A stretch of DNA of 64,000 bases, from sequence record PZ445473.1; one strand, 5' to 3'. The first letter of the stretch is position 1. Each line of letters opens with the position of its first letter. Below the pieces are notes generated by a model. It was not told the origin of the DNA, searched no databases, and worked only from the letters and a program-made list of their open reading frames with translations. The translations under genes were made by a program, and so were the position numbers. This stretch comes from a phage. Below, piece by piece: positions 1 through 64,000 of this stretch.

Positions 1-1
1 A

Positions 2-124
2 TTTCGTGTTCAGGATAAAACTTTGGAACTCCAAAAGAAAGAAGCTAATGTAACTAAGAAAGAGCAACAAGCCTCTCTCAAAGATTCACGGATTCCAGGC
101 AAACGTCTTGGAAGTAAAAAGTAA
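2..124 (+). CDS. 3' end of a gene that starts upstream of the window (possibly portal, by position before scaffold/capsid)
   Basis: Open frame from window edge to TAA at 122-124; basic C-terminus; immediately upstream of scaffold-capsid genes. Confidence 0.3.
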   Translation, partial: FRVQDKTLELQKKEANVTKKEQQASLKDSRIPGKRLGSKK

Positions 125-133
125 GGACGTCGA

Positions 134-370
134 ATGAACATTAGGCATCAATTCAATAAAGAGCACGCCGCCGCTTTGGCGGCTCTCAACCTTAACGGCA
201 GTCTTGACGCAGCATTAGAGGCATTGAAAGAGAGACTCATGACAGAAATAGTTCAAACTGAACCTCATGAGAATAAGAAACGCGAAGATTGTTATCAAAA
301 GTATAAAATGGTGGGTAGCTTAAAAGAGGTCATAAAAGCTGCTATCAATAGTGCAGGAGATGTTTCATAA
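134..370 (+). CDS. hypothetical small protein
   Basis: 78-aa ORF; stop overlaps start of next gene (TAATG). Confidence 0.45.
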   Translation: MNIRHQFNKEHAAALAALNLNGSLDAALEALKERLMTEIVQTEPHENKKREDCYQKYKMVGSLKEVIKAAINSAGDVS

Positions 371-1455
371 TGCCACAAGATAATTATATTGACCCGAACG
401 ATTTTAAATCTTTCCTCCAACTGGATGACCTGAAGGGTTCTTTCAAAGAAGAACTTGGTCGATTAGAATCTGAACAAGAACCAGAAGTGGACATTGACGA
501 TGAGTTCCCGGAAAAAGACGGTGACGATTTCGACTTTGATACCGACCTTCTCGGTGAAAGCGATGAGCTTAAGTTCGAAGATGAAGATGGTTGGGAAGAT
601 CGTGACGAGGAAGGCGAAGTCGAACAAGATGAGGAAGAATCTGACGAATCAGACGAAAGTTCTGAAGCAGATGAGGAAGACTCAAGCGATGCAGGATATG
701 GAGATGATTCTGCTGACGGTGAAGGTGAAGTCTTTGATGTAGACTATGAAACCGTTATCACCCTTCCTGATGGACGTGAGATGACTATTGAAGAACTCTC
801 CAATGGCTATCTTACTGGTGCTGATATGGCTGAACGTGAGACTACTCTTCAGCGTCACATGGAAGCATTTGAGGAACGTGTAGTAGGTTTGAAGGATGTA
901 TTAGAATTAGCGTCTTTAGAAGCAGACCGAGTAATTGAAGATTACAACGGTTTTGATTGGGACAAGCTTGCAGTAGAAGATCCTCAAGCATATGTTGAAA
1001 ACAAACGTTTCCTAGAGAAGTATACAGCTCGTCGTAACCAGCTTGAACAGGCTCAGATCCGTATTAAGCAGGAAGCAGCAGCTAAAGAGCAGGAAGCTTT
1101 CCAAGCCAAGAGCATTGAATGTGTTAATATTCTGAAACGTGAGATTCCAAATTGGGATGAAAACTTATATCAAAACTTAATGCAATACGCAATTGACTTA
1201 GGTGCTACTGAAGAAGAAGTATTGAAGGAAAACCGTCCGTCTATTTTCCTAGCCCTTCACAAAGCATACCAATTTGATAAAGGTAAGCAGCAGGTGATGG
1301 CTAAGATTAAACGTCCCGGTGCTCCACGCAAGGTTGTGAAGTCTGATGCTGCAAAGTCTCGCACTTCCAATAAGCCAGACAACGCTAAGGTTGCCAAGGC
1401 ATTCGCAGAGGGTCGCGTTAGTCACGAAGACGCATTCAAATTCCTCGTAGATTAA
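370..1455 (+). CDS. putative scaffolding protein (highly acidic N-terminal half, helical C-terminal half)
   Basis: 361 aa; long Asp/Glu runs (DEEESDESDESSEADEED); sits directly upstream of the capsid gene. Confidence 0.5.
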   Translation: MPQDNYIDPNDFKSFLQLDDLKGSFKEELGRLESEQEPEVDIDDEFPEKDGDDFDFDTDLLGESDELKFEDEDGWEDRDEEGEVEQDEEESDESDESSEADEEDSSDAGYGDDSADGEGEVFDVDYETVITLPDGREMTIEELSNGYLTGADMAERETTLQRHMEAFEERVVGLKDVLELASLEADRVIEDYNGFDWDKLAVEDPQAYVENKRFLEKYTARRNQLEQAQIRIKQEAAAKEQEAFQAKSIECVNILKREIPNWDENLYQNLMQYAIDLGATEEEVLKENRPSIFLALHKAYQFDKGKQQVMAKIKRPGAPRKVVKSDAAKSRTSNKPDNAKVAKAFAEGRVSHEDAFKFLVD

Positions 1456-1496
1456 TCGACAAATTAATTATTTAATAGTATAGGAGCTAACATAAC

Positions 1497-2558
1497 ATGG
1501 CTAATCCAACTTTATTTGTATCGTATGACCAGAATGGTAAAAAACTTTCTTTTGCTAACTGGATTTCTGTTCTGTCCCCTCAGGATACTCCGTTCGTATC
1601 TATGACCGGTAAAGAGTCTATCAACCAGACTATCTTTAGCTGGCAGACCGATGCATTGGCAAGCGTTGACGCTAATAACGCACACGTTGAAGGTTCTCGT
1701 GCGGTTGATGGTGAAATGCAACCTACCGTAATCAAATCCAACGTTACTCAGATTCTGCGTAAGGTTGTTAAAGTTTCTGATACCGCTAACACCACCGCTA
1801 ACTACGGTCGTGGTCGTGAACTGATGTATCAGCTGGAGAAGAAAGGTAAAGAGATCAAGCGTGACCTCGAGAAAATCCTTCTGTCCGGTCAGGCTCGTAC
1901 CGATGTTCTGGCTGACCAATACCTGACTAACTCCGCAACTGATCCTTCAGCTGTTGGTCTGAACGACACCCACGCAGCTCGTAAGACTGGTGCTTTCCAG
2001 TTCCTGTGTGCACACAACGGTGTTTCTGCTGGTGTTGTTAAGAAAGAAAATGGCCCTGCTGATCCGGATACTGGTGCAGTAACTGTTAAAGTTGCACAGA
2101 ATGCTTCTAACCCGACCACTAACGTTGGTTTTGATGAAGCTGATATCTTTGATATGACTCTGCAACTGTACACTGCTGGTTCTGAAGCAGATATCATCAT
2201 GATCAACCCTGCTCATGCTAAGATCTTCGCTGGTCTGCAAGAAAACACTCAGGGTTCACGTAAGCGTATCTTTGAGAACACCAAGCAGTTCATCTACGAA
2301 GTTAACAGCATCACTGACCCGCTGGGCCAGAACTACAAAATCATCGTTAACCGTTGGATGCCTACCGATGCAGTTTACTTCTTCCGTAGCGCTGACTGGA
2401 CTCAGATGGTCCTGCGTGCTCCGAAACGTACTGAACTGGCAAAAGATGGTTCTTATGAGAAGTGGATGATTGAAATGGAAGTTGGTCTGCGTCACCGCAA
2501 CCCTTATGCTTCCGGAGTTCTGTTCACTGCTGCGGGAAAGTTGGATCCGCAACAGTAG
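1497..2558 (+). CDS. major capsid protein (short form)
   Basis: 353 aa ORF after scaffold gene; AGGAG RBS at 1482-1486; followed by an in-register -1 frame Ig-like extension and a terminator. Confidence 0.65.
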   Translation: MANPTLFVSYDQNGKKLSFANWISVLSPQDTPFVSMTGKESINQTIFSWQTDALASVDANNAHVEGSRAVDGEMQPTVIKSNVTQILRKVVKVSDTANTTANYGRGRELMYQLEKKGKEIKRDLEKILLSGQARTDVLADQYLTNSATDPSAVGLNDTHAARKTGAFQFLCAHNGVSAGVVKKENGPADPDTGAVTVKVAQNASNPTTNVGFDEADIFDMTLQLYTAGSEADIIMINPAHAKIFAGLQENTQGSRKRIFENTKQFIYEVNSITDPLGQNYKIIVNRWMPTDAVYFFRSADWTQMVLRAPKRTELAKDGSYEKWMIEMEVGLRHRNPYASGVLFTAAGKLDPQQ

Positions 2559-3076
2559 ACAGTGTGACTGTTAGCCCTGCGTCTGTAGAAAGTCTAGAGA
2601 CAGGGGCTACTCAGCAGTTTACTGCAAGCGCTGAGAAGAGTGACGGCTCTACCGAAACAACTGGCTTTACTTGGTCAGTAACAGGAGGCGGCTCTATCAC
2701 TCAGTCTGGTTTGTATACTGCTCCGAGTGCGGCTCAATCCACTGATGTATCCATTACTGCGACTTTAGAGGGTGTTTCTGGTACAGCAACCATTTCTGAA
2801 ATTGTTGATCCTGCCCCTACTATTGTAGCTAAGGGTCCAATTACAGGTAAAACTGGTGGTTCTTCCACTAACTTCACTACCATGTTTACTGTAACTAATT
2901 CTACTGCTGCGGATTACACGTTTGTTGTAACCCCTGAAGAAGCTGGTACAGTAAGCGCTGCTGGTGCGTTAACCTTAGATGATGCTGCAAGTGGCGAAGT
3001 TACTGTTCAAGCAAGTTTGACAGCTGACCCGTCCATCAATGCAACATGCACTTTTACTGGTGTAACACCTGCTTAA
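1497..3076 (+). CDS. major capsid protein long form with C-terminal Ig-like (Big_2-type) domain, produced by -1 frameshift
   Basis: -1 frame ORF 2474-3076 encodes TVSPASVESLETGATQQFTASAEK...GFTWSVTGGGSITQSGLYTAP, a typical bacterial Ig-like pattern; the ORF track starts it at GTG 2564 but the frame is open back to 2474. Confidence 0.5.
2534..2540 (+). other. candidate -1 programmed ribosomal frameshift slippery heptamer G_GGA_AAG
   Basis: GGGAAAG lies in the capsid zero frame as G GGA AAG, 16 nt before the capsid stop; the -1 frame is open from 2474 to 3076. Confidence 0.5.
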
Positions 3077-3083
3077 AATTAGA

Positions 3084-3110
3084 CCCTGCCTTCGGGCGGG
3101 GTTTTTTCGT
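3084..3110 (+). terminator. rho-independent terminator after capsid genes
   Basis: Hairpin CCCTGCC-TTCG-GGCGGGG followed by TTTTTTCGTTTT. Confidence 0.6.
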
Positions 3111-3135
3111 TTTAAGACCTATACAAGCCAGCGTG

Positions 3136-3145
3136 TAATGTATAT
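3136..3145 (+). promoter_or_regulatory. TAATGTATAT motif (putative phage promoter element)
   Basis: One of at least six intergenic copies of TAATGTATA, here 33 nt upstream of the ATG at 3178. Confidence 0.4.
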
Positions 3146-3177
3146 TCTTTGTCTACATATAACAAGGAGGACAACCT

Positions 3178-3930
3178 ATGGCAATGCCAGATGTTCAATA
3201 CCCCATCAATACCTATGGGTGGCTAAAGAAGGCCGTGGCCCTCTGGGCAGATAGGGACGATGACGAATTTGTTAATCAAATTCCAAACTTTATTAACTTT
3301 GCAGAGAAAGAGATTTATCGTAACTTACGTATCCCTCCTCTGGAAAAAGAAGTGTATTTAGATATTAAAGATGGAGTAGCTTACATTCCTCCTGATTACC
3401 TAGAAGCTCAATGGATGATGAGAGCCAAAGATGGTACAATCTTCCAAGTAACCTCTCCTGAAGAGATTAGCTATCGTAGACAGCATGGAACAATTAATCC
3501 ATCTCATTGGAATAACCAACCTGTTAACTTTGCTCGTTTCGGTAGTCGTTTCATTTTCTACCCTAGCATCGAAGCAGATACTCCGTACTACCCTGATGAT
3601 GGAAGCCCTTTGATTCCAGCAGAAAACTCAGTAATTCTTAGCTATTATGCAGACCCACCGGAATTCCACGAAGATGAAGATACTAGTGCAATCCTCACTA
3701 TCGCACCAGAACTTCTTCTGTATTTCACTCTGCGTCATGCTTGCTTATTTGTTCAAGATGATAACGGAGTTCAGAAATGGTCAGCATTAGGAAAAGCTAT
3801 CCTTGATGAAATGGTAGAACAGAATAAGAAACAAGAGTACTCAGGTTCACCTATCGCAATTCCGAATAACATGACTCGACTTCAGAGCAGCTTGCCTGAT
3901 ATTTATGGTATTCGTACTTCTCGTGTATAA
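3178..3930 (+). CDS. hypothetical virion protein
   Basis: 250 aa ORF with AGGAGG RBS; located between capsid and tail fiber genes. Confidence 0.5.
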   Translation: MAMPDVQYPINTYGWLKKAVALWADRDDDEFVNQIPNFINFAEKEIYRNLRIPPLEKEVYLDIKDGVAYIPPDYLEAQWMMRAKDGTIFQVTSPEEISYRRQHGTINPSHWNNQPVNFARFGSRFIFYPSIEADTPYYPDDGSPLIPAENSVILSYYADPPEFHEDEDTSAILTIAPELLLYFTLRHACLFVQDDNGVQKWSALGKAILDEMVEQNKKQEYSGSPIAIPNNMTRLQSSLPDIYGIRTSRV

Positions 3931-3939
3931 GGAGATAAT

Positions 3940-6588
3940 ATGATCGTTTATAATAACCAAGCACCTGATGCAGTGAATAACGTTGGGCAGTTTGGTGCTA
4001 CTGAAGGTTCTATCGGAGCTTACAAGCAAGCAGCAGAATATGCAGCTGATTCTAAGTATTGGTCACTGTTGGCAGAGGCTAAGTTTGGTACAGTTGATGA
4101 CTTGATTGCTCAGGTTGAGATTCTATACAAACAAGGTGTTCTATTAAAAGAAGATATTGAAGACTTAAAACAAGACTTCATTGCACAAGACTCTCGTTTG
4201 ATGAACCTCATTGCTCAAACTAACGCAGCTGTAGCTGATGCAAATAATGCAGTTGCTCTGATTAATCAGAAACTTGTAGAAGTTCAGAATCAACTCGACG
4301 TTCTGTTGGGAATGTCTGTTGACGTAACTACACTTCCTCCGGGAACTCCGGCTACTGGCTCTTTTAATCCGAACACTGGTGTAATCTCTCTGGGTATCCC
4401 AGAAGGTGATCCCGGAAAGGATGGTTCTGTTACTGACCTATCTGCTGCTCCTACCGGTACACCGGAGCTGGGGGACATCGGTTTCTATGTTGACAAAGAT
4501 GATAACATTGTTCACAAAACAACTCTCGAAGATATTGCAAACCTGATCCCATCTGTTCGTTCTGTTTCAGTTAACGATGGCCCTGCGCTTGATGGTGAAG
4601 TTGCTCTTACACTCAACAAAGAGACGGTAGGTCTTGGGAACGTTTTGAACGTGGCTCAGTACAGCCGCCAAGAGATTAATGATAAGTTTGACAAAACAAC
4701 TAAAACCTACCAATCGAAAGCCGAAGCTGATGCGGATGCTCAATACCGACAGGTAGGAGAAAAGGTTTTGGTGTGGGACTCAACGAAGTATGAATTCTAT
4801 ACTGTTGCAGCGAATAAAACCCTTACTCCGGTTAAAACAGAAGGTCGTATCCTAACTGTTAACTCCCGTGCTCCTGATTCAACTGGTAACATCGATATCG
4901 TAATCCCAACAGGAAACCCATCTTTGTATTTAGGGGAGATGGTAATGTTCCCTTATGACCCAGCTAAAGCTGTCTCCTATCCGGGCATTCTTCCTGCGGA
5001 CGGTCGTTTGGTGTCAAAAGAATCTGCTTTGGATTTAGGCCCATCCCTTATCAGTGGACAACTCCCTGTTGTTTCTGAAACAGAGTGGCAAGCTGGTGCT
5101 AAGCAGTATTTCTCTTGGGGTAAATTAGCCGATGGCATCACTGATGCAGATTCTACTAACTATATCAATATCCGTCTTCCTGATTGGACAGGCGGTGAGG
5201 CTATTCGATCCCCTGATTCTGTAAAAGACAGTGCATATAAAGGTAATGTTCAAAGTCAGGTCCCTTATGTAGTCACTGTAAATAACCAAGCTCCTGATGA
5301 GATTACAGGTAACGTCAATATCTCCAGATCTATCTTAGGTGCTGCTGCTGCTGGTGCAAACTCTGATATAACATCTATGACTGGACTTACGACAGCGCTG
5401 TCTGTTAATCAGGGTGGAACAGGGGCGAAGAATGCCAGTGACGCCAGATCTAACTTAGGACTTGGTTCTGTTTCTACATTAAACAATATTCCAGTAGAAA
5501 ATGGTGGTACAGGTGCTAGTACTGCTGATGGTGCTAAGTCTAATTTAGGCGTAGACAGAATAGAACAAAGCTCTTGGGAGACTAAGATCTTTTCTCCGAA
5601 TAGAGAAACCTACATGTTTGTCGATAATAACGGATGGGGGTGTTACCGTACCACATCTGGATTGGCTGGTGATGTAGCTTTGTCAGTTGAAAGAGGGGGC
5701 ACCGGAGCAACAAATGCTGTAGAGGCTAGATCTAACTTGGGTTTAGGTTCTGTTGCCACTCTTAGTAATGTACCAATCGCTAGTGGTGGTACAGGTGCTA
5801 GTGATGCTGCCGGTGCAAGGTTTAATTTGGGGTTGGGAAATGTTTCTACTCTGGACAACGTACCAGTCGCTAGTGGTGGTACAGGTGCTAGTGATGCTGC
5901 CGGTGCCCGAAGCAACCTCGGAGCGCTGAGTAACACTCCAGCAAACACAGGTGCAGGTAATACTGGTGCGCGAGTCCAACATGCCACCGGAAGAGGTCTG
6001 TTTACTTTAGACATGTTTAACTGCTACTGGTATATGCAGCCAGAGGATACTAACTTCTGGGTTGCCCACGGTGTGTCATATGCAGGGCCTAATGGCGAAG
6101 CCTCAGAGTATGGTCGTATATCTTACGCAATAAAGATTGCAGATGGAACAACAAAATATGTCCATTGTCTTACAAACAAAAACACCATCATTGATACAGG
6201 CGGATTTATCAAAGCGGCATCTCCGGTAGTTAACATTTATGCCAACGGTCGGTATGAAACGAACGATGAGTCTGAGGGGGTTAGTGTCATCCGGCAGGGT
6301 ATTGGTGAATATCTGATTACCGGTTGCCTCGGTCTTAACTCTGATGCAAGATGGGGTGGAGTGGATGGGGGGTTTGAAATCCCAACAGATCGCAACAAGC
6401 AACCTAGGATTTGGCTGGACTATGAGGTTAAAGAAGATGGTTCTATTTTAGTTAAAACCTATCACAGAACTCACCCAACCTCTCCAGTTTTTGCTAGAAA
6501 CGAGATAGAAGGTTTTTCTGATGGGGACCCTATTGATATTCCAAGTGATGCTTTTATCTCAGTTCGTGTAGAGATGCCAGCTGAGTAA
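3940..6588 (+). CDS. tail fiber protein with glycine-rich phage tail-fiber repeats
   Basis: 882 aa; repeated GGTGA..ARSNLGLGSV.TL.NVP.ASGGTGASDAAGAR units matching the phage tail fibre repeat pattern. Confidence 0.65.
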   Translation: MIVYNNQAPDAVNNVGQFGATEGSIGAYKQAAEYAADSKYWSLLAEAKFGTVDDLIAQVEILYKQGVLLKEDIEDLKQDFIAQDSRLMNLIAQTNAAVADANNAVALINQKLVEVQNQLDVLLGMSVDVTTLPPGTPATGSFNPNTGVISLGIPEGDPGKDGSVTDLSAAPTGTPELGDIGFYVDKDDNIVHKTTLEDIANLIPSVRSVSVNDGPALDGEVALTLNKETVGLGNVLNVAQYSRQEINDKFDKTTKTYQSKAEADADAQYRQVGEKVLVWDSTKYEFYTVAANKTLTPVKTEGRILTVNSRAPDSTGNIDIVIPTGNPSLYLGEMVMFPYDPAKAVSYPGILPADGRLVSKESALDLGPSLISGQLPVVSETEWQAGAKQYFSWGKLADGITDADSTNYINIRLPDWTGGEAIRSPDSVKDSAYKGNVQSQVPYVVTVNNQAPDEITGNVNISRSILGAAAAGANSDITSMTGLTTALSVNQGGTGAKNASDARSNLGLGSVSTLNNIPVENGGTGASTADGAKSNLGVDRIEQSSWETKIFSPNRETYMFVDNNGWGCYRTTSGLAGDVALSVERGGTGATNAVEARSNLGLGSVATLSNVPIASGGTGASDAAGARFNLGLGNVSTLDNVPVASGGTGASDAAGARSNLGALSNTPANTGAGNTGARVQHATGRGLFTLDMFNCYWYMQPEDTNFWVAHGVSYAGPNGEASEYGRISYAIKIADGTTKYVHCLTNKNTIIDTGGFIKAASPVVNIYANGRYETNDESEGVSVIRQGIGEYLITGCLGLNSDARWGGVDGGFEIPTDRNKQPRIWLDYEVKEDGSILVKTYHRTHPTSPVFARNEIEGFSDGDPIDIPSDAFISVRVEMPAE
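5401..5925 (+). repeat. tandem coding repeats within tail fiber gene, including an exact 40-bp direct repeat
   Basis: TCGCTAGTGGTGGTACAGGTGCTAGTGATGCTGCCGGTGC occurs identically at 5777-5816 and 5867-5906. Confidence 0.8.
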
Positions 6589-6597
6589 ATAAAACAT

Positions 6598-6618
6598 GCT
6601 CCCTTCGGGGAGCTTTAT
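6598..6618 (+). terminator. terminator-like hairpin
   Basis: GCTCCC-TTCG-GGGAGC then TTTAT, just after the stop at 6588. Confidence 0.45.
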
Positions 6619-6630
6619 GGAGGATTATAA

Positions 6631-8820
6631 ATGTCTAGAGAATTAATGCCCAAATCTGGGATAATGATGCCTCATGTGGTAGTTACTAGAGATGCCGCAG
6701 TTGTGGGTGTGTCTACAGTTGATGGCGTGGCAGGTGCTGTTAATTTAACAGATAAATATCTACAAAAGTCTGATGCTGAAGCAACATATCAAACGAAAGC
6801 AGAAGGGGCTACTAAGCAATATGTAACCGATGTTATTAACCCTATTATGACAAATGCTCTGTTTAAAGATGACCCTTTTGTCAATAATGATACACCTATC
6901 CGCTCTGGTGGTGGTAATGGTGTTGAATCAGTGGATATGATTAAAGTTACTCCCGAGAACTCTATCAAACTAGGGAGTTATGCTTCTTCTGTTCAGGGGG
7001 TTGAGATTCACTCTGCTGGTCGTGTTCAGGTTGTTGATCAGAATGATGGTGGAGTAGAAACTAAGTATCCTGTTTATTCTAAACGTTATCGTCCTGAGAT
7101 TGAGGATTTGCCTTTTGCTGCTATTGGTTCTTATGTTAAAGATTCCAAGGGTCGTACTATTGGGGTTACTCGTACAGGGATTAACTCTGATATCAAACAG
7201 CTTACTCAGAAGGTGACTTTCACTCAACCAGTTACTGTTCCTGATGCAGTTGGAGATTATGATGCGGTTACTTTGAGACAGCTTCGAAACAGTGGTGGTG
7301 GTTCTGGTGGTCCTACCATGAGTGGTATTTCTAACTTTGGTATTGGTGATTTCCACTTACGAGACAGTCGAGCTTTTATCCCAGCTTTTGAAGTGTTTTC
7401 TGATGGGCAGCTTCTAAATCGTGCTGATTATCCAGACCTGTGGGCTTATGCACAGCTGTTATCCCCTATTGAAGACTCTTTGTGGCTAGAAGACCCTTAT
7501 CAAAGAGGCAGATACTCTAAGGGTGATGGCACAACTACTTTCCGTGTTCCAGACCGAAATGGTATTCAGTCTAATTCCCTTCCGGCTCTTTATGGACGAG
7601 GTGATGGTGGTGCTTCCGCAGCTAATGGTCAAGTGTTTGATTCTGCGGCCCCAGACATTATCGGCTCTGTTGCATCATACTCTGCTGGAACTTATGCCCA
7701 GCTTTTTGGAATAGCTACCAATGCATTTGAATCTAACAATGCCTTCTTTCCTGAAGGTGCAGGGGATACAATACCTCCGGGGTCTGGGCCAGTCGATGGT
7801 CGATATAACACTATTGAGTTTAAGGCTTCCAGATATAATGGAATTTACGGTCGCAGTAACTCAGAAATCATGGGTCGTAACTTTGTAGGTGTTTGGACTA
7901 TTCGTGCGCATGGTGGTTTTACTGCTGCTAATACTTCTTGGTCAGTAATCAATAGTGATGCTTCAGAACCACCTACAGGTACTCCTATTACTGGTGGATT
8001 GGTTTCTTCTAAGTATGTAGTCGGAGGTGTTGATAAGTACCGTTCTTCCATACAACTACTAGGTGCTAACGAAGTTGATCTGTCTACGAGAATTACCACC
8101 ATAAATGATAGATATGCAATTGGGGCAGCTACTTGGGATTTTAAACTGGATGGGAAACTACTTTTTAATAAATCACTTACCCCCAATGGGACAGGCTATT
8201 CTCCCGGAAACACCTATCTAACATTAGCCAACACTTGGATGACCTCTCCTTATAGTGGGTATGTTGGGTTTGTTGGGGGCGGCGTTGGTGTTTCTGGTGG
8301 CGGTTGGAGAAACTTCATCTCTTTAGGTTCTTTGATTTTCCCTGATACGAGTCATCCTACTGCTGTTATTTCTCAGGTTTATGATTATGACCTTTCTACA
8401 GGAAACCAACCTAATGGGGATATTGTCAGAAATACCTCTTTCAATGCTGGGAGTTATGATATCACTTTCGGTAACAACTCCGGTACAGTAAACTACCTCT
8501 TCAGTAAGTCCCCTGTGTCTGATGAGAATAAAAAGCATGATATCACCCCCATCAGTACAGAACAAGCCCTTCTTAATATAAACAAGATGAAATACAGCTC
8601 ATTCATCTATAATTATGATGAGAAGAATATTGTTCGCAGAGGCTTTATTGCTCAGCAACTAGAGAAGATTGACAGTCAATATGTACGTAAGTACAAAGAT
8701 GCTACTGGAGGTGAAACACTCTCTTTGGATGAGAACGTTCTGCTTTTGGATGCACTAGCTGCAATCCAAGAACTTACCAAAAAGGTTGAAGTTCTAGAAG
8801 CGAAGTTAGCAGGTAAGTAA
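6631..8820 (+). CDS. tail fiber/tail spike protein with C-terminal intramolecular chaperone (peptidase S74-like) domain
   Basis: 729 aa; C-terminus DENKKHDITPISTEQALLNINKMKYSSFIYNYDE...GFIAQQLEKIDSQYV...LLDALAAIQELTKKVEVLEAKLA resembles auto-cleaving chaperone domains of phage fibers; GGAGG RBS. Confidence 0.65.
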   Translation: MSRELMPKSGIMMPHVVVTRDAAVVGVSTVDGVAGAVNLTDKYLQKSDAEATYQTKAEGATKQYVTDVINPIMTNALFKDDPFVNNDTPIRSGGGNGVESVDMIKVTPENSIKLGSYASSVQGVEIHSAGRVQVVDQNDGGVETKYPVYSKRYRPEIEDLPFAAIGSYVKDSKGRTIGVTRTGINSDIKQLTQKVTFTQPVTVPDAVGDYDAVTLRQLRNSGGGSGGPTMSGISNFGIGDFHLRDSRAFIPAFEVFSDGQLLNRADYPDLWAYAQLLSPIEDSLWLEDPYQRGRYSKGDGTTTFRVPDRNGIQSNSLPALYGRGDGGASAANGQVFDSAAPDIIGSVASYSAGTYAQLFGIATNAFESNNAFFPEGAGDTIPPGSGPVDGRYNTIEFKASRYNGIYGRSNSEIMGRNFVGVWTIRAHGGFTAANTSWSVINSDASEPPTGTPITGGLVSSKYVVGGVDKYRSSIQLLGANEVDLSTRITTINDRYAIGAATWDFKLDGKLLFNKSLTPNGTGYSPGNTYLTLANTWMTSPYSGYVGFVGGGVGVSGGGWRNFISLGSLIFPDTSHPTAVISQVYDYDLSTGNQPNGDIVRNTSFNAGSYDITFGNNSGTVNYLFSKSPVSDENKKHDITPISTEQALLNINKMKYSSFIYNYDEKNIVRRGFIAQQLEKIDSQYVRKYKDATGGETLSLDENVLLLDALAAIQELTKKVEVLEAKLAGK

Positions 8821-8826
8821 TCTAGT

Positions 8827-8845
8827 AGCCCCTTCGGGGGCTTTA
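8827..8845 (+). terminator. terminator-like hairpin
   Basis: AGCCCC-TTCG-GGGGCT downstream of stop at 8820; weak U tract. Confidence 0.4.
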
Positions 8846-8914
8846 GTAGTAAGTACCCTTAGTAAGTAATGAAACTAATATATCCCAAGAGGTTAATATA
8901 TAGGAGACACTCAA

Positions 8915-9133
8915 ATGAAAATGATGAAACAAGCTGCATATGGTTTAGTTTGTTTAGGTGCAGGTGTTGTGGTGTCAACCGCAGTTCCTGTAGGCGCAGT
9001 TCTTCCATTAGTAACTGTCCCTGCTCCAGTAGAGAAACTTAGTTCTCAATGTAAGCAGCGAACCATTCAAAATAATCTAGTTGTTATTTGTCCTGATGCT
9101 GAATCTAACGCTCTGAGAAAGATACTACCTTAA
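8915..9133 (+). CDS. small hydrophobic/signal-peptide protein (possible holin or lysis accessory protein)
   Basis: 72 aa; N-terminal hydrophobic stretch LVCLGAGVVVSTAVPVGAVLPLV; immediately upstream of lysozyme. Confidence 0.45.
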   Translation: MKMMKQAAYGLVCLGAGVVVSTAVPVGAVLPLVTVPAPVEKLSSQCKQRTIQNNLVVICPDAESNALRKILP

Positions 9134-9162
9134 TTTAAAGGGACCACAAAAGGAGGTTAGAA

Positions 9163-9654
9163 ATGGATAACGCCGCATTGCCACCTGTACAACTAAACTT
9201 AAGTCCAGCTGGAATGGAATTCATCATGAAGCATGAGGGTATGAGAACCAAGGCTTATAAAGATTCCGCAGGTATCTGGACGATATGTGTAGGGGCTACG
9301 CGCGATATGAATGGTTATCCGGTTAGACAAGGATTAACGTATTCTATAGAGGATTGTCTAGCTCTGCTAGATAGAGACACACAAGACTCTGTTCGTGCTA
9401 CTCAGAAGAACATAAAGGTTCCTTTACTAGTTCATGAGTTTGATGCACTCACTTCTTTCAGCTTCAATGTTGGCAGTGGTGCTTTGAGCACATCTAAGTT
9501 AAGGAAGGTTATCAATGGAGAGGTCAAAGGTGATGTATACTCAGAGTTTCTTCGTTGGGATAAAATTACGGTGAATGGAGAGAAGCAGAGGAGTCAGGGT
9601 CTTCATAACAGAAGGGTTGCAGAAGCTGATCTTTACACCGAAGGTAAATATTAA
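9163..9654 (+). CDS. T4-type lysozyme (glycoside hydrolase family 24)
   Basis: 163 aa; HEGMRTKAYKDSAGIWTICVGAT matches the T4 lysozyme catalytic region (EG..L..YKD..G..TIG.G). Confidence 0.75.
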   Translation: MDNAALPPVQLNLSPAGMEFIMKHEGMRTKAYKDSAGIWTICVGATRDMNGYPVRQGLTYSIEDCLALLDRDTQDSVRATQKNIKVPLLVHEFDALTSFSFNVGSGALSTSKLRKVINGEVKGDVYSEFLRWDKITVNGEKQRSQGLHNRRVAEADLYTEGKY

Positions 9655-9666
9655 TGGAGGTGCCTT

Positions 9667-10470
9667 TTGGCTATCGAAACTAATGCGGTAGTTGTTACCG
9701 ATTTAAACCCGCTCTATCCTAGAGACAGGGATTACATCTACGAAGGGGCGGCTCAAATCCGCCTCATTAAACAAACATTACAGAACACATTCCCAAATGT
9801 TACAGAGCCAGTTCAGTTGGACTCAGATTCTCTCAATATTCTGGCTAGCAAAGTTACCTTTACTGGTGACTCTATGGATGTTGGTGGGTTGATGATCAAG
9901 AATGCCACTCCGGGTACAGGTGATAGCGATGTTGTCACTAAAGGCCAGATGGAAGCTTTCATGCAGAACTGGATGGCTAATAAACTTTACAGGATTGGCT
10001 CTTACTATATCACTGAAGAAGATATTAACCCCGGTGATAGTTCTTCTCTTGGTTTTGGCTCTTGGGCTAAAGTGACTGGTGTCATTATGGGTACTGGTGT
10101 AGTAAACCCTGATGGCTCTGTCCCTAATGCTCAGAGAGTTGAGTTCCAAGCAGGTGGTACTGGTGGTCGTGTCTTCAATACCATTCGAACAGAGAACGTA
10201 CCTTTGATGACAGTTAATGGCTCCAGCTTCTCCTTATCCAGTAACACCCACAGCCACAATATGGTATTTGGTCGTGGAGATGCTAGTGGTCATAACAGCT
10301 CACCAAACTGGTATAGTCCAGGTGGTGGTTACAGTCAGAGAACTGATAATGACACTCACACTCATACAATCTCTGGTAGTGTAAGTCTTGGTCGTGATGA
10401 TATCTCTCGTCAACCTATTAACACTTTGCCACCATTCAGAGCAGCTCACATTTGGAGACGTATTAGCTAA
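9667..10470 (+). CDS. virion protein, possible tail fiber/adhesin component
   Basis: 267 aa; TTG start with GGAGG RBS 4 nt upstream; Gly/Ser/Thr-rich C-terminal half. Confidence 0.4.
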   Translation: MAIETNAVVVTDLNPLYPRDRDYIYEGAAQIRLIKQTLQNTFPNVTEPVQLDSDSLNILASKVTFTGDSMDVGGLMIKNATPGTGDSDVVTKGQMEAFMQNWMANKLYRIGSYYITEEDINPGDSSSLGFGSWAKVTGVIMGTGVVNPDGSVPNAQRVEFQAGGTGGRVFNTIRTENVPLMTVNGSSFSLSSNTHSHNMVFGRGDASGHNSSPNWYSPGGGYSQRTDNDTHTHTISGSVSLGRDDISRQPINTLPPFRAAHIWRRIS

Positions 10471-10479
10471 GGAGGAATT

Positions 10480-13400
10480 ATGGCGCTGTATCCAATAAAG
10501 TCACTAGGTGCTGTAGGCGTTATCGCTGATCAGGCTCCGACAGACTTAGCTCCTAATGCTTTCACTAATGCTATAAATGCTCGATTTGTTGAGCAGAGAG
10601 TGTTTAAGACGGGGGGCAATGCCCCTCTTTCTTATGTAGATGAAGATAAGGATTTAACCCCTCTGTCTTTCGTGTCTATGCCTTTCGATTATTATAGCGC
10701 AGGTAATAGCTTTCTTGTTGTAGGTACGAATAAGAAGTTATATAAACTGACAGATGAAAGCTTGACTGACATTAGCCGTAAGGTTGCTACAGTCACTAAG
10801 AAGGCTTCTGCCTCAATTAAGATCTATCCAGTTGTTTCTCAAATCGTTCCTAAAGAATCAACTATTTCAATGAACTTCAATCAGACTAAGAATCTAGAAG
10901 TTTCTCTTCTTCCTGCTGATGCTAACAATACCGACCTTGTTTGGGAGGTTAGTAATTCAACCTATGGAAGTATTGCAGTAGACCCTAATGATTCTAAACT
11001 TGCTACTCTAACATCTTTTGAGAGAGAGGGGAATCTTGTAGTAACCATCTCTACTGCTGATGGTTCTGTAGTGGCTCAGATTGCTGTGAACATTATAGAT
11101 GGTGATTCGGGAATCTTCTTGAGTCAGGACACTGTTACTATCCGTAAAGGAGGGACTACCACTCTTACGGCTGTTACTGGTAAAACCCCTGTTACTTGGT
11201 CTAGCAGTAATGCTTCTATTGTATCCGTAACCCCTAACGCTAATTCTCTAACTGCTGTTATTACTGCTAATGGTGAGGGCAACGTAACAATCACTGCCGA
11301 TAATGGAACGAAGACTGCTTCTTGTGAGGTTGTTTCTATACCTCAGATTGATAGCATCTCTTTAAGCCAGTCGGATGTTATTGTAAGCAGAGGTTCTCAG
11401 TACATCTTAACTGCTACCCTTTCTCCTGCTGATGCCCCTAATCAAAACATTACTTGGACCTCTTCTAATCCAAATATTGCAACAGTATCAGGGACTAGTA
11501 CACAAGGGACGATCAATGCCTTACTTGCTGGATTTACTGAGATTACGGCTACCACTGAAGAAGGTAACAGAGTTGCTGTCTGTACTGTACGAGTAGATTT
11601 AGCTGGAAGGGCGATGAGAACAAGTGCTATGGCATTTGCTGCACCTGCATCAGAACCAATTGAATCACAAGAGGAAGAAGTAGTAACTTCTCCTGAAAGT
11701 GAAGAGACGGTTTATTTTGCTGATCCTGTGTCTGGTATCGATACGTCAGGGATGTATGAAGGTAATAACTTCTACGACTACTCTAACGTGAACGACATTG
11801 AAGGTTTTGCAAGAGCTTCTTTACTAGAAACCCCTTTGTCATCCGTAACCTTGGATGTTGTCAGTGCTTCTCTTGATGTTGGTGAGGAAATAGTTATTAC
11901 AGCTACAGCTTCTCCAGAAGGTGAGTATTCCTATCAGTGGTCTGTCGATAAGACTGGTTATGTTTCTACAACTTCAGTTACTGGTAAATCTATCAAACTG
12001 GTTGCTCTTCGTAAAGGAGAGATTAACGTAACATGTACTGTCAGTCAGATGACTCAGAAAGATTACGATGCTTTTGATGACTACCCTTGGTATCACGCTG
12101 TTATCTCTAACTGTGCAGTTGCTACAACTCACTATGAAACTCCTCAGGTAAAAGAGTTCGAATCAGAATACTTTGTAGACCTTCCGGGGTGGGGTGAGCA
12201 AACAGTTGTTGATAGTGATGGAAACCCTTCAGTCAAAAAGTTTAACTGGAAATGTGAGAGAGTAAGATCTTTTAACAACCGTCTTTTTGCTCTGAATATG
12301 AGAGAGGCTAATGCTTCTGGTGTTACCACTAACTACCCTCTTCGTCTTCGTTGGTCTAATTTTGCCAACGAGAACAAAGCTCCTACTTTATGGGATGACT
12401 TTGCCTATGATCGAGTTGTGTCTTCGGACTTGGCTTCTAACATCGTAGGACAGACTCAGGCTTTAGAAAATGGATATGCTGGTTACATCGACTTAGCTGA
12501 CTCTAACGGCAGCTTGATTGATATCCTACCTCTTAAAGATTACTTGTTCGTTTATACAGAGTTTGAAACGTACATTGGTTCTCCAACTAATAACACGTAC
12601 CAACCTCTGATGTTCAAGAAACTCTTTAACGATTCCGGTATCCTTGCTCCTGAGTGTGTAGTAGAAGTTGAAGGTAGTCATTTCGTAGTTACTCAGAACG
12701 ATGTAATCTTACACAATGGTGCAACTAAGAAGTCAATCGCTTCTAACCGTGTTAAGAATATGCTAATTAATGAGATATGTCTGGTTAACCCTTTAGCTAC
12801 TCGAGTACATTTGCATCAGGATAAGAAAGAAGTTTGGATTCTGTACGTAGGTCCGGGAGAACCAAAAGAAAGCTTCGCTTGTACTAAAGCTGCTGTATGG
12901 AACTACGAGTTTGATACTTGGTCCTTCCGTACTATTCCTTATGCTCAGTGTATCGGTCTAGTTGACCCTCCTGTTTTAGAGAGAGGTCCAATCTGGTCTG
13001 ACTTCCAAGAGATCACTTGGGATGACCAATCTATCAAAGAACTCGTTTGGAGAAAGGATGCAACAAACTTTAGACAGAGGGTTACGATAGTAGGTTCGTT
13101 CTTGAGGGGGTTCTATCAAGTGGATGTAGGTGCTCTTGATTATTTCTATGATAGGCTTAATGATAAGATTATAGAAAAACCACTGGAGATGAGGTTAGAG
13201 AGAACTGGCATTGATTTTGATAACATCACTAATGAGTGGAATCAAAAGCATATCAATAGGTTCAGACCTCAGACGACAGGTTCTGGTACGTATACTTTTG
13301 AGGCGGGTGGTAGTCAATTCTCTAACGAGTATGGTCATCCACATACATCCAAGACGTATACGATTGGTGTTGATAGGCATGTCTCGGTGAGACTGAACCA

Positions 13401-13497
13401 TCCATACCTTTTCTATAATGTTATAGATAATGATGTTAACAGCAATGCTGCTATCAATGGATTAACGATAGAGTTTGCTGTTGGCGGGCGGAGATAA
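10480..13497 (+). CDS. large virion protein with tandem Ig-like (Big_2-type) domains
   Basis: 1005 aa; repeated patterns such as LTAVTGKTPVTWSSSNASIVSVTPNANSLTAVITANGEGNVTITA and ITWTSSNPNIATVSGTSTQGTINALLAGFTEITATT. Confidence 0.55.
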   Translation: MALYPIKSLGAVGVIADQAPTDLAPNAFTNAINARFVEQRVFKTGGNAPLSYVDEDKDLTPLSFVSMPFDYYSAGNSFLVVGTNKKLYKLTDESLTDISRKVATVTKKASASIKIYPVVSQIVPKESTISMNFNQTKNLEVSLLPADANNTDLVWEVSNSTYGSIAVDPNDSKLATLTSFEREGNLVVTISTADGSVVAQIAVNIIDGDSGIFLSQDTVTIRKGGTTTLTAVTGKTPVTWSSSNASIVSVTPNANSLTAVITANGEGNVTITADNGTKTASCEVVSIPQIDSISLSQSDVIVSRGSQYILTATLSPADAPNQNITWTSSNPNIATVSGTSTQGTINALLAGFTEITATTEEGNRVAVCTVRVDLAGRAMRTSAMAFAAPASEPIESQEEEVVTSPESEETVYFADPVSGIDTSGMYEGNNFYDYSNVNDIEGFARASLLETPLSSVTLDVVSASLDVGEEIVITATASPEGEYSYQWSVDKTGYVSTTSVTGKSIKLVALRKGEINVTCTVSQMTQKDYDAFDDYPWYHAVISNCAVATTHYETPQVKEFESEYFVDLPGWGEQTVVDSDGNPSVKKFNWKCERVRSFNNRLFALNMREANASGVTTNYPLRLRWSNFANENKAPTLWDDFAYDRVVSSDLASNIVGQTQALENGYAGYIDLADSNGSLIDILPLKDYLFVYTEFETYIGSPTNNTYQPLMFKKLFNDSGILAPECVVEVEGSHFVVTQNDVILHNGATKKSIASNRVKNMLINEICLVNPLATRVHLHQDKKEVWILYVGPGEPKESFACTKAAVWNYEFDTWSFRTIPYAQCIGLVDPPVLERGPIWSDFQEITWDDQSIKELVWRKDATNFRQRVTIVGSFLRGFYQVDVGALDYFYDRLNDKIIEKPLEMRLERTGIDFDNITNEWNQKHINRFRPQTTGSGTYTFEAGGSQFSNEYGHPHTSKTYTIGVDRHVSVRLNHPYLFYNVIDNDVNSNAAINGLTIEFAVGGRR

Positions 13498-13502
13498 CAA
13501 CA

Positions 13503-13530
13503 AGGGGCTTCGTGCCCCTTTTATTGTTTT
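13503..13530 (+). terminator. rho-independent terminator
   Basis: GGGGC-TTCGT-GCCCC followed by TTTTATTGTTTTT. Confidence 0.6.
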
Positions 13531-13541
13531 TGGAGGAACTT

Positions 13542-14510
13542 ATGGGTGCAGGTGGTTTTCGTAAGAACACTGGTCGCAATAACACCACACTCCCGTACAA
13601 CGTTGGGTTTCTCAATAATGTACAGGACACAGAAACTTATAACGTAGCCGTTTATGATGAACTACAGAAAGTCAGCACAGCTACTAACCAAATGTTCCAA
13701 GCTATAGATGAAATTCACGAAGAGATTGATGTTCGTATCAAAGCTCTTCATGCGATGAATCTACAATTTGATGAGCTTGAGAATAGAATTACTACAGAGA
13801 TAGAAACAGCTATTGCAGACATTCAAACACAGATGGGGAACCTCTCCACTGATGATATTTGGGATAACTCTGTTCAACCTCCGGTAAAGCTAGAAAGCAC
13901 AGTATCTGGCTTTAAGACAAGTATTGAAGGTAACACAACTAAAATACAGACTGTCGAAGGTATTGTTAATGATCAAGGTCAAGAGATTGCTTTAGTTCAG
14001 ACAGAGATTCAAAACATTAATGGAAGCCTATCTCAGTATATGAAGCTCTCTGAGTATGAAGCTACGTGGGGTGTTAACTCTTCTGTTAATGGTCAGTACG
14101 CTGGAGTTAAGCTAACTAACAACGGAACAAACAGTCAATTCCAAGTAACCGCTAACAAGTTTGTTGTCGGTGATGGTACGACAGGGAATACACCATTTGT
14201 GTTTGAGAATGGAAGAGCTAGGATGGAGTTCGCTGATATAAAGAACGTCAACATCACAACAGCTCAGGTTGCCAACGCTAGGATTCAGTGGGCACAGATT
14301 GATAACGTATCCATCTCCAACGCCCAAATTCAGAACTTGTCAGCGGATAAAATCACTGCTGGTTCTATGTGGGGTTCTAACTGGAGACTTACTGTTGGGG
14401 GTGACTTTGTTATGGGCGGCACAGGTGGGGCACAATTGTGGATGAATGGGAACAGGATAGACTTCTATGATGGAAGTGGTGCTCTGAGAATTAGGATAGG
14501 GAGTTGGTGA
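13542..14510 (+). CDS. tail fiber-like protein
   Basis: ATG at 13542 with GGAGG RBS; the track start at 13512 lies inside the terminator; coiled-coil N-terminal half and beta-rich C-terminal half. Confidence 0.45.
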   Translation: MGAGGFRKNTGRNNTTLPYNVGFLNNVQDTETYNVAVYDELQKVSTATNQMFQAIDEIHEEIDVRIKALHAMNLQFDELENRITTEIETAIADIQTQMGNLSTDDIWDNSVQPPVKLESTVSGFKTSIEGNTTKIQTVEGIVNDQGQEIALVQTEIQNINGSLSQYMKLSEYEATWGVNSSVNGQYAGVKLTNNGTNSQFQVTANKFVVGDGTTGNTPFVFENGRARMEFADIKNVNITTAQVANARIQWAQIDNVSISNAQIQNLSADKITAGSMWGSNWRLTVGGDFVMGGTGGAQLWMNGNRIDFYDGSGALRIRIGSW

Positions 14511-14511
14511 T

Positions 14512-15531
14512 ATGGCATATGGAATATGGTGTCAACCGGTAGGTCCGGGGCCAGCCGCCCCTGCCTCTCTTTTTATAGATAGTAATTTAACATTTCCACA
14601 ATATCTAGGAGCATACAACATATCTCCTTCGTGGAGTGCTAGAAATGCTTCTTTTAACGTAGGCTCTTTTGATGGTCAAGGTGAGTTATTAATTGTCCCG
14701 ACTAGTAGACTTATTCAAGATTATTATGTAGGGACAGATTTAATGCCTAGTTTTAGTTATGTAACAGGTATAGGGACTTCTGGACAAACAGTAAATATTA
14801 ACATAGAGCCTGCTGGAGCTAGTGGTAACAATAACAGAAACTTCCCAATGTCTTTCCAAGCATATAAACTCTGGCCTAGAGGTAATAGAAGCTACGGAAT
14901 AACTTTCTCAAACTCAGCAGATTTCTTTTCTATCTCTGATAGTGGGGTTGTTGGTCAGTGTGTTTGGGCGTACAGAGGGGCTGTAGGAGACGGTTTTACT
15001 GTCCCTAATGCTGGCCCCAACGCTCTAGTATTTGCCAACTGGAATCAGGGTGGGGTGTGTGCTTCTTACAACGCAAGCAACGGTCAAATGATCATAACCC
15101 ACGATAGATCAAACCAGTCTGGCAGTAACAGAGGTGCAGTAATATATGATATGAGAATTGCTGTTTTTGCTAGTGGTGTGGGTGTACCAGAACATAATGG
15201 AGGTCTGAATATATACTCTCCCGGAACTACAACTTGTGTATTCTCTACTTACAGGACTCCGTTTGCTATCAGCAGGTTCTTCCCATCTAGTGGGGGTTAT
15301 ACAGGTCTAGGCATTCCTATGATGTGTATGAATGTCACTAATGGAGCCATAACAGCGCAAGGTGGTGGATGGATGTGGGTTCATGAAAGATCTCATACAA
15401 TGAGTGGTACGTCAGTAGGAACAGGCTTTGGCCCACTCGTGGCTAACTGGACTGACCGATACCCAATCAACGTTAACATAAACCTAGGATTCAATTACCC
15501 AATGTTGGAAGGTTCTTTAATTTATGCATAA
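14512..15531 (+). CDS. hypothetical virion protein
   Basis: 339 aa ORF tightly packed in the structural operon. Confidence 0.45.
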   Translation: MAYGIWCQPVGPGPAAPASLFIDSNLTFPQYLGAYNISPSWSARNASFNVGSFDGQGELLIVPTSRLIQDYYVGTDLMPSFSYVTGIGTSGQTVNINIEPAGASGNNNRNFPMSFQAYKLWPRGNRSYGITFSNSADFFSISDSGVVGQCVWAYRGAVGDGFTVPNAGPNALVFANWNQGGVCASYNASNGQMIITHDRSNQSGSNRGAVIYDMRIAVFASGVGVPEHNGGLNIYSPGTTTCVFSTYRTPFAISRFFPSSGGYTGLGIPMMCMNVTNGAITAQGGGWMWVHERSHTMSGTSVGTGFGPLVANWTDRYPINVNINLGFNYPMLEGSLIYA

Positions 15532-15540
15532 GGAGATATT

Positions 15541-16323
15541 ATGGCAATTAGAATGGGTATCGAAGAACTAGACCCAATGGTGCAACAGGCTTCAAAGAAG
15601 TATGGAATACCAGCTGCTTTGATTCATGCTGTAATCCAAAGGGAGTCTAGCGGTCGTCCTACGGTGGCCTCCGGAACTGGTCCTGTAGGTTTAATGCAGA
15701 TCAGTAAAGGGGTAGCCAAAGATTATGGTTACAAACTAGAAGATAGACTTGACCCGGCAAAGAACATTGATATGGGTGCTCGTTACATCAGAGACAATCT
15801 GAAAGCTTTTAATGGTGATGTTAAGAAAGCGATGGTTGGTTATTCAGAAGGTATTAGTGGTGCTAAGCAGATGTTCGCTGGTAAAAGAGGTTTTACTTCT
15901 CAGGCTCTTGACTCAATGAATAACAAACACTTTCTCCCTTTCTATGGTGACGCATCTTCTCAGATTGCTAACCCTATTGGAGCTTTACAAGCTGTTCAGC
16001 CCGTCAACCAGTTCAGTTCGGACTATTTAGATAGAGAGAAGGCTGCACAAGCTCCAACTCAGGCAGAGATTGCTGCTTCTAAGACAGGTGCTTTAGGCGG
16101 TAATCCTGTAGGGTTTTACTCTGATGAAGTGCAGGAAGGTGAAGACCAGAAGCCCCAACAGAACTTTGGTAATGCAGTATTAGGGGTGGCTGCTATGCTT
16201 GCTGGTAAACCTCCTACCTCTCAAACAGTTCAGAGGGCAAGTGCACCTCATGCAGCAGGTTCTCAGTACAGCCCACAAACACAAGCAGTGCTTAGACGTC
16301 TGGCTAGCATTGGTGTTAAGTAA
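15541..16323 (+). CDS. lytic transglycosylase (SLT domain) virion protein
   Basis: AALIHAVIQRESSGRP...GLMQISKGVAKDYG matches SLT catalytic Glu-Ser and GLMQ motifs. Confidence 0.7.
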   Translation: MAIRMGIEELDPMVQQASKKYGIPAALIHAVIQRESSGRPTVASGTGPVGLMQISKGVAKDYGYKLEDRLDPAKNIDMGARYIRDNLKAFNGDVKKAMVGYSEGISGAKQMFAGKRGFTSQALDSMNNKHFLPFYGDASSQIANPIGALQAVQPVNQFSSDYLDREKAAQAPTQAEIAASKTGALGGNPVGFYSDEVQEGEDQKPQQNFGNAVLGVAAMLAGKPPTSQTVQRASAPHAAGSQYSPQTQAVLRRLASIGVK

Positions 16324-16342
16324 TAATCGTTAAGGAGGACTT

Positions 16343-17395
16343 ATGTCTTTATTTGGAAAATCAGCTTCTAGCAAAACCTCAGTGGCTCCTTCCTCTCAGG
16401 TTGATGCCCTGCTGAAGCAGATTGTTGCTAATGCTCAGAATATGCAGAACAACGATCAGGGATTCATTTCCCAACAGCTGGCTGGGTTTAATGGCAACCA
16501 ACAAGGTGCTCTGAACAACTTGGCAGCTTCTACTACTCAAAAGCAATTGGCTGATATGTACACACCTCGTACACAGCAAGGGCTAGACCAACTGAATTCT
16601 CTTGCCCAGCAGTATCAGAATATTGTTAATGGTGGTGGCCTGACTGCTGACGGTGTTAATAACTTTAGTAGAGGTTTAAACAACTCAGCTCTTGCTCAAG
16701 CTACCAGTAAAGCAGCTTCCAATGTATCTCTTGGAAATGGTTCTGACTCAGGCTCTCTTCGTAGAGCTGCTGCTCAGGGTGCTGCTCTTAATGGTGCTAA
16801 TACAAATCTCTCTCGTACCATCAATGGTAAGAACATGGGAATTAGTGCTCTTCAACAAGATCAAAACTTCCAGAGAGGTTTGCTTGGTGCTCAGTCTGGT
16901 TTAGCTGGACAGAACCTCAATCTCGGTGCACAAGGTGTTCAGGCAACTCAGCAAGCTATCCAGAATCAACTCATGGCTGGTAATTTACAACAGCAACAAG
17001 CTCAAGCTCAAGCAGATATCAATTGGCAGAATACTATTGGTTCTCGGCAGTATGGGTGGAATCAGCTTAATAATCAGCTTAATGTATTAAACAGTGTAAG
17101 CCCGATGGCTGGATATACGATTAAGAATGCTGCTCCGGGTATTAATACAGGACAACAGCTCCTAGGTGCTGGTATTACTGGTTTAGGTATTGCAGGTCGT
17201 TTGGGTGCTTTCTCTCCTGACCAACAGACTCAGAATGCTTGGAGTTCCTATAACAATTCAGGCGGGCAATCTGGAATGGCTGGTCCTATGATTGGGGGTT
17301 CTAATCTTTCTCAACAGAAAGGTCAGTCTAACTGGTTATCCACAATGGGTAATAATATCTTAGGTGGTGTCTTAGGGGCATTCGGAGCAAACTAA
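16343..17395 (+). CDS. Gln/Asn/Gly-rich low-complexity virion protein
   Basis: 350 aa; compositionally biased; AGGAGG RBS. Confidence 0.45.
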   Translation: MSLFGKSASSKTSVAPSSQVDALLKQIVANAQNMQNNDQGFISQQLAGFNGNQQGALNNLAASTTQKQLADMYTPRTQQGLDQLNSLAQQYQNIVNGGGLTADGVNNFSRGLNNSALAQATSKAASNVSLGNGSDSGSLRRAAAQGAALNGANTNLSRTINGKNMGISALQQDQNFQRGLLGAQSGLAGQNLNLGAQGVQATQQAIQNQLMAGNLQQQQAQAQADINWQNTIGSRQYGWNQLNNQLNVLNSVSPMAGYTIKNAAPGINTGQQLLGAGITGLGIAGRLGAFSPDQQTQNAWSSYNNSGGQSGMAGPMIGGSNLSQQKGQSNWLSTMGNNILGGVLGAFGAN

Positions 17396-17407
17396 AGGAG
17401 ATTTGAT

Positions 17408-18376
17408 ATGGCTTTATTTGGAGGAGGGAATAGTAAAACTACTTCCCAAATGATTCGCCCTGAATACATTCAACAGTATATTGACCAGCTTAACCAACTG
17501 ATTGGTAATACTAGTTCAGGGGATTATGTTTATCGTGACAATGTAGGGTTTAATAATAACCAGATAGAAGCTCTTAACAACTTAGCACAATCTGGTGCTC
17601 TAGGGACTCTCTCGCAGCAATATATGGATGCAGCAGGTCAAGGGTTAGGTTATCTGGATAATGCCTATAAAGGTTATCAGAGCCTTTCTGGACAAGGCGG
17701 AGTTACTGGAGAACAGATTGGTGCTCTTGCTGGTCAACTATATGATGACGATGCTGTGCAAGCAGCTATTACAGCTAATAATGAACAAGTTCAACAAAAC
17801 CTAGCACGTAATGCTCTTCCTCAGCTAGCTCAACAATATGCTGGTCAGCAGGGTTCAGGTGCTCGTATGGCTAAATCTTTTGCTCAAGGCGATGCTCTGA
17901 ATCAGATGCAAGGACAAGCAACAGATATTACCAACAGTGCCTATAATTCGGCTATCAGTCAAGCTGAAAGCATTCTCTCTGGTAATAGACAGAATCAGGC
18001 AGCTGCTCTCTCAGGTCTTTCCAATATTGGTTCTAACCTTTCTAACTTAGGTCAGCAAGGTGCTAATTTGTCTCAACAGCAAATGTTGAATCAATGGAAT
18101 GCAGGGTTGCAGCAACAACAGCAACAACAGAATGAATATGATAATGCCTACCAGAATGCCCAGAATGCAGCTAACTGGGGATGGCAGGATATCAATAACC
18201 AACTCGGTGCAGCAGGTGTACTTAACGGCGCTCTTGGACAAACTACAACTACCAAAACATCTGGTGGTGGCGGTGGTTTCTTAGGTGGAGCTATGAGTGG
18301 TGCAGCGGCAGGTTCTTCCTTTGGACCTTGGGGTGCATTGGCAGGGGGCGTAATCGGTGGGTTGGCTAGTAATTAA
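17408..18376 (+). CDS. Gln/Asn/Gly-rich low-complexity virion protein
   Basis: 322 aa; poly-Q stretch QQQQQQN; Gly-rich C-terminus. Confidence 0.45.
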   Translation: MALFGGGNSKTTSQMIRPEYIQQYIDQLNQLIGNTSSGDYVYRDNVGFNNNQIEALNNLAQSGALGTLSQQYMDAAGQGLGYLDNAYKGYQSLSGQGGVTGEQIGALAGQLYDDDAVQAAITANNEQVQQNLARNALPQLAQQYAGQQGSGARMAKSFAQGDALNQMQGQATDITNSAYNSAISQAESILSGNRQNQAAALSGLSNIGSNLSNLGQQGANLSQQQMLNQWNAGLQQQQQQQNEYDNAYQNAQNAANWGWQDINNQLGAAGVLNGALGQTTTTKTSGGGGGFLGGAMSGAAAGSSFGPWGALAGGVIGGLASN

Positions 18377-18389
18377 TTAGGAGACAAGT

Positions 18390-20063
18390 ATGCAACAGAC
18401 AACTTACGCTCAGGTCAGAAGTCGTGACCCGAGAAATACTTTCTATGGTGTTAATCCGGGAGCGGCTTCGGCCTCTCCTTATATGGCTAGACCTATTCAG
18501 ACAGCAGATATTTCTATGTACCAACGTCCTGCTGTACCTGCTGGACTTTCTCGTCTTGTAGGTCAAACTTCAGTAGATTATCAGAATATGCTGAACCCTG
18601 TTCAGAGTAATGGACTTCCTTCTGATATTCCTAATGACGTACAACCTCAAGCACAACAAGCTGTAACTCTTCCTGAGCCTGACAATAAAGAAACTGTGCA
18701 AGATGCCGGACCTTCTCCTTCTTCTGTTCCTCAAGAATCAGAGCCTCTTCCGGTGACGCCTCCTACTAAACCGCTAGAAGATGGCCCTATGGAGTTTACT
18801 CCTTCTCAAGTGGAACAGGCACAAGGTGTTGTTACTACTCTTGCTCAAGGTCAGGACACTGGAGACGGAATGGCTGGGGCTACTCGTATTAAAGATCAGG
18901 AACGTGTTAATAATGATATCATGCAAATTGCTAAAGCTAAAGACCCTTCCGAAGCTTGGAATAAACTACAGAAAGAACCTTTCTATCAGAACTCTAGTTT
19001 CTACACAGGTTTGATGGGTGTAGGTCTTTCAATCATGTCAGGTAAATCTCCTATTGAAGCATTCCAAATTGGTCAGGGAATGGCTAATCAAGATGAGACT
19101 AAGAAGCAACTAGAAGCTAACCGTGATGCTCTGATTGAACAAGGTTTCTCTCAAGACTCAATTGCAGCTGCTATTGCTAACGGAGATCCATCTCTTCTGA
19201 AGATGAAATCTATAGACCCTGCTCAAAAAGAAGCGTGGTATGCTGAGCGTGAAAGACGTCAGAATGAGGAGTGGGATAGACGTCAAGCTATCAGTGAAGC
19301 TTCTGCTGAAAAAGGTCGTAAGGCTACTTTTGAAAACCAATTAGCTCTGGCTGAAGCTCGTGGTGAGATTACTCGTGACAACCAGTTGTTCAAGAATGAA
19401 CACAGTGTTCGTAAAACATCTCCTAAGTGGGAAAAATCAGAGGAGCTTGGTGGTATTACTCCTAATTTACGAGACAAGTTACAGCAATCTTATCGTCCTG
19501 TTATTAACGTCCTGTCTTCTCGAAACAAGTGGATGGCTCCTACAGAAGCTGCTATTGCTAAACTGGGAACTGGTACAAACTCACAAGAGAGTGCAGCTCA
19601 GCAACGTGCTGCTATTGAGAACTTAACTAAACTTATTCAAGGTGGTTTAGCTTCTATTAATGGCGAAGTTATGAATGAGCTTACAGGCGATCCAGATTGG
19701 GTTAACAACAAGTTGAATAAGATTCAGATGATGGCAGGTCAAGGTCCGACCGAATCTAATATCAAGTGGCTTAAAGCACTTGGTAAAGAGATTCAAGAAA
19801 TTGATAAAGAGGCAACTAAGTATCAAGTAGCACCTCTAGTTGAATCTTTGATACTTGACAGCAAACTCTCTCCTGAGAATGCTATCCGTGCTGCTAACTC
19901 TATCTTTGCTCCGGGTTCTGTTCGACTCACTACTGAAGAGTTTAAAGAATGGTCTCGTGGACATAGCAAAGTTCATGATAAGACATTCCCTGATGACAAG
20001 CCTTCTAAATTGAAGGGTGGTGCTTTATCTGGTTCTTCAGATACTAGCTGGTTCACTGAGTAA
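18390..20063 (+). CDS. putative internal virion protein
   Basis: 557 aa; Pro/Ser-rich N-terminal region; position between SLT protein and large internal protein. Confidence 0.45.
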   Translation: MQQTTYAQVRSRDPRNTFYGVNPGAASASPYMARPIQTADISMYQRPAVPAGLSRLVGQTSVDYQNMLNPVQSNGLPSDIPNDVQPQAQQAVTLPEPDNKETVQDAGPSPSSVPQESEPLPVTPPTKPLEDGPMEFTPSQVEQAQGVVTTLAQGQDTGDGMAGATRIKDQERVNNDIMQIAKAKDPSEAWNKLQKEPFYQNSSFYTGLMGVGLSIMSGKSPIEAFQIGQGMANQDETKKQLEANRDALIEQGFSQDSIAAAIANGDPSLLKMKSIDPAQKEAWYAERERRQNEEWDRRQAISEASAEKGRKATFENQLALAEARGEITRDNQLFKNEHSVRKTSPKWEKSEELGGITPNLRDKLQQSYRPVINVLSSRNKWMAPTEAAIAKLGTGTNSQESAAQQRAAIENLTKLIQGGLASINGEVMNELTGDPDWVNNKLNKIQMMAGQGPTESNIKWLKALGKEIQEIDKEATKYQVAPLVESLILDSKLSPENAIRAANSIFAPGSVRLTTEEFKEWSRGHSKVHDKTFPDDKPSKLKGGALSGSSDTSWFTE

Positions 20064-20083
20064 GACCTAAGTCCTGCCTTCTA

Positions 20084-20094
20084 TAATGTATATA
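20084..20094 (+). promoter_or_regulatory. TAATGTATATA motif (putative phage promoter element)
   Basis: CTATAATGTATATAGGAGG, 37 nt upstream of the ATG at 20131. Confidence 0.4.
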
Positions 20095-20130
20095 GGAGGT
20101 AGGACATTTTTATTTATAAAAGGAGACGTT

Positions 20131-23100
20131 ATGGCTAACATTAAACCGTGGGAAGAAGCTTCCAAAGCTCCTGCGTATCTGAATGCCTCTCCAGAGCGTC
20201 AAGCTCAAATGAGAGAACAATATAAGGCAGCAGGTGGCTTTATTCCTGAGGAACAACCAGTAGCACAACCACAACAAGAAGAACGTGGTGTTATAGGTGA
20301 GTTTGCTCAAGGTGTGTCAAATGCTCTTCAGTCCGGCAGTGCTAATATCTCTGCTAACCTTTCTAGAGGTATTGGCGGTTTAGTTGAGATTGGTGAAGAC
20401 CTAGTTGGAGCACAAACCGGCTATGGTAAACGTATGCAAGAGAACGCCCAGAATCTTCTTAAAGAACGTATGGATAAGATCGAGGATGGGATTGGTAAGA
20501 CAGCTGGGCAGTATGCTGGGGTGGTTGCTGATGTAGGTTTGACGGTTGCTAACCCAGCTTTGGCTGCTGCTGTCATTGCTGGACGTGAAGCAGGTCGTGC
20601 TTATGCTGACCAAACCCCAGAAGAGGGGGAAGACAAGTCAGTGTTAGATGCTGCTCTTGTTGGTGGTGCTAACTTTGTAGCTCAGAAGATTCTTCCGGGT
20701 GCCGTTGGTACAGCTGAATCCACACTTGGTCGTATCGGTCAGAACGTTGCTAGTAACGCAGTGGCTGGTGCTAAGGGTGGTGCTATTGTTGGTGCTGCTG
20801 AAGCTCAAAACAAATATGGGGATGATAACAATCTAGCTAGGACATTAGAAGGTGTTATCGAAGAAGGGGGCATAGGTGCTGCATTCGGTGGTGCAGTTGG
20901 TGGTGTTCATGGTTTGATTAGCCGTCCGGATTCTGCTGTCTTCAAGAATACTCCAGAATATGCAAAGACTGACATTGCTGCTGACGATGAGCTGATTCGT
21001 AGTGCTAAGACTGTTGATGAACTGAAAGAAGCCTACTCTAAAGCTGAAACTGCTAACGCCGCTTCCGCTCTTAATCTTCTGGATGAGAATGGATTCCGTA
21101 TTACTGATGCTGTTGCTTTAGATTCTCCTGCTGCTCAGCGTATTCTTAATACAGACCAAGCCAGTGCTGAGAAAGCTGCTTCTGCTCAGAAAGAGCATTC
21201 TAACATTCCGGGCCTCAATCCTTTGGCTCCTCCTGCTAAGACTCGTGGTAAAGCATTCGCTGATAACGAGCACAACCAGAAGAAAGCTGTCGCTATGAAA
21301 GATGCAATGGCTGACTACACCAAGGATAACACGAAAGCTCTTACAGATGTTCTAGATAACCTAGACCGTGAATTAACTGCTTACCGAGCTGCTGATGATT
21401 TTACTGGCAATCCACTTGATGTCAAGAATCGCACACAAGCTGACCGTGACTTCGTTGATGCTTATAAGACTTTCTATAATGAAGCAAATCGATTCAAAGC
21501 TCGTGATGGTGAAGACTTTAACAACTTTGTAGAGAAAGCTACTGAGCTACGGAAGATGGCTGATAACGTTTCTCCAGAGATGAAGAAAGCTATTAGTGGG
21601 TTGAAGAAACTGAAAGGTATGCCTGAAGGTTTTAACCCTATTCAAGATGCTTATACTCTGAACAATGCAGCTAAGTTCATGAGCAACCAAGACCGTGGTT
21701 GGACTTCCCTGACCGATGATGGATTCCGTGAGGCTTCTTCTCCTAGTCTGGTTATGAACACACTCGGTGCTGCTAAGTATGCTCTGAATCGCTTCTCTTC
21801 TCAGCGTGCTCGCTCTCAACGTGTTAAGCAACAAGAAGCTAACAGCGAAGCTATCCGCTCTCTGGCTCGTGGTGATTTGGAAGTTGCTCGTGCTAAATCT
21901 ACTGCTGATGAAGCTCGTGCTAAAATGGAAGAAGAACCAGTTGTTGATGACATTAAATTTAAGACGCAAAATGACGTGGAAACCGAACCGGTTCGGGAGC
22001 CTTCTTCTAGTACTGTGACGGAAGAAAATCTTCCTTCTTCCACTCCTCAAGAAGCCCCTCTTACAGCTCGCGATTTAGTTGCTCAAAGACGTGCAGTTAA
22101 GCAGGCAGAACAGCGTCGTGCTCAAGAAGAGGCCGCACAGGCTCCAGAACCCACTGTAGAGGAACCAACAGTCAAAGCCGAGCCATTACCTGCCCGTGCT
22201 CCTAAAGCTCCTAAGGAGTCTATACAGGACGTTAAACCGGCAAGTGGTGTAGAACGTTTAGCTGCCATGTCTAGTGCTGCTCGTCAGGCTACTATAGATC
22301 GTGCAGAACGTTTTGCTCGTTCTCTGTACTCTCAGACTGCTAAGGCTAAGGCCACTGCTGAAAACTTCTTGGCTTACAAGGGAAGTTATAGGGAGTTGAT
22401 GCGTCGGATTCGTCAGGAAGATAATGCTATCAACACTGAGCGTCATGAAGAGATGGCTCGTAATCAGCTAGCTTCTCAGCAAGGTATTGCTACTGCTAAG
22501 AACAACACTGTACGAACTAACTTTGCTGAATGGGTTAAGGAACGTGGTCTGCCAGAAGACATTGCTACTAAGGCATTACGTGCTGAAGAGAAGGGTTTAG
22601 ATGGGAACGTGACTAACTTAGATAGTCTGAAACGTCGTGCTGAAAGGTTGTATCAGAAGCAGCGTGAGGACGAGTTTGATAGACTGTATCAACAGGCTCT
22701 GGAAGAGAATAAAGCTTTTGATAAGAAGAATGCTCCTAAACTGGCTGACCAGAAGAAAGAGCTTCAATCTGAGATTGACACTTTGATTGATTCAGAACCT
22801 TTACGTCCTGCTCAGAAAGATGCTATGCGTAAACTAATGAATGACTTTGTAGATGAGAAGTTTAAATCTTCAGAGAAGGCTGGTAGGGAAGAAGCTTTGG
22901 AAGTAGGTCAGATGAAGGATATTTGGGATGGGTTTATTAACACCTATAACAGAGAAGTGAATGCCTTCAACAAAGCTAACAAGAACTCTCAGTATGAGGC
23001 TGCTGCTAAACACTTGCAGGCTCGTGAGGAGCGTCTTATCTCTTTACGTAACAGAGCAGAAGCTCGTGCTCAAGCGAAAGCTACAGCAGAAGCTGAACGT

Positions 23101-24438
23101 CAGTTACTCGAAGCTATTGCTGGTCAGAAGACTGAGATAGAGAAGATGTTTGATGAGTTACCTAAACCTGTCCGCGAGGCTCAGGAAAGCCGTACTCTGA
23201 AACAGCTTGCAGCTCACCATGATAAGAACTCCCCTGTTCCTCCAGAACGTTTCCGTAGTATTATCGAACGTATCCACAACGCCGAGTCAGATTACCTTGA
23301 TCGTCAGCGTCGTTTAACTGATGCAGAAGAAGATGCTCGTCAGGCTAAGTGGAACAAAATGTATGAGCAAGCGGAAGAGATGGACCGTAAGTTTGAGATA
23401 GACAAAAGGGTTAAGCGCAGTGAAGAGCTTAAAGCGGCTCAGAAGCGTGAGAATGACCTTATGGCGGTACAACGTCAACGTGACGACATCCATCGTCGCC
23501 TGATGCATACTTTGGAGGATAGGGGAATATCTAAAGAGGATGCTGAAGCATTTGCTGGTTCCTACATGGATAACCGTTATGCACTTCTTGATAAGCCTAT
23601 GACTCCTACTGAACATCAGAATGCTCGTTCTCGTATTGAGGCTGATGTTGAGAAGTTTGCTAAGAAGTACGAATCAATGACTCCTATTGAGAAAGAGATT
23701 GTTAAGGTTACTGGAGATACTGAAGGTAAGCTTGATAACTTGGATGCGGATACTAGGAAGGCTATTGAGGAGGCTCAGAAGGTAGACTCTGATATTAAGA
23801 AACTGCAAGAGGAAGAGATGGAGATGGAGAAGATTCGTTCTGCTCTGCCTGATGATGAAAGATCTCAAGCAAATTCTGATATCTTGGAAAGCATTAAACA
23901 GCAGGAAGAAGCCTTTGCTGATAAAGCAGAGAAAGCTTTCTTGAATGGGAAGAGCTTGGATGAGTTGGCTAGTGTGGCTGAAGTTTTAGACAGGGTTCAT
24001 GGTGCAGACAAGGCTGGTAACAACCGTCGCTTTGTACGTGCATTGCAGACTGCTGCTGAAAACAAGAAGAAGTATGGTGATAATCCGGTAGCTTGGTTTA
24101 GTGCTGATGATTATTCTGCTATTGCTAAACTTGGTGCTTCTTCCGCAGGTGGTAACAAATCTAGAGCACTGGAGAAAATCTTTGGTTCTACAGCTGAACA
24201 GGCTAAGAGTAAGTTGCTTGGCAGGGATGATGTAGCGAAGATGAGACGTGTAATTGAAGAGAACCCTGATATTAAGATTCCTTCTTACAAGACAACGAAT
24301 CGTACTGAGTACTTGCAGTTCTTGGAGAAGTTTAATGACGAAGGGAAGCCGAAGATTAAACGTGGCTCATTGTCAGAGAAGCTTGAACGCAGTAAGCGTC
24401 AATCGAGACTCCGTGTAAGAGTTCGATCTAAGGAGTGA
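20131..24438 (+). CDS. large internal virion/ejection-type protein (highly charged, helical)
   Basis: ATG at 20131 with AAAGGAG RBS; the track start at 20086 is upstream of the RBS; 1,436 aa rich in Ala/Glu/Lys/Arg. Confidence 0.5.
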   Translation: MANIKPWEEASKAPAYLNASPERQAQMREQYKAAGGFIPEEQPVAQPQQEERGVIGEFAQGVSNALQSGSANISANLSRGIGGLVEIGEDLVGAQTGYGKRMQENAQNLLKERMDKIEDGIGKTAGQYAGVVADVGLTVANPALAAAVIAGREAGRAYADQTPEEGEDKSVLDAALVGGANFVAQKILPGAVGTAESTLGRIGQNVASNAVAGAKGGAIVGAAEAQNKYGDDNNLARTLEGVIEEGGIGAAFGGAVGGVHGLISRPDSAVFKNTPEYAKTDIAADDELIRSAKTVDELKEAYSKAETANAASALNLLDENGFRITDAVALDSPAAQRILNTDQASAEKAASAQKEHSNIPGLNPLAPPAKTRGKAFADNEHNQKKAVAMKDAMADYTKDNTKALTDVLDNLDRELTAYRAADDFTGNPLDVKNRTQADRDFVDAYKTFYNEANRFKARDGEDFNNFVEKATELRKMADNVSPEMKKAISGLKKLKGMPEGFNPIQDAYTLNNAAKFMSNQDRGWTSLTDDGFREASSPSLVMNTLGAAKYALNRFSSQRARSQRVKQQEANSEAIRSLARGDLEVARAKSTADEARAKMEEEPVVDDIKFKTQNDVETEPVREPSSSTVTEENLPSSTPQEAPLTARDLVAQRRAVKQAEQRRAQEEAAQAPEPTVEEPTVKAEPLPARAPKAPKESIQDVKPASGVERLAAMSSAARQATIDRAERFARSLYSQTAKAKATAENFLAYKGSYRELMRRIRQEDNAINTERHEEMARNQLASQQGIATAKNNTVRTNFAEWVKERGLPEDIATKALRAEEKGLDGNVTNLDSLKRRAERLYQKQREDEFDRLYQQALEENKAFDKKNAPKLADQKKELQSEIDTLIDSEPLRPAQKDAMRKLMNDFVDEKFKSSEKAGREEALEVGQMKDIWDGFINTYNREVNAFNKANKNSQYEAAAKHLQAREERLISLRNRAEARAQAKATAEAERQLLEAIAGQKTEIEKMFDELPKPVREAQESRTLKQLAAHHDKNSPVPPERFRSIIERIHNAESDYLDRQRRLTDAEEDARQAKWNKMYEQAEEMDRKFEIDKRVKRSEELKAAQKRENDLMAVQRQRDDIHRRLMHTLEDRGISKEDAEAFAGSYMDNRYALLDKPMTPTEHQNARSRIEADVEKFAKKYESMTPIEKEIVKVTGDTEGKLDNLDADTRKAIEEAQKVDSDIKKLQEEEMEMEKIRSALPDDERSQANSDILESIKQQEEAFADKAEKAFLNGKSLDELASVAEVLDRVHGADKAGNNRRFVRALQTAAENKKKYGDNPVAWFSADDYSAIAKLGASSAGGNKSRALEKIFGSTAEQAKSKLLGRDDVAKMRRVIEENPDIKIPSYKTTNRTEYLQFLEKFNDEGKPKIKRGSLSEKLERSKRQSRLRVRVRSKE

Positions 24439-24447
24439 TAAAAGAAA

Positions 24448-24484
24448 AGCCCTCAACCGAAAGGAAGAGGGCTTTATTGTTTCT
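24448..24484. terminator. bidirectional terminator at the convergence point of the two arms
   Basis: AGCCCTC-12 nt loop-GAGGGCT flanked by an A-run upstream and a T-run downstream. Confidence 0.6.
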
Positions 24485-24652
24485 AGAGGTTATTGATGAA
24501 ATTAATCAGACGTTCTTCACTATCATCAAAAGCTTTTCCAGCTGCTTCCATGTCCCAAGTATTGGCATTGTCAATAAAGCTCTGAGCTTCTAATAGATCG
24601 TGGATTAAGTCGAAGAGTTTATTTTTATCTGATTGTGTGATCATGTAAGTTC

Positions 24653-24880
24653 CTAGATTAAATCGTAATATTGAATAATGTCAGAGAGTTTGAACTCTCG
24701 AATCTCGTCTTTCTCTACATCTATCGCTGTCATAATCCAACAAGGTTTGCCACAGTTATGAAAACGGGAGCTAGCAACGGAGGTTCGGAGTGGAATAACG
24801 GACCGGTCAGCAACCTCGCCTCTCCAATTGCGATAGCGAAAGCGAAGCACTTGTTGCGTAGATTTTTGATCATCACTCAT
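24653..24880 (-). CDS. hypothetical small protein
   Basis: Internal ATG at 24880 preceded by AAGGAA RBS; the longer track ORF overlaps the HNH gene. Confidence 0.35.
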   Translation of the reverse strand: MSDDQKSTQQVLRFRYRNWRGEVADRSVIPLRTSVASSRFHNCGKPCWIMTAIDVEKDEIREFKLSDIIQYYDLI

Positions 24881-25274
24881 TTCCTTTTTTGAATTGTTTT
24901 CTTGCATCATTCTCTTCTTTTGTTTTAATCTTATGACAAGGATCTTTACACAGAACCTGAAAACCTTCTTTCTCACACAGAGCACGAGAGATGATTTCAT
25001 CCCAAGTAGCTTCATGGTCAAGAGGTACTATAGGCTCTATGTGGTCAATAGCCATATCCTTTACAGGGTGGTCAGAACCACACATGGCACACCTAAAGTG
25101 CATTGCCAGTCTACCTGTCTTTGGATTAATCTTCTGCTCTGTCTTGGCTTCTGCTAGTGCATCGAACATGGGCTTCCACTTTCTAGTCAGAGAACGAATC
25201 CCTGACTTAATGAAAGAGTTGTAACGAGCTTCAGTCCAAGTTCCACTACAGCGTGTCTTCTCAGACTTCGCCAT
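24873..25274 (-). CDS. HNH endonuclease
   Basis: CAMCGSDHPVKDMAIDHIEPI...LCKDPCHKIK matches the HNH Cys-box and His-Asn-His pattern. Confidence 0.65.
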   Translation of the reverse strand: MAKSEKTRCSGTWTEARYNSFIKSGIRSLTRKWKPMFDALAEAKTEQKINPKTGRLAMHFRCAMCGSDHPVKDMAIDHIEPIVPLDHEATWDEIISRALCEKEGFQVLCKDPCHKIKTKEENDARKQFKKGNE

Positions 25275-25440
25275 AATCAGCTTCTTCCCAAACTCGTTTG
25301 TTTACACGATGACTCACTTTGCCCTCACGAGGAATACGACCTGTCCGCTGATCAAACAGTTGATGTTTAATCTTTTGATCTTTACGAGATTCACGATTGG
25401 AGGAGTTTTCATCATATGAACGATAATCAAATTTACCCAT
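25261..25440 (-). CDS. hypothetical small protein (below track size cutoff)
   Basis: 59-aa ORF with AAGGAT RBS; overlaps the HNH start. Confidence 0.3.
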   Translation of the reverse strand: MGKFDYRSYDENSSNRESRKDQKIKHQLFDQRTGRIPREGKVSHRVNKRVWEEADYGEV

Positions 25441-25453
25441 TATAATATCCTTA

Positions 25454-26272
25454 TTACCAAGATTTATCTAACCATGTCCAGTCGAACAGGTCTTCCGGAG
25501 CCTGACCAACAAAGAGAAGCCGAGCATTCTCAAGCATTTTCTCTTCATCTTCAGTATCGAACTTCTTATAATATTCCATTCGTACTATATGATACATGGT
25601 CCACTTATCTGTAACCCCAGCCAACAACTTAGCTGCTGCTTTCTTCCCTATCCCTTGACGTCGAAGCTGGAGCTTACCGCCCCACATCACTTCTTTACGT
25701 TCACCACATCCGGGAATATTATCTGTTCCATCTCCAATCAGCATCTGATAGAAGAAATTTTGCCATGAAACTAAATCAGATACGTAGTGAGGAGGAACCT
25801 CTTTTTGTCTTTCTCCACAAGCCCAACGGTAATGCCATCCGGGAGTTATTAACAAATCTTTGTCTCTAGTACAGATGATAGTGTTCTTATCTCTACGTTG
25901 CCTTTCAGCTAGTGCATCATCAGCCTCTCTCCCAAATACATCTATGTATTCATACTTACCTTTAATATAATCACCGACATTTTGCCAGTGAAAAGGTCTT
26001 TCTCCGGGAGGTCTGTTTGCTTTGTAGTCTTGCTGCTTAGCAACATCGAAACGGAAGTTACCGCCTTCGCTGAAGTAGAACACAACCTTGCTGCAACCTG
26101 AGCGAGCAATGATAGTATCTATCTTGTACTGAAGTCGTTCAATCATGAAATTATAATCAACTGGAACACGTCCTGTGTCAAGAAAGGGATGCTCCTGAGT
26201 AAGAGCACCCACTTCATATCGAAGAACGTCAGCATCCACTATAGCTATTTCAGGGAGCTTAACGTCTTCCAT
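25454..26272 (-). CDS. 5'-3' exonuclease / flap endonuclease
   Basis: LIGDGTDNIPGCGERKEV...GIGKKAAAKLLAG matches the GD.SDNIPG...GIG..A..LL helix-3-turn-helix motif of the FEN family. Confidence 0.7.
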   Translation of the reverse strand: MEDVKLPEIAIVDADVLRYEVGALTQEHPFLDTGRVPVDYNFMIERLQYKIDTIIARSGCSKVVFYFSEGGNFRFDVAKQQDYKANRPPGERPFHWQNVGDYIKGKYEYIDVFGREADDALAERQRRDKNTIICTRDKDLLITPGWHYRWACGERQKEVPPHYVSDLVSWQNFFYQMLIGDGTDNIPGCGERKEVMWGGKLQLRRQGIGKKAAAKLLAGVTDKWTMYHIVRMEYYKKFDTEDEEKMLENARLLFVGQAPEDLFDWTWLDKSW

Positions 26273-26273
26273 A

Positions 26274-27444
<1,171 letters not shown>

Positions 27445-27692
27445 AATGCATCTCTTTATAAATAGTTTCCGTGTTCTTCTTCCAGTTAGATAAACCGGTA
27501 AGAACCCTCTGAGCAACTTCATCAGCTGCCTTACTTCTTTCAATCTCTAACTCTTGTTGATGCTTTTCTTTATCCAGATTGTTACTATCTGTTCTGTACT
27601 CATTAAACTTCATTCCGCCAAAGAACACCAGAGCAGAGAAGATAACAAATCCTAGATTATCACTTAAAGTGCTTTGCATATTGACCCCAACG

Positions 27693-27716
27693 AAAAAAGC
27701 CACCCGAAGGTGGCTA
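27693..27716 (-). terminator. rho-independent terminator (minus strand)
   Basis: Minus-strand AGCCACC-TTCG-GGTGGCT followed by TTTTTT. Confidence 0.55.
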
Positions 27717-27736
27717 AGCTATAACAAGGAGAGTTA

Positions 27737-28483
27737 TTAGAATGGGCTGTCGTTGTCGTCTTCGTAGGTAGAAGCAGGCTCTTTATCAATCGTAGGGATT
27801 GAAGGGGTAGCTTCTTTCTGTTCTGTTTCAGAAGCACGAGTAATTTCACGACCAGCCAGAGGAATGTTCTTAGCGTCATTAGCTTGAGTAAGCAGGTTGC
27901 GCTGGAACGGGAACATCAGTTGATAAGATGCTACGTTCTCATCGGTTTCCGCATACGGTTCGAAGAATACCAGAGGACTACGAGCTTCACCAACTGCTGC
28001 ACGATATTTGGTTGGGATTGGAGAAATGGTTTTGATGGAGTTTTTAACTTCACCAGCTTTGTTAGTGTAGGAGTTAACCAGAATGTTAACAGGCTGACCT
28101 AACAGCACATCCTTAAACCAAGACAGATCACCTTTCAGTGCTTGAATGCTTGGGTCAATCATCTTGCAAAGATCAAGGATACCAGAGTTCTTAGCTCGTG
28201 GGTTTACATCATAACTCTTGAACTGGCAAGCAGGACGTGGTTCTAATGCCTTACCATCGGAATCTTTACCCGTAGCATCAACACCAATCAGCTCGAAAGC
28301 CAAATCCATACGGAAAGCTGGATTCTTAGGAGTTACTGCTTTGGTCTTCGGGTCAATCCAAGGGTCACGATTGTGAACACCCAAACCTACTACACGAACA
28401 ATACGTGCTTCGTATTCACCATCAGGGATTACATCGTAGTTGGATTTACGAGAAGAAGTTGCGATAGTTGGAATCATAGACAT
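27737..28483 (-). CDS. ssDNA-binding protein-like (acidic C-terminal tail ending in Phe)
   Basis: 248 aa ending YEDDNDSPF, resembling the acidic C-terminal tail of SSB proteins. Confidence 0.45.
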   Translation of the reverse strand: MSMIPTIATSSRKSNYDVIPDGEYEARIVRVVGLGVHNRDPWIDPKTKAVTPKNPAFRMDLAFELIGVDATGKDSDGKALEPRPACQFKSYDVNPRAKNSGILDLCKMIDPSIQALKGDLSWFKDVLLGQPVNILVNSYTNKAGEVKNSIKTISPIPTKYRAAVGEARSPLVFFEPYAETDENVASYQLMFPFQRNLLTQANDAKNIPLAGREITRASETEQKEATPSIPTIDKEPASTYEDDNDSPF

Positions 28484-28541
28484 ATTTTAATTTCCTTATT
28501 TAATTTGAAAGATTGTTGCTCTCTTTGAGCGGTTATGTATA

Positions 28542-28551
28542 GTATACATTA
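28542..28551 (-). promoter_or_regulatory. TAATGTATAC motif (minus strand), about 58 nt upstream of the SSB-like gene
   Basis: Plus GTATACATTA = minus TAATGTATAC; part of the perfect palindrome ATGTATAGTATACAT. Confidence 0.4.
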
Positions 28552-28614
28552 CGCTTATACCGATAAGAGTACTATATAATATAAGTATCTTTGGTAGTAG
28601 ATATAACACACTAG

Positions 28615-28626
28615 TAATGTATATAT
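28615..28626 (+). promoter_or_regulatory. TAATGTATATAT motif on plus strand inside a 420-nt gene-free region
   Basis: CTAGTAATGTATATATTG; oriented away from the SSB gene. Confidence 0.3.
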
Positions 28627-28905
28627 TGTATAGCTGATAAAGTTATTGCAGGCTTGTATATTGGGCAATTCATAGAATCCCTTGCAAGTACCGAAGGGCA
28701 GGAGCCACCTGCGAGATAAAAAATAGAGAATTAAGGAATCCTTGATTTAGGTTGTAGGGACTCCTAGGGACTTTGATTCTCTATTTAAAAGAATAAATAA
28801 TTACTATATCTAATACTAAACAGACTGAAACAAAGATAAGAAACTTCTTATAAATACTCATTACTTATCATCTAAATAGTTAACTAATCTCTGATATAAA
28901 GAAGT

Positions 28906-29094
28906 TTAAATCAAGCATCCATCACAAACATAGTCTCCACTAAGAGACTCTTGTAACAAACGATTTTGTTCCTCTGAATATAGAGAATTTACTAATTCTT
29001 TTAACTCTGAAAGAGTGATGAAATCAATAGTATTTCCATTATCTAAAATAGAAGAGTTAAGTAAATATTCATTGTCTTTAATTTTATTAATCAT
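28906..29094 (-). CDS. hypothetical small protein
   Basis: 62-aa ORF. Confidence 0.35.
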   Translation of the reverse strand: MINKIKDNEYLLNSSILDNGNTIDFITLSELKELVNSLYSEEQNRLLQESLSGDYVCDGCLI

Positions 29095-29391
29095 TCTTCA
29101 TTTCCTTTTACTTCAGCGTAGACTTTGATAATGCCCTTAAGAACTTCCTTAGAAGCAATAGCACTTTCTTCAGAGGTGTGAATAGTAGAAAACTCTTTCT
29201 TTCCAATCTTGTAAGTGTGAACCCAAATCATACTTATTCCTCGTATTCCCAATTTCTTTCATAATATCCAGAGTTATAATTTAGAGCGCATCTCTCAGCC
29301 TCTTCTATGTCATCAGTGTTTAGGATATTTACCCACCCACCAACTTCATCAAAACCTTCTTCCTCTTCGTTAAACCATACACTATACTTTT

Positions 29392-29784
29392 TCATCGAAT
29401 CACCAAAGGCTCTTCAGAGTACACAGGAGCGGCTATTTCTACAGGAGGTGCTGCCCTAAGGTCATTAAGTCTTACTCCCTTCAGCATCCCATCTAGGTGG
29501 TCCTTTTTGGGTATTCCAACAGGGAAGTCGTCAATCCAGATATCTACAAAGAAACCTAACTGGCGACATACGTCATCTTTCTGAACACCATTGCAAAAGA
29601 TGATAGGAATCTGCAAACGCTCTGCATCAATCTTAATGTCATGATTATCATACCCATTAGGCTCTGCAAAGCGATAAGTTACAAAACGTACATCATAACC
29701 TTTGGCTTGCATTAATGCCACCACAGATCGCCACAGCTCTTTATCTGAGGTGTAAGTATCATCGTAATCTAAACCAATATTCAT
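29392..29784 (-). CDS. hypothetical protein
   Basis: 130-aa ORF. Confidence 0.45.
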   Translation of the reverse strand: MNIGLDYDDTYTSDKELWRSVVALMQAKGYDVRFVTYRFAEPNGYDNHDIKIDAERLQIPIIFCNGVQKDDVCRQLGFFVDIWIDDFPVGIPKKDHLDGMLKGVRLNDLRAAPPVEIAAPVYSEEPLVIR

Positions 29785-30022
29785 GTTGAATCCTTTTAGA
29801 CAAGAAAAGCCGCCCTAAGGCAGCTTCTTATTTAACTATTCACTTTAGCTTCAAGTGTTTCATTTTCAATACTCAAGTCAATCACTACGCCAGTAAGCTC
29901 AACGACTGCTTGGCGAAGGGCGTCTTTACCCATAGAATGTACTTGAGATAAGAAGAAAGCTTTACCTTCTTCCGTGGATAGGGTTTCTTTTAATTCAGAA
30001 GCAGTCATTGATATTCCTTATT

Positions 30023-30214
30023 TTACATTGTATAAATTCGCATGATTGTACCACCATCAGCTTCAATAGCAGAAACAACTTCATCTCGTTCTTCATCCGT
30101 GTACACTAGTACGCTTTTAAACGAGCCAGTCACATCTGTGTACAAAATGTTGTACTTGGGAGGTGGTTTACGGTAAATACCTTCCATCATTCTTTCTCCT
30201 CTCGTTCTTTCCAC
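30023..30214 (-). CDS. hypothetical small protein
   Basis: 63-aa ORF. Confidence 0.35.
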   Translation of the reverse strand: MERTRGERMMEGIYRKPPPKYNILYTDVTGSFKSVLVYTDEERDEVVSAIEADGGTIMRIYTM

Positions 30215-30384
30215 AGTTCAGCAAGCTCTAGGTAGAACTCAGCTTCATCAGGACGTCCTTGTTCATTACAGATGGCGCTTTGACGATAACACCAATCTGA
30301 TGGCATCTCTTCCACTTCAATCTCCTTATTATGAACTAATCAATAAGACTAGTTCATTTGTATTTCAATCTTTCAGTTCTGAAT

Positions 30385-32229
30385 TTAGTGTGTATGCATC
30401 CAGTTTAACCCAATCTGACAATCAGAAGCCAGAGGACATTCCATGTTCAAGTACTCACCAGCCTTCTTAACACAAAGCTCGGTGTACTCTTTGAGTTTCT
30501 GTACATCATTACGGTTCACTGAGAACTGGCCCTCATCGTGCATATCAATTACCTTAGCACAACGAACTCCATCTTTCTCAATCCACTTGTTAAGGAACAT
30601 CATAGCATATTTCATAACAACAGCACCAGCACATTGCAGGAGTGTGTTAAGGGCTTTATGAACCATAACCTTACCAGTGGCATCCCGTCTCATTGTAATC
30701 TTACGACCATCAACGCCAATCAAATACCCTTGAGCAGCTTTCTCTGTCATACGATCAATGAGGATTGCAATACATGGGTTCTCTGCCAAGAAGCGTGCTC
30801 GCATCACTGAACCTTCGTCAGCTCCACCACCTACGATTGAACCAAGCTTAGCATCACCAGCACCATAGTTAAACGCGTAGATAAACGTTTTAGCGTTGTC
30901 ACGAGTAGGAAGACCAGCAAGTTTCTGGTTGTGGGAGTGGATATCACCTTCAAGAAGGATATCACGATACATAATAGCAGAAGCTAAACCACGTTCTGCC
31001 AGAGCTTTCTTAGCTGGATTATTCTCTTCGATTGCTTCAGCAAGCATATCCCTACACTCTTTAATGAGGTAGTGAGCGAGCATACGAAGTTCAAGTCCAG
31101 AACCATCATACCCTAAGAATACTTCTTTACCAGCGGGTATGTAATATTTGTAAGCACCTACAGGCTTATCTTTCTTCCCCGGCTTACCTTTCTCGTAAAT
31201 TACGTTAGTACCTTTTCGTATATAACAACCATCAGGAACAACGTTAGTAATAACGAAAGGACGAGAGTGATCACTGTCTGAATTATAGTCAGACTCAAAC
31301 AAACTGCGACACTCATGACCAAACAAACCACGGGAGGGAATATTAACCACGATACGATGTTTGAATCGAAAAGTTGGCGTAGCGCAGCTGTTAGCTTCTG
31401 CCGAAAGTTTACCATCTTCGCGTTCCTTTGCTATGAGTCCACTGATAAGACCTAGCCTGTGAGCCGCTACAACGCGCCTCTTAAGCAAACTTCCAACACT
31501 CCCTAGCTCGCCCCCTAACCCTTCTTCAAGAGTCTCCTCGAGGTTTGTAGGAGCTGTAGGCCACTTGTTTGAGGTAGCTAGTGCTATCTTAATCTCATCA
31601 AACGTGATAGGTCTACTTCGGTTAGGGTTTAAACCTAAACCAAACACATAAGCCTTCATATAGTTCTTAGTCTTAAACCTAAAATGCTTCTCTAAGAACC
31701 TCCTAATATCTGCGTCAACCATCTCGGCTGTCTGCTTCTGTTTAGCATTACCTCGCATCCAAGCTGAATACCATGCTTGGTATGTCCCATACTTTCGAAT
31801 ATCTTTCTTGATTTCAAAAGTATTCCAAGGTTTCTTTGATACGTTAAACTCTGGAGGAAGAAAACCCTCATCCATAAGGGCTTCTTTAACTCGTGCATCT
31901 TTCGATGGGTCAAAGTCTACATACTCAACACAGGTGAATGCTCCACCAATGTCTTCTCTCTTAAGGCCAACTCTATCACAGTAGGCTTGAGGCCACTTCT
32001 GTAAAGCTCCAGACTTCTTAAATGGCTTCATATAAGTAGAGCCATCTAATCTCATCTTAGGTAAGAGAGGGATCAGTTCTTTGTCGATATTAACAATAAT
32101 CTCTTTAAGGAGGTGAACATACCACCGAGCATTTCTTCGGTTGAAACTCACTCCGTGCTTCGCTTGCTTAGAGATTATATCAGCGACAGTCATCTCTGTC
32201 AAAAATGGGAGAGCGTCCGGGTTGCTCAC
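30385..32229 (-). CDS. DNA polymerase, family A (polymerase domain only)
   Basis: Motif A LGYDGSGLELRMLAHY, motif B RDNAKTFIYAFNYGAGDAKLG, motif C VIDMHDEGQF. Confidence 0.85.
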   Translation of the reverse strand: MSNPDALPFLTEMTVADIISKQAKHGVSFNRRNARWYVHLLKEIIVNIDKELIPLLPKMRLDGSTYMKPFKKSGALQKWPQAYCDRVGLKREDIGGAFTCVEYVDFDPSKDARVKEALMDEGFLPPEFNVSKKPWNTFEIKKDIRKYGTYQAWYSAWMRGNAKQKQTAEMVDADIRRFLEKHFRFKTKNYMKAYVFGLGLNPNRSRPITFDEIKIALATSNKWPTAPTNLEETLEEGLGGELGSVGSLLKRRVVAAHRLGLISGLIAKEREDGKLSAEANSCATPTFRFKHRIVVNIPSRGLFGHECRSLFESDYNSDSDHSRPFVITNVVPDGCYIRKGTNVIYEKGKPGKKDKPVGAYKYYIPAGKEVFLGYDGSGLELRMLAHYLIKECRDMLAEAIEENNPAKKALAERGLASAIMYRDILLEGDIHSHNQKLAGLPTRDNAKTFIYAFNYGAGDAKLGSIVGGGADEGSVMRARFLAENPCIAILIDRMTEKAAQGYLIGVDGRKITMRRDATGKVMVHKALNTLLQCAGAVVMKYAMMFLNKWIEKDGVRCAKVIDMHDEGQFSVNRNDVQKLKEYTELCVKKAGEYLNMECPLASDCQIGLNWMHTH

Positions 32230-32245
32230 TTTATACTCCTTTAAA

Positions 32246-32668
32246 TTATTGGTAAAGTAAATCTGTAAATGCTTGGTTGTCTTCTACTACATCTAGCAAG
32301 GTTGCTTCGTTACTATAAGACCTAACCGTCCCGTTGACAACTGTCCGAGTAGGAGAGGGAGGTGGTGTATGGTTAGCTCTAGCTTCGCGAGGTTGCTCTC
32401 GTACTAAATGAGCCATAGCCATTTGGTTAGCGACTTCTTCTCTTTCTCGAATAGCTCTCTGAATATAAGCTAGCTTCATGCCCCAAGCTTCTTCAAATTC
32501 TTGAGGATGTTTGTCACTGATAACCACATATTGACGTTCAGGGATACCAGAGCGAATCTCTGATAAGAGTTCACAGAACAAATCCAGTTCGTGTTCAGTG
32601 AGATTCATTTCGATATCATCCCACTTGAGAACTAGGAAACGGTTTTGATATCTAGTCGGTAATGGCAT
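32246..32668 (-). CDS. hypothetical protein
   Basis: 140-aa ORF. Confidence 0.45.
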   Translation of the reverse strand: MPLPTRYQNRFLVLKWDDIEMNLTEHELDLFCELLSEIRSGIPERQYVVISDKHPQEFEEAWGMKLAYIQRAIREREEVANQMAMAHLVREQPREARANHTPPPSPTRTVVNGTVRSYSNEATLLDVVEDNQAFTDLLYQ

Positions 32669-32671
32669 AGC

Positions 32672-32926
32672 TTAACCTTTAGGGAATGGGATGAGGTTTT
32701 CTACTGCAACACGGAATTCTTTCTCTACATCTTTATTCTTATAAGAAATAAATTTCCCATCAGCACCACGGAGGATTACGTTAGTACGAGCTGTTTTTGG
32801 GTTATGACTGATTTGGTTTGCAATGAGACTAATGTTGAGTTTAGTGTTGTGGTTATTGGTGAATTTCCACTTAGCCAGACGATTAGTCATTACATCAATG
32901 ATAGTTACAGTTTTTACAATAGACAT
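32672..32926 (-). CDS. hypothetical protein
   Basis: 84-aa ORF. Confidence 0.45.
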   Translation of the reverse strand: MSIVKTVTIIDVMTNRLAKWKFTNNHNTKLNISLIANQISHNPKTARTNVILRGADGKFISYKNKDVEKEFRVAVENLIPFPKG

Positions 32927-32960
32927 AGTTATTACCTAAGAAGTTTAGTTTGGTTTATAT

Positions 32961-32990
32961 AAAAGAAAAGGCCACCCATTTGGGTAGCCT
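32961..32990 (-). terminator. rho-independent terminator (minus strand)
   Basis: Minus-strand AGGCTACCCA-AA-TGGGTGGCC followed by TTTTCTTTT. Confidence 0.55.
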
Positions 32991-32994
32991 CATA

Positions 32995-33312
32995 TTACGA
33001 TGAGCTTAAAGCTCCTTTGCGTGCTCCAGCTGCCTTCCCAGTTCGATCTCCACTTTTGCCGCCAGCTGAACGATTTCCGCTGACTGTTTCAACACGTAAG
33101 TTGCTTGACGCATTAGAGCCTCCTGACTTGATAGCTCGTTTGTGTCCAACGTCTTTACCTCTGACAGCAGCTTTTCCATCGCGCTTTTCAACGATGCGAC
33201 GTGCACGGTGGCGCTGAGCATCTCCGCTCTTGCTACCAATTCCCGTTTCACCCCTTGCGATGGCGGTACGTCTTTCTTGTGCATAATCTCTCTTTCCTAC
33301 ATGGTCTGCCAT
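32995..33312 (-). CDS. basic Gly/Arg/Lys-rich protein
   Basis: 105 aa; strong AAGGAG RBS; chosen over the overlapping frame 33006-33284. Confidence 0.5.
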   Translation of the reverse strand: MADHVGKRDYAQERRTAIARGETGIGSKSGDAQRHRARRIVEKRDGKAAVRGKDVGHKRAIKSGGSNASSNLRVETVSGNRSAGGKSGDRTGKAAGARKGALSSS

Positions 33313-33347
33313 TTAGAACTCCTTAATATATCAGTGTACACTAAGGA

Positions 33348-33357
33348 GTATACATTA
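33348..33357 (-). promoter_or_regulatory. TAATGTATAC motif (minus strand), 36 nt upstream of the ATG at 33312
   Basis: Plus GTATACATTA = minus TAATGTATAC. Confidence 0.4.
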
Positions 33358-33729
33358 TGAATGATGTTAAAACTCTGCTAAGTATTTAATATCAGAGGCA
33401 TATACCTCATCAAAGGAAATAATTTCTCCATTGTAAAGAAGTTCTATCTTCAATATACCAGAGCATTTGGTGTCTTTAGAATCAACCCTGATAGAGAGCT
33501 TATCAACTATCTGAGCTTTAATCTCTTCTATCATTAACTCTTGAGTGTTATTCACTCCACCCTCCCGGTGGTACAAAATCATCAGGAACGTCAATGATAG
33601 TAGGTTCTCCATTATTCATGCAGGTGTCTTCATTGAACTCTTCACACTCAAAGCATGCTCGTTCGATATTTTTGTAGAAGTCGATGGTTGCTGAACCATC
33701 ACCACAATCTCGGATAACTAGAGCTACTT

Positions 33730-34473
33730 TCATTTCTCTTGTCCTTTTTCCATTGCTTTAACAATAGCTTTACAGAAACCAGAACGAACAATGTCATCTG
33801 ATTCACCATCTACAATCTCAGCGAACTCATACAGATCATGTTCATCAATAAAGTTAGTAGCCCAAGTAAGACCACTCTCACGACCACGCATGTCATGCTG
33901 GTTAGTATCACCCATGCAGAACAGTTGAGAGGTTTCTCCCAATCGAGTCATGATTGAGAAGGCTTCATCTTTAGTGGTGTTCTGGAATTCATCAACAATA
34001 ACAACAGCATCATTGAAAGAACGACCACGGAGATATTCCAGAGGTACGAACTCAATATTACTGTTACCAAGCTGGCATTCATAGAACCCCTTACCATATC
34101 GCTGAGTAATAACATCGATGATAGGCATCAGGTATGGTTCAAACTTCTCACGCATCCCTCCCGGAAGTAACCCAAGAGAGTTGCCCATACCAACTGAAGG
34201 ACGGCTAAGAATGATCTTCTGAATCTTACCACTCTTCAGAGCATCGATAACTGTAGAAGTGATTACATAGGTCTTACCACAGCCCGCAGGAGCGTCTGTG
34301 AACACCACTTGTTTAGTCTTGATAGCATTGAGTAGCTCAGATTGAAACTGATTCTGAGGAACCACTGGCTTCGCTAAAACAACCTCTTCATACTCACGCT
34401 TACCTTTCTTAGTGACCAAGGCTTCACGACGTAAATCTTTACGAGATTCTCTACGGGACTGTCTACGGCTCAT
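33730..34473 (-). CDS. phoH: PhoH-like ATPase
   Basis: Walker A PAGCGKTY; LSRPSVGMGNSLGLLPG and VIVDEFQNTT match PhoH family motifs. Confidence 0.8.
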   Translation of the reverse strand: MSRRQSRRESRKDLRREALVTKKGKREYEEVVLAKPVVPQNQFQSELLNAIKTKQVVFTDAPAGCGKTYVITSTVIDALKSGKIQKIILSRPSVGMGNSLGLLPGGMREKFEPYLMPIIDVITQRYGKGFYECQLGNSNIEFVPLEYLRGRSFNDAVVIVDEFQNTTKDEAFSIMTRLGETSQLFCMGDTNQHDMRGRESGLTWATNFIDEHDLYEFAEIVDGESDDIVRSGFCKAIVKAMEKGQEK

Positions 34474-34655
34474 TTGCGCTCTCCTAGCTCTTCGTAATTA
34501 AATACAGAGGTTCGACAATCTTTACATGTTGTTGTATAGACTCGAACATTAATGTACTTCTTGTTCTTCCCTTTGGTTGGAGAGCCTTTAGCAAGCTCTC
34601 TGATAACCTTGTTACTTAAGTGAAGGTTTGTGCCTTCGCATTTAGAGCACTTCAC
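34470..34655 (-). CDS. small zinc-ribbon protein
   Basis: CSKCEG ... CKDCRT paired Cys motifs in 61 aa. Confidence 0.45.
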   Translation of the reverse strand: MKCSKCEGTNLHLSNKVIRELAKGSPTKGKNKKYINVRVYTTTCKDCRTSVFNYEELGERK

Positions 34656-34876
34656 TCAGGCTCACCAACAGTAACTTCCCATACAACTTGAGAGATGATA
34701 TTGTTGATCTGTTTGATTTGCTCGTAAGTCAGTTGCATACCTTTCATCTTCCGAGAGGCATTGCTTCGTGCTCTTCGCTGACGGTAGAAGTTATTCTTTT
34801 TAGTAGAGTGTAATCTACTCATTTCACAAGCTCCACTTCTTCAATACTGTACCCTTCAAAATACTCACCATCTTGA

Positions 34877-35233
34877 TCATACTGGTTGATTGCTCTTGTT
34901 AGTACCCACACTTTCATTATTCTTCTCTTTATGAAGTCTATAAACAGCTGTCGCCATGCAAGCAACAGCTTCATTGTGTGGGAGATGCATCCCTGTAGAA
35001 CCATCCCAATCTTTGAACTCATTGTCAAAGACTCCGGTAGGCTCTGGATACAGAGCTTGCAGCTCAACCAAATCATTAGCAACTTGTTGCCATTTATCAT
35101 CAGACCAGATAGGGTCATCCAACCAGTAATACAAATAGGAATGGATGATTAATTGCCTTCTGTGCCGATTAATTACTTCAGCGGGACTTATCTCACTTCC
35201 ATTTGAAGTCCTAAATGTATTACTGTCAATCAT
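34877..35233 (-). CDS. hypothetical protein
   Basis: 118-aa ORF. Confidence 0.4.
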   Translation of the reverse strand: MIDSNTFRTSNGSEISPAEVINRHRRQLIIHSYLYYWLDDPIWSDDKWQQVANDLVELQALYPEPTGVFDNEFKDWDGSTGMHLPHNEAVACMATAVYRLHKEKNNESVGTNKSNQPV

Positions 35234-35235
35234 GA

Positions 35236-35892
35236 TTAATTATTCCAAGTAGTTGATAAGGCTTTCCAAGAGATAGGATAAAGTTTCTTCATTTCTTCAT
35301 CAATAGTTTGTGCAAACAGTCGGACCTCATACTGAGCGTGCTCTGACAGACGTTGACGGCACACATCTGACCAGCCATATAGAGAGCCAGTCCACACCCA
35401 CTCAGTGATCATCCCCTGAGGAAGAACAAATCGAGCTTGCTCTGGTGCAACAAATTCAATCAACTTATCATATGCTGCTAGAGAGGATTCATATGCATCG
35501 TTAATCAGCATTAATGCTTCAGCTCGTTCTCCATCGATGAGTTGAATCCCTGAACCTGCATGGAGGTCCGAAGGTCTCGCAAAAATCTCTTTAGGGATGA
35601 AGACTTCAACTGCTCCATCTTTATACCGACGGGACATTTCGTTCCACGAGAATCCAACCTGATGCTTGCCCAGCTGTCTCGCAATTGCGATAGGTGCTTT
35701 GCATCGGAAACTGACTTGTGGGTGTCGGAATGGAGTAACATGCTTTTCTCTTGCGAGGAAGTTGATGAGACGTTCATCACGTTCATTTAAATCACCTTCA
35801 CGGGTTACGCCAAAGGAAACTCGAGCTGCGTTTACTACGCTACGATCGCTTCCCATAGCTTCGATTAATGTTGCTTGTAGTTGTTCATTCAT
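35236..35892 (-). CDS. thyX: flavin-dependent thymidylate synthase (ThyX)-like
   Basis: AARVSFG, HVTPFRHPQVSFRC, MSRRY and HAQYEVRLFAQ follow the ThyX motif order; the canonical RHR is replaced by KHQ. Confidence 0.55.
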   Translation of the reverse strand: MNEQLQATLIEAMGSDRSVVNAARVSFGVTREGDLNERDERLINFLAREKHVTPFRHPQVSFRCKAPIAIARQLGKHQVGFSWNEMSRRYKDGAVEVFIPKEIFARPSDLHAGSGIQLIDGERAEALMLINDAYESSLAAYDKLIEFVAPEQARFVLPQGMITEWVWTGSLYGWSDVCRQRLSEHAQYEVRLFAQTIDEEMKKLYPISWKALSTTWNN

Positions 35893-35907
35893 CCGTGAAT
35901 ATCCTTA

Positions 35908-36183
35908 TTATTTATTGCTCAGTGCTGTGTCCAAAAATGCTTTCAGGTTTGCTTCAGTCTGCATACCAGAGAGGCTGTAATGTGCGCCACTATTCCGGTC
36001 AGGCACAACGAAAGCAGGAATGCTTCGTACACCATACTTAACAGCTTGTTCACGACCGTCACCCTCAAGGATATTAATCTCTTCCACTTCTACATCGAAC
36101 TCCTTAACAACCTTCTCAAAGATAGGAGCCATTGCTTTACATGGAGCACACTGATCACTATAAAACTTAATTACTTTAGACAT
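35908..36183 (-). CDS. thioredoxin/glutaredoxin-fold protein
   Basis: 91 aa with CAPC redox motif in thioredoxin-like context. Confidence 0.55.
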   Translation of the reverse strand: MSKVIKFYSDQCAPCKAMAPIFEKVVKEFDVEVEEINILEGDGREQAVKYGVRSIPAFVVPDRNSGAHYSLSGMQTEANLKAFLDTALSNK

Positions 36184-36191
36184 GTAAATCC

Positions 36192-36371
36192 TTATGCAGT
36201 CAGGAGGTGAAGCAGGAATGGGATAACAACAGCTACGACAACCATGATAGTTGATGCTGTTTGAATCTCACCTTTCTTGTCAGGGGTTTCTTCGATAAGC
36301 TTACCAGAAGCCCAATAGATACCACCACCAATAAAGATAGCCCAAATACCCCATACAATAGCTGATAACAT
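36192..36371 (-). CDS. small two-TM membrane protein (below track size cutoff)
   Basis: 59 aa MLSAIVWGIWAIFIGGGIYWASGK...IMVVVAVVIPFLLHLL; AAGGA RBS. Confidence 0.4.
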   Translation of the reverse strand: MLSAIVWGIWAIFIGGGIYWASGKLIEETPDKKGEIQTASTIMVVVAVVIPFLLHLLTA

Positions 36372-36384
36372 ATATTCATATCCT

Positions 36385-36419
36385 TATAAATAGAAAACCC
36401 CGTCTATTCCTAGACAGGG
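36385..36419 (-). terminator. terminator-like hairpin (minus strand)
   Basis: Imperfect 9-bp stem CCCCGTCTA/TAGACAGGG followed on minus strand by TTTTCTATTT. Confidence 0.4.
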
Positions 36420-36428
36420 CTTGAGTTT

Positions 36429-36992
36429 TTAGTAAGACACATCACCACTTGAGTGGGACATGTTGCTCTTGACGAAGTAGCAATACTTGCCAAGACCTTC
36501 ATTGATTTCTTGAAGCATACTTTGATCGACTGGATAAGTGGCTAAATCGCCATCAAACTCATCCATCTTCTCAATAATACACATCAAGGTCATGCACATA
36601 TCAGAGAGCATACCGTCCATGTCTAGATCAGCGTTACCCTCTGAGAACCAAGCATGAGAGAGGTAGTTAGCTGCTGTAGCATCCACTTTAACACAGTGGT
36701 AACGCATACGTTCAGCAATACGATCTCCTACTTGTCGTGCGTAATCTTCCAGCTCGTCAAACATACCATGAACACCCTGAAATCCTGCACCAGAGACGTT
36801 CCAGTGGTAGTTTTTAGCTTTGATGTGCAAGAGTTCCATATTAGCTTGTAAGCAGCTCAGGATGTGTTCTAGGCTGTTTCCGCTAATCATGCCTTGCATT
36901 GTTTCAAGGCGAGAGATTGAAAGCTCAGACCGGTCTAACATGCTGTAGCTGTCACGACCAATCTCAGGTAAATCAAAGACATTCTTATGCAT
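36429..36992 (-). CDS. Dps/ferritin-like protein
   Basis: HIKAKNYHWNVSGAGFQGVHGMFDELEDYARQVGDRIAERM matches the Dps ferroxidase-region pattern; start taken at ATG 36992. Confidence 0.5.
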   Translation of the reverse strand: MHKNVFDLPEIGRDSYSMLDRSELSISRLETMQGMISGNSLEHILSCLQANMELLHIKAKNYHWNVSGAGFQGVHGMFDELEDYARQVGDRIAERMRYHCVKVDATAANYLSHAWFSEGNADLDMDGMLSDMCMTLMCIIEKMDEFDGDLATYPVDQSMLQEINEGLGKYCYFVKSNMSHSSGDVSY

Positions 36993-37314
36993 TTGGGTTT
37001 TCTCCATCAAGTTCAACTGAGTTAGCAACGTTACGTGCAATATTGTCCATTACCTGCTGGGTAATTACGATGCAGTTCTGTGGGTCTACTGACTTAGAAC
37101 GCCCCATTTCTGGGTCATACACCTTAACACGCTTAGCAGTTGAACCTGTAACCTGAAGAACCTTCAACAGATATCCCTGATTACCGATAGACCAAGCAAC
37201 AACATCACGATTCTTGATAAAGCGACCAAGCATATCACGATGATAAAACTGTTGCATCACCTTGGATTTTGTAATCTCTTCAGTGGGCGGGGCCACTTTA
37301 CTCAAATCTAACAT
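36985..37314 (-). CDS. hypothetical protein
   Basis: 109-aa ORF. Confidence 0.4.
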   Translation of the reverse strand: MLDLSKVAPPTEEITKSKVMQQFYHRDMLGRFIKNRDVVAWSIGNQGYLLKVLQVTGSTAKRVKVYDPEMGRSKSVDPQNCIVITQQVMDNIARNVANSVELDGENPNA

Positions 37315-37596
37315 AACTCTCTCCTGTAAAATACAAACTCTTATTGTACTCTATATACATTTGAGAGTTACCATATCTACTACCAATCAGTAGTGAACTT
37401 TTCCGCTAATATAAACACGACCAGAGGAATACTCTTTGGCCTTATGGATACTGATACTCTTAGTTAAATCTGTATTGAACATAGACTTTTTAAAATCTCG
37501 AGCCTGTTGACGAGTAGGAAGTGCAGTCATGGTCATACCACCTGATGCCCACTTAATCTTTGCTAACCAAAACTGTCTCATAATGATTGGCCTCAT

Positions 37597-38130
37597 TTAC
37601 ACACCTTTAGATGCAACTACACCTTCAGAGTTATTATAACGACCCTTCACTGCATAGGAATGCTCCCCTGCATGAGAGTGCTCAAACATGACCATCTGAC
37701 CAACACGCATACCAGCACGAACTCGTAAGCTGTGGTGCTTTGTTACGTTATGAAATTCAAATGTCAGCTTACTGCTATTAAATCCAGCGTCTGCCCACCC
37801 AGCGTGGAGGTGGTTCAAACCACAACGAGCCATAGATGAACGCAGGACAAACAGGCTTGAAATGTTATCTGGAAGGTTAAACTCCTCCATAGAGTGAGCC
37901 AAGAAGAACTGACCCGGAGTGATAACCAAACCCTCTTCAGGAATTTTTACTTCCTTCCACTGAAGATTCTCTTTCGCATCAATATCAACGATGCCATCAG
38001 CCTGTTCTTCAACAAGGATAGTATCACCAATACGGATATCCACACTAGCAGCGTTAACATACTTATGCTCCGCATCCAGATAGCCATTGTCAATTACATC
38101 ATGCAGTTCAATACTTCCTAGTAAACTCAT
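37597..38130 (-). CDS. dCTP deaminase/dUTPase-family protein
   Basis: RSSMARCGL, AGWADAGF and GMRVGQMVMF match dCTP deaminase family motifs. Confidence 0.6.
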   Translation of the reverse strand: MSLLGSIELHDVIDNGYLDAEHKYVNAASVDIRIGDTILVEEQADGIVDIDAKENLQWKEVKIPEEGLVITPGQFFLAHSMEEFNLPDNISSLFVLRSSMARCGLNHLHAGWADAGFNSSKLTFEFHNVTKHHSLRVRAGMRVGQMVMFEHSHAGEHSYAVKGRYNNSEGVVASKGV

Positions 38131-38139
38131 TCTTATTCC

Positions 38140-39384
38140 TTAGTTGTTTGTTTCTATGTCAAAAGAGAATCCACGACCCGCTTCATCGGCAAACCGAGCT
38201 GTATGGGTTTGAGGCTCTAATACTTCAGGGTTGTTAGCAATAAAGCGAGCGGCGAGATTATCTTCCACATCTTGACTAGAGGGCTGACGTGCACTAACGT
38301 TGAAGCCATTCGGTCGACCACGAGAAGGACTAGACATCCATCTTTCCATAGAATCACTTGTAACACCAAGAGCTTCTTCAAAAGATGTTCTACGGGTAGA
38401 GCTTAGATTTCGTGCTTCATGTGCCACTCTTGCAGGGGTTACAAATAACCCTTCAATTGCATTATGTCGATTAGGTTCATCTTCCCGACCAAGGAGATCA
38501 CCTCCTGCATTAGTTGTTAAGTTTGTCAACCCTTCAGACCAATACGCACGAATCTGGCTAGAGCCATAAATGCCTGACATTAACTGAATCTCTTCATAAG
38601 GTATATCAAAGAATCGACTCATGTCTCGGTTAACACAATACTGAGCACTTGTTGTATCCTCAATAAGAGCAACCTGACCCCGTTCGTTGACCAGATGACT
38701 AACCGGCTGAGGTGTGGGAAGGTGTCGAGTTTGGGCCATGTATTGATATGCAGCTGCTGGATAGGAAAATCTCAACACTTGCGAGTTAGGCCACTTCTTG
38801 TGAACATACCTGATTTCACGACTAGAAACAACCACTGGACAAGGGGCGGTCATAGCCAAGTATCCATGAGGGGTCATGAATAAGTTATCAAGAGTCATCG
38901 CACCACGGCACATCATAGGAAAATTATCCAATACCTCTTCAATAGAAGTAGGATAATTAAACATGAATTGGATACGAACACCATTCCACTGAAACTCAAT
39001 AATATCAGTGAATGTTAATTGAGAACCCCCAGCATATGGCTCATCTGTAGCTTCAACAAGAAGAGATGAATACTCAATATCTTGTGATTCAAGCCATTCC
39101 TTCACATTACTTTCAATCTCCCGCCCAAGCATTTGCCACTGCTCGGTTGGGATAAAGGTGTTTCGAGTTCTTGGTGTTTGTCCTCTGACAATAAAGATAT
39201 CGATGTCATGTGGAGCTGTGTTATTAAGAACAGCATCACGAATAGCCCCACCAGTAATGATAGGGCAAATACCATCTGGAATCAAGTTGTTGTTAATCAA
39301 CTGTTCAATGAAGTGACGACCAACAGTGATATCAGGTTGTTGAGCAACCTTATCTTCAATTCGGTTAATCGGGATAACAATCAT
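38140..39384 (-). CDS. nucleotidyltransferase of the CCA-adding/poly(A) polymerase type
   Basis: ITGGAIRDAVLNNTAPHDIDIF matches the GG.VRD...DiDi head-domain motif; ATG at 39384 is adjacent to the upstream stop. Confidence 0.45.
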   Translation of the reverse strand: MIVIPINRIEDKVAQQPDITVGRHFIEQLINNNLIPDGICPIITGGAIRDAVLNNTAPHDIDIFIVRGQTPRTRNTFIPTEQWQMLGREIESNVKEWLESQDIEYSSLLVEATDEPYAGGSQLTFTDIIEFQWNGVRIQFMFNYPTSIEEVLDNFPMMCRGAMTLDNLFMTPHGYLAMTAPCPVVVSSREIRYVHKKWPNSQVLRFSYPAAAYQYMAQTRHLPTPQPVSHLVNERGQVALIEDTTSAQYCVNRDMSRFFDIPYEEIQLMSGIYGSSQIRAYWSEGLTNLTTNAGGDLLGREDEPNRHNAIEGLFVTPARVAHEARNLSSTRRTSFEEALGVTSDSMERWMSSPSRGRPNGFNVSARQPSSQDVEDNLAARFIANNPEVLEPQTHTARFADEAGRGFSFDIETNN

Positions 39385-39385
39385 T

Positions 39386-39940
39386 TTACATTTTCCAATA
39401 TAATGAAGGTGGGTCATAAGGATCAAATCCTGTGTGTTCACACAAGTATTTATAAACCTTAACAGTTAAGTTAACGTCCTGTTCACAGTAAGTAAACATA
39501 TCTTCAGTGAAAGCATCCCATGCTTCCTCCTGCTCACCGTAATCTCCTTTAAGTTCCCCTAAGAACTCACCCCATTGCTTCAAACCGTGACCTCTTGGGC
39601 CATGTCTAGGGTCGCCTTTCGGATACTCAGGACTGTCACCAATACGGTCAGGTTTAAGATATCGACTAAGACACAGAGTGTCGAAGACGTTAAAACGATA
39701 TTTAATCAGATTGGGATATATTTTCTTCAGAGCACAAAGGTCGAAGTCAATAATGTTATGGCCCACGAGCACATCAGCTTCTGTAAGTTTACGAATCCCA
39801 TCTTCAATTTGGTGAGGCCTGTAGCCCCACCTTTCACCAGTTTCAACATCGAAAATGTAAATACACCATACTTTAGTTATATCATCGTACAGTGCGTTAC
39901 TTTCGATATCAAATGCAAACACTTTCTTTTTCTTTACCAC
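39386..39940 (-). CDS. 3'-5' exonuclease (DEDD family), stand-alone
   Basis: Exo I FAFDIESN, Exo [10 protein letters not shown], Exo III YCEQDV. Confidence 0.7.
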
Positions 39941-41724
39941 GGTGAAGCTCCATCTGCTTGGTTAACGAGAGAAGCTGCATCCTCTCCGTTAGTTAAAACG
40001 AATGGATTATCTTCATCAACTTCAAAGTCTTCCCTTTCTACAAGTCTACCGGTTTCACTGATATACTTAGTATAACAGACACCAGTCTGACCGTAGTTAC
40101 GTTCTTTCAGTAATCGAATGACCGAGAGGTTCTTAGCTAAGCCATCAGCTTGCTTGTCACGTTCAAAGCCAATGATGCACTGACACCAACGCATAAGGGA
40201 ACGAGAACCAGTGAACTGCACTTCACGTACCTGTCCACCTTCTTCGTGAGGAGCACCACCTGCCGGGGCATTAAGGTGAGATAACACGAAAGCTGTAAAG
40301 TCTAATTCTTTACACATACCAGCAAGCTCGGAAGCAATCTTACTGATTTCAGTGTTAATCTCTGAAGGTGTTAAATGAGATACCAGAGCGGTAATGTTAT
40401 CAAGGATGATGAACTTACACTGGTTTTCAACTACCCAGAAACGTATACACTGTTTAATGTCTTCCCATTCATTCTGTCCGAAGTTGTCATACAAGAAGAA
40501 TTTATCTGCATAACGAAGTGCTTCATTACGCAAATCTTCCTCGTCATATTCAACATCAGGTCGGTGGAAAGGGATTGATGCTGACTTACCAGCAATATTC
40601 TTAACAGACATGCCTACCTTCTCTTCCAAGAAGAAGCCACCCCCATTAAAACCATGCTCTAAGCACAGATGAGCAACCAGTTCGTGAGCAATTAGTGTTT
40701 TACCACTGCCTACACCACCACCTATTGCTACCACCTCTCCCCATCGAATACCGAAGGTCATCTCATTCAGAGTTTTCCACGGATAGGGAATACCCCACTC
40801 CGCTTTCTTCAGAGCATCATCAAGGCAATCAAAGATTGTTACAGCGCCAGCAGGAGATTCCCGCTTTGCTGAATACTTGAGAATGTTGAATAACTCTTGA
40901 CCACGACCAGACAGAAGCATGTCATTCGCATCCTTAATCTCTTTCTCCACACCGTTGTATGGGAAGGTTCCTTTAGGGATACGAGCAAATTTGACATGAG
41001 GGAATAAAGAACGACCTTTTGTTAAAGCTATCTCACCTGCATCGTCATTGTCCATGCAGAGCACAACCTCCTCAAAACCATTTACGAAGTCCCGATTACG
41101 AGACAACACAGAAGAGATTGAACCTGCACCGAACGGTAAAGAAACACATGCTGGTTTAATGTTTGTTGCATTTGTAAAAGCTGTAAGGACGTGGAAACCA
41201 GACATACAAGATAGCGGGTCTTCAAAAATGAATAGCTTCTTGTTGTACACATCCCCACGTTGAGCTTGTGCCATACCAAAAAGATCTGCTTCTTTTACAC
41301 TACCTACGTAATAGAACTTCTTACTATCTAGCAGCTTAACCTCGTAACCAACAATGTTTCCATCACGTTCACGAGGAAAGAAGTAGCTGTCCGGAGTCTG
41401 TCCATCAGTCTGACTTAGACCGATGCGACACTCAAAACGCTCTGATACAGCTTTAGGGATTAGACGTCGAGTGAGTTCACCCTGAGGAAGTTCTAAGCAA
41501 TCATCTAAGACTTCTCTTAACTCTTCAGGGGATAACTCTTTCTTCTCATTTGGAGTAGGTGCAGTGCCCTTTTCGAACACTTCGTAATTCCCACAACGGT
41601 TACAACTTCCCCACTCCTCACCTGTCTCTTCGTTACGGAAGAGAATCATGTGGTTGTGGGTTTTATCACGACCATGAGAGATACATTCTTTACAACCTGT
41701 GTCTCCCAAAATGATCTTTGACAT
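39934..41724 (-). CDS. bifunctional primase-helicase
   Basis: N-terminal Cys-rich zinc motif (CKECISHG...CNRCG), central acidic MDNDDAGE, C-terminal Walker [10 protein letters not shown]. Confidence 0.8.
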
Positions 41725-41943
41725 GCTCTTCCTCCTTGGAATCCTTGAGCTTAGTAGAACGAACGAATTTCATCCCACACTTGTTCCTGTTCTTTCCTAT
41801 AAAAAGAAAGTTGGGTCTTGAACATCTCCACTGATGATTCAAAGTTTTTAGATTGTGCAGCTTCAACGAAACGTTCATGTCGGTTGATTTTGCACCGTAG
41901 CATTAAATACTTGGCTTCAAGTCTCCGAAGAGCCTGTCTTTTC

Positions 41944-42363
41944 TCAAGATTCACTTTTCAGATACTCTGACCAGTCGCCAGATTCAACCAGAACGTCTTG
42001 TTCTTCGTCGATGTGATAAATCCAAGCGATAACAGTTTCACCTGAGTCCATCTTAACTGGAATCTGAGTGCGTTGATAGAAACTATCTTCAGGGCTACGT
42101 TTGTTGTAACCTTCCAGTCGGTCATATGGACCTTCCAGACCTTCTTTGTCAGTAGCAAACACTTCTACACGAACAGGCTTATTGTTATTGCTGTGTGCGA
42201 GAGAGATGCTTGGGAAGTAGGAACCACCATAACGGAACAGATCAAAGTTGTCTTCAGTCCAACCTTCACCAATTGACTTAGCACCAGCTCGGTCATTAAC
42301 TAAATAGTTAGCTTGACCACGACGAAGAGAACCATAAGTTGCTACGTAAATTACTTCTGACAT
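41944..42363 (-). CDS. gamma-glutamyl cyclotransferase-like (GGCT/AIG2 fold) protein
   Basis: ATYGSLRRGQANY ... GSYFP ... YDRLEGY follows the GGCT-like YGS...G.YP...E pattern. Confidence 0.5.
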   Translation of the reverse strand: MSEVIYVATYGSLRRGQANYLVNDRAGAKSIGEGWTEDNFDLFRYGGSYFPSISLAHSNNNKPVRVEVFATDKEGLEGPYDRLEGYNKRSPEDSFYQRTQIPVKMDSGETVIAWIYHIDEEQDVLVESGDWSEYLKSES

Positions 42364-42869
42364 TATTTATACCTTTGTTGGTTTGTTTGGTTTATCCGAA
42401 CTAGCCTCCTCTTTCGAAGAGGCTAAAGCAGATTACTCTGTAATAAAGATTTTGATTACACCGCAGATTGCCGCACTTTCAAATACTGCAACAGCTTCAC
42501 TCCCTTGAAAAAAGGCCACCTTGCCATCAGAGAAGTTAAACATGTCGGCATCTAGGTCCATTGCTCGCATTTCACCAGCTGCATTGGTATCTTTAAACAG
42601 AACTTTATACTTATTCACAGATATGTTACTCCCTTGTCTTGTTGTGCTTCAGTGATGATACGTTCTACACATTCCATAGAATATTTATCACCACGTTTCA
42701 GAAAAGTTACAATTGCAGAGAACTGGTTGCCAATCATTCGCTGATTAGTGATACCCCATTCTTCACACAATTTACGCAACTCTTTACGAGAGCCTACAAT
42801 CAGAGGCTCTTTTTGTTCCATCATTCCATTTTGTACTAGATCTTCCAATGAAAACATATCCATATATCC

Positions 42870-44063
42870 TTAGTAGTTTACAACAGTACCATCATTCAGG
42901 GTAATGCTATTAATCTGCAACACACGACCAAGCTGACGATTACTGATTGGTGCGTTCCATCCAGAACGGTAGAAGTTACGACCGCAGAAGAACAAGATCA
43001 CATTACTTGCTACAATTGAACCATTCTCAGGGTGCTTAATGTTAGCGATATAATAACCACGACGAAGATTGCGACGGGTGATTGGAGTGATCTCTAACCC
43101 TTGCTCTTCAACTTGCATTGTTTCAGGAACAGGTTCCGAAGACTCTTCAGCAACTGGCTCAGCTGTCAATGCAGAGTTCTCATCACCTGCCGATTCAGCA
43201 GATTCTTCCACTTCTTCAACAGGCAGTTCGTAAGCAACACGGTAGTTAGGCTCAACTCCAGAGAAGCTCTTAACAAATTCAACGATGTTATGAGTGTAAG
43301 TTTCCAGAGTTGTACCAGTCAGGCCCGGAGCTGTATTGACTTCCAGAACCCAAGCGTTAGTTCCTTTACTGATCAGGTCAACAGCACCGAAGTTTAAACC
43401 TAGAGCAGATACAGCTTTGTGAGCTTGAATCAGAACTTGATCAGGAGGAGCTTCAGTGAATGCGTTAGAGTAAACCCAACCAGTGTGATGGTTACGAATA
43501 TCTTCACGATAGCTTTCCAGTTCACGATAACCGTTACGACGGATTTTCTTCTGAACGTAAGTGATAACGCCTTCGAACACATGAACACGCCACTCACGAC
43601 GTGGGCCTTGAATACCACGGGTATAGAGAGGGGCGGGAGCTATACCTTCACCTGGAAGACGAACAGTGATACCTTCTCCAGAATGACCATTCAAAATAGC
43701 ACGTTCATAAACAATACTATCCAGATTCCATTCTGACGCCTGAGCAGCACGGATTGAGTACTCTACAGTGGATACCCCAGCAGCTTCCAGAGTTTGAAAT
43801 GCTGTGATTTTGTTAGCCGCTCGGTTCAGAGCTTCAACAGGATTCAGTACAGTTGCACCACCAAAGAAAGAAGCATCATAACGACGGTTGCCATAGTTTA
43901 TAACAATATCACCAGTACGAGAACGATAACGAGAACCCTCTGATACCAGAGACATTACGTTAGCATTTAAGCGAAGTTCCTGAACCTTAGTATTGATTGC
44001 AGAAGTAAGTTCACGAACTGAATCAGAAGGGCCATAAGGAAGAACACGGATACGAGTAGTCAT
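42870..44063 (-). CDS. ATP-grasp fold enzyme
   Basis: GAVDLISKGTNAWVLEVNTAPGL matches the ATP-grasp C-terminal G.D.....VLEVN..PG motif. Confidence 0.55.
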   Translation of the reverse strand: MTTRIRVLPYGPSDSVRELTSAINTKVQELRLNANVMSLVSEGSRYRSRTGDIVINYGNRRYDASFFGGATVLNPVEALNRAANKITAFQTLEAAGVSTVEYSIRAAQASEWNLDSIVYERAILNGHSGEGITVRLPGEGIAPAPLYTRGIQGPRREWRVHVFEGVITYVQKKIRRNGYRELESYREDIRNHHTGWVYSNAFTEAPPDQVLIQAHKAVSALGLNFGAVDLISKGTNAWVLEVNTAPGLTGTTLETYTHNIVEFVKSFSGVEPNYRVAYELPVEEVEESAESAGDENSALTAEPVAEESSEPVPETMQVEEQGLEITPITRRNLRRGYYIANIKHPENGSIVASNVILFFCGRNFYRSGWNAPISNRQLGRVLQINSITLNDGTVVNY

Positions 44064-44508
44064 TGTTAGATACCTTTAAGTTTAAGAATTTCGTTACGAG
44101 TTTTTTGAATCTGAGCTTCAATTTCGAAGTAGTCATTGAACGCATCGTTCTCTACTTCATCGGATGGTGCATCAATCAGACCGAAAGCAAACGGATACAG
44201 CTTTCGCTGCTCCGTTACTAATTCGATATGAACTCCTATGTAATACTGTAGGAGAGTAATCTTCGGTTTCTTAGGAACCAGACTTAACATGAGGTTCTAC
44301 CTTAATGCCTTTAATTTTTACATAATCAGCAAGTACGTTATTGATCACCGTTGGGAATGGAACCTCAACTTGTGTCTCAAGTACTTGACCAATACCAGCT
44401 TGCATCCACTTCTGGATTGCACGAAGGTTATCACATCCTGTGCTCGTCATCGGGATACGTCGAGTAGTTACAACGTTATCCAACATCATTTTTCTGATTT
44501 CCATAAAC

Positions 44509-46539
44509 TTAACCTCTATTCAATGAACATTTAGGAGAATTACAATAAACTTGATTCATAGAACCAAGCGTACAACTTTCAGCATCGCGCCACGGAATCT
44601 GCTTAAAACACCCTGAGCAGTAGCCGAGGGTTGACCACATTGCTTTGGTGAAGTCAGTGCTTCGGTTTCCGTCGAAGCTGACAACAGTTTTTCGGAGAGC
44701 TGTTCGTGATTCAGGAAACACACCTGCTTTCTCAGCAGGTTCCTCCTTTTTTGGCTTAGTTGAGATTGCAAAAATACTGTTGCTACGTTTCTCAACATAA
44801 GCATCAACAACATCCTCCAGAGTAATGCCTGTCTGTTTCGCTGAGGAAGGTAATATAGTCATACGACCAATCATATCTTCAGTTACACGTAAAGCAAATT
44901 CAGGACGACGGGAGTTTGTTGTATCTGTTGCTTTAATCCAGACATAACCATCTTTGATCGTAGCATTAGATACTTTCTTCTTTATATCTACAGCGCAGAC
45001 TTTACAGATATCTTCACCACGAAGACGACTGAGTTCATCATCAAACTCGTTCTCTGTTTTAACTTCACCACAGATTTCACAAACACCAATAGGAGTTTCC
45101 TCCTCTTCTTCATCTTTAGGCTTAGTCAAACCTTCCAGACATTCAGGGTGCCAGTAGCATTGATATGCGAAGACTGCTTTAGGTGCATCCTTCCAATCAA
45201 TGTGTTTATCACAACCGCCACAATCACCATGAGAATGTGCTTCCCAGAATTTACGAGTGATAGTAACGCCATTCTTGTTGACGAAACTATCATTCATATC
45301 AAAAGGGATATCATCATCAAAGTCAGCAGTAGTTGACTCAGGCTCCTTTTTCTCCAGAGATGGGTCAACAAAACGACCTGCTGTGATCACTAAACGAACC
45401 ATAGCATTAACTTCGGAGATACAGGATACTGTCCCACGGTAAACAATTTTAGGGTCTTTCAGGGCATCCTGATAAGCCTTAATGTCTACGTTATGAACAT
45501 CACCTTCGATATACTCTTGAGATTTCTCATCGTAGATATAACCAATCATCTTACCACGAGAAGGAACAGCACCAGCAGTTGCATAAGGGACAAACTCATG
45601 TGGTGTGATCTCCACAGTCATGTCGCGGCGAATGTCAATGTTTCGATCGCTTGCGATTTTGTTTTGACTTACCACTGCGTTTCTTCGACGAACGTCTGCC
45701 GCTGTCACTCCCGGCTTCGTGTCGTAAGGATTGCTTGTACTGCTTTTTGAGGAACTTTGATAGTTGCTTTGGCTGTAGTTGTTCGAGTAGTAATTGCCCC
45801 AACGATTGATTACCGTAAAAACCGGAAGCTCGTGGGCGACCTCTTCAACTAGAGTCATGCTGTTGTTTGACACATCAAAGATGTATTCTGTACCAACTTT
45901 ACATTCAAAGTGCTCATCAATGCGATTCTTGTGAGACCTAGAACGCTTCAGAATCCACATCAACATATCTTCTTCAGAAGCACCAAACCAATCTCTGTTA
46001 CAACGTGCAAGATGGAAAGGACGCTCTTCATTACGGATGATATGAAGACGATTATCAGAAGCATCATGCCAGATTAAGGTGAAAGCACCATCCAGCTTTT
46101 GAATAGTCTCTGCTGCACCAATAGTGTTAATAGAGTGGCAGATGTTTTCACTGTCTACCTCGAAGTTTTTACTGTCAGGTAACAGGTCTTGGTTCATCAA
46201 GGTTCCGTTATGAACCAGAGTGATGTTACCGTGTTGGAAAGGATGGGCGTTCTTGGCGTTAACTGCACCTTTCGTTGCATGACGGCTGTGACCAACAATC
46301 CATGAAGGTGCTACAGTGTAAGCTGTTTCACCAGTGGTGTGCTTCTTGTACTCATCTTGAAGGATGAATGCGAAAGAAGGAAGTGCCTCTTTATAAGTGA
46401 AGACTTCTTTAGTGCTTTTACGCTGACCAAAGATACCAGAGGAGTGCTGTCCTCGGAATACTCCAGCATAAAAGAGTTGGTTAAATATATCTAAATCAGT
46501 GCTTGACAGATTACCGCCAGCTAATACGATGCCACAAAT
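44509..46539 (-). CDS. class II (Ntn) glutamine amidotransferase-domain protein with Cys-rich C-terminal region; apparent AUU start
   Basis: Frame is open upstream of the track start to 46539; encodes (I)CGIVLAGG...RGQHSSGIFG...GHSRHATKG...NAHPF...LVHNGT; Cys codon 46534-46536 is preceded by ATT and a TAG stop, with AGGTGG 8 nt upstream. Confidence 0.55.
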   Translation of the reverse strand: MCGIVLAGGNLSSTDLDIFNQLFYAGVFRGQHSSGIFGQRKSTKEVFTYKEALPSFAFILQDEYKKHTTGETAYTVAPSWIVGHSRHATKGAVNAKNAHPFQHGNITLVHNGTLMNQDLLPDSKNFEVDSENICHSINTIGAAETIQKLDGAFTLIWHDASDNRLHIIRNEERPFHLARCNRDWFGASEEDMLMWILKRSRSHKNRIDEHFECKVGTEYIFDVSNNSMTLVEEVAHELPVFTVINRWGNYYSNNYSQSNYQSSSKSSTSNPYDTKPGVTAADVRRRNAVVSQNKIASDRNIDIRRDMTVEITPHEFVPYATAGAVPSRGKMIGYIYDEKSQEYIEGDVHNVDIKAYQDALKDPKIVYRGTVSCISEVNAMVRLVITAGRFVDPSLEKKEPESTTADFDDDIPFDMNDSFVNKNGVTITRKFWEAHSHGDCGGCDKHIDWKDAPKAVFAYQCYWHPECLEGLTKPKDEEEEETPIGVCEICGEVKTENEFDDELSRLRGEDICKVCAVDIKKKVSNATIKDGYVWIKATDTTNSRRPEFALRVTEDMIGRMTILPSSAKQTGITLEDVVDAYVEKRSNSIFAISTKPKKEEPAEKAGVFPESRTALRKTVVSFDGNRSTDFTKAMWSTLGYCSGCFKQIPWRDAESCTLGSMNQVYCNSPKCSLNRG

Positions 46540-46618
46540 TTTCTAATCCACCTGAAGGGTAAACCCTTTCATCTAATTAACCTTTAAATTGTGCCCCTTC
46601 GTCAGAGGCACCCATTGA

Positions 46619-47722
46619 TTACAGCGCTTGCTCTAACTGATTTTCCAGATGATCTGGAATATATCCTGTGATGTTGTTATCACTGTGTCCTGACTCACGT
46701 AGCAAGTCAAAAATAGCACGGATACGCTGTTCTGATGCAGATCGTACAGTAGATAGGTCAGTTGTACGAAGCATAACCAGAATTTCTTGGTACAAGTTGT
46801 TAGCGTTCCCTCGAATATACCCAAGGAACCCATAGAAGTCTGGAATAAGACGTAAGTCAACAAGAACTTCTCCGTTGGAGTCGGTTCGACGTAAACGAAT
46901 ACGACCAGACTGCTCTACTTCATGAGAACGACAATACAAAACATCACGGGCCATACAATACCCTGAATGCAAATCCGATTCGTCCAGATTGTAATCCAGA
47001 GGAAGATAAGGAAGCATTGGGGCAAATCGTACAGTATTTAAATGCTCAATAAACTGGTCATTGCTCATCTCTGCGTTATCTAAAGCCAGCTTCTTCAACA
47101 TTAAGAAGCGGTTAACCAGATTGAGAAGTTGACCACGTTTCCACTTAGGCTCGCTGATACGAAACTCAATTGAGCCGTATTGGGCAAGTGGCAGAAGGTT
47201 CAGAGATGTATACTTATCCCATGAACGAACCAGACGGTTGAAGAACTCTTCACCGTCGTAGTTAAATGCGTCAGAGGCGTTCATTACCTGTGCTTGTACC
47301 ACTGCGAAAGCAGGGCAGAAGTTGCTACGGTAACGATGATAGCCTGAACACTTGAACAACATTTTTTCATAGAAGGTCCAAGCGAGGATGGTTTTCTTGA
47401 GGATATTACTATCAGCATCCCTCATATCCATATGAACGTGAGTAGAGCAACGCCAAGTCCCCTCGGCGTGCGATTCAGCTACTGCTTCACTCAGGTTGTT
47501 GATAGCGTCTAACAACTCCTGTCCATTGTAAGGTCGTGAACATACCATTTCACAACCATTACGCAGGGAACCATCCTCTGTACAATCCCACATATCTGCT
47601 TCAATATGGTCGGAACCTTCGAGTTCTAGTTCGATACCGATACCGCACTGAAGTGCAATTGAACTATGCGCCTCAGTTAAACGACCTTCTCGGTATCCAA
47701 AAGTTTGCGCTACAGTTGTCAT
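46619..47722 (-). CDS. glutamine synthetase-like amidoligase (Amidoligase_2-like)
   Basis: GIGIELELEG...EDGSL..GCEMVCSRP and THVHMD resemble amidoligase family motifs. Confidence 0.4.
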   Translation of the reverse strand: MTTVAQTFGYREGRLTEAHSSIALQCGIGIELELEGSDHIEADMWDCTEDGSLRNGCEMVCSRPYNGQELLDAINNLSEAVAESHAEGTWRCSTHVHMDMRDADSNILKKTILAWTFYEKMLFKCSGYHRYRSNFCPAFAVVQAQVMNASDAFNYDGEEFFNRLVRSWDKYTSLNLLPLAQYGSIEFRISEPKWKRGQLLNLVNRFLMLKKLALDNAEMSNDQFIEHLNTVRFAPMLPYLPLDYNLDESDLHSGYCMARDVLYCRSHEVEQSGRIRLRRTDSNGEVLVDLRLIPDFYGFLGYIRGNANNLYQEILVMLRTTDLSTVRSASEQRIRAIFDLLRESGHSDNNITGYIPDHLENQLEQAL

Positions 47723-48336
47723 AACGAATCCACCAACGTAATATTATAATTGCTAAGATTTTCAGAGATGTGATGAAAATGTTCCAGAAGTCGCATCGGT
47801 TGCTGACCATAAGAGTCACGAGGTGCTTCTAGATCTACTTGTCCTACCAGTGCACCTTTATAATGCACTTTACCATCTGTAGGGTTGATGTAAATGTAAC
47901 GAGTGACCAATCCATCAAACTCTGGATTGAACAAACTGTAAACCATCTCCCCAGAGATAGAACGACCAATCCCAGGAGCATTTCGAATCTTATTACCCAT
48001 TAAACCCTTTGCTCTCTGACGAACAGGGTTAATATGAGTCCAGCTCACAGTGTTACCGTTATGGAACAGATAACCAACATCAGGTGATTCAAGAATCAAG
48101 GTTGGGTCGAACACTGGAATATTCATCACAGTGTTTCGAAGATTCCCATGCTCGTTCTTGTACCACTGCTCTACAACAAAATACAGAGCCTGCTCTGCTT
48201 CGTGAGAGAAGTCATCGCTGCGGAAGTTACCGCTCTGCTCAACACCAATCACAAAACATGGAAGGTTGATATTACCTGCTCGTTTAGCAATCCATGTACC
48301 GTTATAGTAATGAGAAAAATCAGATACTAAGCTCAC
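47719..48336 (-). CDS. hypothetical protein (amidoligase cluster)
   Basis: 205-aa ORF; start overlaps the upstream stop. Confidence 0.45.
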   Translation of the reverse strand: MSLVSDFSHYYNGTWIAKRAGNINLPCFVIGVEQSGNFRSDDFSHEAEQALYFVVEQWYKNEHGNLRNTVMNIPVFDPTLILESPDVGYLFHNGNTVSWTHINPVRQRAKGLMGNKIRNAPGIGRSISGEMVYSLFNPEFDGLVTRYIYINPTDGKVHYKGALVGQVDLEAPRDSYGQQPMRLLEHFHHISENLSNYNITLVDSL

Positions 48337-48345
48337 GATAACCTC

Positions 48346-49152
48346 TTATGCTACCTGAAGGCGTTTAATCTGCTGGTCCGCTTCTTTAACGTTATTACCG
48401 TTAATGATTTCATGAAGCTTCTCAATCGGAAGGCGAGAGTGCAATGCCATCAGAGTGGACATGTCACACTGCTGAACAACCTTGTCAACCTGATCATAAA
48501 CAAACTTACGGTTTTCACGATCACTAATCCAGAAGTTAGACAGGGAACGATATTCAATACCATAGTCCTTGTAGCGGATTGCAGATGCTTTACCGTAGAG
48601 TTCTTTACGGCGAGTGTCTTTATCCATAATAACTGCTGGGAGGGATAGGAAGTAGTCACACAGCACACCCAGCATCATCTGAGTTTGCAGGGTGATATCC
48701 AAAGCACCAACTACGCCAAGATGTACGTGACCACCGGCAGTACGAAGCCCCTTATTTTGAGAAGTCGGGGATGGGTTCTTCTGACCAGTGAAAGCGTTGA
48801 AATCAGGAGTACATCCAAAGATGAACGCTGATTCATTGAAAGTCTTCATCTCTTCTTCAGTGAAGATGTGAGAGCTAACACCCGGAGCTGTTTCCATGTC
48901 CAGTTTGTTCAGGACATTATTGGTGAGATCGATACCACGTTGCATGTTGTCATTAAACGCTTCAAAACCACTCTGTGGGTCAATATCAAACTCAGCCAGT
49001 ACGTTGTCCTCTTGAAGACGAACATCCTTAGCCAGAGCGATCTTATCGTCCTTAGAACAACCTAACAGACCAGCTACAGAAGTGATGATTCCTTTGCTGG
49101 TACGAACGAACATTTCCGGATCCGATCCTATTAAGAATTTGCGCTTAGTCAT
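48346..49152 (-). CDS. hypothetical protein, possible second COOH-NH2 ligase-type enzyme
   Basis: FLIGSDPEMFV and GGHVHLGV loosely resemble ligase E..E/H.H motifs. Confidence 0.35.
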   Translation of the reverse strand: MTKRKFLIGSDPEMFVRTSKGIITSVAGLLGCSKDDKIALAKDVRLQEDNVLAEFDIDPQSGFEAFNDNMQRGIDLTNNVLNKLDMETAPGVSSHIFTEEEMKTFNESAFIFGCTPDFNAFTGQKNPSPTSQNKGLRTAGGHVHLGVVGALDITLQTQMMLGVLCDYFLSLPAVIMDKDTRRKELYGKASAIRYKDYGIEYRSLSNFWISDRENRKFVYDQVDKVVQQCDMSTLMALHSRLPIEKLHEIINGNNVKEADQQIKRLQVA

Positions 49153-50116
49153 TGTAATACTCCACTAGTTCAGAAAAGAGAGATGAGATTGTGTTACCGA
49201 TTTCTTCAGGATTAAGACCAGAATCTATTCCAGTACGCTGAATTATTCGTGCTGTAAAGTTTTGTACTGTAATGTTTTCCAACTTATTATCTATTGCTTC
49301 ACGTTTGTGACCATAACAGTTGGACCAGAGTTTTAACCACTCTGACATTGTTTCATACTCATCTGGATCTTGATCTTTAGCACGAGCAAATCTTCGTAAG
49401 ACATCTGTGTTGTGGTTACGAACATAACCATTCTCGTTGTCACCAACACCGAAGGGGTTTTGAACCCATACTTGCTTCGTGTATTCATCAGAGTCAACAA
49501 CCAAAGGAAGGAATGCTGCTGCTGACATATTGTTGTCAATAACAACAGACGTGCTTTCACTACTCCCATTGGAAGCTCCTCGTTGAGACCACCTACCAAA
49601 GAAGTCACGACCCAACCCAGCTAACAACAGAGCGATGCCAATGCGTTTACGCTTCAGCCACTCTTCCCTGTCTTCAATTCCTTCTGCTAGGAAATCCATT
49701 CCACGATACTGCCCTTCCAAAATGCTACGGAAGAGCATAAGTCCTGTGAAGATTTGATCTGCTGGATGCTCACGGAGGTTGACAGCTACGCTATTCGCTG
49801 AAGTGATTGTGAATACATCGCGATAGCAAGACATGGAGTTCATAATATCTGCTGTTTCAACCAAGTTCTTTTCAATATAAGATGCATCATGACCGTGAAA
49901 AGAGTGAGTCCAGTAATTCAGCATCTCCAGTTGCAAGTTGATATCACGGTTGAAGCGTCTATAACGCCCCTCTTCCATGATAACTTCGCCATTAATATCG
50001 CTTACACATTGGCCTTGCATGTAGTTGTGAATACCGAAGCACCCACGACCTAAGAACTTCTGTTCCCCTAAATCTTGTTGAAGATTCAGAGGTACGATCG
50101 TTGTGGAGATTGACAT
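49145..50116 (-). CDS. hypothetical protein (amidoligase cluster)
   Basis: 323-aa ORF. Confidence 0.45.
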   Translation of the reverse strand: MSISTTIVPLNLQQDLGEQKFLGRGCFGIHNYMQGQCVSDINGEVIMEEGRYRRFNRDINLQLEMLNYWTHSFHGHDASYIEKNLVETADIMNSMSCYRDVFTITSANSVAVNLREHPADQIFTGLMLFRSILEGQYRGMDFLAEGIEDREEWLKRKRIGIALLLAGLGRDFFGRWSQRGASNGSSESTSVVIDNNMSAAAFLPLVVDSDEYTKQVWVQNPFGVGDNENGYVRNHNTDVLRRFARAKDQDPDEYETMSEWLKLWSNCYGHKREAIDNKLENITVQNFTARIIQRTGIDSGLNPEEIGNTISSLFSELVEYYND

Positions 50117-50126
50117 AACTAACCTT

Positions 50127-51323
50127 TTATTTTCCTAAAAATAATCCGCTCATAATACCATCCCACTCAGAGGATGGAATCACTGAATACTCCGAACTTT
50201 GGTCCAGAGTTCCACTACTAAATCTCTGAACAATGTTATAGATGTTGAACAGGTCTTTAGCCTCAGTACGGATACCGTAGACTAATTTATCAGATGTTCT
50301 TTCATCTTTAGATACCCGACGAGCAAAATTAACCAGAAGGTTGTCACATTTAAGCGTTTCTGACCCACTCTCTACCAAATCAGGGTGCATCACAGGCAAG
50401 AACATCGAGTTATTGACTCGCAACTCTGCTGTTTCGTCATTCTCATAATGAATCCACTTAAAGTCTTCATCACGGAAGTGACCACAACCGTCTCTGTACG
50501 ACTGCTGACGCCAAGGCACTTTAAATGCTTTAGCATACTTATCAGCCATGCCAACTGTAAACAACGACGCTGGGAAGATGCAAGCATCCCAATCATTACC
50601 GACCAGAGTTGCTTTCGTTTCACCCAAGAGGTTAGTATAAGTGCTAATCATTCGGGAATAAATATAAGCCTGAAGGATTGTCCAACCTTCAATCAACCAT
50701 TTATGAAGGAAGGTTTCAACTTGACTCTCTTCGTCTTCGCAATAGAAGGTTCGGTCTAGCATTAAATAGAACAGACAACGATCAGCAGGGATGTTCTCAG
50801 TTGCTACACCCATAAAACCTTTCTCGTGCCAGCGTAAACAGGAGGGACGATCTTTGTCCACAAATGCTTCCATAGCTTCCAGTACAGCACGAGGTGAGGT
50901 TTGGTATTCAGGGTTTTTACTATTCCAACGATCAATGTTGTTCTTAGGAGGTGTGTCTTCATCTTCATACGAACACCAACTTAAAGCTTCAGATACGTGC
51001 TTTTCATCACACCAATGCCTAAAACCTAACATCTTCATGTGAGTTCCGGAGTTCCAGATATGCTTGATTTTACACATATCCATCTCTCGGCTTAACAGGA
51101 ACTCTTCCCCATCAGCGCTACGAACGTTAGCTTCTTCATTCCACACTCGAACGTGCATATTCCACCCATAAGTTGCCTCATACGTGTTAGGGTCGAAGTA
51201 TTCATATTCGTCATCATCTTCATCAACGCCACCGTTATAGTTGCGGAGCTGAAGGAATCCATAGCAAGGAGGATAGACCGTTAAAACTCTACCTTCAATA
51301 TCTTCTAATGTTACTGGAAACAT
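50127..51323 (-). CDS. hypothetical protein (amidoligase cluster)
   Basis: 398-aa ORF. Confidence 0.45.
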   Translation of the reverse strand: MFPVTLEDIEGRVLTVYPPCYGFLQLRNYNGGVDEDDDEYEYFDPNTYEATYGWNMHVRVWNEEANVRSADGEEFLLSREMDMCKIKHIWNSGTHMKMLGFRHWCDEKHVSEALSWCSYEDEDTPPKNNIDRWNSKNPEYQTSPRAVLEAMEAFVDKDRPSCLRWHEKGFMGVATENIPADRCLFYLMLDRTFYCEDEESQVETFLHKWLIEGWTILQAYIYSRMISTYTNLLGETKATLVGNDWDACIFPASLFTVGMADKYAKAFKVPWRQQSYRDGCGHFRDEDFKWIHYENDETAELRVNNSMFLPVMHPDLVESGSETLKCDNLLVNFARRVSKDERTSDKLVYGIRTEAKDLFNIYNIVQRFSSGTLDQSSEYSVIPSSEWDGIMSGLFLGK

Positions 51324-51334
51324 TATACCAACCT

Positions 51335-51697
51335 CTATTGGTTTTTAATCAACTCAATAGACTTACGGATATAAAGAATATCTCGGAAGTTTCTGTAGTT
51401 GTTCATAAATTGATGCTTCTGGAACTCAGCTTCTTCCAGAGCTTTCTTTGCGTCTGCATAGCCCTTACGAGCAAGATATACAACACGCTCTGGTAACATG
51501 TTTGCACGATGGATTAGATACTTGTGAGCTTTCATGTTGCTTTGCTCACGAGCAATCTTACCTTTAGCAACTTTGATACCATTTGCAATCCAAGCAAGTT
51601 CTTGCTCAAGCTCATCGTTGGACATTCCACCGAGGTTTGATGCAACCTTGTTCAGAGTTTCAATATTAACGTTGCCCTTGATGGGACGTGTATTCAT
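51335..51697 (-). CDS. hypothetical protein
   Basis: 120-aa ORF. Confidence 0.4.
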   Translation of the reverse strand: MNTRPIKGNVNIETLNKVASNLGGMSNDELEQELAWIANGIKVAKGKIAREQSNMKAHKYLIHRANMLPERVVYLARKGYADAKKALEEAEFQKHQFMNNYRNFRDILYIRKSIELIKNQ

Positions 51698-51699
51698 AC

Positions 51700-51852
51700 T
51701 TACTCCTGTTGTTTACACTCGTCAATAACCCACTGATAAGTGGATTGCCCAGAAAAGAAACACTGAATAAATCCAGACGTTCTCTGCGTTACCAGTGCTA
51801 GTGCACAAATCACTACCGCTGCTGCTAGCAGTTTTAAATCTAATTTAGACAT
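51700..51852 (-). CDS. small signal-peptide protein
   Basis: Internal ATG at 51852 with GAGAGG RBS; MSKLDLKLLAAAVVICALALV. Confidence 0.35.
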   Translation of the reverse strand: MSKLDLKLLAAAVVICALALVTQRTSGFIQCFFSGQSTYQWVIDECKQQE

Positions 51853-52052
51853 ATTTCCTCTCTTTGAATTTAAAAAAGGACTCTCCGAAAAGAGCCAAGC
51901 TTTAAATCCAAAAAAGATATTACCCAATATCTGTGGATAACCTGCTCTTAAAATATCTATCCGACGGATGTTTGAGGAACACTCCTCGCCCTAGCATCGG
52001 CCCCATACGGGAAATAAATTAAGATTAGGTTAGTTGAGTCAGAATAACTCAC

Positions 52053-52078
52053 ATAGCCTTCTCCGGAAGAAGGCTATA
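52053..52078 (-). promoter_or_regulatory. conserved hairpin element at gene 3' end (copy 1)
   Basis: CTCACATAGCCTTCTCCGGAAGAAGGCTATA; shares an 11-mer and stem with the copy at 55278-55303; no U tract. Confidence 0.4.
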
Positions 52079-52082
52079 GATG

Positions 52083-52316
52083 TTACTCGCCTTTCTTAGC
52101 ACGATCTTTGGCAGTTTTGCCAGTGCGGATGCGGTGTGAAACGTTAACCAGAGTGCCGCCATCAACTACGGTAACGCTCTTGTTTTTAGCCAGATCAAAC
52201 ACAGCCTTCTCTGTGCCACCCAAGCGAATTTGCTTAGGCTCACTGAAGGTTTGGGTTGATTTGGATTGGAACTGGAACGGTTGACGGATTGCATCAATTG
52301 CACTTACTTTAGACAT
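52083..52316 (-). CDS. hypothetical protein
   Basis: 77-aa ORF. Confidence 0.4.
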   Translation of the reverse strand: MSKVSAIDAIRQPFQFQSKSTQTFSEPKQIRLGGTEKAVFDLAKNKSVTVVDGGTLVNVSHRIRTGKTAKDRAKKGE

Positions 52317-52388
52317 AGGGGAAATTCCTTAAAAATTCATGGCTGCGTAGAGGGAATTCCCTACGCAAATTGGGCCGCCTAAAAAGAG

Positions 52389-52410
52389 GCGTCATAGTAC
52401 TAAAAGGAGG
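52389..52410. promoter_or_regulatory. conserved 22-nt element GCGTCATAGTACTAAAAGRRGG (copy 1)
   Basis: 18-nt core identical to the copy at 57932-57949; contains the palindrome TAGTACTA. Confidence 0.4.
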
Positions 52411-52616
52411 AGAGAAGAGGGCTTATTTAGCTACCTTTTTCTGACCATTTACGAACCAGATAATTGTGCCATCAGGCTGCCGTTGACCGAAGCCTTTAAT
52501 AGTTAGCATGTCTTCCGAAAACTCTTTAAAAGTAATCATTTACTTATCCTTACATTAGAGTTAATATGATCTCTGCTTTGGCAAACTTCTCACCAACTTC
52601 GAGAGTATCAGCAATC

Positions 52617-52862
52617 CTACTCCTGAACCACAGACATACGAATCATTTCCACCGGAGTGTCACCCTTCATAACACCCAGCACACCAGACATAAGGTTAAC
52701 TGTGGTAATCCAGTCTTTTTCTACAGAGATTTTGCTGGACACATTGGCAACACGCATATAATACTGAGGTGATGCTGAACCTCGCTGGACTACGAAAGGA
52801 TTTCCGGGGATGATAGTATCCAGCGGATGTGTGTTATCTTTAATCTTAGGGATAATTTTCAT
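52617..52862 (-). CDS. hypothetical protein
   Basis: 81-aa ORF. Confidence 0.4.
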   Translation of the reverse strand: MKIIPKIKDNTHPLDTIIPGNPFVVQRGSASPQYYMRVANVSSKISVEKDWITTVNLMSGVLGVMKGDTPVEMIRMSVVQE

Positions 52863-52870
52863 CTTGATTC

Positions 52871-53182
52871 CTATTTAAGTTTGAGGCTGATATTAAGGTG
52901 CATACACGCCCTGTTCTGTACAGCGGCATAACTTCTGCCGAGCATGTCTGCCATTCTCTGAATAGGCATGAACCCAGCATTACGAATAACAAACTGATCT
53001 TCTTCTTCCGTCCACTTGACACGAAGAGTAGCTCTGGAAATTTTGAACTTGGTACAGGCTGTGTTAACAGCATTCTCTGTAACATTCATAATCTGAGCAA
53101 CCTCTTGAACCGAGTACTCTTTGATCAGTCTCCGAAGATTTTCAATCTGCATCGGAGTCCATATAGTTCTTCGTGCTTTCAT
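52871..53182 (-). CDS. putative transcriptional regulator with two HTH-like segments
   Basis: SVQEVAQIMNVTENAVNTA and IQRMADMLGRSYAAVQNRA; GGAGGG RBS; first gene of the leftward arm. Confidence 0.4.
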   Translation of the reverse strand: MKARRTIWTPMQIENLRRLIKEYSVQEVAQIMNVTENAVNTACTKFKISRATLRVKWTEEEDQFVIRNAGFMPIQRMADMLGRSYAAVQNRACMHLNISLKLK

Positions 53183-53676
53183 ATACCCTCCAATTAAACA
53201 TTTATATAAGACTTGCTTAGATAAAGATTCAATAAAATAGGGGGAGGGGACGAATCCTCCCTTATCCTATTAATTAGTATTGCATGTAAGACCTAACAAT
53301 CGGTTTCCTTTGTAGGAATAAGCGTTATGCTCATCCAGCACTAAACTCCCGCCCCCTTAGTGGGCTGGGTTATTAAAGGGTAACGCCCTTATGGGCTAGT
53401 TACGTGAATGTTAGTTTGATAGGAGATCTGAAGTCCTATCTCAAAGGACTCTCGTAAGAATCCTTCACGATAAGCTCTTAATATACTAATCCGTGTAAGA
53501 GAAACACTCTCTTAGTTAACTCTGCTTTAGCTCTGTAATAAGCCGTAGAACCTAACAGGCGGCTCTTAACAAAGAACTTGATGTCATTGCTTACGTCTTG
53601 TATTAAACGCTCCTGTACAGCTTCTGAGGAGCTATTAATTGAATCAATTAACACCTTTGTAGATGTGTAATTCACA

Positions 53677-53958
53677 TCACCACTCCTTACCGGTTGTAGT
53701 TGTAGAGCCACCACACCACTGTGCATTAGATAAGGTTTTAGTCTCCTCATCCATTGCTGCACCATTCATGCATGAGATACCATTGTAACGCATATCAATT
53801 TCGCCAGAAGGAACCTTCTCACCTTTATGCCAGCGAGATACACAAATACCTTCCACTGCTACTGCACACCATCCATCAGGACGGCTCTGTACGCAGCCTG
53901 TAAGGGCCACACAGACAATGAAGATACAGATTAAGGATATTACACCACCCCAACTCAT
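53677..53958 (-). CDS. lipoprotein
   Basis: Signal peptide with lipobox LTGC (MSWGGVISLICIFIVCVALTGC); AGGAG RBS. Confidence 0.5.
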   Translation of the reverse strand: MSWGGVISLICIFIVCVALTGCVQSRPDGWCAVAVEGICVSRWHKGEKVPSGEIDMRYNGISCMNGAAMDEETKTLSNAQWCGGSTTTTGKEW

Positions 53959-53977
53959 AACTATCTCCTAATTGATT

Positions 53978-54022
53978 TGGTGCGCCCTACAGGATTTGAA
54001 CCTGTAACCAATAGCTTAGAAG
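53978..54022 (-). pseudogene. tRNA 3'-half remnant (anticodon loop, T-arm, acceptor 3' strand, CCA) lacking a foldable 5' half
   Basis: Minus-strand CTTCTAA GCTAT TGGTT ACAGG TTCAAAT CCTGT AGGGCGC A CCA; no complementary 5' acceptor or anticodon strand upstream. Confidence 0.4.
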
Positions 54023-54056
54023 TAAAACTTCTATCCTTGTAATGAAGTTTTCATTG

Positions 54057-54131
54057 TGGCGTTCCCTCGTGGAATCGAACCACGAATAAGAGCTTAGAAG
54101 GCTCCAGTTATATCCGTTTAACTAAGGGAAC
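54057..54131 (-). tRNA. tRNA-Arg (anticodon UCU)
   Basis: Hand-folded cloverleaf: acceptor GTTCCCT/AGGGAAC, D stem GTTA/TAAC, anticodon stem GGAGC/GCTCT, loop CTTCTAA, T arm CGTGG-TTCGATT-CCACG, discriminator G, CCA. Confidence 0.8.
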
Positions 54132-54137
54132 ATTACA

Positions 54138-54488
54138 ATGAAAACTTGCACAACCTGTCACACCCAAAAGGAAGATTCAGATTTTTACAAGAAAGGAGAT
54201 CGACTTCATTCTATGTGTAAACAATGTTTCAATGCCTACTGTATTGAACGTTGGAGGCAAAGAAAGACTCAAGCGGTTAAAGATTTCGGAGGTAAATGTC
54301 ATGACTGCAATCAAGAATACCCCGATGCAGTCTTTGATTTCCACCACCTAGACCCCTCTGAAAAAGATTTTGATTGGAATAAACTTAGACTCCGATCTAT
54401 TGACTCTATCAGAGAAGAGTTAAGCAAGTGCGTAATGCTCTGTGCTAACTGCCACCGTATTCGTCACATTGATTACCCTATCCATTGA
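54138..54488 (+). CDS. HNH endonuclease-like protein
   Basis: CTTCH...CKQCF zinc motifs, FDFHHLDP and LCANCHRIRH; lone plus-strand gene next to the tRNA. Confidence 0.55.
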   Translation: MKTCTTCHTQKEDSDFYKKGDRLHSMCKQCFNAYCIERWRQRKTQAVKDFGGKCHDCNQEYPDAVFDFHHLDPSEKDFDWNKLRLRSIDSIREELSKCVMLCANCHRIRHIDYPIH

Positions 54489-54562
54489 GCTAAGAGCGCT
54501 TAATTTATTTAGATCATATCTCGCTTGGTGATAGGACCACACACTTTACATTCATACCAACC

Positions 54563-54814
54563 TTAAGCACATGCAGGGAGTGTGATGATTTCAGGTTTAC
54601 CTTCGAACTCTTCAAACAAACCCAAGAATGTAGGGCTATACGTACCAGTACAAACAAACTCATCAAAGAGTTCATTGTATGAGGGCTTAATCTTCCAAGC
54701 CCACACATAGCCCATCTTATCAATTGCAATGTAACGAGTGTTTAGAGGAACAGTCATCATCACACCATCAACTTCGACCACTTTAGTGATTGGTGCAGCT
54801 TGGAAGTTTTTCAT
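54563..54814 (-). CDS. hypothetical protein
   Basis: 83-aa ORF. Confidence 0.4.
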   Translation of the reverse strand: MKNFQAAPITKVVEVDGVMMTVPLNTRYIAIDKMGYVWAWKIKPSYNELFDEFVCTGTYSPTFLGLFEEFEGKPEIITLPACA

Positions 54815-55277
54815 ACTTTACCCTTAATTAAAACAACAAAGGCCACCCGATTGGGCAGCCTTTTTTATTTGTTAACTGTTATAGATCCAATTACCTTGCT
54901 TGTTACGGATAGTGGACATTGCATGAACCCAGAAGCCTTCCAGTTTCAGAGCACCATTAGTTACTGCATCCATACGTTCAGGGCGGTTCATACGTTTGGT
55001 TGATACTTTCATACCTATCTCTCTCTTTGTTAGTGGAGGCATTATTGCCAGTTGATATAGCAGATAACCCTATTAAAAGGACTACCGACTATCTAAACTG
55101 GTGAAGACTCCCTACCCCTAGAGAGTCTCCTGAATCCCAAACCAATATGTACCCCTACATATCGGAAAGTCTACCGAAAATTAACAGGTTTTAGTCTAAC
55201 ACCGGATGTTCGAGCAAGCTCTCCCTAGCGGTGTGGCATATGCCTGATTTAATAAGTTAATGAGGAACACCCTCACA

Positions 55278-55303
55278 TAGCCCTCTGATAAGCACAAGGG
55301 CTA
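55278..55303 (-). promoter_or_regulatory. conserved hairpin element at gene 3' end (copy 2)
   Basis: CTCACATAGCCCTCT-N-AGGGCTATA, 11 nt past the stop of 55314-55610. Confidence 0.4.
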
Positions 55304-55313
55304 TAAGTCGGTG

Positions 55314-55610
55314 TTACTTGTCGGCTTCAATCTCTTGATGCTTAGCTATAGCTACTCTCAAGTCCTCATTAGCACGAGTAAGGCGTAATACTTCATGGTT
55401 GAGATTCTGAAGACGCTTGTTTCTATCTTCAACTTGCGTAATAAGATCATTAAGAGTTTCTTTAACTTTCTCACTATACATCTCATCCACTCGGACTAGA
55501 GATTTGTACATTCTCTCCCAGCTTGCTGCTTTGTTCCTAAGGATAATAAATCCTATAACGCTGATAGTTAAACAGCTTACAAAAAGGAATTTATATATCT
55601 CTAAAGTCAT
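55314..55610 (-). CDS. membrane-anchored coiled-coil protein (i-spanin-like architecture)
   Basis: N-terminal TM FLFVSCLTISVIGFIIL then charged helical region. Confidence 0.4.
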   Translation of the reverse strand: MTLEIYKFLFVSCLTISVIGFIILRNKAASWERMYKSLVRVDEMYSEKVKETLNDLITQVEDRNKRLQNLNHEVLRLTRANEDLRVAIAKHQEIEADK

Positions 55611-55809
55611 ATTATTTACCCTTTATCAGAGATTAAAAGTAATATTATTTAAGTAAGTTATATTTAGTAAACTTATTTTCTAAGAAATTTTCAAAGGGTC
55701 TATATACAGAGCATTACCCATAGTCCCAGAACACTACCATCTTTTTCAATAAATTTACTAAGTGGTTGGTTTATAAAGGAATTTAGTTTGTCAAATCTGG
55801 CACTAGAGA

Positions 55810-56199
55810 TTATTCCCTAGAGCTATTATCGAACACTAAATCACCACAATACATAGGATTGGCATACCATTTTGGCACCCCTTCGCTCTTACTCTGAAAG
55901 TAAGTCCCACTATACAGCGGAACATAATTCTTCTTAAGGGCACGTTTAGCAAGTCGCTCGCTTTCTCCAATGGCTTGCTTAGTCATCGGATTTTTATCAC
56001 GAATCAGCTTTACATAACGTTTATAAGGTTTCTCCTGTTTTAATAGTACCGGAATCCACTCAAACTGGTTCTTTTGTCTTATCACCTGTTCAGCGGTCAG
56101 TTTTCGTTGGGCCATTCTATTTATCACGGTATCCGCAACTAAAGCCTTACATGCGGTTGGCTGATTCCCTGCCTCATAATAAATAGTCAATGTCAACAT
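55810..56199 (-). CDS. cell wall hydrolase (SleB/Hydrolase_2-like)
   Basis: TIYYEAGNQPTACKALVADTVINRMA ... NQFEW resembles the SleB-type hydrolase N-terminal motif. Confidence 0.5.
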   Translation of the reverse strand: MLTLTIYYEAGNQPTACKALVADTVINRMAQRKLTAEQVIRQKNQFEWIPVLLKQEKPYKRYVKLIRDKNPMTKQAIGESERLAKRALKKNYVPLYSGTYFQSKSEGVPKWYANPMYCGDLVFDNSSRE

Positions 56200-56453
56200 T
56201 AGCTGGGCCGTTGTTATCAGAACTTGCTACCTCCTCTCAGGATAAAACACCTTTCATGTATGCCTTACTCGAAGCCCTCCTTGTGGCTTTTAGTATGGAT
56301 TGCTTAGCCTTAGTCTTAGCTTCTTCTGTCATTCCATCAAAAACACCGAGCTTAGTTAGCTCCTTACTAGGAGGCTTATAGGAAGGGTTTAAAGCATTAG
56401 ATAAATTATGACCATAGGCATGACCACGGCACAATAAAGAAGAAAGATTAAGC

Positions 56454-56819
56454 CTATGGATTTACACATTGACCGTTACCGGATGCGATTTCATTCATTG
56501 ACTCATCAAACAAGGTTAGGGATGAGCGCATCAAGTGATCGACCGTGATTTGTTTACCGGTAGTTTCATTTACCAGTTGAATAGTTTTATCATATGATTG
56601 CACATGATCGAAATCATTTACATGCAAAATAATAACTTTAGGTGACTTTTTACCAGTCGAATAGTTTTCTATCAAATAGGTGCACTGTAAACCTTCCACC
56701 GTATCAGGGGAAAATGTTGCAGCCTTTACACTACCCATAGCCGATAGGAGAACGCCCAGCAGGAGAACGACCAGAAAAAAACCTACAACCATTTTAATGA
56801 TGAATTTAATAAACCACAT
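56454..56819 (-). CDS. membrane-anchored periplasmic protein
   Basis: N-terminal TM FFLVVLLLGVLLSAMG then soluble domain with two Cys. Confidence 0.4.
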   Translation of the reverse strand: MWFIKFIIKMVVGFFLVVLLLGVLLSAMGSVKAATFSPDTVEGLQCTYLIENYSTGKKSPKVIILHVNDFDHVQSYDKTIQLVNETTGKQITVDHLMRSSLTLFDESMNEIASGNGQCVNP

Positions 56820-56922
56820 AACTATAAACCTTTTAATCAGAGGATGTAAGAATAAAGCATATCAGCGACGAATAACGCCACTGTAACGACGAATAAGCAA
56901 CGCCAGAAAAAATCATTAAGCA

Positions 56923-57168
56923 TCATTTTAATCCGTGATTCAGTAGGTTCGCCAGTGATAGCCCACCGTCAAAATAAATTGAACGGAAGTCATCGCGGGT
57001 AATTTCAATCCCTACAGCAGATAACCAATCTTTGGCCTTTTTAAAATCCATGACGCAGAAAGTAACGGTCGGGATTATTACATCACCAGCTTGCAAGCTA
57101 AACGCAATAAAAGTATCACACACAAAACAAGAAAATCCGCTAGACAATTTAACTTCTTTGATAGCCAT
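56923..57168 (-). CDS. hypothetical protein
   Basis: 81-aa ORF. Confidence 0.35.
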   Translation of the reverse strand: MAIKEVKLSSGFSCFVCDTFIAFSLQAGDVIIPTVTFCVMDFKKAKDWLSAVGIEITRDDFRSIYFDGGLSLANLLNHGLK

Positions 57169-57182
57169 AATTTTAACCCTTA

Positions 57183-57671
57183 TTATTTAGCACTGATGCA
57201 ATTAGCTAGGTTGATGTGTACGGTATAAACCGCATTATTCTCACTATTGTAAACCGTGGTGGCAAGCATTGATTCGTTTATCGGGCCATAACTGACTAGA
57301 TTTGTAACAGCTTTCGCATGTTTGTAACGTTGTACAGTGCCAAATGTAACTAGTTCGGGATCGTTATCAGTGCGCTTTAATAGCAAATCATCATTGCCCT
57401 GATTATCTAGTGTTTTGGTACTAACGACCAGACCATCACGGGAAACGTTACTAAATTTAACCTTTAAGACGATTTGATTGGTGTCACTATCCGCACCGTT
57501 ACAGATTAACCATTTGTTAGGTGCATCCTTCACGAACAAACTAGCGGCATTATTAGCAGAAGCAGAACTAGCGATAGCGTTGTCAGAAAAAGAAGTTACC
57601 AGTGCACTGACACCGATGGCTGTAACCAGTGCATAACTTGCCAGATTAATAGTCTGCATTACTTTCGCCAT
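57183..57671 (-). CDS. secreted protein with signal peptide
   Basis: Cleavable-looking signal MAKVMQTINLASYALVTAIGVSALVTSFS. Confidence 0.45.
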   Translation of the reverse strand: MAKVMQTINLASYALVTAIGVSALVTSFSDNAIASSASANNAASLFVKDAPNKWLICNGADSDTNQIVLKVKFSNVSRDGLVVSTKTLDNQGNDDLLLKRTDNDPELVTFGTVQRYKHAKAVTNLVSYGPINESMLATTVYNSENNAVYTVHINLANCISAK

Positions 57672-57775
57672 TTTTGCTACTCCTTAGATAGAATCAATTA
57701 ACTATTGCCACTTCTATAATACAAAGACGGTATTCAAGGTTACTACTCATACTTATACCTCCTGTTTTACGGGCA

Positions 57776-57801
57776 TAAAAAGCCCCAGCCGTAGCCGGGG
57801 C
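57776..57801 (-). terminator. rho-independent terminator (minus strand)
   Basis: Minus-strand GCCCCGGC-TAC-GCTGGGGC followed by TTTTTAT. Confidence 0.6.
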
Positions 57802-57865
57802 AAACCTGAAAGCAACGCATGACCGTTGCTATAAATACACTCGCAAATGCACTTACAGCAACGCA

Positions 57866-57886
57866 AAAAGCCGCTCAAAGGCGGCT
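57866..57886 (-). terminator. rho-independent terminator (minus strand), in tandem with the previous one
   Basis: Minus-strand GCCGCC-TTTGA-GCGGC followed by TTTTTG. Confidence 0.6.
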
Positions 57887-57931
57887 ATGTGGAAGCTTCA
57901 AATGGGGAGAGGGCACGACGCGGCAGAAAGA

Positions 57932-57955
57932 GCGTCATAGTACTAAAAGAGGGGG
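57932..57955. promoter_or_regulatory. conserved element GCGTCATAGTACTAAAAGAGGGG (copy 2)
   Basis: 18-nt core identical to 52389-52406. Confidence 0.4.
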
Positions 57956-57967
57956 GCTGCATTCCTA

Positions 57968-58411
57968 CTACTTAACCCTTGCTTCTTTGATGGGGTCAAT
58001 GTATTTTTCAACTCCCCACTTGCGTTTACTGTCAGCGTAGAAAACATCAGGTGCACACTGGCTTGTCTTAGGAAATGCTTGCGGGTCTTTCGTGCTACCT
58101 TTAAACTTCTGTTTACCACGGGTGCGACCATTACAGAAGATCTCTAACTTCTTCTCTTCTTCTGTTTTAGCGCCACCGCTCCGTAATAAAGAGCGTTTAT
58201 GATCGGCTAACAATAACGCATCAGCACGATGGACACGATGACCTAAACGTTTTGCCACACTGGAAGGAATATGAGATTCAGCTTCAGCCTTTGCAGCACG
58301 ACGCTTTAAACTACGCTTGCTAACGTGATTGGTTGCCTTTGGTTTCTCTTTCTCCAATTCAGAAATAGAAAAACAACGCCCGCCCTTCATGCTGATTTTA
58401 GATTTAGCCAC
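57968..58411 (-). CDS. hypothetical basic protein
   Basis: 147-aa ORF. Confidence 0.4.
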   Translation of the reverse strand: MAKSKISMKGGRCFSISELEKEKPKATNHVSKRSLKRRAAKAEAESHIPSSVAKRLGHRVHRADALLLADHKRSLLRSGGAKTEEEKKLEIFCNGRTRGKQKFKGSTKDPQAFPKTSQCAPDVFYADSKRKWGVEKYIDPIKEARVK

Positions 58412-58480
58412 TATCTTATTCCTTTCAGTGATAAGTTATATCGGGCAAGCCCATCAAGGCGATAGGCTTGAACAAATAAC

Positions 58481-58690
58481 TCAACCAAGTAAACCAAATG
58501 ATTTCCAACTACGCAGTAAGATCGTACCATCATCCATAGTTACGCATAATTTTAGTAGTCGCTTACTGGTACTGCTCACCGTTGTGATTCGTCCGGTTGT
58601 GCATTTACCTTTATTGCTATAAAGATATATAACACGATGGCCTAACAAACGAGATGGCGCTTTCTTAAATTCTGAGATGTTAGTGATCAT
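58481..58690 (-). CDS. hypothetical small protein
   Basis: 69-aa ORF abutting the next gene. Confidence 0.35.
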   Translation of the reverse strand: MITNISEFKKAPSRLLGHRVIYLYSNKGKCTTGRITTVSSTSKRLLKLCVTMDDGTILLRSWKSFGLLG

Positions 58691-58908
58691 TATCCATATA
58701 CCTTAACATGATTGATTCGACGTGAATGATGATAAGAAGACTCAACAGCCATTGCCTTTAATTCTTCTTTTCGTTGGTTAGTGTGTACAATATCCCAATG
58801 ATTATGATCGTGTTGGCGCTGTAATATCTTACTACATTTGCGATGGTTTCCCGTGCTGCGACGTTTCTCACAAATAGGACACTTGCCAAAATTATTACTG
58901 AATATCAT
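58690..58908 (-). CDS. small Cys/His-rich protein
   Basis: GKCPICEKRR...HDHNHWD. Confidence 0.35.
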   Translation of the reverse strand: MIFSNNFGKCPICEKRRSTGNHRKCSKILQRQHDHNHWDIVHTNQRKEELKAMAVESSYHHSRRINHVKVYG

Positions 58909-59132
58909 TTTCTCAATCCTAACTTTCTTAAGACACGGCCTAACGTTGTTTCTTGGGTGATAATATACCTGACCGCTTCACGTTCCAACGTTTCAATCTT
59001 CATTGGCGACGGATACCATTCACCGGTAAGCATACACCTATACTCAACGCCATACTTTTTAGATAGGCGGTAATGTTGACCGTTGATAAGGTTCCTATAA
59101 ATCGTGGTATGCGTCGTTAACATAATCGTCAC
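58905..59132 (-). CDS. hypothetical small protein
   Basis: 75-aa ORF with overlapping stop/start. Confidence 0.35.
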   Translation of the reverse strand: MTIMLTTHTTIYRNLINGQHYRLSKKYGVEYRCMLTGEWYPSPMKIETLEREAVRYIITQETTLGRVLRKLGLRK

Positions 59133-59235
59133 CTTTGATTAGATTCTTTGATTAGTACACTGAATCAATGCACTGATAAAAGAAAAGGCGCTACCCGTTA
59201 AAGATAGCGCCTCATGTTTATTTAGATTGTCTTAC

Positions 59236-60144
59236 TTATGCCGCCTGACGTGCCGCCATAATTTCAGCCGCTTTACGCAATACTTCTTCCTCTTCTGCTT
59301 TCGCCGCTTGTTCGGTACGGGTAGCAACCGTTGAAGAGATACGACCGCGCAGACTTTCTAACTTCTCTTGCATAGCTGCGATGGTCTTTTCCATTTCATC
59401 AGCGTATGAATCCAGTGATTCCAATTCCTTGCTTGATGCGTTCATCAGATAATCATCCGAGATCGCTACCGTTGAGGCCGTCACTTTCTTGATGAGTGAG
59501 TCGAATGACTTCTTAACCTTGCCGACTTCTTCACTTAAGGCAATAGTGTTATCACTGGTAGCGCCGTTGCGCTCATCGGCCAACAATTTTGCTTCAATAC
59601 GGATTGCATTCAAGCGTTCAACTAAAGCGTAAATATCCTGATTAAAATCTTCCTTGTTTTTCGCCGGGATTTGCAGATGGGCCGCCACGTTGTCATTGCA
59701 ACCTTTATAAAAGTTAGGATTATCCACTTCAATTGCACGACCTAAAGCAAAATTCTCGAAAGCATTCGACCAGCGAGCGCGGTTTTGTTCCATTTTGGCC
59801 TTAATTTGCGCTTCTTTCGCATCTTCTTTCGCTTTCGCCTCGCCTTCCAGATTAATCCATTTTTTACGACCGTTCGCCGCCTCGGTGTTAAACTTGATTG
59901 GAGTTAAGAAAGTAATTGCAGTGGCAATAACATCCATATCGCGGAAACGTTCAGTTAACAGAAAATCGACCGCCGCTTGCAATACATCTAACTTTTTACC
60001 GTTGCTGCGAAAGTGCTGCAAATGCCCTAAAAGGAAGTTAGAAACATCTTGTTTAATCGCCGCGTTATTTTTGCGGATGTTGTTTGCCAGCGCGTTAAAA
60101 CCGGATTCTTTTACCAGATTAAAAACTTTAGCCATGATATTCAC
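59236..60144 (-). CDS. hypothetical helical protein
   Basis: 302-aa ORF; GC- and CpG-rich by eye. Confidence 0.45.
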   Translation of the reverse strand: MNIMAKVFNLVKESGFNALANNIRKNNAAIKQDVSNFLLGHLQHFRSNGKKLDVLQAAVDFLLTERFRDMDVIATAITFLTPIKFNTEAANGRKKWINLEGEAKAKEDAKEAQIKAKMEQNRARWSNAFENFALGRAIEVDNPNFYKGCNDNVAAHLQIPAKNKEDFNQDIYALVERLNAIRIEAKLLADERNGATSDNTIALSEEVGKVKKSFDSLIKKVTASTVAISDDYLMNASSKELESLDSYADEMEKTIAAMQEKLESLRGRISSTVATRTEQAAKAEEEEVLRKAAEIMAARQAA

Positions 60145-61062
60145 CTTTCAATTATAAGGGCACTATTGCCCCGCTCGCTATGAGCTTTTAAGCCATTATT
60201 GACTTAGCTATAGTCACTCACTAATAAATAACTATAGGTAAGCGGAGCGGTCTTATCAGGAGTTAACCTTGCCGCTCCCTTATCCGTGGTCTTTCATCTG
60301 GTGGATTCAATTAATCGCTATAAAGAAAGCCGATTTGCCAGCGATGATCAATCACCACAATAAGGCTAGTGTGTCCGACCCTAATTAGTTACAATAATGC
60401 AACCGTCGGCAATATCGTTTACTTTGCTTTCGCTCCCGCCTATCCTTTTATATCAGCTCTTTATCGCTAGTCATCGCCCACTACGGGATACTATTGCGAA
60501 AAAGTCACTAACCGCCTATTATTCCGGCGTTTTATATCTTTCAACGGGTTTACTACATTACCCGACTATGTACTTTCATCATCAGACGAATCTCAAGCCG
60601 TTCGCATCGTAAACGTTCACACTGACACCTTATTGTTAAATAGCAATTCGCTACTCTTTAACCGTTCGCCGCCGCTCTCAATTGAGCGTTAATTCGTCGG
60701 GATTGCCTACCCTGATCAACTTCTTTCACCGTAGCGCCTTTTTAGCTAGGCCGCCGCTACCCATTAACCGTGGGCGATTAGTTTTAGCCTTGCGTGCACT
60801 CGATGAATCCGCTTATCAGTGGTGACGTTTCCAGTTAAGGGATTGTAAAGCTGTTTACCCTGATAATTTAGGGAGCTTTACGCCGTTTTATCTGGTATGT
60901 TTTCCGATGGTCATTATCATCCAACATATGCAACCGATATAGGGGAACGTTTAAATTATTAAAGAGCGGTAAATCTGTCAGTGTGCTTTCTCACACTACG
61001 CAACTGTTAGCCGTTGTGTCGCTTTTTCACTGAAGCGGTGATTTGCTTAGTGACTTGTGCTC

Positions 61063-61091
61063 ATTATGAACCATGTTGTTTTAGTTGTCAA
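61063..61091 (-). promoter_or_regulatory. sigma-70-type promoter (minus strand): -35 TTGACA, 17-bp spacer, -10 CATAAT
   Basis: Plus TGTCAA 61086-61091 and ATTATG 61063-61068; A-rich tract upstream on minus strand. Confidence 0.5.
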
Positions 61092-61372
61092 TCACTTTTT
61101 TAATCTTTTTTCGTCGCTCCCCTTATTGGGAGGATATATCAATCAGCTATATTTGATTGAAGATTAAGCGATGAATGCTTAAACTTATGATTCATATTTT
61201 TAAAGAGCGGTGGAGCATTTACAGCTTAACACGTCGTGTTAGCTTGTCAATCTCTTTTTTTATCGTCTTCTTTGATTCTCTTCCCTTATCTCGCTTGATT
61301 CTATGCGAAAGGGCAAGACGATAATTTTTTAAAGAGCGAGATGTTTTAAGTCATCGCTGACCTTGTACACTC

Positions 61373-61400
61373 ATTATAGGTTAGGCTTTTCAGTTGTCAA
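61373..61400 (-). promoter_or_regulatory. sigma-70-type promoter (minus strand): -35 TTGACA, 16-bp spacer, -10 TATAAT
   Basis: Plus TGTCAA 61395-61400 and ATTATA 61373-61378; A-rich tract upstream on minus strand. Confidence 0.55.
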
Positions 61401-62052
61401 ATACTTTTTCAAGTATTTTTTCACTTTCTAGCCTGATTTTTAAAGAGCGGGGCAATTTCTTGCCTTGTATGTTTTACATCGTACCCGATGGAAATGAGTA
61501 TACGCGAGCCTTTAGAAAGTGCAATAGGGGAAAGCAAATTATTTTAAACTTTTTCACTGTAGGGAAGATAGAAGAGCGGGCTGACGTGGTACACCATAGA
61601 AAACGGCTTGTAAAGCGATAAGAAACGGCCTTGAACGCGCTACAGTGAGCTAAAAGGGAGTAAGGAATACAACCCCCTTAGAAAAGAGAAAAGCCTCATG
61701 GTGAGGCTTATGGGAATGATTTAAAGCATCAGATAGATTATGACCGCAGAACAGACCACGGGAAACGTGCCAGATAATGCGGTAGTAATATTCCACTTAA
61801 ATAATCATCAACTCATAAAAGAAAAGAATAAAAGAAACGCTGAAAAAGAAAAGAATAAAAGAAATAATCATCCACTTTATTAATATATACATCATTATTG
61901 CACTCATAATTATCACCATTGAAACTATTATCAACGTAACTATGGGGATGGCGATAGTTGCTATCCGGTATTAATAGCCTCGATATAATCAAGCCTTTAC
62001 TAGTTCGTTATCAGTGCTAGCCTTTCCCATACTCTTTAAGGGGGCACTAAAT

Positions 62053-62122
62053 AAACGGGTATTAAATGTATAGGATGGTATACACGGGGCAATAACTGCA
62101 CGGGATAGGGCACGGGAAAAGT
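62053..62122. repeat. clustered ACGGG-core repeats
   Basis: AAACGGGTA, ACACGGGGCA, GCACGGGATA, GCACGGGAAAA within 70 bp; TACACGGG recurs at about 62483 and 62622. Confidence 0.4.
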
Positions 62123-62256
62123 GGAACGTTGAAAAAGAAGGTAAAGGCATTGCCAATATCCCTTTTTTAAATGAGGACTCCCCCTTTTTAACAATTCGCC
62201 GCGGAGTGCCTAGCCCCACTCGGTCAAATCAGAATTTTAAACTCTTATATATAAGG

Positions 62257-62409
62257 ATGAGTATGAATCTGGACACTAAAGAGTTCATTGAGATTGCAAT
62301 AGAAAACAACTTAAAGAAAGTATCAAATCCCTCTCTTCCAGATGGTGAACGGGTAGAAGCAGTCTCTTTAGTATTAATGCTAACTAAGGCTTTACGGGAG
62401 ATGGAATGA
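62257..62409 (+). CDS. hypothetical small protein (first gene of the rightward arm)
   Basis: ATG at 62257 or 62263 after AAGGA; track start 62206 has no RBS. Confidence 0.4.
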   Translation: MSMNLDTKEFIEIAIENNLKKVSNPSLPDGERVEAVSLVLMLTKALREME

Positions 62410-62567
62410 ATCTAATTAAAGTATTTAGACGAATGAAATGTAAGCACAATTACTATCTTCTTCGTAAAGCTTACGGGGATGAAAGAATACACGGGCTATA
62501 CTTATCAACATGGAAATGTAAGGAATGTGGTAAGCTTAAACACAGCACATGGATGGATAGGCCTTAA
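62406..62567 (+). CDS. small zinc-ribbon-like protein (below track size cutoff)
   Basis: 53 aa with CKHN...CKECG; start overlaps the upstream stop (ATGGAATGA). Confidence 0.35.
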   Translation: MNLIKVFRRMKCKHNYYLLRKAYGDERIHGLYLSTWKCKECGKLKHSTWMDRP

Positions 62568-62706
62568 CGTGACTAGGCCTTAACATGATGTCCCCTTTAT
62601 GACATGCCCTTTACTTCAGCGTACACGGGTTATTGGTATGAGGGTAGTCATCAGAGATGACATGGCCTTTACGGGTAGGTCTTATGATGTGCCCTTTATA
62701 CTTCAG
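62558..62706. repeat. iteron-like direct repeat cluster
   Basis: GGCCTTAAC twice; ATGATGTCCCCTTTAT, GACATGCCCTTTAC, GACATGGCCTTTAC, ATGATGTGCCCTTTAT. Confidence 0.5.
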
Positions 62707-62747
62707 AGACAGCTACTACGTAGCGTCGTATTCAGAGGAGAAGAATT

Positions 62748-62969
62748 ATGAATTTAGTATTAGACTTTTTATCAGAGGTTGTGCCTCGCTTTCGTACGGA
62801 GACTTGTGCCTTCGTTAAAATATCCCCTGAAGAATTAGAATGCATTGGTCGTCTGGTTGACTTGGATGACGATGAAGAATTTGATGCAACGATGGAAGTT
62901 AGTAGCCTAGGATGGTTATTCTTCCGAGCGTTCACCACTATCAAACCACACACTTATAAGGAATACTAA
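62748..62969 (+). CDS. hypothetical protein
   Basis: 73-aa ORF with GAGGAG RBS. Confidence 0.45.
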   Translation: MNLVLDFLSEVVPRFRTETCAFVKISPEELECIGRLVDLDDDEEFDATMEVSSLGWLFFRAFTTIKPHTYKEY

Positions 62970-62972
62970 TTT

Positions 62973-63404
62973 ATGTTAGATTGTAAATATCAAGGAGATG
63001 ATATGTTAGATTTAATCCACACTACTCGCCCTAATTCTAAAACTAAAACACAACCATCTACTCTGGAAGTAATTGAATACGAATCTACTAAACATGATCA
63101 CCTCCCTGACTATGCTCGTGCAATGATTGAGATGATTGAAGAAGCTGAATATGAAATGCTCCATGATTACATCACCTCCAAAGATGAATGGCATCGTGAT
63201 GTTCGAATCGAAGAAGATGGTACAGAAATAATTACGTGGGTTCACAAGAGCGAGTTAGTAGACGACGCACTGCGAGACTACGAAAAATTTTTGGTCGACG
63301 GCTCTATTCTTTTAGAGGAAGAGAAGGGTGTAGAACTTCCGTGGGAGGGTGAGACAGTTGCTTTAGGTAAGATGTTTAACCTGTCCGTTGGTGATTGTAA
63401 GTAA
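62973..63404 (+). CDS. hypothetical acidic protein
   Basis: ORF from 62973; a better RBS (AAGGAG) precedes the internal ATG at 63003. Confidence 0.45.
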   Translation: MLDCKYQGDDMLDLIHTTRPNSKTKTQPSTLEVIEYESTKHDHLPDYARAMIEMIEEAEYEMLHDYITSKDEWHRDVRIEEDGTEIITWVHKSELVDDALRDYEKFLVDGSILLEEEKGVELPWEGETVALGKMFNLSVGDCK

Positions 63405-63409
63405 TGTTT

Positions 63410-63431
63410 GCCTCTTTTGGGAGGCTTTTTG
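63410..63431 (+). terminator. rho-independent terminator
   Basis: GCCTC-TTTTGG-GAGGC followed by TTTTT. Confidence 0.55.
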
Positions 63432-63440
63432 TGTTGTTGA

Positions 63441-63454
63441 TAATGTAGAAGGAG
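63441..63454 (+). promoter_or_regulatory. TAATGTAGAAGGAG motif (TAATGTA promoter-like element plus RBS)
   Basis: GATAATGTAGAAGGAG immediately upstream of the ATG at 63461. Confidence 0.35.
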
Positions 63455-63460
63455 TATAAA

Positions 63461-63931
63461 ATGTTTGGAGAAAACGGAGAACTCACACCTGCACAGGTAG
63501 CTGAGATTACAGGAAGATTACCCGGAGTAACGGAAGAACTTGAATCCAAGGGTATGAACCCAAGCAATGGGAAGTTTCAAAAGGGAAATAAATTCGGACG
63601 ACCCAAAGGTAGTAGAGGTAAACTGACACAATTAATGTTGGACCGTGTTGCTGCAAGTCATTTGTCTCCTGATGAAGTGTTAATTCAAATTTACGAAGAT
63701 CCTAATATTCCACCTGATCTTAGATTCAAGGCTGCATCAAAAGTTGCAGATCTGGTATATCCTAAGGCGGCCTCTGTTGAAGTTAAGATTGAGGAAGAGA
63801 ATGTAGTCAACGAAGAATCACTGAATGCACAAATCAAGGACTTCTTGACTGGAGCACTTGGTATCGACGTTATGCCTCCAGAAGACAACTCCGAGGACGC
63901 TGAAAAGGGGGAGGAAGCGGACGAGAGTTAA
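63461..63931 (+). CDS. hypothetical protein, possible DNA-binding/packaging protein
   Basis: 156 aa; basic N-terminal region GRPKGSRGK then acidic C-terminus; terminase role is a guess from position. Confidence 0.4.
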   Translation: MFGENGELTPAQVAEITGRLPGVTEELESKGMNPSNGKFQKGNKFGRPKGSRGKLTQLMLDRVAASHLSPDEVLIQIYEDPNIPPDLRFKAASKVADLVYPKAASVEVKIEEENVVNEESLNAQIKDFLTGALGIDVMPPEDNSEDAEKGEEADES

Positions 63932-64000
63932 GTAAAGGAAAGAAGGGGAGGTTCTTTGACGAAGGGACTTTCCCTTTTCTATTTTTAAACTGGAGGAAGT

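Follow-up and report, generated by a model that had tools for sequence, protein, structure and literature searches.

Six head-to-tail units of the form TGR-N4-S-CCTTWAY, each about 15 nt long, constitute an array at 62554–62700 on the plus strand of the window, the 64,000-nt stretch of phage DNA analysed here. The array is located 340–490 bp to the right of a predicted 193-bp direct terminal repeat (DTR) and upstream of terS-terL, and the comparisons given below establish how it is built, that it is polar and under selection, and that it shares sequence elements with the terminal repeat. With regard to function, we tentatively suggest that the array may be a polar region where the small terminase recognises several sites, as part of the concatemer-junction and packaging apparatus. 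The identity of the binding protein and the role in packaging are what we infer.

The window is 100% identical to the genome of Escherichia phage JacquesWildberger_Bas92 (PQ850610.1, 67,748 bp, circular record), with window positions equal to PQ850610.1 positions minus 3748. Bas92 is a Kuravirus (phiEco32-like, Gordonclarkvirinae), with LAMP, Bas93 and Bas94 as nearest kin and some 90 phiEco32-like phages next to these, and can propagate on E. coli K-12 in which the O16 O-antigen has been restored (PMC11990801). In phiEco32-like genomes, the structural and packaging arm is oriented rightward and the middle and early arm leftward, transcription relies on the host RNA polymerase together with the phage sigma factor gp36, and the genomes carry DTRs of about 190 bp (PMC8948821, PMC4281155, PMC9965538); DTRs of 192–193 bp are on record for the group (PMC9965538). 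Promoters for gp36 consist of a single element, tAATGTAtA, positioned 6–8 nt upstream of the start site, and the main early gene cluster occupies the genome end opposite to the array (PMC8948821).

Architecture and conservation of the repeat units

Four of the units, starting at 62554, 62570, 62586 and 62600, form tandem block A with a period of 14–16 nt, and the remaining two, starting at 62658 and 62685, form block B. In block A, unit 1 (TGGATAGGCCTTAACG, 62554–62569) overlaps the final codons and the stop codon of a zinc-ribbon-like ORF, and is followed by unit 2 (TGACTAGGCCTTAACA, 62570–62585), unit 3 (TGATGTCCCCTTTATG, 62586–62601), which belongs to repeat family D1, and unit 4 (TGACATGCCCTTTACT, 62600–62615), which is the D1 reference copy and closes the block. 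In block B, unit 5 (TGACATGGCCTTTACG, 62658–62673) has an ACGGG box directly after it, and unit 6 (TGATGTGCCCTTTATA, 62685–62700) is the last unit. A central spacer element on the same strand (TTCAGCGTACACGGG, 62615–62629) is near-invariant in Kuravirus and takes the form ...TACATGGG in Suseptimavirus; it bears an ACGGG-type box of the kind found in the terminal repeat. The GC content is 43–50% in the array, with G in excess of C, and 35–50% when the flanks are included.

A PWM trained on 35 distinct units from 12 other phages, with the Bas92 units left out, places exactly these six units at ranks 1–6 among the 127,970 window positions on both strands. The scores range from 18 to 22 bits, in the order unit 5 (22.4 bits), unit 2 (19.5 bits), unit 1 (18.8 bits), unit 6 (18.7 bits), unit 3 (18.3 bits) and unit 4 (18.2 bits), and the next position scores 15.1 bits. 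The information profile is bipartite, with TG, four nearly free positions, and S-CCTT-W-A; across units, TG, CCTT and A are near-invariant and the N4 positions vary. The pattern [AG]TGA-N3-5-CCTTWAY has five matches on the plus strand of the window, all of them inside the array. The repeat copies quoted in the original prediction are all present in place, i.e., ATGATGTCCCCTTTAT at 62585–62600, ATGACATGCCCTTTAC at 62599–62614, ATGACATGGCCTTTAC at 62657–62672 and ATGATGTGCCCTTTAT at 62684–62699, and two TAGGCCTTAAC units are found at 62558 and 62574.

The expectation that the repeats recur in relatives is borne out: the array is kept in 84 phage records, at a single place in each, and a search of 5,426 complete E. 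coli genomes gave no match. In IMG/VR, the two-unit tandem pattern occurs in Kuravirus-sized contigs only. All Kuravirus and Suseptimavirus genomes examined have block A, a near-invariant TTCAGCGTACAYGGG, and block B. The number of units is four in LAMP, six in Bas92 and seven (PWM-scored) in SU10, with a range of 4–8 in relatives, and units are gained or lost as whole modules of 14–16 nt. ORFs are inserted between the blocks in phiEco32, and after block B in NJ01 and PE006, an arrangement that fits a site acting at a distance and fits a promoter-proximal operator less well. A polarity scan of 16 phages (69 kb, PWM threshold of at least 12 bits) returned 97 units, 86 on the plus strand and 11 on the minus strand, and each of the latter is the inverted copy within the DTR that is described below.

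The same unit is kept in three more distant contigs, L025, L017 and L019, whose gp6 homologs are 74%, 72% and 70% identical by alignment. Here, the units form two clusters. The first is 170–570 nt to the right of a DTR-like region and falls in the 5′ portion of a gp5-like ORF, where the cores are read in two reading frames (CCT-TTA, encoding Pro-Leu, and xCC-TTT, encoding Ala/Pro-Phe); in a three-way nucleotide alignment, the unit cores are the sole conserved stretches. The second is a tandem set of three units located 50–110 nt before terS. In every array-bearing genome, the array is upstream of terS. The units are therefore under selection as a nucleic-acid element that is polar and tolerant of both spacing and coding context, and that keeps to roughly the first kilobase on the right side of the terminal repeat. 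The Aeromonas-phage-like L023, a distant lineage which shares the TerS/TerL/portal module, has a diverged array of its own upstream of terS, with six G[GC]CATG copies in 156 nt as part of units TATGA-N-T-R-G-S-CATG, the 5′ half of which is common to the Kuravirus unit. No such arrays were found in L021 and L024, where TerS is more distant. Identity at the TerS N-terminus among the array-bearing lineages is confounded with phylogeny.

Other short motifs were considered in the relatives. In L021, four of the five AGGGTG copies are located in the DTR-like region or the terS leader, a pattern that is not reproduced in L022. TTCAGYGT was rejected as a shared motif on account of no enrichment, and the TGTGATGTTATA repeats of phage 7-11 were rejected as a counterpart to the array, as they resemble a phage-sigma promoter element and not the units. 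We found no description of the array in the accessible literature on phiEco32, SU10, YF01, 7-11 and the BASEL phages.

The terminal repeat, the neighbouring genes and a possible role in packaging

The DTR is predicted at 62019–62211, where it is present as one collapsed copy in the circularised record. The linear records of LAMP, phiEco32, Paul and SU10 all have the base that aligns with 62019 as their first. The two DTR copies of phiEco32, left and right, are identical over 193 bp, with the edges ...AGTGCT|AGCCTTTC and ...GCGGCT|AGGCAC, and Bas92 has CT|AG junctions as in phiEco32, at 62018|62019 and 62211|62212. The repeat annotated in the LAMP record is 172 bp. Counted rightward from the predicted DTR, the first unit of the array is 343 bp away from its right edge (62211) and 535 bp away from its left edge, the left terminus (62019). 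Left of the DTR, at 58001–62018, there are no PWM units of at least 12 bits, and the array is thus present on the left-end side only.

With the terminal repeat at 62019–62211, it follows that a separate ACGGG cluster at 62053–62122, which had been noted in the original prediction, lies inside the repeat. Sequence matches and comparison with relatives place its four plus-strand boxes at 62055, 62084, 62100 and 62112. ACGGG is the main repeat within the DTR and recurs within the array, such that 10 of the 30 copies on the plus strand of the window fall within 61900–62800. The sequence TACACGGG, for which two occurrences had been given, does recur at 62488 and 62622, and a third match is located at 62081; these are the only three in 64 kb, all on the plus strand. 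The copy at 62488 resides within a small ORF, and is unconserved in phiEco32 and SU10.

In Suseptimavirus, the boxes of the DTR and those of the array have shifted jointly from ACGGG to ATGGG. All eight Kuravirus genomes examined have four ACGGG and no ATGGG per DTR; in the DTR of Suseptimavirus (four of four examined), three of these boxes read ATGGG and one remains ACGGG, and the array region of that genus has 0–1 ACGGG and seven ATGGG. The DTR also contains a single inverted array-type unit (TGGCAATGCCTTTACC, 62140–62155, minus strand), which is number 8 in the PWM ranking of 127,970 positions at 13.9 bits. This inverted unit is found at a fixed offset in 11 of the 12 Kuravirus and Suseptimavirus genomes examined, and there is no other minus-strand unit among the scanned phages. 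Further candidate features of the terminal region were rejected. The terminal cut site does not resemble the units, with which the terminus shares only AGCCTTT (PWM rank 1803); a conserved DTR core, ATGAGGACTCCCCCTTTTTAAC, does not qualify as a stretched unit, since 0.6% of random windows reach its best alignment score; and the IHF consensus matches that flank the DTR (61987 and 62227) are unconserved in relatives.

The interval between the DTR and the array contains two small ORFs and, just right of the DTR, a plus-strand element (GGTCAAATCAGAATTTTAAACTCTTATATATAAGG, 62221–62257) that is highly conserved, even in L019 and L021. In the SU10 study, this element was put forward as a sigma-70 promoter that serves the leftmost genes (S2 table of that study); a consensus promoter scan made no call at 62221–62257. 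The second of the small ORFs (62406–62567, plus strand), whose stop codon lies inside unit 1, encodes a 53-residue zinc-ribbon-like protein with a CxH...CxxC motif, which matches phrog_7696 and, weakly, a zinc-finger phrog, and is a homolog of LAMP gp0.1 and phiEco32 gene 1. This gp1 zinc-ribbon protein was rejected as an obligatory binder of the array, because it is missing from L017, L019 and L025, where the units persist.

The first genes downstream of the array, gp4 (62748–62969) and the acidic gp5 (62973–63404), are both on the plus strand, and leftmost small genes of this type were predicted to be early by the authors of the SU10 study. They are followed by an intrinsic-terminator-like hairpin (63410–63433, plus strand), just before a gp36-type late promoter element, TAATGTAGA (63441–63449, plus strand), which is the expected P6 copy and identical to the SU10 late promoter gttgataatgtagaaggag. 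The view of the repeats as standing at the head of a late arm was therefore imprecise, as the late promoter, which is of the type defined by experiment, is situated about 740 bp downstream, and the array is in the leader of gp4 and gp5, which are predicted to be early.

The next gene, gp6 (63461–63931, plus strand), encodes a putative small terminase, TerS, and is directly upstream of the gene for TerL, which lies just past the window end. In a profile comparison with the PDB, gp6 matches the TerS proteins of NV1 (7JOQ, E=2e-3) and PaP3 (6W7T, E=0.08), it is syntenic with TerL and portal, and it has been assigned as TerS (PMC9965538). The structure model of gp6 is mediocre (pLDDT 67), and the Foldseek matches obtained with it are not significant, with the TerS proteins of PaP3 and NV1 ranked second and seventh. 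Domain searches of five neighbouring ORFs gave no initiator, Rep-like or regulator domain. Judging from these sequence comparisons, gp6 is the only candidate for a sequence-specific DNA-binding protein found near the array, and is its putative binder. For PaP3 TerS, sequence-specific binding of its end sequence through HTH motifs of neighbouring ring subunits has been described (PMC7672466). The 20-mer bound by PaP3 TerS contains CCCCTTT, and there is no similar array in the PaP3 end region; we keep this observation as a lead.

Packaging, replication iterons and operators had all been put forward for the repeats. A terminus-tied cis-element is the part of that proposal that stands, and packaging or end processing is the favoured option because the ACGGG cluster is inside the DTR, and because the array shares elements with the DTR and changes with it. 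A role in packaging recognition is further favoured by the TerS-like profile of gp6, its site before TerL, the prior TerS assignment and the PaP3 TerS precedent. The iteron option failed with respect to spacing and an AT-rich region. According to the packaging scheme, subunits of a ring-forming gp6 TerS would dock side by side on successive units, and the array would cooperate with two kinds of element in the terminal repeat, the ACGGG boxes and the lone inverted unit. Both the left end and the rightward course of packaging would thereby be specified by the array, and TerL would be positioned for exact cuts at the CT|AG repeat boundaries. If the early-cluster end enters the cell first, the array-bearing end would be the one packaged first. 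A more specific version is that of a “remote” packaging signal, where the TerS ring reads a polar series of 15-bp units at a distance of several hundred bp from the genome end, and sets both cuts with the aid of the reversed unit and the ACGGG boxes. We regard this version as possible but doubtful; if true, it would offer a tractable system for studying the recognition and duplication of short terminal repeats, an old problem.

Several points weigh against packaging. The array is positioned 340–690 bp from the cuts, which is further than for lambda cosB, P1 pac and the T7 arrays, and the predicted TerS identity of gp6 is based on a modest profile match and synteny. L021 and L024 are without arrays, and the terminus sequence is unlike the unit. 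Moreover, the units are all sense in the predicted rightward early transcript, and many of the observations are also in line with a role at the RNA level or in transcription.

Operator, RNA and origin readings

It is on account of this uniform sense orientation in the predicted early transcript that an operator and an RNA motif stay alive as alternatives. As an operator array, the tandem units would be bound cooperatively by a phage or host regulator that controls the leftmost operon (gp4, gp5 and, in some relatives, terS), acting as a roadblock or as an activator platform. The location downstream of the promoter-like element at 62221–62257 agrees with such a function, as do the units just upstream of terS in L017, L019 and L025. 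The last unit also stays ahead of whichever ORF follows, with 18–19 nt to the RBS in most relatives and 42 nt in Bas92. Tandem direct sites with short periods are typical targets of ribbon-helix-helix regulators and ParR-type proteins, and the array has the same short-period layout. However, there is no sigma-70-like promoter in or beside the array, with no site called in 62406–62747 when −35 and −10 hexamers with a 16–18-nt spacer were searched for, and the units are unlike the gp36 element; tAATGTAtA is absent from them, and they were rejected as gp36 promoters for that reason. In addition, the downstream gene varies among lineages, units are tolerated within ORFs, the Kuravirus late promoter has no units nearby, and the domain searches of neighbouring ORFs gave no DNA-binding regulator. 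An operator would also leave unexplained why the boxes are common to, and change with, a terminal repeat that is not transcribed. Taken together, we consider an operator unlikely, albeit a reading that deserves to be kept in mind.

As an RNA motif, the units would serve as linear sites in the early rightward transcript for a host or phage RNA-binding protein, either in boxA-like NusB/NusE antitermination through the pre-terS terminator, or as a protein sponge. In the 16 phages scanned, all array units are sense, with the putative promoter ahead of them and the pre-terS terminator behind them. The unit core GCCCUUUA matches the boxA core GCUCUUUA(ACAA) at seven of eight positions in two units, but there is no adjacent conserved hairpin, and the conserved 5′ TGR half of the unit falls outside boxA. 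To our knowledge, six copies are unprecedented for nut or boxA. The plus strand of the Bas92 array folds better than shuffled sequences (z=−2.6), and the minus strand does not, but the hairpin in question uses a segment that is missing from LAMP, SU10 and NJ01. In a nine-phage alignment, the consensus structure has an energy of −5.67 kcal/mol with a covariation term of +0.67 and no compensatory pairs, and a search of Rfam with the array gave no match. A Rho rut-like reading was rejected, since G exceeds C. The inverted unit and the co-varying boxes in the terminal repeat, which is upstream of the putative promoter, are likewise not accounted for by an RNA motif, and we judge this explanation to be improbable.

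Slightly more improbable still is a reading of the units as replication-origin iterons, to which a putative phage initiator would bind. Direct repeats in variable copy number are what such an origin would have, and the occurrence of units within a coding region in some relatives is reminiscent of lambda ori, which is located inside gene O. The cumulative GC skew has its minimum near the array, but gene orientation switches at the same place. The period of 14–16 bp differs from the about two helical turns expected for iterons, and no AT-rich unwinding element is present beside the array; the sole AT-rich stretch (61780–61930, 18–27% GC) lies on the far side of the DTR, at a distance of about 620 bp. 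Initiator-like domains were not found in the five neighbouring ORFs searched, and the second cluster directly before terS in the relatives is a poor fit to an origin. Finally, a functionless product of replication slippage in non-coding DNA would agree with the different copy numbers in the close relatives LAMP, Bas92 and SU10, but is hardly credible considering that two genera and three more distant lineages have all retained the motif, its orientation and its location, in coding and non-coding DNA alike, with position-specific conservation.

How short exact terminal repeats are recognised, cut and duplicated is a long-standing question, even for T7. A conserved, polar two-motif element that spans the repeat and the terminase leader provides concrete DNA substrates for binding and transduction assays, and is of use also for terminus annotation and for the design of packaging-competent vectors in a common, little-studied and defence-resistant group of phages. 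Should an operator or RNA function be demonstrated instead, the array would point to a hitherto undescribed regulator of the genes nearest this end.

Comparison with known packaging and repeat systems

In lambda cosB, the gpNu1 sites R1–R3 are located next to cosN and no further than about 120 bp from the nick; a conserved IHF site lies among them, and one of the sites is reversed. Similar to the array, for which small-terminase recognition is predicted, cosB has several small-terminase units of about 15–16 bp with one of them inverted, and both are flanked by the cut on one side and the terminase genes on the other, at the end that is presumably the first to be packaged. The array differs by having 4–8 tandem units at a distance of 340–690 bp from the cuts, where small genes can intervene, and by the unconserved nature of the IHF-consensus matches near the Bas92 repeat. 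The ends differ as well, being cohesive in lambda and in the form of a 193-bp terminal repeat in Bas92, and the small-terminase sites are predicted here from sequence.

In T7, as reportedly described by Dunn and Studier in 1983, arrays of heptamers, SRL and SRR, flank the terminal repeat. Like Bas92, T7 is a podovirus with a short DTR, where multiple copies of a short motif, all oriented alike, lie next to the repeat and related elements are present within it, and where a role in concatemer processing or packaging is suspected but unproven. The presence of a motif also inside the terminal repeat applies to Bas92, where ACGGG is found in both the DTR and the array, and the inverted unit in the DTR. 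In contrast, the T7 arrays have a 7-bp core and abut the repeat on both sides, whereas the Bas92 array, with a bipartite 15-bp unit and a second box type, is present on one side, about 340 bp off, and no counterpart adjoins the repeat within the 58001–62018 region scanned on the other side. The packaging signals pacB and pacC have been identified in T7 and T3 (PMC9860248). Models of T7 packaging invoke the phage RNA polymerase, which is absent from phages of the Bas92 type, and the authors of the SU10 study noted from the lack of this polymerase in phiEco32-like phages that the handling of the terminal repeat must differ from that in T7.

P1 pac and SPP1 pacL/pacR are clusters of short boxes bound by the small terminase in headful packagers with permuted genomes. 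As for the array, there are two clusters of short direct boxes (4–5 plus 2 in the present case) near or in the terminase gene region, and a link to terS-terL, as seen for pac and cosB, is evident here from the location of the array upstream of terS and from the three-unit set near terS in L017, L019 and L025. Unlike Kuraviruses, which have exact ends, P1 and SPP1 are cut inside or beside the box clusters. Iteron origins and ParR- or omega-type operators have in common with the array the tandem direct repeats, the variable copy number, and the gain and loss of whole units, but the array has a period of 14–16 bp, and the searches found no AT-rich neighbour, no matching initiator or regulator gene and no promoter. 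By analogy with these systems, the array appears functionally closest to lambda cosB, and is also near T7 SRL/SRR, without being a strict member of either class.

The CDS-free region and the terminal repeat

In the deposited record, no CDS is annotated across roughly 2.1 kb (window 60109–62262), a region that includes the predicted direct terminal repeat (DTR). Within it, an AT-rich segment at 61780–61930 (18–27% GC) carries two copies of a perfect 21-nt direct repeat, AAAAGAAAAGAATAAAAGAAA, at 61817–61837 and 61844–61864, and a terminator-like hairpin on the minus strand (61709–61691) matches one on the SU10 list. Inside the DTR lies the pair CCCTTTTTTAA / CCCCCTTTTTAA (62160–62191), and in SU10 reads this region shows heterogeneity in T-run length, with the left and right repeat copies differing (PMC4281155).

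The repeat is annotated as 172 bp long in the LAMP record, compared with 193 bp for the prediction in Bas92. Both DTR boundaries in phiEco32 (L003/L009), and the homologous Bas92 sites at 62018|62019 and 62211|62212, share the sequence CT|AG(C/G)C, in the fuller forms GTGCT|AGCC and G(C/G)CT|AG(C/G)C. CT|AG(C/G)C could be the terminase cut motif. A weaker sequence resembling the array units, AATCAAGCCTTTAC (61986–62001), is found 20 nt left of the left boundary, and ranks 71st among the 127,970 window positions scored with a weight matrix built from the array units of 12 other phages. In relatives, GCCTTAA-type sequences occur about 45–60 nt before the DTR boundary, and are poorly conserved.

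From the array to the terS leader

Between the last array unit and the gp4 ribosome-binding site (RBS), positions 62701–62730 form an insertion specific to the clade of Bas92, Bas93, and LAMP, which contains a small hairpin, GCTAC-TAC-GTAGC (62712–62724). Other Kuraviruses lack this insertion, and the RBS there directly follows the last unit. The gp5 gene (62973–63404) is among the leftmost, at the genome end, and encodes a strongly acidic protein of 143 residues (35 Asp/Glu vs 15 Lys/Arg). Its “ABC transporter” label was carried over from a PHROG name, and has no Pfam support. Given its position at the genome end, gp5 could be a DNA mimic or an Ocr-type anti-restriction protein; high resistance of these phages to RM systems is described in the BASEL paper.

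Further downstream, TAATGTAGA, a late promoter element of the type used by the phage sigma factor gp36 (63441–63449), overlaps the Shine-Dalgarno region of terS, the putative small terminase gene, within 63441–63461. If transcription starts 6–8 nt past the element, as described for gp36-type promoters (PMC8948821), the late terS transcript would have a leader of only about 4–6 nt, without an RBS. By this reading of the sequence, the terS RBS would be carried only by read-through transcripts from upstream.

Packaging modules in relatives and comparison with PaP3

Two distant relatives, L023 and L024, have the same TerS/TerL/portal module with different direct-repeat sets upstream of terS, namely TATGA-N-T-R-G-S-CATG (5–6 copies) and TTYCCAGTGT (three copies) in L023 (3630–3800), and TTCAGTGT (3–4 copies) in L024 (3420–3580). 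The packaging module shows mobile-element-like interruptions in the metagenomic relatives L024 (5240–7083), where the N- and C-terminal parts of TerL are encoded by two separate genes and an HNH gene adjoins terS, and L018 (6137–8459), where the portal gene contains an inserted GIY-YIG gene.

[quoted passage not shown] This likeness between short motifs may hint at a common terminase specificity, or may be due to chance.
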